Source: Candidatus Micrarchaeota archaeon (lineage in GTDB: Archaea > Micrarchaeota > Micrarchaeia > Anstonellales > Bilamarchaeaceae). From it: a DNA stretch of 24,585 bases. Shown in pieces: positions 1 to 24,585 of the stretch. The stretch lies in contig JBBITJ010000001.1 of NCBI GenBank assembly GCA_037440825.1, forward strand, positions 1 to 24,585, given 5' to 3'. The notes below the pieces were generated by a model, which was not told the origin of the DNA, ran no database searches, and saw only the letters and a list, made by a program, of their open reading frames with translations. Positions within the stretch are counted from its first letter, which is position 1, and every line of letters starts with the position of its first letter. The position numbers were made by a program, and so were the translations under genes.

Positions 1-184
1 TCAGCATCTATCCCCTTTGGGTAATGCTCCGGGCAGCGACCCACCTTGCCGTCCCCAAACCACTCGCGATTTGTTTGAACTCATCCAACGGCTGAAGCCA
101 TCATAAGACAAAATAAGGGCGGGAGACCGAGCAGAGCTGCGCCGGGACGTGGTGCGAGCACGGGACGCTGGTGTGCCGCAGCTG
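1..184 (-). ncRNA. Putative structured non-coding transcript or long 5' leader of a gene beyond the left edge
   Basis: Starts about 30 nt after the palindromic TTTATAAA (208-215) read on the minus strand. It has an AGCTGCG/CGCAGCT closing stem and further GC hairpins, and no convincing ORF. I did not recognise the family. Confidence 0.3.
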
Positions 185-205
185 AATGTTTGTCCGAACC
201 ACCAC

Positions 206-215
206 TATTTATAAA
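206..215. promoter_or_regulatory. Archaeal TATA box, palindromic, probably bidirectional
   Basis: TATTTATAAA, 28-30 nt before ATG 236. Confidence 0.6.
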
Positions 216-235
216 GAAAAATGAGAGAATAAGGC

Positions 236-1063
236 ATGGCAAAGCCCATAGACGAAACGAAGATAAGGCACCTGGATCCGAAAGTGAAGGTGCTGTGGGC
301 GCTGAACACCATAGCTTTCGCTGCGTTCATCTGGCTCCTCATGACCTGGCTTGCCGGGCTGGCGTTCCCGGAGGAGCTGCTCGGAGTGCACAGCAGCATA
401 TACCCGTTCATGTTCCTCATGATAGTCGGAATAGTGCTCATCCCCTACTTGGTGTGGGTGGAGCTCAGGTACAGAAACTACACTTATTACATCGCGGACA
501 CCGAGATGATAATCAGGAAAGGTATATTGAGAGTGGAGCGCATAACCATCCCGTTCGAGAAGGTGCAGAACGTCAACGTCTCCCGCTCGATAATAGAGAG
601 GGTACTGGGGCTTGCCACGCTCAAGATAGAGACCGCCGGAACCAACCCCGGCGAAGCCGAAGGCATCATTCCAGGGGTTTCCGGATACCAGGCGGTTGTG
701 GACGAGATCCTGGACATGGTGGAGCACAGCCACGTCTCAGCCGCTAAAATCCACGAGGCGCACGCGGAAACTGTGGACACATCTGCGCTCACGAAGGAGC
801 TTGCGCAGCTGCGCGAGGAGATAGGGAAGCTTAGGGAGGAGAAGGAGCGCCTCAGGAACGAGCTGGAGAGAAGCAAAGCGGAACTCCCTAAGCAAGAGGC
901 ACCTGCCGAGGAGGAAGCACTCGCAGAGCCTGAAGAAGCTCCAAAGAAAAAGGAAACTGCGCCTGAAATGCCGAAACCCCTGCTCGAGTTCGAAGGCGAA
1001 AGGTATAAAAAAGTTCGAAGCAGAAATAGTAGCCCCAAGAAGCCCAGGAAAAAGGGCAAATAA
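236..1063 (+). CDS. Membrane protein with bacterial-type PH domain (YdbS/bPH_2-like) and a coiled-coil, charged C-terminal tail
   Basis: Two TM segments, then YRNYTY..IRKGIL..IPFEKVQNV..SIIERVLGLATLKIETAG, typical of bPH_2 proteins. Confidence 0.8.
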   Translation: MAKPIDETKIRHLDPKVKVLWALNTIAFAAFIWLLMTWLAGLAFPEELLGVHSSIYPFMFLMIVGIVLIPYLVWVELRYRNYTYYIADTEMIIRKGILRVERITIPFEKVQNVNVSRSIIERVLGLATLKIETAGTNPGEAEGIIPGVSGYQAVVDEILDMVEHSHVSAAKIHEAHAETVDTSALTKELAQLREEIGKLREEKERLRNELERSKAELPKQEAPAEEEALAEPEEAPKKKETAPEMPKPLLEFEGERYKKVRSRNSSPKKPRKKGK

Positions 1064-1081
1064 TTCTTAGCGGTGATTTTG

Positions 1082-1273
1082 ATGGAAGAGCTTACCAAAT
1101 ACGAGAAAGCCAGGATCATAGGCGCAAGGGCGCTCCAGCTCTACTTCGGCGCGCCGCCCCTCGTGAAGGCGACTGACGAGAAGGAGCTCGACTACATAGT
1201 ACTTGCTGAGAAGGAGCTCGCTGAGGACGCTATTCCACTCACCGTTGTAAGGGAAAGCGAGCCTGCGCAATGA
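1082..1273 (+). CDS. rpoK: DNA-directed RNA polymerase subunit Rpo6 (K)
   Basis: LTKYEKARIIGARALQL..GAP motif; GGTG SD before ATG 1082. Confidence 0.95.
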   Translation: MEELTKYEKARIIGARALQLYFGAPPLVKATDEKELDYIVLAEKELAEDAIPLTVVRESEPAQ

Positions 1274-1895
1274 TTATGGAATAATCCTTCCCTTCCTCTT
1301 TCAATAGCACCCTGCTCTCCTTGTCTATCCACATCCTCTTCGTGTAGTTCCCCATTATCCCGTCGTCCCTGAGCTCCGCCAAGTAGGCGGATCTTCCGAA
1401 AATCTCCTCCTCGCCCAGCACGCGCACGCCCACTGATTCTATTGGCGCTCCTGTGAGGCTGTTCTCGATAACCACATCCCAGCTGAAGCCCGGTGAAAGC
1501 GCGAGCATCCACGGCGAGAAGAAGAAAAACGCCTGCGAAGCCAGCGATACGTTGCCCCCTATGTCGGTGCCGTCCGGGCTTATGCAGGTCGAGACATTTG
1601 TCCCTTTTATAACCACCTTGGTGCAGTCAGCATATTCCAAATCCGCGATTGTCGCGTTCCGGAACGGCTCTCTTCCGAAAAGGAAGGTGATGATTTCGCT
1701 TTCGTTCCCGGAGATTATCTCGTAGGAGAGATGGTCGCCCGGGCGCATGGAGAACTGCGCGTTCTTCGCCAGCTTCCCCTCATGGATTGAAACCGGGCTT
1801 GCGCCTGAAGCGAAAAGGAAGAATGATACCGCGAAAAGCCCCAACACCAGCAGGATGGAGATTGCGAAAATCCTCGCCGGCTCTGATTTGAACAT
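1239..1895 (-). CDS. Hypothetical membrane-anchored/secreted protein
   Basis: 218-aa ORF with an N-terminal TM segment; its 3' end overlaps rpoK convergently by 35 nt. Confidence 0.7.
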   Translation of the reverse strand: MFKSEPARIFAISILLVLGLFAVSFFLFASGASPVSIHEGKLAKNAQFSMRPGDHLSYEIISGNESEIITFLFGREPFRNATIADLEYADCTKVVIKGTNVSTCISPDGTDIGGNVSLASQAFFFFSPWMLALSPGFSWDVVIENSLTGAPIESVGVRVLGEEEIFGRSAYLAELRDDGIMGNYTKRMWIDKESRVLLKEEGKDYSIIIAQARFPLQR

Positions 1896-1924
1896 GGGAA
1901 AATTACTGCGGGAAGATAAAAAAG

Positions 1925-2857
1925 CTAATTGCTGATCGTTTCAGCAGGCACTGCCACTGTGTTGCCGGCTTCGTCTGAGCATTCCACGCTTACACTGTGC
2001 GTTCCGGGCTGGAAGGTCGTGCTGTATAGGTAAGTCGCATGTCCTCCAGACATCGCGATTGTGGCGCCCTGCGCCACTCCGTCCCTGGTTATCGTGCACG
2101 AAACTGACGGGCTCACGGATTCCGTGATGCCGAGCTCCATGGAGAACACGCCTCCTTCGAAAGAAGACGAATAGGAAAGCTGCGGGGCAGTCCTGTCCAA
2201 AATCACAGATGCCGAAACTGCAGCGCTTTCGCCGGTGTTCCTGCACTGGACTCCGACCTCGCGCCTGCCGTCAGCCCCTGCGCTCAGTATCCATGCCTTT
2301 GTTTCTTTGTAGGTTTCCCAGGCGGACCACTCGGAATCAAGGTCGTTCCTGAACCTGCACTCCTTCGCGTTCGTCGCTGAGATGGTGAGGGTGACGCTCT
2401 GGGAATTCGAATAATCTGCGCCGTCGTTTATCTTCAGCGAGACGCCTGTGGGAACCACGAGCCCGACGCGCACCTTTAGCTGCCTCGTGTTGCCGTCGTC
2501 AAGGTTGCCTGATGTCGCGCGCACCGTGTAATAGTAATCGCCGGGCGAAAGCTGCTCTGAATAGGTGTGCCCTGCGATGGGTGCTGAGTTGAGCTTCTTC
2601 CCGAGAACCCCTTCCTCGGAGCTCCTGTAAATATCATATCCGGAAACCGGGGAAGGCGACGCCTGCCACACGAGGGAAACCATGCCGCCCTTCACGGTCG
2701 CATTCACTCCAGGAACAGGCTCCACGTATTCGTTCTCCGAGAACAGCGCAATGGATGAGCTTGCTATGAAAATCAGGATCGCCACAGCGACTATGAGCAC
2801 GTAGCGGTCCTCTTTTATCATGTCTATGAAACCTCTTTCCGAGTCGTCCTTAGCCAT
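1925..2857 (-). CDS. Membrane-anchored surface protein with fibronectin type III / Ig-like domains
   Basis: TM segment, then VSLVW..GYDIYRS..YYYTVRA (FN3-like) and INDGA..VTLTI..LDRTAP (Ig-like). Start placed at MAKDD after a GGTG SD. Confidence 0.75.
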   Translation of the reverse strand: MAKDDSERGFIDMIKEDRYVLIVAVAILIFIASSSIALFSENEYVEPVPGVNATVKGGMVSLVWQASPSPVSGYDIYRSSEEGVLGKKLNSAPIAGHTYSEQLSPGDYYYTVRATSGNLDDGNTRQLKVRVGLVVPTGVSLKINDGADYSNSQSVTLTISATNAKECRFRNDLDSEWSAWETYKETKAWILSAGADGRREVGVQCRNTGESAAVSASVILDRTAPQLSYSSSFEGGVFSMELGITESVSPSVSCTITRDGVAQGATIAMSGGHATYLYSTTFQPGTHSVSVECSDEAGNTVAVPAETISN

Positions 2858-2950
2858 GCGAGCACCACAACAACATACATTAGCTAACACTTATTAGCGT
2901 TCCCATCTTTTTAATCCTTTCTGAGCAATATCCAATCAATCGTGATTCTT

Positions 2951-4456
2951 ATGTCTAACAAACACTGGGCAGAGCAGCTTGCAGACAAAGTAGTTGAAAG
3001 GAAGAAGCCGCCGTTCGCGGTGGGCTCCGGGATAACCACTTCCGGGCCCGCGCACATGGGCACCTTGTGCGAGTTCCTCTATCCTTCCAAAGTGAGGGAC
3101 ATGCTCGCCAAGGGCGGGCACGAGGTGAAGTTCTACTTCATGGCGGACATACTGGACGCGTTCGATTCCGTGCCGTTGATTATGAAGGAATACGAGGCAC
3201 AGCTCACGCCGCACCTTGGGAAGCCGCTCGCATTTGTTCCTGATCCAACCGGGAAGAGCAGGAGCTTCGGGGACCATTTCCTGGACGAGGTGCGGGAAGT
3301 GATGAGGAAGTTCGGGATAGAGGCGGAGATAGTGAGGATGAACGAGCTCTACGCCTCCGGGAAAATGGACAAGTACGCGAAATTCTTTTTGCAGAACGAG
3401 AAGCAGGCAAAGGAGCTGCTTGAGAGGAGCAGCGGGGCGAAGCAGAAGAAGGACTGGTCCCCCATAATGCCGATATGCGGGAACTGCGGAAGGATAGCGA
3501 CCACGCGCGTGCTCTCGCACGACACGGAGAATTACGAGTACGCGTGCGACAAGGACGTGAAATACACGAAGGGATGCGGGCACAACGGAAAGGATTCGGT
3601 TTCAAACCACAATTACAAGATCGTGTGGAGGCTGGACTGGCCTGCTCGCCAGGACCTGTTCAACATAAGCTGCGAAGGCGCGGGGATGGACCATTTCACA
3701 AAAGGAGGGAGCAGGGATACGCTGGAAGCGGTCTTCGCGGAGATGTTCAGGAAGGAGCCTCCAGTTGGGTACAAGTTCGGATTCATACTCTTCCAGGGCA
3801 AGAAGTATTCCAAGAGCAAAGGCATAGGCATGGGCATATCCGATTTGATGGCGCTGCTTCCTCCTGAAGTGATAACGTTCGTGCTCATCCGCCCGGATTT
3901 GGAGGAGAACAAGAACATCTCGCCCACGAAGGAGAGCATGGCGAAGATGGTCGAGGAGTACGAGCAGTCGCAAGGCTTCGCTGAAAAAGGATTCGATAGC
4001 CTGGACAGGGCGGAGCGCAAGCGTGCGCTTGCATACCTTCTTTCAGGAAAAAGGCACTGGAAGGCCTCGTTCAGGGACATAATGATGTACCACTCGCTCC
4101 ACCAGGACTGGGACAAAGTGGGCAAGCTGCTCGGCGACGAAGAAGGGGTGCGCTATCTCACGCCTTACCTGGAGGAATGGAAAAAACGGGATTACATACC
4201 TGACGAGTTCAATTTCATATATTCCCCCAAAAAGGCGGAGGGAGCTGTGAAGGAGCTTTTCCTCTCCCTTTCCGAAGAGATGGACGCTGACGGGATACAG
4301 AACGCAGTCTTCAATTTCGCCAAATCGAAAGGAATCCAGCCTGGCGAATTCTTCAAGCAGATTTACTTCACTCTTATTGGAAAGGAAAGGGGGCCGAGGC
4401 TGGGGAAATTCATTTTCGCGCTCGGCGTGGGACGAGTCAAGAAGGACACCCTCTAG
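2951..4456 (+). CDS. lysS: Lysine--tRNA ligase, class I
   Basis: N-terminal HWAE, SGITTSGPAHMG (HIGH-like), CxxCG, KYSKSKG (KMSKS-like), C-terminal GPRLG. Confidence 0.95.
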   Translation: MSNKHWAEQLADKVVERKKPPFAVGSGITTSGPAHMGTLCEFLYPSKVRDMLAKGGHEVKFYFMADILDAFDSVPLIMKEYEAQLTPHLGKPLAFVPDPTGKSRSFGDHFLDEVREVMRKFGIEAEIVRMNELYASGKMDKYAKFFLQNEKQAKELLERSSGAKQKKDWSPIMPICGNCGRIATTRVLSHDTENYEYACDKDVKYTKGCGHNGKDSVSNHNYKIVWRLDWPARQDLFNISCEGAGMDHFTKGGSRDTLEAVFAEMFRKEPPVGYKFGFILFQGKKYSKSKGIGMGISDLMALLPPEVITFVLIRPDLEENKNISPTKESMAKMVEEYEQSQGFAEKGFDSLDRAERKRALAYLLSGKRHWKASFRDIMMYHSLHQDWDKVGKLLGDEEGVRYLTPYLEEWKKRDYIPDEFNFIYSPKKAEGAVKELFLSLSEEMDADGIQNAVFNFAKSKGIQPGEFFKQIYFTLIGKERGPRLGKFIFALGVGRVKKDTL

Positions 4457-4461
4457 CATCT

Positions 4462-4651
4462 TCAGAAGCCGCAGCCCGGTAAAATCGGCCTTTTCCTGAC
4501 ATGGCAGCGCCATTCTATCGCGAATTCGTATTCGAAGAGCGAGACCAAAGGAGCCCGGATTGCTTTCCCTGCGTATTTCCATCGGCTCCAGGAATTCGCC
4601 TGCAAGTATCGCTTCCCCGCCGATTTTCACGAAGTGGAAGCTCACGCGCAT
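4462..4651 (-). pseudogene. Small gene with an apparent frameshift
   Basis: GGTG SD and ATG 4651 follow the minus-strand reading of the TATA at 4699-4706. Frame 0 runs 414 nt antisense into lysS; the +1 frame stops at 4462-4464, just after lysS. Confidence 0.35.
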
Positions 4652-4698
4652 GGCTGCACCAAAGTAAATGTTGTTATTTGTGATCAGGTGAGCGAACG

Positions 4699-4706
4699 TT
4701 TATAAA
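4699..4706. promoter_or_regulatory. TATA box (palindromic TTTATAAA)
   Basis: Begins 30 nt before ATG 4729. Confidence 0.7.
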
Positions 4707-4728
4707 AGTTAACAAAGAATAGAAAAGC

Positions 4729-4797
4729 ATGGTTCGATTGGAAAATGGGATGAATACGTTTTCTGCTGCTCCAGTCGCACCGCTGCCGGGGGGCTGA
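4729..4797 (+). CDS. Putative leaderless leader peptide MVRLENGMNTFSAAPVAPLPGG upstream of the argB-like gene
   Basis: ATG at the predicted TSS; stop TGA in the loop of CGGGGG-GCTGA-CCCCCG (4787-4803); same layout as the Leu leader at 7384. Confidence 0.5.
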   Translation: MVRLENGMNTFSAAPVAPLPGG

Positions 4798-4850
4798 CCC
4801 CCGACTATTAGTTCTCCCAGATTTGGAATTCTTCGCAATTAGAGCCGGAG

Positions 4851-4870
4851 TTCTGCTTTTCATTTTGTTT
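4851..4870 (+). terminator. U-rich tract, candidate premature termination site
   Basis: TTCTGCTTTTCATTTTGTTT between the uORF and the SD at 4891-4896. Confidence 0.4.
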
Positions 4871-4902
4871 CAAGGACGAAAAATATTGCTGAGGTGCATG
4901 TA

Positions 4903-5770
4903 ATGAACGGGTGTTTTCTTCCGCGGTGCAGAAAACAGTAAGACAAGGGGAATAGTTGCGAAGTTCAGGCAGAAAGTCCAGGAGGAGGGGCTGCTGCTGG
5001 TTAAGTTCAGCGGGAAGACGCTGAACGACAAGATGATGAATGAGCTAGCGGAGCTCAAACGAAACCGGAAACACGGGGCTGGAAACATCGTCTTGGTGCA
5101 CGGTGGAGGTGTGCAGATAGACGAGCGCGTGCGCTCCGAATTGAAGCGCGAGCCGGAATTCGACGAAAAGACCGGGCTGCGCATAACGGACTGGGAAACC
5201 ATGCGCATAGTCGCGGACGTGATAAACGGCATAAACCGCGATTTGGTAGGGAAAATCTCCGCACTCGGAGTGGATGCTGAGGGCTTCGACCTGCGCAGCA
5301 ATGTGTTCCTGGGAAAGGCGGAAGGCGGAAAGATAGGAAGGTACGGCCGCATAACCATGACCTACGCTGCTGGAGTTATGGAGGCTGTGCTCGAAGGCAA
5401 GCTCGCAGTGGTTGCGCCAATAGGAAAGGACAACGAAGGCGCGCTCAACCTCAACGCAGATGATGCGGCTGTCGCGATGGCTGCCGCGCTGGGACTGAAG
5501 GAGATACTCCTCATAACCAACGTGGATGGCATATATGTGGAAGGGAAGCGGCTCACGAAGATATGCGGATTCTGCAGCCCGCACCTGGATGCGCTCATGG
5601 CCAACGGCTACGTGGGCAAGGGTATGAAGGAGAAGGTGTACGCGTGCTCGCTGGCAGTCGCGCAGGGCATCTCAGTGAAGATAGCCGACGGCAAGGTGGA
5701 AAACGCGATAGCGCATGCGCTGGACGGGAATGCGCACGGAACCACGGTCGTGGCAGGGGGAATTTTGTGA
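4903..5770 (+). CDS. argB: Acetylglutamate / LysW-aminoadipate kinase (ArgB/LysZ, amino acid kinase family); start region out of frame or non-canonical
   Basis: VKFSG (upstream of the track's ATG 5033), VHGGG, GLRITD, LNLNAD, TNVDG, GMKEK. The frame is open from 4907, but the SD-matched ATG 4903 is in a different frame. Confidence 0.8.
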
Positions 5771-5776
5771 CACCGG

Positions 5777-5784
5777 TATATAAA
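5777..5784 (+). promoter_or_regulatory. TATA box
   Basis: TATATAAA begins 30 nt before ATG 5807. Confidence 0.65.
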
Positions 5785-5806
5785 TGATTGAAAACGCATG
5801 ATTGAT

Positions 5807-7321
5807 ATGGCACAATTCGCACCGCCCACTCACAGTTTTGCGCAGCGCATAAGGACGCTGGACACCACACTCAGGGACGGAGAACAAACTCCAGGAGTGA
5901 AATTCAACAAAGAGGCAAAGGTCATCATAGCCAGGGCTCTGAAGAAGCTCGGCGTTGACATAATAGAGGCCGGCAGCGCGATAAACGGCAAGGAGGAAAG
6001 GGCCGCGATACGCGCGGTATGCGAAGAGGTAGGAGACAACCTTATGATCAGCTCCTTCGCGCGGGCGCTTGAAAAGGACGTTGACATGGTTGTGGAATCC
6101 GGCGCCGGTCGCGTTTCGCTCGTATTCCCGGCATCAGACATGCACATAAGGAACAAGCTCAGGACGAATGACAGGGAAGAGGCAGCAGCAAAGATACTCA
6201 AGGTGGTGGAGCACGCGAAGAAGAGGGGGCTCGTGGTGGAGATGCTCGCAGAGGACGGCAGCAGGGCGGATTTCGATTTCCTCAAGAGCATGGCTGTGCG
6301 CGGAATGGACGCTGGCTCCGACGGGTTCTGCGTATGCGATACCGTCGGAGCGCTAACTCCTGAGATGACCAAGGCGCTTTTCGAGTTCCTCAGGGAAGGA
6401 TTCCCTGGATACCTGGCTTTCCATGGCCATAATGATATGGGGCTCGCAGTAGCGAATACCCTCGCAGCCTTGCGCGGCGGCGCAGATGGGTTCCACGGCA
6501 CGATAAACGGGCTGGGGGACAGAGCAGGAAACTGCGCGCTCGAGGAAGTCGCGTTCAACCTCAAATTCCATTACCAGAAGGACACCGTGGACCTGAAGCA
6601 GATTTATGAGATATCGAAACTGGTCGCAGGGCTCTCCAATTTCTATCCTGCGAGGAACAAGCCGCTCGTGGGAAGAGGAGTGTTCTCGCACGAGGCTGGC
6701 ATACACGTGGACGGGTTGATAAAGGACGTGCGCATGTACGAGCTCTTCGATCCGGAAATGGTGGGCAGAAAAAGGGAGGTCACGCTCGGCAAGCTTTCCG
6801 GGAAGGCCAGCGTCCAGTACAAGCTCAAAGAATTCGGCATGGAGCTGGGCGAGCAGGGGAAAGAGGAGCTGCTGGGGCTCGTGAAGCAGATGGGCGAGAT
6901 GGGGCTCGTGGTGAGCGACGCCGACTTCTTCATGCTCGTGGAGAAGGTGAAGGGCAACGGCGCGCACGAGAGGATAAAGATAGAGGAAATAACAGTCACC
7001 ACCGGAAATACGATTACGCCGCACGCGTACGTCAAGATAAGGCTTAACGGAGACGAGACTTTCCATTACGGAGCCTCGCTCGGGGACGGGCCTGTTGATG
7101 CGGCGTACAAGGCAGTCGAAAACGCGCTCAAGGAAGACGGCGCAGGCGTTGAGCTCACGGGATTCCACGTGGACGCGATAACGGGCGGAAGCGAGGCAGG
7201 AGTGCGGGTGAACTTGAGGGTGAAGAAGGGCGGGATCGAGCTCACCTCTACTTCTGTTGGGACGGACATAGTGCTCGTGAGCGTGGACGCGTACAGGAAG
7301 GCGCTCAACGTGCTGCTTTAG
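5807..7321 (+). CDS. cimA: (R)-citramalate synthase-like DRE-TIM enzyme with C-terminal regulatory domain
   Basis: DTTLRDGEQTPGV, HGHND, HEAGIHVDGLIK, GPVDA and the C-terminal ..NVLL resemble, from my recollection, archaeal CimA more than LeuA. Confidence 0.75.
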   Translation: MAQFAPPTHSFAQRIRTLDTTLRDGEQTPGVKFNKEAKVIIARALKKLGVDIIEAGSAINGKEERAAIRAVCEEVGDNLMISSFARALEKDVDMVVESGAGRVSLVFPASDMHIRNKLRTNDREEAAAKILKVVEHAKKRGLVVEMLAEDGSRADFDFLKSMAVRGMDAGSDGFCVCDTVGALTPEMTKALFEFLREGFPGYLAFHGHNDMGLAVANTLAALRGGADGFHGTINGLGDRAGNCALEEVAFNLKFHYQKDTVDLKQIYEISKLVAGLSNFYPARNKPLVGRGVFSHEAGIHVDGLIKDVRMYELFDPEMVGRKREVTLGKLSGKASVQYKLKEFGMELGEQGKEELLGLVKQMGEMGLVVSDADFFMLVEKVKGNGAHERIKIEEITVTTGNTITPHAYVKIRLNGDETFHYGASLGDGPVDAAYKAVENALKEDGAGVELTGFHVDAITGGSEAGVRVNLRVKKGGIELTSTSVGTDIVLVSVDAYRKALNVLL

Positions 7322-7352
7322 CCAAAGTGTGGTTTTGTGGGAAATCAAAACC

Positions 7353-7360
7353 TTTAAAAA
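7353..7360 (+). promoter_or_regulatory. TATA box with upstream A-rich BRE-like element
   Basis: CAAAACC-TTTAAAAA; begins 31 nt before ATG 7384. Confidence 0.7.
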
Positions 7361-7383
7361 CAGTTCAGGACAAAATGATGGAT

Positions 7384-7473
7384 ATGAACGCTTCAGTACG
7401 GAACTCTAGACAGGAGATCGGAAACCGCACTGTGAGCTCCGCACAGCTTCTTCTCAGCCTTCTTTTGGCCTAG
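7384..7473 (+). CDS. Leucine-rich leader peptide MNASVRNSRQEIGNRTVSSAQLLLSLLLA (leuL-like)
   Basis: Codons CTT CTT CTC AGC CTT CTT TTG GCC TAG at 7447-7473, no Leu elsewhere in the peptide, directly upstream of a LeuA-family gene. In-frame ATGs also at 7375 and 7378. Confidence 0.8.
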   Translation: MNASVRNSRQEIGNRTVSSAQLLLSLLLA

Positions 7474-7507
7474 CCGGCCGCACATCCACAACAATCCCTA
7501 CGATAGA

Positions 7508-7528
7508 TTTCTCCTCTCTTGCTTTTTT
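7508..7528 (+). terminator. Pyrimidine/U-rich tract, candidate attenuator termination site
   Basis: TTTCTCCTCTCTTGCTTTTTT between the leader stop and the SD of the leuA-like gene. Confidence 0.5.
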
Positions 7529-7577
7529 GCCGCGTTTTCGGCGTTTCAAAGGAATTCACGATTACATGGTGATATTG

Positions 7578-9302
7578 ATGAGGAATTACAGCAATCCGTA
7601 CGTGGCTGCCGCGATAAGGCAGGCGAACATAAGGAAAGTCGAGCAGCACATCCATGAACTGGGCGCCAGGATACTGGATGCAAGGCGCAATCCCGCGATT
7701 CTCGCAAATGTTGAGATCTTCGACACCACTGCGCGGGACGGCATGCAGATGCACAGGGCATTCGTGAATCCATACAGGACGAGGATGAAAAGCAAGATAG
7801 AGGTAGTACAGAGGATAATGGAGTGGGGCATACCCGCGATAGAAGTAGGTTATCCCGGTTCGAGCGCCGAGGAACTGGAAGCCGCGCAGAAGCTCGCGGC
7901 GTTCAAGCGGAAAAAAGGATTCCCTACGACGCTGGTCGGGCTTGCAGGCACCATAAAAGAGCACATCAAGGCGGTAAAGGACGCCGAGCTGGACGAGGTG
8001 CACATATTCTCCTCAGGCTCTATTGCGCACGCATACACGAAATTCGGGAAGATGCCCGAGGAGCTGGTGCCCGGCATAGTCGAAGCGGTGCAATACGCGG
8101 TGAAGCTGGGATTCGGGAAAATACTCGTTTCGCTGGAAGATGCGTTCAGCGCGGATCCTGACCACGTGGTCAATGTAGCTAACCGCGTATTTGATGCTGC
8201 AAAAGGCAGGGGCATACGGTACAACATCCCTGACACGATAGGTGTCGCTGATCCGGCGATCGCATTCGCATACATAAGATATGTCGCAGAACGCACGGGC
8301 GTGCCGATAGACGTGCACTTCCACAACGACGGCGACACTGCTGCGACTAATTCTATCTACGCTGTGCTGGGAGGCGCGAGCAGGATACAAGCGACGGTCG
8401 GCGGGCTTGGCGAACGCGCCGGAAACGCATCGATAAGCAAGATAATCGTGCAGATGAACCAGCACTACGGAGTAATCCCTAACGACGTCTATGGGAAGCA
8501 TCTCGACATTAGCCAGATGAAGGCGGTTGCAGAATTCGTGGAGGTCCGTTCGGGAATACGGATTCCGCAGCAGGAGCCAGGCATCGGGAAGTATGTATTC
8601 GCGCATGCGAGCGGAATACACGCCAACGGCTACCTCAAATCCGTCATAAGGGATGGCGTAGTGCACAGCATATACGTAGCCGTCAACCCCACAATTTACG
8701 GGAACGAGGAGAAAGTGGTGCGCGGCCCTCTCGCAGGGGAATCCAATCACAAGATCACCCTGATGGATTTCGGGATAAACATCGAGCACCCTGAAGTGGC
8801 GGCGAAAATAAAGGAGATAAGCGACTACGACAAGGCAGAGTCGGCGAAGAAGCACGTGAGCGATGCTGAATACCTGCTCAACGTATACAGGATAATCACA
8901 GGCAGGGAATGCAATGCCCTGAGCATACAGGACAAGGACATTTCGATCCACGTGAGCGGCACAGGCGCGAGCGCCGAGATAGTGGCGACAATAGAAGGCA
9001 AGACCGAGACTGGCATCGGTACCGGCAACGGTCCCGTTGATGCGGCAGTGTGCGCGATAAAGAGGGCAATCGAAGGCAAAGGCAGCCACCTGCCGATCAT
9101 AATCGACTACGACAACCACAGCATCGGAAGCGGCAGCGACGCGAGCGCGGAAGCCCAGCTCACGATAAAGAACGGCGGGAAGCCCATGGAGACATCTTCC
9201 ATAGGGCCCAACACCACCGTGATAGCGATAAAGGCATACGTGCAGGCGTACAACGCGCTCCATGCGCTCGCGGAACTGCAGCAGCGCTACGGAGGGAAGT
9301 GA
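7578..9302 (+). CDS. leuA: Divergent 2-isopropylmalate synthase-like enzyme with N-terminal extension and C-terminal regulatory domain
   Basis: IFDTTARDGMQ, HFHND, GLGERAGN, FAHASGIH, GNGPVDA; SD GGTGA before ATG 7578; Leu-rich leader upstream. Confidence 0.7.
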   Translation: MRNYSNPYVAAAIRQANIRKVEQHIHELGARILDARRNPAILANVEIFDTTARDGMQMHRAFVNPYRTRMKSKIEVVQRIMEWGIPAIEVGYPGSSAEELEAAQKLAAFKRKKGFPTTLVGLAGTIKEHIKAVKDAELDEVHIFSSGSIAHAYTKFGKMPEELVPGIVEAVQYAVKLGFGKILVSLEDAFSADPDHVVNVANRVFDAAKGRGIRYNIPDTIGVADPAIAFAYIRYVAERTGVPIDVHFHNDGDTAATNSIYAVLGGASRIQATVGGLGERAGNASISKIIVQMNQHYGVIPNDVYGKHLDISQMKAVAEFVEVRSGIRIPQQEPGIGKYVFAHASGIHANGYLKSVIRDGVVHSIYVAVNPTIYGNEEKVVRGPLAGESNHKITLMDFGINIEHPEVAAKIKEISDYDKAESAKKHVSDAEYLLNVYRIITGRECNALSIQDKDISIHVSGTGASAEIVATIEGKTETGIGTGNGPVDAAVCAIKRAIEGKGSHLPIIIDYDNHSIGSGSDASAEAQLTIKNGGKPMETSSIGPNTTVIAIKAYVQAYNALHALAELQQRYGGK

Positions 9303-9382
9303 ACCGTTAAATAGCTCCGTGGAGACGTTTCAAACTGGGGAATGATCCTAGTCATAGCCACCCCGCCGTTTGAGGTGATTTC

Positions 9383-10942
9383 ATGAAGGCTAAGATTTTC
9401 ATTGCGGACACGAGCGTAATAGTGGACGGAAGGATACTGGACAAGATAGGCGACGGCACGGTGAGCGGGACGCTCTACATAGCCAACGCTTCCATTGCGG
9501 AGCTGGAGCACCAGGCCAACGAAGGCAAGGAGACGGGATTCACAGGATTCGACGTTTTGAAGAAATTGAGGGCGCTTGCTGCAGAGAAGGGCGTGGAGAT
9601 TATATTGCACGGCGAGCGCCCGCGGCCTGAGCAGATAAAGTACGCGAAAGCAGGTGGGGAGATAGACGCGCTCATACGCAGGATCGCCAGGGAGCTGGAC
9701 GCGACGCTGGTCACAGGGGACAAGGTGCAGCACCTTGCAGCTGAAGCCGAGGGCGTCGAGACCGTTTACCTAAGGGCGAAGGACGAGGTGAAGGAGCTGG
9801 CGTTCAAGGAATACTTCACCCCGGAAACGATGAGCATACATCTGAAGGAAGGGTGCACGCCGCTCGCGAAGGTCGGAAAGCCGGGGGAGATACGGCTGGT
9901 TTCCCTTGGAAAGCCCATCTCCACCAATGAATTGAGGGAAATGAGCGAGGAGATAATAGAGGCGACCAAGAGGAACAATGAATATTACGTCGAATTGGAC
10001 AGGAAGGGCGCGACCGTCATACAGATGGGCAATTTCAGGATTGTCATCACGAAGCCGCCTTTCTCGGACGGGTTCGAGCTCACAGTGGTGAGGCCAATAA
10101 AGAAGCTGAAATTCTCGGATTACACGATGAGCGAGAAGCTAAGGAAGAGGTTCGAGGAGAAGGCAGAGGGGATAGTGATATGCGGTCCTCCGGGAAGCGG
10201 TAAATCCACGTTCGCCGCAGCGCTCGCGGAATTCTACCAGGAGAAGGGGAAAATAGTGAAGACGCTGGAAAGCCCCAGAGATTTGCAGGTGAAGAACGAG
10301 ATAACGCAGTACGCGCCTCTTGAAGGGGATTTCGAGAACACGAAAGAAGTGGTGCTGCTCGTGCGGCCTGACTATTCATTCTACGACGAAGTGCGCGTAA
10401 TGAAGGACTTCCTCATCTATGCAGACATGCGCATGACAGGAGTGGGCATGGTGGGAGTAGTGCACGCAAACAGGGCGATCGACGCCATACATAGATTCAT
10501 CACGAAGATAGATATGGGCATCGTGCCGCAGATAATAGACACCGTGGTGCTCATACAGAACGGCGGGATACGGAAAGTCTACGAGATAGCAGCATCGGTG
10601 AAGGTGCCTTACGGAATGAAGGAGCGCGACCTTGCGCGCCCGGTCATAGAAGTGAGGGATTTCGAGAGCGGGGAGAACGAATACGAGATTTACAAGTTCG
10701 GCGAGGAAACCGTGATAATCCCGATACGCGGAGACGGCGAGCGCGAAAGGCGCTCGTTTTCCTTCGCCGAGAAGGTGGAAAAAATAGTCGGGCATTACCT
10801 CGACGAATTCAGCGTGGAGCAGGGCTCCGGGGGGCTAGTGCTGGTCGTGCCCAGGAGGCAGCTGGTCAGTCTGGACAGGAAATCCAGGAAAAAGCTCGAA
10901 CGGGTAGTAAAAAAGTTCAGGCTCGAAGTGCGGGAAGCCTGA
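9383..10942 (+). CDS. PINc/VapC-family ATPase (archaeal PINA-type: PIN domain + P-loop ATPase)
   Basis: ADTSVIVDG (PIN), GPPGSGKST (Walker A), LESPRDLQV, LLVRPDY..YDEVR, GVGMVGVVHA; SD GAGGTGA. Confidence 0.9.
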   Translation: MKAKIFIADTSVIVDGRILDKIGDGTVSGTLYIANASIAELEHQANEGKETGFTGFDVLKKLRALAAEKGVEIILHGERPRPEQIKYAKAGGEIDALIRRIARELDATLVTGDKVQHLAAEAEGVETVYLRAKDEVKELAFKEYFTPETMSIHLKEGCTPLAKVGKPGEIRLVSLGKPISTNELREMSEEIIEATKRNNEYYVELDRKGATVIQMGNFRIVITKPPFSDGFELTVVRPIKKLKFSDYTMSEKLRKRFEEKAEGIVICGPPGSGKSTFAAALAEFYQEKGKIVKTLESPRDLQVKNEITQYAPLEGDFENTKEVVLLVRPDYSFYDEVRVMKDFLIYADMRMTGVGMVGVVHANRAIDAIHRFITKIDMGIVPQIIDTVVLIQNGGIRKVYEIAASVKVPYGMKERDLARPVIEVRDFESGENEYEIYKFGEETVIIPIRGDGERERRSFSFAEKVEKIVGHYLDEFSVEQGSGGLVLVVPRRQLVSLDRKSRKKLERVVKKFRLEVREA

Positions 10943-10947
10943 CCTGC

Positions 10948-11251
10948 TCAGATATTCTCTTTTCCTGAAATGATGCGCCAATACTTCGTCATCACGAGAT
11001 TTATCAGCGGCACGGAAACCAGGTACAGGTAGATATAGCGCGGGCTCTTTCCTAGAGTATGTGCCATTTGCTGCTGCAATCAGCGCAAAGCCATTCGCGA
11101 ACATCGCGTAGCCGGCTATCGCTGCCAGATATATTGCCGCGAGCGGAAGGAGCGTGCGCCATTTCTCCCTGTACGAATTCCAGCCTGAAGCCAGGGATGA
11201 CGAGAAGACGGCCATCACGTCGATGCCTTTTTTGGTAGCTATGGTAGCCAT
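10948..11251 (-). pseudogene. Membrane protein remnant with internal deletion and frameshift
   Basis: N-terminal part ..GWNSYREKWRTLLPLAAIYL.. is in one frame; a C-terminal TM YIYLYLVSVPLINLVMTKYWRIISGKENI* is in another frame and stops at 10948-10950, 5 nt from the PINA stop. Confidence 0.6.
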
Positions 11252-11255
11252 GCTA

Positions 11256-12158
11256 TCACATCGACCTGAGCCTTTTTATCCTGTCCTCCACCGGCGGATG
11301 GGTTGCGAAGAGGCCGCTGAGGAAATTCCGTTTCAGGGGATCGGCGATGTAAAGGGATGCGGTAGTGCTGCTTGCGGAAGCCACCAGCGGCTTGGCTGTT
11401 ATTTTCTCAAGCGCGCTGGCCAGCCCTTCCGGATATCTGGTGAGCCTGGCTCCGTTCGCGTCAGCCAGGTATTCACGCTGCCTGGAGATCGCGAAGCGTA
11501 CGAGCTGCGCGAATACGGGCGCTAGTATGACGAATACGAGGGCGATGAGGAGCAGGTATGGATTCATCCCTCCGCGCCTCTCTTGGTTCCTGCCTCCGCC
11601 GATGAAGCCGAACTGGAGGGAGCGCAGCGCGAGCTCGCCGAGGAGCGCTATCGCGCCGACCATCACCACTGCGAGAGTCGCGAATCTTATGTCGTAGTTG
11701 GCGATGTGGGAGATTTCGTGCGCAGCCACCCCTTCGAGCTCCTCGCGCTTCAGGTTGCGCAGCAGCCCCCTAGTGAATACGATGTGGCTGTTCTTTGGAT
11801 CCATGCCTGTCGCGAACGCATTCATCCCCTCGTCCTCTATCACCCATATCTTCGGCTGCGGGATGCCTGCTGCGAGCGCGAGCCCTTCGACAACGTTGCG
11901 TATGAACGGCTCCTCCCTCTCCCCAAGCTCGCGCGCTCCGCTCACGCTCAGGATTATCCCTGAGCTTCCCAAATAGGAAATGAGGACATAAAATGTGACC
12001 GCGCAGATGGCGATGAACGTGCCTTCGTCGCCAAGGTGGATCAGGTAGCCGAACGCCGCGACTGCTGCGAAGAGCAGCACGGACATCAAGACCATTAGGA
12101 TGAGGGAGTTGCGTTTGTTCGCGTCTATCGCGTCGAAAATGTTCACCTTGCCCTCCAT
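11256..12158 (-). CDS. htpX: M48 family zinc metalloprotease HtpX
   Basis: NAFATG, HEISH (HExxH), SRQREYLAD, THPP..RI; adjacent to lemA. Start may be 12164. Confidence 0.92.
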   Translation of the reverse strand: MEGKVNIFDAIDANKRNSLILMVLMSVLLFAAVAAFGYLIHLGDEGTFIAICAVTFYVLISYLGSSGIILSVSGARELGEREEPFIRNVVEGLALAAGIPQPKIWVIEDEGMNAFATGMDPKNSHIVFTRGLLRNLKREELEGVAAHEISHIANYDIRFATLAVVMVGAIALLGELALRSLQFGFIGGGRNQERRGGMNPYLLLIALVFVILAPVFAQLVRFAISRQREYLADANGARLTRYPEGLASALEKITAKPLVASASSTTASLYIADPLKRNFLSGLFATHPPVEDRIKRLRSM

Positions 12159-12194
12159 GCGCATCCCCTGTCCGGAAACTGGAAAAATCAAAAG

Positions 12195-12770
12195 TCAGAA
12201 CTGTACCTTCACCGGCCCCTTCTCCGCCTCTGCGACCTCGAAGAACTGCCTCTCGCCGAAGCCGAGCATGCCCGAGAGCAGGTTGTTCGGAAACACCTTT
12301 ATCGCGGTGTTGTACTCCATCACGCTGTCGTTGTACGCGGTGCGCACGTAGGCGATCTTGTTTTCCGTTCCGGCCAGTTCGTCCTGGAGCGCCTTGAAGT
12401 TCTCGTTCGCCTTGAGCTGCGGATAATTTTCGGCAACAGCGAAAAGCGATTTCAGCGCGCCGGATAGCATGTCGTTGGCCTTCGCCCTCTGCGCCGGCGT
12501 TCCGGTCACTATCTGGGACCTGAGCTTCGTTATCTCCTCCAAGGTGCCTTTTTCGTGCTTCGCGTAGCCCTTCACGGTCTCCACAAGGTTCGGGATGAGG
12601 TCGTAGCGCCTCTTGAGCTGGACGTCTATCTGCGCCCAGGCGTTGTCTACCCTGACCTTGAGTTGCACCAGCCTGTTGTATATCCCCACGACGAACAGCG
12701 CGGCAACGAGCAGAACCACGAACGCCGCGATGAGCACGACCATCAACCCTCCGCCTATCAGGAACATCAT
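12195..12770 (-). CDS. lemA: LemA family protein
   Basis: YNRLV..AWAQIDVQLKRRYDLIPNLVETVKGYA, ENYPQLKAN, FPNNL. Start uncertain (12770, 12767 or 12743). Confidence 0.95.
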   Translation of the reverse strand: MMFLIGGGLMVVLIAAFVVLLVAALFVVGIYNRLVQLKVRVDNAWAQIDVQLKRRYDLIPNLVETVKGYAKHEKGTLEEITKLRSQIVTGTPAQRAKANDMLSGALKSLFAVAENYPQLKANENFKALQDELAGTENKIAYVRTAYNDSVMEYNTAIKVFPNNLLSGMLGFGERQFFEVAEAEKGPVKVQF

Positions 12771-12829
12771 ACCACCATGTACATATTCCATTCGCGGATT
12801 TAAAACGGTTTTCCCAGATTCCAGAGTGG

Positions 12830-12837
12830 TTTAAAAA
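12830..12837 (+). promoter_or_regulatory. TATA box
   Basis: TTTAAAAA begins 31 nt before ATG 12861. Confidence 0.6.
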
Positions 12838-12860
12838 CCTTTTATGGCATCAATTAACAC

Positions 12861-14366
12861 ATGCAAAACCATATCACCAGAAATATTCACACGGGAAGCC
12901 AAGGAGGGGTGGCAAGGCGCGGACATGAGCCGCTCCTGGACGAGGACAGGATAAGGGGCAAGGCGGACGAGATAGAGAGACGCATCCTCAGGCTGGCCGA
13001 CAGGGCGCGAGAGATACGCAGCCTCCAGAAAGTGATACTGGAGATGGACTTCAAAACGCTCAGGACCGTGCTGGATCGGTGCGAGAAGCACGGCGCGGAT
13101 TTCTTCGAGGTCGCGAGCGTGTGCTACCCTGCGAACGCGGACCGCGCGTACGAGCACATGGCTGTGGACGGCAAGACCATGGATATGATTAAGGATGCCA
13201 TCAGGGATGGCAGCGCAGGGAACAGCGGCGGTCCCTGGCTGGTGTGCGAGACTCCTTGCGGAAAGCTCGAATTCTCCATAGGGTTCAACGAGGAGCGGAT
13301 GGTCGCCAAGGGCATCTTCGACGACGTGATAGCTGATGCGAGAAGGCAGGATTCCATAGCGCACGCGATATGGACGCGCAACGAGGAGTTCGAGATGGCG
13401 TGCGCCCAAGCCGCGGCAGACTTCAGGAAGGACGAAGGGCCGCTCTATTTCTTCATGTTCTGCAGTGCGATAGCCTCGGACAGGGACGTGCACCCGGATT
13501 TCAAGTACGCCGCCGAAGCGATACTCAGGAAATGGGGCGAAGCGGAGCTGAGGGAGGATGCGATCTCCGCGTTCTCGAACCACGTCCCGCTTCCTCTGGC
13601 AGGAAAGGACGAATGGAAGGCGAATGCGGAGAAGGCGCTGGCGCACATATACGATTCGATTTCCGCGGACGGCAAGGAGTACCCGGCGCTTTCCAGGATG
13701 AGGCGGTTCCAGCTCGCGTGCGAGAAGTACTGCGAGGGTGCAATAAGGAAGATACTGCCCCACACGGCGAAGGACGCAGCGAGGGTCGTGCAGGAGATGC
13801 TGGACGAGGCCGGAATTGGACGCTCCGCGATCAAGGAGAAGAGGATAAAGGAGATAGCGATGAAGACGCTGGACAGCATGGCGGGCGGCATGGGCAAGAC
13901 CATCGAGATAGCGGGCGTCAAGGCGGTCATAGTAGACGACAGCGACGGCAGCATCCGCAAGGAATACGTGATGGCCGTTTACAGAGAAGTAGTCAAGGAG
14001 ATAAGCGCGGAGAAGGAGAGGAAGGAGGAGGCCGCACGCGCGATTTCGGCGCGGCCTGCTGCTCCTGCCCCAGCTCCGGCGCCGAAAATGAAGACCAAGG
14101 AATGCAGGGTGCGGGAGAAGATCCTGGGCCCTTCTGAGTACTTCAAGCGCATGATGGACCGCGATCCGGATTTCAAGGATGCGCCCAAGGCCAAGATATG
14201 CGAGAGGATAGCGAAGAGCGCGTACAGGAGCGGAATCAGGGATGTGGACGAAGCCAACGCAGCGCAGGTCGCTGACAAGGCGCTCAAGGACTGCCGAAAG
14301 GCAGAAGTGAGGGGCTGGCTCGAAATGCTCCGTGCGAAAAGCCTCTCCGCCATGGTGAAGGTCTGA
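12861..14366 (+). CDS. Hypothetical cytoplasmic, mostly helical protein with a Pro/Ala linker
   Basis: 501-aa ORF with the same codon style as neighbouring genes; no motif recognised. Confidence 0.8.
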   Translation: MQNHITRNIHTGSQGGVARRGHEPLLDEDRIRGKADEIERRILRLADRAREIRSLQKVILEMDFKTLRTVLDRCEKHGADFFEVASVCYPANADRAYEHMAVDGKTMDMIKDAIRDGSAGNSGGPWLVCETPCGKLEFSIGFNEERMVAKGIFDDVIADARRQDSIAHAIWTRNEEFEMACAQAAADFRKDEGPLYFFMFCSAIASDRDVHPDFKYAAEAILRKWGEAELREDAISAFSNHVPLPLAGKDEWKANAEKALAHIYDSISADGKEYPALSRMRRFQLACEKYCEGAIRKILPHTAKDAARVVQEMLDEAGIGRSAIKEKRIKEIAMKTLDSMAGGMGKTIEIAGVKAVIVDDSDGSIRKEYVMAVYREVVKEISAEKERKEEAARAISARPAAPAPAPAPKMKTKECRVREKILGPSEYFKRMMDRDPDFKDAPKAKICERIAKSAYRSGIRDVDEANAAQVADKALKDCRKAEVRGWLEMLRAKSLSAMVKV

Positions 14367-14433
14367 TTTAAAAAAGTTTGGGGACTTATATTCAGTGCTT
14401 ATTGTATGCAAAAAGATTCATTTAGGTGATTAT

Positions 14434-14547
14434 TTGGGAGACAAGCCGAGGAAATGGAAGAAGAAGGGCAAGATGCGCTGGAAATGGGTCAAGAAGAAGA
14501 GGAAGAGGCTCAAGAAGCGCATCAAGAGGCGCGTAGGCGAACTCTGA
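14434..14547 (+). CDS. rpl41e: Ribosomal protein eL41 (eS32), archaeal long form
   Basis: TTG start after SD AGGTGA; MGDKPRKWKKKGKMRWKWVKKKRKRLKKRIKRRVGEL. Confidence 0.9.
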   Translation: MGDKPRKWKKKGKMRWKWVKKKRKRLKKRIKRRVGEL

Positions 14548-14554
14548 TTACAAA

Positions 14555-15934
14555 TTACAGCTTCTTTACTCTTTCTTCATATTCTTTAACCAATTTTTCA
14601 GCTTTTTCCTTTGTCTTAGCCTCGGCGAACACCCTTATGTAATCCTCGGTCCCTGAGGCGCGCACAATCACCCAGGAGTCCGGGAAATTCACACGGACGC
14701 CATCTATCGCCACCACGCCTTTTCCTTTCTGCGAGGAAGCGAACTTCTCGATTATCTCCTTCTTTTTCTCCCTGCTGACCGCTATTTTCGTCTTCGCGTT
14801 GAAATACTGCGGAAGCCCGGAGACCCATTCGCCCAGCGGTTTTTCCGCAATCAGCTCGAGCATCTTCATCGCTGTAGCAGGGCCGTCCTTCGCAAGCGAA
14901 ATTTCCTTCCATATCACGCCGCCCACTTCCTCGCCTGCGATGTCTGCGCCTTCTTTGGCCATCGCCTCCGAGAGGTAGGGCGCGCCGACTTTCGTGTAGA
15001 TTGTTTCAGCGCCATGCATCTTCGCCACGTCCTCCGCAGCTCTGCTCGTGGAGACCGTGGTGGCGATTTTCCCGCCATTCCGGCCCCTCAGGCGATGGAG
15101 CACGGAAAGCGCGAACACCTTGTCGCCTATCACGAAATCCCCCTTCTCGTCGAGCATCACGAACCTGTCCGCGTCCCCGTCCCACGCGAACCCAGCGTCG
15201 AAACCGCCTTTCTTCACCAAGCTTGCCAGTTCTTGGATGTTCTGCTCGGTTGGCTCGGAGTCCCTGCCCGGGAAATGGCCGTCCATATTTTCATTTATCG
15301 CTGAGATTTTGGCGACCCTGCGGAACATTTCGGAATAGAGGGAGCCTGTGCCGTTTCCGAAATCCAGGGCTATGGAGAGCTTCGCCTTCCGTATCTTTTC
15401 GAGGTCCACGGATCCCTCTATCGCCTTGATGTGCTCCGCGACCGCGTTTTCGATCCTGCGCGCAGGCTTCACTTCGTCCCATTTCGCCAGCCCGATTTTC
15501 CCCATGAGCGCTTCTATCCCTTCCCCGCGCTCCTTCGAAACAGTGACGCCTTCCCAGTCCACGAACTTGAGCGCGTTCCATTCCGGAGGGTTGTGCGACG
15601 CGGTGACGATTATGAGGCCTTCCGCGCCCTCTTTCCGGAGCATGAATTCCGCACCAGGTGCGGAGCATACTCCTAAGTCGATTACTTCGCAGCCCACGCT
15701 CGCCAAGCCGCTTCTGACTGCCGCGGAAAGGCACTCGCCAGTGAGCCTCGCATCGCGGGCAACCAGGACCTTGGCGGTTTTGCGCCCGGAGCTTTGCGTT
15801 TCGGAACCCTGAACCCGGAACTTGGAACGCTCATTTGTCCATATGCCGAAAGCCTGGGCTGCCTTGAGCGCGAGCTGCGGGCTGAGCTCGTGGAAAAGCC
15901 CCCTTATGCCGTTCGTGCCGAAATATTTTGACAT
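14555..15934 (-). CDS. glmM: Phosphoglucosamine mutase / phosphomannomutase family enzyme
   Basis: FGTNGIRG, TASHNP (phospho-Ser loop), DGDADR (metal-binding loop), VRASGTE. Substrate specificity is not determinable. Confidence 0.85.
   Translation of the reverse strand: MSKYFGTNGIRGLFHELSPQLALKAAQAFGIWTNERSKFRVQGSETQSSGRKTAKVLVARDARLTGECLSAAVRSGLASVGCEVIDLGVCSAPGAEFMLRKEGAEGLIIVTASHNPPEWNALKFVDWEGVTVSKERGEGIEALMGKIGLAKWDEVKPARRIENAVAEHIKAIEGSVDLEKIRKAKLSIALDFGNGTGSLYSEMFRRVAKISAINENMDGHFPGRDSEPTEQNIQELASLVKKGGFDAGFAWDGDADRFVMLDEKGDFVIGDKVFALSVLHRLRGRNGGKIATTVSTSRAAEDVAKMHGAETIYTKVGAPYLSEAMAKEGADIAGEEVGGVIWKEISLAKDGPATAMKMLELIAEKPLGEWVSGLPQYFNAKTKIAVSREKKKEIIEKFASSQKGKGVVAIDGVRVNFPDSWVIVRASGTEDYIRVFAEAKTKEKAEKLVKEYEERVKKL
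15777..15832. repeat. Degenerate two-armed heptamer repeat inside glmM
   Basis: GTTTTGC GCCCGGA GCTTTGC GTTTCGG / AACCCTG AACCCGG AACTTGG AACGCTC. Confidence 0.65.
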
Positions 15935-16009
15935 GTGATTACCGTGCTTTTGTGTATTGAAAAGCAAACCTATTTATTGTTTGGACATTAAAGAGCATAC
16001 GGTGGAAAA

Positions 16010-16318
16010 ATGGCAAACCCGGCATTCAAGGAAAGACCAGAGGAACCCCCGAAAACGCAGGAATTCCAGAAGCAGGAACCGAAAGTCCAGATAGTGCCCA
16101 TTCCGACCCAGGATTCTTCCGAAAGTGCGAGGAGGGCCATGGATGCCGCAGAGAAGAGCCACAACAAGAACGTGGAGGCGAGCATGCAGATAACCAGGCT
16201 GCTCACAGGAAAATTCGACGACAGCCAGCTTCCGCTACTCAAGATGCTCGGCTCGGACAGGAGCGTGTACGAGGGCGCACGCATAAAGAGGGCGGTCCAG
16301 TACATAGAGTCGGTTTAG
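16010..16318 (+). CDS. Hypothetical protein
   Basis: 102-aa ORF with SD GGTGG and typical codon usage. Confidence 0.75.
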   Translation: MANPAFKERPEEPPKTQEFQKQEPKVQIVPIPTQDSSESARRAMDAAEKSHNKNVEASMQITRLLTGKFDDSQLPLLKMLGSDRSVYEGARIKRAVQYIESV

Positions 16319-16327
16319 GGTGCTCGC

Positions 16328-16567
16328 ATGGCCAAGAAAGACAGGAACCAGGAGAATCTCGTTTACAGCATCGAGGTAGAGCTCTACGGCAAGCCGCTCA
16401 TAATCACCACGCGCGTGGGGAAGGACTTCATAGACGCCACTGTGACGGACAAGAAGACCGGCGAGATGATGGAGTACGTGGCGCAGAAGGGGGACAAGAT
16501 AGAAGCGATCAAGAGGCACAACATGAGTGCCTCGGACATAAAGAAGATGATGGAGGCTAAATCCTGA
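16328..16567 (+). CDS. Hypothetical protein
   Basis: 79-aa ORF with SD GGGTG, 9 nt after the previous stop. Confidence 0.75.
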   Translation: MAKKDRNQENLVYSIEVELYGKPLIITTRVGKDFIDATVTDKKTGEMMEYVAQKGDKIEAIKRHNMSASDIKKMMEAKS

Positions 16568-16640
16568 GGGCCGCGGATCTGAAATGGGAAACGGCTTGGT
16601 GCAGGAGCGCCTTGCAACACCAGGAGGAATTCGGACTACA

Positions 16641-17936
16641 TTAGAAAAGGCCGAGGAAATCGAACAGGAAGAGCAGCGCGGTTATCCACATCCCTGCGTG
16701 TATCTCCTTCATCCTTCCGGCGAAGAGCTTGAGCAGCACGTACATTATCACTGCGAGCCCTATCCCGTGGCTAACGGAGAACGTGAGCGGAATCGCGGCG
16801 AGGCAGAACAGCGCAGGCACGCTCTCGCTGTAGTCGCGCACGTCGAGGCGCCTTATCCCTCCGAGCATGAGCAGCCCGACGATTATGAGCACAGGGGCAG
16901 TGGCTTCCACAGGCACGAGCTTTATTAGAGGGAGGAAGAACAGCGAAAGCGCGAAGAATATGGTGACGAACACCGCTGTCAGCCCTGTCCTGCCGCCGGA
17001 TTCGTACGCCGATGCGCTTTCCGCGTAAACGACCTGGGGCGAAGAGCCGAGGGCCGCGCCGAATATCGTGGCAAGCGAGTCGCTTATCATGACCTTGTCC
17101 AGGCCCTTGAGGTTGCCCTCGTTGTCAGCGTGCTTCCCCTGTATGAGGAGCGCTGTTGTGGTCCCGATCGTATCGAAGAACGCGACTATGAAAAGCCCCA
17201 GTATGATGGAGACTGAGAGCGTGCCCATGCTGAACAGCTCTGTGAGGTTGAACTTGAACGCGACCTCGCCCAGGTTCCTCGGGAATTCGCAGAACCCTAT
17301 TGCAACCGGCGCGCCGCCCATGTACGAGAGCATGAGCGCCAGTAGCGTGGTTAGCAGTATGCCGAAAAGGAACGCCCCGTTCACCTTCCTTATGAAGAGC
17401 AGGCCGGTTATCAGGAACCCGAAGATCGCTATGAGCGCTGCCGGAGAGAACACGTCGCCCATCGTTATGTATGTGAACTGCGAGGGGACTATTAGGTGCG
17501 CCCTTGTGAAGCCCACGAACACCAGCAGCAATCCTATCCCGCCGAGTATGCCGTAGCGCAGTCCCATCGGTATGGCTTCCACGAACCACACTCTCACCTT
17601 GCTCAGGGAGAGCGCGAGCAGTATCACGCCCACTACTAACGAGGCTGCGAGCGCCGCCTGCCATGAGATCCCGTAGGTCTTCACGAGCGTGTAGGTGAAG
17701 AAGACGTTGAGGGTCATTCCGGGAGCGATTATGTACGGCTTGTTGGCAATGAGCCCTACGAGGAGCGTGCCCAGCGCCGCAGCCATGGTGGTCGCGAAGA
17801 ACGCTCCGTCGAAGTCCATGCCTGCGTCGCGCAGCATCTGCGGGTTTATGAACAGGATGTATGAGGAGGCGAGGAAAATCGTGAGCGCGGCTATTAATTC
17901 GTCGCGCAGTTTCACCTTTCCGAAATCGAATATCAT
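16641..17936 (-). CDS. NCS2 family (AzgA-like) purine permease
   Basis: YILFINPQML, APGM.LN.FF.YT, FFDTIGT, ESAS..ESGGRTGLTA, IPLTFS; many TM segments. Confidence 0.9.
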   Translation of the reverse strand: MIFDFGKVKLRDELIAALTIFLASSYILFINPQMLRDAGMDFDGAFFATTMAAALGTLLVGLIANKPYIIAPGMTLNVFFTYTLVKTYGISWQAALAASLVVGVILLALSLSKVRVWFVEAIPMGLRYGILGGIGLLLVFVGFTRAHLIVPSQFTYITMGDVFSPAALIAIFGFLITGLLFIRKVNGAFLFGILLTTLLALMLSYMGGAPVAIGFCEFPRNLGEVAFKFNLTELFSMGTLSVSIILGLFIVAFFDTIGTTTALLIQGKHADNEGNLKGLDKVMISDSLATIFGAALGSSPQVVYAESASAYESGGRTGLTAVFVTIFFALSLFFLPLIKLVPVEATAPVLIIVGLLMLGGIRRLDVRDYSESVPALFCLAAIPLTFSVSHGIGLAVIMYVLLKLFAGRMKEIHAGMWITALLFLFDFLGLF

Positions 17937-17944
17937 CTGGGCAC

Positions 17945-18334
17945 CTATATGTCGAAGAGCACTTGGATGGAGCACCCTCCTTTCCCTTCCTTCACTTCCA
18001 GCATATGGAAGGTAACTGCTTTTATTATGTTTTTAAGGGTTTTGTATTCGCCGCGTACCTCGCATTTCACGGATTTTCCATCGAAATCGAGGACTTTCAT
18101 CTTTGCGGGCGTGAAGCCCTCGACCTCGCACCTCGCCAGAATTTCAGAGAAGAGGAACACGACGAGTTCGTCCCTGCGCTCCCGCTCCATTGAGAATTGC
18201 AGGATCTCCTTCTGCCTCGCCTTCCCCATGAGCGAGAACATCCCGCGTGCGGCCTCCTCGAGCGCCGATGGGAAATCCTTGCCTTCGGCGATCACGCCTA
18301 TGTCGGCAGTGTGCTCGAGTATCTTGAACGGCAT
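17945..18334 (-). CDS. Archease
   Basis: EHTADIG, IKAVTFH, C-terminal FDI. Confidence 0.92.
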   Translation of the reverse strand: MPFKILEHTADIGVIAEGKDFPSALEEAARGMFSLMGKARQKEILQFSMERERRDELVVFLFSEILARCEVEGFTPAKMKVLDFDGKSVKCEVRGEYKTLKNIIKAVTFHMLEVKEGKGGCSIQVLFDI

Positions 18335-20763
18335 CAGGAACCAGCCTGCTTCTCCTGCTCCGGAGCGAACTCCGCAGAAACGAGCTCGGCTTTTTCAGAC
18401 TTCTCTATTTCAAGCTTCTCGATCTTCATCGCGCCCTTCACATCCTCCTCGAATCCTGAGATGTCCGGGCATTTCGCCTTCACGAGCAAGAGCTTAGAAT
18501 TCATCGCCTTCTTGTTGGACGCCTTGTACTGCCTGATGAGCTTCACCAATTCGTTGGTCGCGCTGGCTTTGGCTATCGCATCGGAATCTATCGCCCCCGG
18601 CTTGGGCCACGCGCTCCTGTGCACGCTCCCTTTCTCCCTGAAGAGCTCTGTCCAGAGCTCCTCGCTTATGTGCGGAGTTATGGGCGCGAGCAGCTTTACC
18701 GTATTGTAAAGGACGTAGCGCATCGCGTATTGGGCAGCCTTCTTCGCCTCGGCGCCGTAAATCTGCGGGTCGTATATGCGGTGCTTCACGTACTCAAGGT
18801 AATTGTCGCAGAAGTCGTGCCAGTAGAACTGGTACACCTTGTTCATCGCGTAATGGTATTCGAACGCCTCCATGTGCGCAGTGAAGTCGCGTATGGTCTC
18901 GTTCATCCTGGAGATTATCCATTTGTCAACAGGGCGCAGCTCGCCTTCTCCGCCGGAGTAGCCTTCAAGGCTTATCTCGACCAGCTTCGCGGAATTCCAC
19001 AACTTGTTGAGGAAGCTCTTCGCGTACCTTATGTCCTCGTAGGAGAACGGCCTGTCCTTGGCCATCGCGCCGCTAAGCGCTGCCCACTGCCTTATCGCGT
19101 CCGTCGGATACTCAGTCTTGAGCTGCTCCGGGCTTATCACATTGCCCAGGGACTTGCTCATCTTCTTCCCGTCCGGAGCGAGCACGTTCCCGTTCAGCAG
19201 TATCGTTCTCCACGGAGCTTTTCCGGTGAGCATGCCGCTCCTGTAAATTGTGTAAAAGGCCCATGTGCGCACTATTTCCACGCCCTGGGGACGGAGGGAG
19301 ACAGGATAGAGTTTTTCCCAGTTTCGGGTTTTGGGTTTTGCCTGACTGGAGACTGGAGACTGGGAACCGGAAACCGCTCCGTCTGGCCAGCCGGCTATTA
19401 TCAGAGGAGTTATGCTGGAATCCACCCAGCAGTCGCACGTGCTCGTCTCAGGCTTCATCTGCGTTCCGCACTGCGCGCAGGTTTTGGGTTTCGCGTTTTC
19501 CGCATAGAACGGCAATTCATCTGCAGGCGCGGTGGCGTTGCACTTCTCGCAATAATAGAAAGGAAGGGGTGTTCCGAAAACCCTCTGCCTGGAAATCACC
19601 CAGTCCCAGTCCACGTTGTCAACCCAGTCCGTTAGGTATGAGATGCCGAAGGAAGGCACCCACTCCACTTGCTTGGCGAATTCCTTTATCTGCGAAGCCT
19701 TGGCCTTTATGTCTCCGAACCACTGCATGCTGAGTATGAATTCGACCGGAGTTTTGCACCTGTCGTGGACCTTCACGACCTGGGGCTTCTTCTCCTGCCT
19801 CACCAGCGCGCCGGAGGCCTTGAGCTTCTCGATGATCTTGGCCCTCGCGGCCTCTACCTTGAGCCCGTCGAATTCCCCTGTGCCCTCCATCTTGCCGTAC
19901 TGGTTTATCACGTTCTTGAAAGGAAGCTTGTACCTGTGCGCCCACACCACATCCATCTTGTCGCCGAACGTGCACACCATCATGAGCCCGGTGCCGAACT
20001 CCTTCTCCACGTCCTTGTCAGCTATTATCGGGACTTCGACTCCGAGCGGGGTTTTCGCTTTCTTGCCTTCCAGTTTTTTGTACCGTTCGTCCGAGGGGTT
20101 GAACATCATCGCCACGCATGCGGGAATCAGTTCGGGACGCGTTGTTGCAATCAGCAGCGGCTCGTTGTTCGGTCCGGTAAAGTTTATGTAATTCATGAAC
20201 GTGTCGCGCTCCAAATCCTCAAGCTCCGCTTTAGCTATGGCGCTCACGCAGCTCGGGCACCAGTGCACAGGGTAGGCTGCGCGGTATATCTGCTTGTTCC
20301 AGTACATTTCTATGAGAGAGAGCTGGACTTTGCGATGATAGTCCGGATCCATGGTCCGGTACTCGTACCTCCAGTCAGGGGAGAAGCCCATCTCCACCAT
20401 CTGTTTTTTCATGCGTGCAATCATTTCGTGTGTCCACTCGACGCATTTTTGCCTGAATTCCGCAGGAGGCAGCTTGCCGTATTTCTTCTCCACCTTCACT
20501 TCGGTGGGGAAGCCCTGGGTGTCCCAACCCTGAGGGTAGAACACATTGAAGCCGTTCATCCTCTTGTATCTGGCTATGAAGTCGAAGAACGAATACGAGA
20601 GCACATGGCCCATGTGCAAATCCCCTGAGGTGAAGGGCGGCGGAGTGTCCAGCGAATAGACGGGTTTCGTGTTGTCGGTTTCGTCGAACTTGTACGTCCC
20701 TTCCTTATCCCATTGCTTCTGCCATTTCGCCTCTATGTCCTTTGAGTAATTCTTCGCGAGCAT
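18334..20763 (-). CDS. valS: Valine--tRNA ligase
   Basis: DTPPPFTSGDLHMGH, ATTRPE, DWVISRQR, KMSKS; SD GGGTGG before ATG 20763. Confidence 0.95.
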   Translation of the reverse strand: MLAKNYSKDIEAKWQKQWDKEGTYKFDETDNTKPVYSLDTPPPFTSGDLHMGHVLSYSFFDFIARYKRMNGFNVFYPQGWDTQGFPTEVKVEKKYGKLPPAEFRQKCVEWTHEMIARMKKQMVEMGFSPDWRYEYRTMDPDYHRKVQLSLIEMYWNKQIYRAAYPVHWCPSCVSAIAKAELEDLERDTFMNYINFTGPNNEPLLIATTRPELIPACVAMMFNPSDERYKKLEGKKAKTPLGVEVPIIADKDVEKEFGTGLMMVCTFGDKMDVVWAHRYKLPFKNVINQYGKMEGTGEFDGLKVEAARAKIIEKLKASGALVRQEKKPQVVKVHDRCKTPVEFILSMQWFGDIKAKASQIKEFAKQVEWVPSFGISYLTDWVDNVDWDWVISRQRVFGTPLPFYYCEKCNATAPADELPFYAENAKPKTCAQCGTQMKPETSTCDCWVDSSITPLIIAGWPDGAVSGSQSPVSSQAKPKTRNWEKLYPVSLRPQGVEIVRTWAFYTIYRSGMLTGKAPWRTILLNGNVLAPDGKKMSKSLGNVISPEQLKTEYPTDAIRQWAALSGAMAKDRPFSYEDIRYAKSFLNKLWNSAKLVEISLEGYSGGEGELRPVDKWIISRMNETIRDFTAHMEAFEYHYAMNKVYQFYWHDFCDNYLEYVKHRIYDPQIYGAEAKKAAQYAMRYVLYNTVKLLAPITPHISEELWTELFREKGSVHRSAWPKPGAIDSDAIAKASATNELVKLIRQYKASNKKAMNSKLLLVKAKCPDISGFEEDVKGAMKIEKLEIEKSEKAELVSAEFAPEQEKQAGS
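19314..19378. repeat. Two-armed heptamer repeat inside valS
   Basis: TTTCCCA GTTTCGG GTTTTGG GTTTTGC ct GACTGGA GACTGGA GACTGGG AACCGGA AACCGCT. Confidence 0.75.
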
Positions 20764-20886
20764 CAGTTTCCACCCTAGGATTCGCTGGTTATGAGTATGG
20801 ACGGCTACAATTAAAACCATATTCCTCACGAGACGAATGTCCCAATTGAAACAAAAAAGTCCTGAAAACCGCGGATTGGCGCGCAA

Positions 20887-20896
20887 TATTTAAATA
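20887..20896. promoter_or_regulatory. Palindromic TATA box
   Basis: TATTTAAATA; TTTAAATA begins 31 nt before ATG 20920. Confidence 0.6.
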
Positions 20897-20919
20897 GCGA
20901 GTCTGGTCCCATGAAGTAC

Positions 20920-21930
20920 ATGGATCTACACTTTCAGCCTCAGAGAGGCGAAACGGCGAAACCCGGCACGCAGAACGGGAAACAGGCTTCCGGTCTCCGC
21001 CCCATAGACATCAGGGCGGTGCTCAAGACGCAGACACTCCTCGAAGGGATAGAGAAGATGCCGAATGTGGAGATCGTGGAAAAGGTGGATGTGAAGAAAT
21101 ACGCGCTGGGATGCAGGAACGAGCACGGCACCCTCAAGACAGTCGTGATCTCACTGCCCACATACCTGGACTGGGACGTGCCGATAAACGAGAAGGAGGC
21201 GAGCGGCATAAAGCCGGACCGCTGCAAAGCCGTGGAGCAGCACGCGCAGTTCATAAACACGCTCGTGAATTTCGGGATAAACGTGGTTGTGCTAAAGCCC
21301 GCGAAGGAGCGGCTGGAAGGCGTTTATACTCGCGACATAGGCATGGTCATAGGCAGCAAGTTCATACACGGGAACCTCGTAGCCGAGCCGCGCTGGCCGG
21401 AGATGGAGACCGTGACAGGCGGAATAGTTGCTCCAAAGGAGGTGCAGCTCGAAGGCGGAAACGTGATCATCGAGGGCGAGCACGTATTCGTGGGCGTGGG
21501 GCGGCGCGGCAACATGGAGGGCGTTGAATGGCTCCAGCACGAGCTCGGGACTTCTTACAAGGTCAAGCCGATAGCACTCAGGCAGGAGATACTCCACCTC
21601 GACTGCGTGTTCAGCCCTGTGCAGCCGCAGAATGGGAGGAAGAGCGGCGCCCTAGTATACGCGCCTGCGTTCAAAAGCGACAGGGACCTGACGTTCTTCG
21701 AGAAGGTGTACGGGCAGCTCCACTACCTCAAGGACCACGAATACCCGGCCCTTGCTGCTAACATAGTGTGGCTGGACGAGAGCACGATAATAGCCAACCC
21801 GAACTGCAAGATCGCTTACGGAGTGCTCACCAAGATGTTCGGGCTCACCGCGATACCTATTGACATGAGCGAGATAGTGAAGGCTGATGGGGGGCCGCGG
21901 TGCTCCACTCTTCCGCTCCTGCGGGAGTAA
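20920..21930 (+). CDS. Amidinotransferase / dimethylarginine dimethylaminohydrolase / arginine deiminase superfamily protein
   Basis: YTRD, LEGG, LHLDC, GGPRCST (catalytic Cys). Start chosen from TATA spacing (alternative 20911). Confidence 0.85.
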   Translation: MDLHFQPQRGETAKPGTQNGKQASGLRPIDIRAVLKTQTLLEGIEKMPNVEIVEKVDVKKYALGCRNEHGTLKTVVISLPTYLDWDVPINEKEASGIKPDRCKAVEQHAQFINTLVNFGINVVVLKPAKERLEGVYTRDIGMVIGSKFIHGNLVAEPRWPEMETVTGGIVAPKEVQLEGGNVIIEGEHVFVGVGRRGNMEGVEWLQHELGTSYKVKPIALRQEILHLDCVFSPVQPQNGRKSGALVYAPAFKSDRDLTFFEKVYGQLHYLKDHEYPALAANIVWLDESTIIANPNCKIAYGVLTKMFGLTAIPIDMSEIVKADGGPRCSTLPLLRE

Positions 21931-21998
21931 TTAGATACATTTATATATATCTTTTACCATAAATAATACCATCAGTCAAATTGATTAGAGGTGAAAAT

Positions 21999-22379
21999 AT
22001 GGAAGCCACTGTTCATAAGCCGGTAAAACCCATAGACTCTAAATTCGTCGCGCTCGGCCGGATGGCTAAACGCGGACCATTCAAGCAGTTCGTGCTCCTC
22101 TTGGGCGGAAACAAGCTCGAGGAAATAAGGCTATCCGTCCAGATGGCGGAGAACTGCGAGAAAGCGGCTGACAAGCACCTCCAAGACAAGGAATACGCGC
22201 CTGCGATAAAGAAGTACGGCATGGCTTTGGAATGCCTGCGCGACGCTGCAAGGTACGTTTCGCCCTGCTTCGAAAAGGACAAAGCACCTACCATGCACAA
22301 AAGAATCAAGGCCAAAATGGAGATAATAACTGCGAAGATGGAAGATGCGATCGCGACGAAGGCTACCGAAGGGAAATAG
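21999..22379 (+). CDS. Hypothetical helical protein (MIT/TPR-like helices)
   Basis: SD GAGGTGA and an upstream TTTATATA; helical hairpin-like sequence. Confidence 0.7.
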   Translation: MEATVHKPVKPIDSKFVALGRMAKRGPFKQFVLLLGGNKLEEIRLSVQMAENCEKAADKHLQDKEYAPAIKKYGMALECLRDAARYVSPCFEKDKAPTMHKRIKAKMEIITAKMEDAIATKATEGK

Positions 22380-23582
22380 TTAGGCGAGCTTCTCTATCTT
22401 TTTCACTTCTTCCACAAGAGTTTCCACTTCCTTCTTCGTGTTGTAGAGGTAGAAGGACGCACGCACTGCGCCTTCGCACGCGCCTATGTGCTCCATCCCC
22501 GGCTGGGCGCAGAACACGCCGCTTCTCACAGCGATCCCTTTCATCTTGTCCAGCATTATCGCAACCTGGTGCGGCGCTACGTTCCTTACGTTGAATGTGA
22601 ATATTCCTGTCCTTTTCGAAACATCTTTAGGGCCGTATATCTTCACGTTCTGCACTGCTGAAAGCCCGTCCAACGCGATTTTAGAGAGCTCCTTCTCGTG
22701 CTGCTCTATGTTCTTCAACCCTACTCTTTTCAGGTATTCCGCTGCCTCGCCCAATCCTATGATGCCTGAATAGTGCTGTATTCCCGCCTCGAATTTGCGG
22801 GGCGGCTTGGCCCACACGATGGAATCGGTCTTGACCTGGTCGATAGTGTCCCCGCCGACTATGAAAGGAGGCATGGCTTCGAGATGCTCGTATTTCGCAA
22901 CAAGCGCGCCTATTCCCGTGGGACCGAGCATCTTGTGCCCTGAGAACGTGAGGTAGTCCGCGCCCATCTTCTGGAAATTTATCTCGGAGTGCGGGACGCC
23001 CTGCGCTGCGTCCACTATCACCTGCGCGCCGTTGTCGTGCGCAATCTTCACAATCTCCTGTACAGGGTTCTTCGTTCCCAGCGTGTTGTTCGTGTGGTGT
23101 ATCGCGACCAGCGCGGTATTCCTGTCTATCATATCCTCGTACTGCGAGATGTCGAACGTGCCGTCCGGCAAAGGCGTGGCGCGCACCAGCTCCACCTCTC
23201 TTCTGAGCGCCTTTATTTCGAATGGAAGCATGGACGAGTGGTGCTCGAGTATCGTGCCTACGACCTTCTTGCGCTTGGAGAAATCGAATGTCTTCGCGAC
23301 GAGGTTCAGCGCTTCGGAGCAGTTCTTGGTATAGACGATGTTCTCTGGCTTCGCTCCCAAAAAGGACGCGATTTTCGATCTTCCTTCCTCCACCTTCTCG
23401 CTCACCAGCCGGGAAAGCTTGTGCGCGCTCCTTCCAGCGCATCCCCCGTATTCGGTGTAATAGCGCATCTCCGCATCTATCACCTGCCGCGGCTTGAGCG
23501 TGGTGCAGGCGTTGTCGAAGTAGATTACATCCTTGTGCTTCTGCAGAATTGGGAAATCCTCGCGGAGCTTTTCGTTCAGCAT
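22380..23582 (-). CDS. sufS: Cysteine desulfurase, SufS-like (class V aminotransferase)
   Basis: REDFPIL, YFDNACT, EHHS, DAAQ, SGHKMLGPTG (PLP Lys), RSGVFCAQP, RASFYLYN. Alternative GTG start at 23591. Confidence 0.88.
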   Translation of the reverse strand: MLNEKLREDFPILQKHKDVIYFDNACTTLKPRQVIDAEMRYYTEYGGCAGRSAHKLSRLVSEKVEEGRSKIASFLGAKPENIVYTKNCSEALNLVAKTFDFSKRKKVVGTILEHHSSMLPFEIKALRREVELVRATPLPDGTFDISQYEDMIDRNTALVAIHHTNNTLGTKNPVQEIVKIAHDNGAQVIVDAAQGVPHSEINFQKMGADYLTFSGHKMLGPTGIGALVAKYEHLEAMPPFIVGGDTIDQVKTDSIVWAKPPRKFEAGIQHYSGIIGLGEAAEYLKRVGLKNIEQHEKELSKIALDGLSAVQNVKIYGPKDVSKRTGIFTFNVRNVAPHQVAIMLDKMKGIAVRSGVFCAQPGMEHIGACEGAVRASFYLYNTKKEVETLVEEVKKIEKLA

Positions 23583-23583
23583 C

Positions 23584-24498
23584 TCATCCACCCAGATGCC
23601 TGTCTATGGCAGCCTTGAGCTCATCGTAGCTGACCATGCCCACGAAGTGCTCGCCGCCTATGCAGAATGTCGGAGTGCCGTATATGCCCACGTCCTTGCC
23701 TTCCTGCACCAGCTTGTCGATCTCGTTCGCGTATTTCTGCGACGTAAAGCACGAGCTGAAAGAATTCATGTCCAGCCCGCTCTCCTGCGCTATGGCAGCG
23801 AGCGTCGCGTTGCCTCCTGATTTCCACGCATCCTGCTCTGCGAAGAGCGCCTGCCTATATGCCATATATCTCTCTGTGCCCTGCTCGTATGCGCACCAGG
23901 ATGCAAGCGCGGCTTCCCTGCTGTACGGGTGGTCCGGAAGAGGGAAAGTCTTGTACACGAACTGCACCTTGTTCCCGTATTCGGAATAGAGCTGCTGGAC
24001 GATCGGTTCGGCTTTCGCGGTGAATGCGCAGGAATAGCACCCGAATTCGTACACTACGAGGCTGTAGTTCGCGTTCCCGAAGCTCTGGCCGTCCGCGGTC
24101 TTGGGAGGCAGGAGTTCGGCGGGCTTGCTTATCACGGTGCCCTGCGCCAGGTCCCTGAGCGCGCAGAACCCCCCTGCCGGGCCGTTGCAGTTCCCGTATA
24201 CTGCGAAATTATACACGACCACGAAAGAATAGAGGGTGCTGGCAATGGCGATTATGGCGAACGCCGAGGAAAGGAGTGCGAAATGCCCGTGCACCGCCTT
24301 CGCTGCCCAGGGCGAGAGCGGAAGCAGCCTGCCCACGATCTCCGCCTTTATCTTCTCGTCGAATTTGGTGTCGCACTTCCTCAAGGTGACAGTGTTCATG
24401 AAGCAGTGGAACGCCTCCTTCGCGTACGTGCGGTATTTCGCGGAAAAAATTCCAATAACAGCGAAGACCGCGAGCGCTATTATGCAGATTAGAGCCAT
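23584..24498 (-). CDS. Membrane-anchored DsbA-like thioredoxin-fold protein
   Basis: N-terminal TM segments; FGN..VYEFGCYSC, YKTFPL..H, AALASWCA..QG, GTPTF (cis-Pro loop). Confidence 0.85.
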   Translation of the reverse strand: MALICIIALAVFAVIGIFSAKYRTYAKEAFHCFMNTVTLRKCDTKFDEKIKAEIVGRLLPLSPWAAKAVHGHFALLSSAFAIIAIASTLYSFVVVYNFAVYGNCNGPAGGFCALRDLAQGTVISKPAELLPPKTADGQSFGNANYSLVVYEFGCYSCAFTAKAEPIVQQLYSEYGNKVQFVYKTFPLPDHPYSREAALASWCAYEQGTERYMAYRQALFAEQDAWKSGGNATLAAIAQESGLDMNSFSSCFTSQKYANEIDKLVQEGKDVGIYGTPTFCIGGEHFVGMVSYDELKAAIDRHLGG

Positions 24499-24557
24499 CG
24501 CTATCCCTGTTGGTAGTGGTTAGCACGCCCCTATTTTAATTGGTTTTGCTTGTTGTA

Positions 24558-24585
24558 CGGAAAAAGAAAAAGGAAAACGCAGGAA
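24558..24585 (-). terminator. U-rich terminator-like tract of an upstream minus-strand gene
   Basis: Minus strand reads TTCCTGCGTTTTCCTTTTTCTTTTTCCG. Confidence 0.35.

Follow-up and report, generated by a model that had tools for sequence, protein, structure and literature searches.

Leader-peptide attenuation is the textbook proof that the coupling of transcription and translation can serve regulation in bacteria. Leaders of the leuL type sense charged tRNA-Leu by means of tandem Leu codons. In E. coli tnaC, the nascent peptide at the stop codon serves to sense free tryptophan, and termination depends on Rho. Transcription-translation coupling is also accepted for archaea. Neither 'attenuat' nor 'leader peptide' occurs anywhere in a review on the subject (PMC8116511), and a full-text search of the published literature returned no archaeal amino-acid leader peptide. 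A preliminary description of the present locus called such leaders poorly documented in archaea, to its author's knowledge. Two further bacterial systems come close. The actinobacterial LEU element (PMC1262725) is defined by a pseudoknot and a base stem between Leu codons and the Shine-Dalgarno (SD) box, and the same paper reports that Leu-codon mutations in a Streptomyces leuA leader behaved otherwise than attenuation predicts. In the mycobacterial poly-Cys system (10.1101/834739), the next ribosome-binding site (RBS) is hidden in a duplex until stalled ribosomes open it. Here, we describe a leader in Micrarchaeota that looks like a ribosome-read amino-acid gauge, a device that is textbook knowledge in bacteria and for which we found no archaeal report.

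The leader lies in a window of 24,585 nt (the whole stretch of DNA analysed) from a Candidatus Micrarchaeota archaeon, a small DPANN archaeon with an 875 kb genome (G000, completeness 95.6%). The sequencing runs listed as containing this stretch are DNA runs only. Its parts, in order along the forward strand, are as follows.

7353-7360, + strand: TATA box TTTAAAAA of the leader transcript, read in the sequence and conserved in alignment A1.
7384-7473, + strand: leader ORF MNASVRNSRQEIGNRTVSSAQLLLSLLLA, 29 codons plus TAG, read in the sequence.
7447-7467, + strand: Leu codon run CTT CTT CTC AGC CTT CTT TTG, read in the sequence.
7466-7480, + strand: hairpin UGGCC-UAGCC-GGCCG, whose loop opens with the stop codon.
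7474-7506, + strand: C-rich, G-poor spacer without significant predicted folding.
7507-7528, + strand: pyrimidine block ending in T6 (7523-7528), a candidate archaeal termination or pause signal.
7568-7571, + strand: SD core GGTG, 10 nt 5' of the ATG, invariant in A1.
7578-9302, + strand: gene of the LeuA family ('LeuA2'), encoding 574 aa that include a LeuA_dimer regulatory domain; any assignment of a substrate is tentative.

The LeuA2 ATG at 7578 is located 104 nt past the leader stop. Direct reading bore out the list of parts given in the preliminary description (TATA box, ATG, ORF, Leu codons, hairpin, T6, SD and LeuA-family gene). Judged by this re-reading, by chance controls and by relatives, the original observation is real, has the right coordinates and lies far beyond chance.

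In-frame ATGs are present at 7375, 7378 and 7384; counted from the first T of the TATA box, the last of these is 31 nt downstream, and 11 of 12 leader sequences have an in-frame ATG 31-32 nt past the TATA box. Genome-wide in the source organism, TATA-like motifs are most frequent at -31 to -27 relative to start codons and SD motifs at -12 to -9, and the two classes of genes are nearly exclusive, both signals being found at 2 of 424 genes. The TATA-ATG spacing of the leader matches the genome-wide leaderless class. Since its ATG stands 31 nt after the TATA box, the leader ORF is probably leaderless, and from its sequence it is probably translated from such an mRNA. The SD of LeuA2 is at -10, resembling that of internal operon genes, and its GGTG falls inside the genome-wide peak.

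The only Leu codons of the leader ORF, at 7447-7455 (CTT CTT CTC) and 7459-7467 (CTT CTT TTG), make up six of its last eight sense codons. CTT is used four times and CTC and TTG once each, in a genome that favours CTC and CTG. Homologous short ORFs of 20-33 codons were found in 13 further sequences. LeuA2 has an orthologue in 11 of the 176 genomes of the order, and the same leader precedes it in 11 of 11, as it does in both metagenome contigs that could be judged; the element thus recurs before every LeuA2 orthologue examined. Relatives had been proposed as the check on this locus, and in all of these genomes and contigs the short ORF, its frame and a C-terminal Leu run with synonymous variation are kept, together with the stop-in-loop hairpin and the T-rich tract. 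Over 14 sequences, 54 of the 56 cells at codons -5 to -2 are Leu, and each of these columns contains two to four synonymous codons. The stop codon is TAG in 10 sequences, TGA in three and TAA in one, always at the same place in the loop, and a clean 3-nt deletion is common to genomes G250 and G414 and metagenome contig L054. Conservation of the peptide is confined to its last 6-9 residues, while the N-terminal part is free in both length and sequence. The leader therefore has the short Leu-codon ORF of leuL-type attenuators, with translation predicted from sequence. A covariance model of the leader found one more, decayed copy before another LeuA paralogue in G005, which ties the element to LeuA-family genes.

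Genome-wide, 41 short ORFs of the source organism start 27-33 nt after a TATA-like motif. Only this one combines a C-terminal Leu run with a following SD-led gene, and no other amino-acid leader was found among the 41. A metagenome search with the LeuA2 alignment kept 80 loci, 77 of which are ~30% identical and represent generic LeuA; where at least 300 nt of upstream sequence was required, a Leu-rich short ORF occurred at two of 70 such generic loci, neither of them like this leader. A search of genome contigs with the single LeuA2 protein returned one locus only. A strict DNA pattern run over 401 genomes of the phylum matched eight genomes, three of which were false positives inside long ORFs, and the reversed control pattern gave four matches.

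Our main reading, to which we assign a probability of about 0.6, is that the leader ORF is translated, acts in cis as a gauge of charged tRNA-Leu and gates termination at the U-rich tract before LeuA2. From the promoter spacing, the transcription start would be ~31 nt past the TATA box and would coincide with, or adjoin, the ATG at 7384; a ribosome would thus load onto the 5' end of the leaderless RNA during its synthesis. The pattern of conservation suggests that when leucine is plentiful the ribosome would pass the Leu run, reach the stop codon in the hairpin loop and leave; its departure would expose bare, unstructured C-rich and then U-rich RNA behind the RNA polymerase. When leucine is scarce, the same pattern suggests a ribosome parked on the Leu run, with the hairpin melted and the 3' end of the leader occupied. 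The state of the ribosome would set the fraction of polymerases that terminate at the U-rich tract, and this fraction would in turn determine how much message reaches the SD-led LeuA2, a gene that lacks a separate promoter. Polymerases might terminate intrinsically or with the help of aCPSF1/FttA, a factor encoded in the source genome (orthologue at 831.7 bits, cut-off 580.2). That the ribosome and FttA are mutually exclusive on the elongation complex is offered as a hypothesis in the Discussion of PMC11616081.

RNA features at the stop and in the spacer are conserved as well. The hairpin consists of (T)GGCC at 7466-7470, the loop TAGCC at 7471-7475 with the stop TAG at 7471-7473, and GGCC(G) at 7476-7480. 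All 14 sequences have a GC stem of 5-9 bp, in which G002 shows the one compensatory change, C-G to G-C. Within the first 30 nt past the stop there are 7-14 C and 3-6 G in all 14 sequences, and all 14 spacers contain a stretch of 14 bases of which at least 12 are pyrimidines. A T run of at least five is found in 11 of the 14 spacers, the run being shorter than five in three. In the source genome, T5+ runs cluster 0-20 nt past stop codons, where they mark gene ends. For attenuation of the Rho-like or FttA type, in which the factor would require untranslated nascent RNA, the prerequisites visible here are an aCPSF1/FttA orthologue and an unstructured C-rich, then U-rich spacer.

The preliminary description had noted the lack of a classical terminator/antiterminator pair, and every folding analysis went the same way. 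RNAalifold on 12 leaders retains the 5-bp stop hairpin alone, so a terminator/antiterminator switch was rejected. A hairpin between a U run and an A run in the spacer appears in some minimum free energy folds, yet the spacers fold no better than mononucleotide shuffles (z -1.3 to +1.9). The purine-rich 5' part of the ORF, considered as an antiterminator against the T block, pairs beyond shuffles in only two of 12 sequences. By these three analyses, no structural link between ribosome position and the U tract was found, which counts against the main reading. Distance counts against it too: the T tract is 34-55 nt past the stop in the window and 34-59 nt past it in 13 of the 14 sequences, the exception being G002 with 68 nt. 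At such distances, a ribosome standing at the stop or on the Leu run would not make contact with a polymerase on the tract. Rfam gave no matches at the gathering score in the window and none at E<=10 in 7300-7620, Leu_leader included. The defining motifs of a box C/D sRNA, a BHB splice motif and an antisense promoter were missing by eye. Ribosome-gated premature termination at the U tract is our best guess for the read-out. Going further, we tentatively suggest a form of archaeal ribosome-mediated attenuation without an RNA switch, in which the leaderless Leu-codon ORF acts as a one-ribosome timer that decides termination at a plain U tract, alone or with aCPSF1/FttA, in a DPANN symbiont unable to make leucine; this specific version is possible but doubtful.

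The same Leu-sensing ORF could instead be read out at translation or through mRNA stability, without regulated termination, a stalled ribosome altering RNA folding or 5'-end protection and so LeuA2 initiation or message decay. The closest bacterial analogues without terminators, the mycobacterial leaderless poly-Cys short ORFs (10.1101/834739) and the proposed actinobacterial LEU element (PMC1262725), act in this way, and the LeuA2 RBS is moderately closed in 12 of 12 sequences, with opening energies of 5-13 kcal/mol. However, the value for the window is unexceptional, ranking at the 80th percentile among 204 SD-led genes, so an unusually closed site was rejected as a candidate. Unmasking of the RBS by a stalled ribosome was likewise rejected as inconsistent: masking the RNA with a ribosome at the first or last Leu codon or at the stop lowers RBS opening by at least 1 kcal/mol in five of 12 sequences and raises it in one. 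Complementarity of the Leu run, of the segment after the hairpin (CACACC) and of the mid-spacer to the SD and RBS is at the level of shuffles (z -1.9 to +1.6). By eye, pairing between CACACC and the SD is good in G021 and G250 and absent in G000, G004, G002, G026 and G087. A second potential route involves the first ~20 nt of the transcript: in 11 of 12 sequences they can pair with the segment that directly precedes the Leu run (mean z -1.47, p<0.05 in five of 12). Such pairing would conceal the 5' AUG after the first ribosome passes. Against this, cognate and non-cognate pairings are indistinguishable and the window leader folds with z +0.23, so that the modelled 5'-end helix is best regarded as a possibility. 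Taken as a whole, we consider a translational or stability read-out rather unlikely.

Less probable still is that the element serves mainly as a site, in RNA or in DNA, at which a protein or other factor acts, with the Leu codons not acting as a sensor and the ORF either incidental or serving to keep the RNA translated. One candidate site would be the GC hairpin, which is also a DNA palindrome, plus GCUCAGC. The hairpin is the sole statistically clean structure of the leader, the authors of the actinobacterial LEU element read that element as protein-binding (PMC1262725), and the GCTCAGC nucleotide motif is kept in G002 in another reading frame, from which it follows that part of the conservation is at the RNA level. 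A binding site alone cannot account for a YTN periodicity that extends over 4-6 codons and leaves the third positions free, and the three different stop codons at one place, the 3-nt indel and the fixed in-frame ATG after the TATA box all speak against this reading. A small protein acting in trans, placed before LeuA2 merely by operon linkage, would account for a conserved and probably translated ORF, but it is very improbable, as conservation covers just the C-terminal residues of peptides 20-33 residues long, a stretch of five leucines could not span a membrane, the RNA features that are conserved at the stop and in the spacer would have no role, and the element always travels with a LeuA-family gene, one genome excepted.

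We return to the attenuation reading and to the gene that it would regulate. The 574-residue LeuA2 protein contains HMGL-like, HCS_D2 and LeuA_dimer domains, and it scores under every NCBIfam equivalog cut-off. A paralogue of 507 aa is encoded in its neighbourhood. LeuB, LeuC, LeuD, IlvC, IlvD and IlvE were not found in G000 at its 95.6% completeness, nor were LeuB, LeuC and LeuD found in the other leader-bearing genomes searched, except that G021 has a single Iso_dh and a single aconitase. On these searches, the enzyme under the proposed control is an orphan, and with the rest of the pathway missing the biosynthetic logic of classical attenuation is not directly applicable. Of the earlier assignment as an archaeal leuA, membership in the LeuA family stands on the domains, while a biosynthetic leuA is not upheld by the sub-threshold scores and the pathway genes that were not found. 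No conserved operon partner was found 3' of LeuA2, where the downstream genes differ between genomes. The locus thus flags an unexplained orphan LeuA-type enzyme under proposed leucine-linked control in genome-reduced symbionts; if the timer reading is true, the enzyme would be tuned to leucine supply for another purpose, such as exchange with a host. A conserved, sequence-defined example of this kind also provides a handle on the crosstalk of the archaeal ribosome with RNA polymerase and aCPSF1/FttA, and it offers clean mutational targets in the ATG, the Leu codons, the stop hairpin and the T tract.

How does the Micrarchaeota leader compare with known systems? With enterobacterial leuL (Rfam Leu_leader), it has in common a LeuA-family gene directly preceded by a short ORF that contains a run of Leu codons, U-rich sequence separating the ORF from the gene, and the ribosome as the presumed sensor of charged tRNA-Leu. 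Unlike leuL-type leaders, it has neither a terminator/antiterminator hairpin pair nor an Rfam match; its promoter is an archaeal TATA promoter with a probably leaderless start, its Leu run is at the extreme C-terminus with the stop codon in a hairpin loop, and in its host the rest of the leucine pathway was not found. The actinobacterial LEU element (PMC1262725) shares with it a leuA-linked upstream ORF, a Leu run and no obvious terminator. In contrast to that element, pairing between the Leu run and the RBS in Micrarchaeota is not above shuffles (RNAduplex, 12 sequences, z -1.6 to +1.4), and no pseudoknot was seen. Mycobacterial poly-Cys short ORFs (the 'ribulon', 10.1101/834739) are leaderless, as the Micrarchaeota leader probably is, and likewise place a run of codons for a single amino acid in the first cistron before a regulated gene. 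They differ in domain of life and promoter type, and in-silico ribosome masking has no consistent effect in the Micrarchaeota leader. In E. coli tnaC and Rho-dependent attenuation too, the leader ORF precedes a C-rich spacer that lacks structure, and a ribosome standing near the stop codon could gate the action of a termination factor; the Micrarchaeota leader differs in carrying a codon run and in having aCPSF1/FttA as the candidate factor.

A TATA box, a leucine-rich short ORF (the leader), a hairpin holding the leader's stop codon, a T6 tract, an SD motif and the ATG of a LeuA-family gene, here called LeuA2, had been claimed at specific positions in the preliminary description, and direct reading of the sequence finds all of them there.

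Features of the LeuA2 locus in the window
5033-5770, ArgB/LysZ-like amino-acid kinase, adjoining the 507-aa LeuA-family gene
5798-7321, second LeuA-family gene, 507 aa, 27% identical to LeuA2
7353-7360, TATA box TTTAAAAA, read in the sequence
7375 and 7378, additional in-frame ATGs
7384, leader start ATG, 31 nt downstream of the first T of the TATA box
7384-7473, leader ORF MNASVRNSRQEIGNRTVSSAQLLLSLLLA, 29 codons
7466-7480, hairpin UGGCC-UAGCC-GGCCG
7471-7473, leader stop TAG, the first three loop bases of the hairpin
7507-7528, pyrimidine block with T6 at its end
7568-7571, GGTG (SD)
7578, LeuA2 ATG, start of the 574-aa protein (7578-9302, plus strand)

Archaeal promoters keep a usual spacing between TATA box and start, and by that spacing the ATGs at 7375 and 7378 are too near the box and probably lie outside the transcript. 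Rfam gives no match, even with the threshold relaxed to E≤10.

The leader is real and conserved. Searching all 176 genomes of the order with the 574-aa protein (E≤1e-70) identified LeuA2 orthologues, 40-57% identical, in 11: G000, which carries the window, and the related genomes G002, G004, G021, G026, G087, G250, G313, G414, G416 and G419. Checking for short ORFs with a C-terminal Leu run upstream of related leuA genes had been proposed, and such an ORF, its stop codon lying in the loop of a GC hairpin, precedes LeuA2 in 11/11 genomes; in G002 one contig breaks within the ORF and a second has it complete. Of 80 loci kept from a metagenome scan, three are LeuA2-like, and the leader is present in both of these that have enough upstream DNA, the 138 nt of the third being too short to judge. 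In a control set of 70 generic LeuA loci, each having 300 nt or more of upstream DNA, 2 had a Leu-rich short ORF, and neither ORF resembles the leader. In three genomes of the genus that lack LeuA2 (G001, G003, G006), no leader precedes the other LeuA paralogues. In G133, where LeuA2 was not found, an intact leader, MDIRSDIRGSHSAMLSLLLLLA, precedes a 247-aa protein that is unrelated and matches no Pfam family. A covariance model trained on 12 leaders scored known copies at 46-77 bits; next, after a clear gap, came one G005 site at 27.6 bits, where the one-time hairpin loop has TGG instead of a stop codon and T6 lies downstream. Each of the lower matches inspected (seven loci and contig G000:C18) lay inside a longer open frame or had no ORF combining a Leu run with a stop codon in the loop of a hairpin.

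Features at other examined loci (L, locus; C, contig)
L031 (G133:C5), 96-836, minus strand, 247-aa protein of no known family
L141 (G005:C12:41749-41801), decayed leader copy MMSMRKAKGINAKYSGLLTALFLLLAWPAAPLIII, ~120 nt upstream of a third LeuA paralogue
L003 (G004:C21), 1926-2390, minus strand, 155-aa ORF without a Pfam family, between leader and LeuA2
L040, 615-686, and L039, L041 and L031 upstream of the leader, tRNA observation

The 155-aa ORF of G004 takes the SD and ATG position used by LeuA2 in other genomes. In G416, a tRNA-Phe(GAA) gene ends ~74 nt upstream of the leader. In G087 and G313, 5' and 3' halves of the same tRNA were seen by eye with inserted sequence between them, where ARAGORN made no call; these may be tRNA genes that contain an intron or are split.

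The leader ORF is very probably translated, judging from a comparison of 14 sequences (12 genomes and 2 metagenome contigs). Leu fills 54 of 56 cells at codons -5 to -2 from the stop, with two to four synonymous codons per column (CTT, CTC, CTG, TTG), which is the Leu codon conservation with synonymous variation that the preliminary description had proposed to test for. Exactly one codon is missing in G250, G414 and metagenome contig L054, and the stop itself varies (TAG 10, TGA 3, TAA 1). A TATA-like motif is followed by an in-frame ATG at 31-32 nt in 11 of 12 sequences; in the remaining one, from AT-rich G026, TATATAAA was seen by eye near -35. Relative to start codons of G000, TATA-like motifs peak at -31 to -27 and SD motifs at -12 to -9, and the two occur together in 2 of 424 genes; by these classes the leader fits the leaderless genes and LeuA2 the internal SD-led cistrons. 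The leader favours the less used Leu codons (CTT four times, TTG and CTC once each, vs. genome fractions of 0.41 for CTC, 0.29 for CTG, 0.17 for CTT and 0.08 for TTG). Peptides are 20-33 residues long and their N-terminal part varies freely in length and sequence, which argues against a protein with its own function. Another TATA-linked short ORF, MRRLLLLLLLASVSCLHVAHASYQDVVINTP at G000:C20 ~14103 (plus strand), has an N-terminal Leu run and looks less like a leader than like a signal peptide, from a gene that is truncated or mis-framed.

Between leader and LeuA2, the stop-codon hairpin has a stem of 5-9 bp in 14/14 sequences, longest in the AT-rich genome, and is the sole structure retained by RNAalifold. 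In one case a C-G pair of the stem is replaced by G-C, a compensatory change that also converts Ala to Gly. The ~30 nt downstream are C-rich and G-poor in all 14 sequences, followed, again in all 14, by a window with at least 12 pyrimidines in 14 bases, including a T run of at least five in 11. Runs of T5 or more in G000 cluster in the first 20 nt past stop codons (48 and 36 per 10-nt bin, vs. 5-17 beyond), making the tract plausible as an archaeal terminator. Upstream of the Leu run, GCTCAGC is conserved, in G002 despite a different frame, and could pair with the transcript's first ~20 nt in 11 of 12 sequences, a weak hint of a helix with the 5' end.

The host is a genome-reduced DPANN archaeon (875,410 bases, 95.6% complete, 54% G+C) that encodes class I LysRS and an archaeal PINA-type ATPase. 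LeuA2 belongs to the LeuA family as described, with HMGL-like, HCS_D2 and LeuA_dimer domains. It falls under every NCBIfam equivalog cut-off (best 263.8 bits vs. 517). Among proteins of solved structure, its best relatives are isopropylmalate, homocitrate and citramalate synthases, and that of the 507-aa paralogue is a homocitrate synthase. Despite two tandem LeuA-family genes, LeuB, LeuC, LeuD, IlvC, IlvD and IlvE were not found in the 95.6% complete G000, where Pfam searches detected no Iso_dh, Aconitase, Aconitase_C, ILVD_EDD_N, KARI_C or Aminotran_4 (controls were positive in 13-14 of 14 reference genomes). Searches of other genomes carrying the leader gave a single Iso_dh and a single aconitase, both in G021, Aminotran_4 genes in G250, G021 and G026, and KARI_C in G026. 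The missing enzymes make LeuA2, like its 507-aa neighbour, an orphan, so pathway logic reveals neither the substrate of LeuA2 nor the sign of its regulation. The LeuA2 group shares TT[AG]RDGMQ (alignment A3), where the G005 paralogue has TTLRDGEQ; the altered residue adjoins an Arg-Asp that we take to be catalytic and may mean an altered substrate. Genes downstream of LeuA2 vary between genomes. Several LeuA-family matches in G001, G003, G005 and G006 contain one or two in-frame stops each, possibly reflecting decay of the family within the genus.

Summed over two read-outs, we put the probability that the leader is a leucine gauge at about 0.7. In the best reading, ribosome occupancy at the leader's 3' end would gate termination at the U tract. 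G000 encodes aCPSF1/FttA, and mutual exclusion of ribosome and FttA on the elongation complex is proposed in the Discussion of the paper on the structure of FttA (PMC11616081). The geometry is not obviously favourable to such gating, since the tract lies 34-59 nt past the leader stop in 13 of 14 sequences and 68 nt past it in G002; the read-out may instead be translational or act via mRNA stability. None of the bacterial RNA-switch models tested holds across the leader set. The suspicion that a classical terminator/antiterminator pair is lacking was borne out by RNAalifold and spacer folding across the set, pairing of the 5' part of the ORF with the T block exceeds shuffles in only 2 of 12 sequences, ribosome masking on the Leu run or stop affects RBS accessibility inconsistently (5 of 12), and the LeuA2 RBS, at the 80th percentile of 204 genes, is not exceptionally closed. 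What remains is a structure-poor design, in which a probably leaderless, putative sensor ORF whose stop sits in the loop of a hairpin is followed by naked C-rich RNA, then by a U tract, and finally by an SD-led gene that has no promoter of its own.

Within the set of full texts searched, no archaeal amino-acid leader peptide was found; a term search of a review of archaeal coupling (PMC8116511) finds neither 'attenuat' nor 'leader peptide'. Excerpts of PMC2699501 put uORF frequency in M. jannaschii 5' UTRs at no more than that of random sequence, and a general statement in PMC10219788 extends uORF regulation to archaea. The closest analogues are the mycobacterial leaderless poly-Cys short ORFs (bioRxiv 10.1101/834739) and the actinobacterial LEU element (PMC1262725). 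The LEU element has a stem between Leu run and SD, whereas the micrarchaeal leader lacks one across the set.
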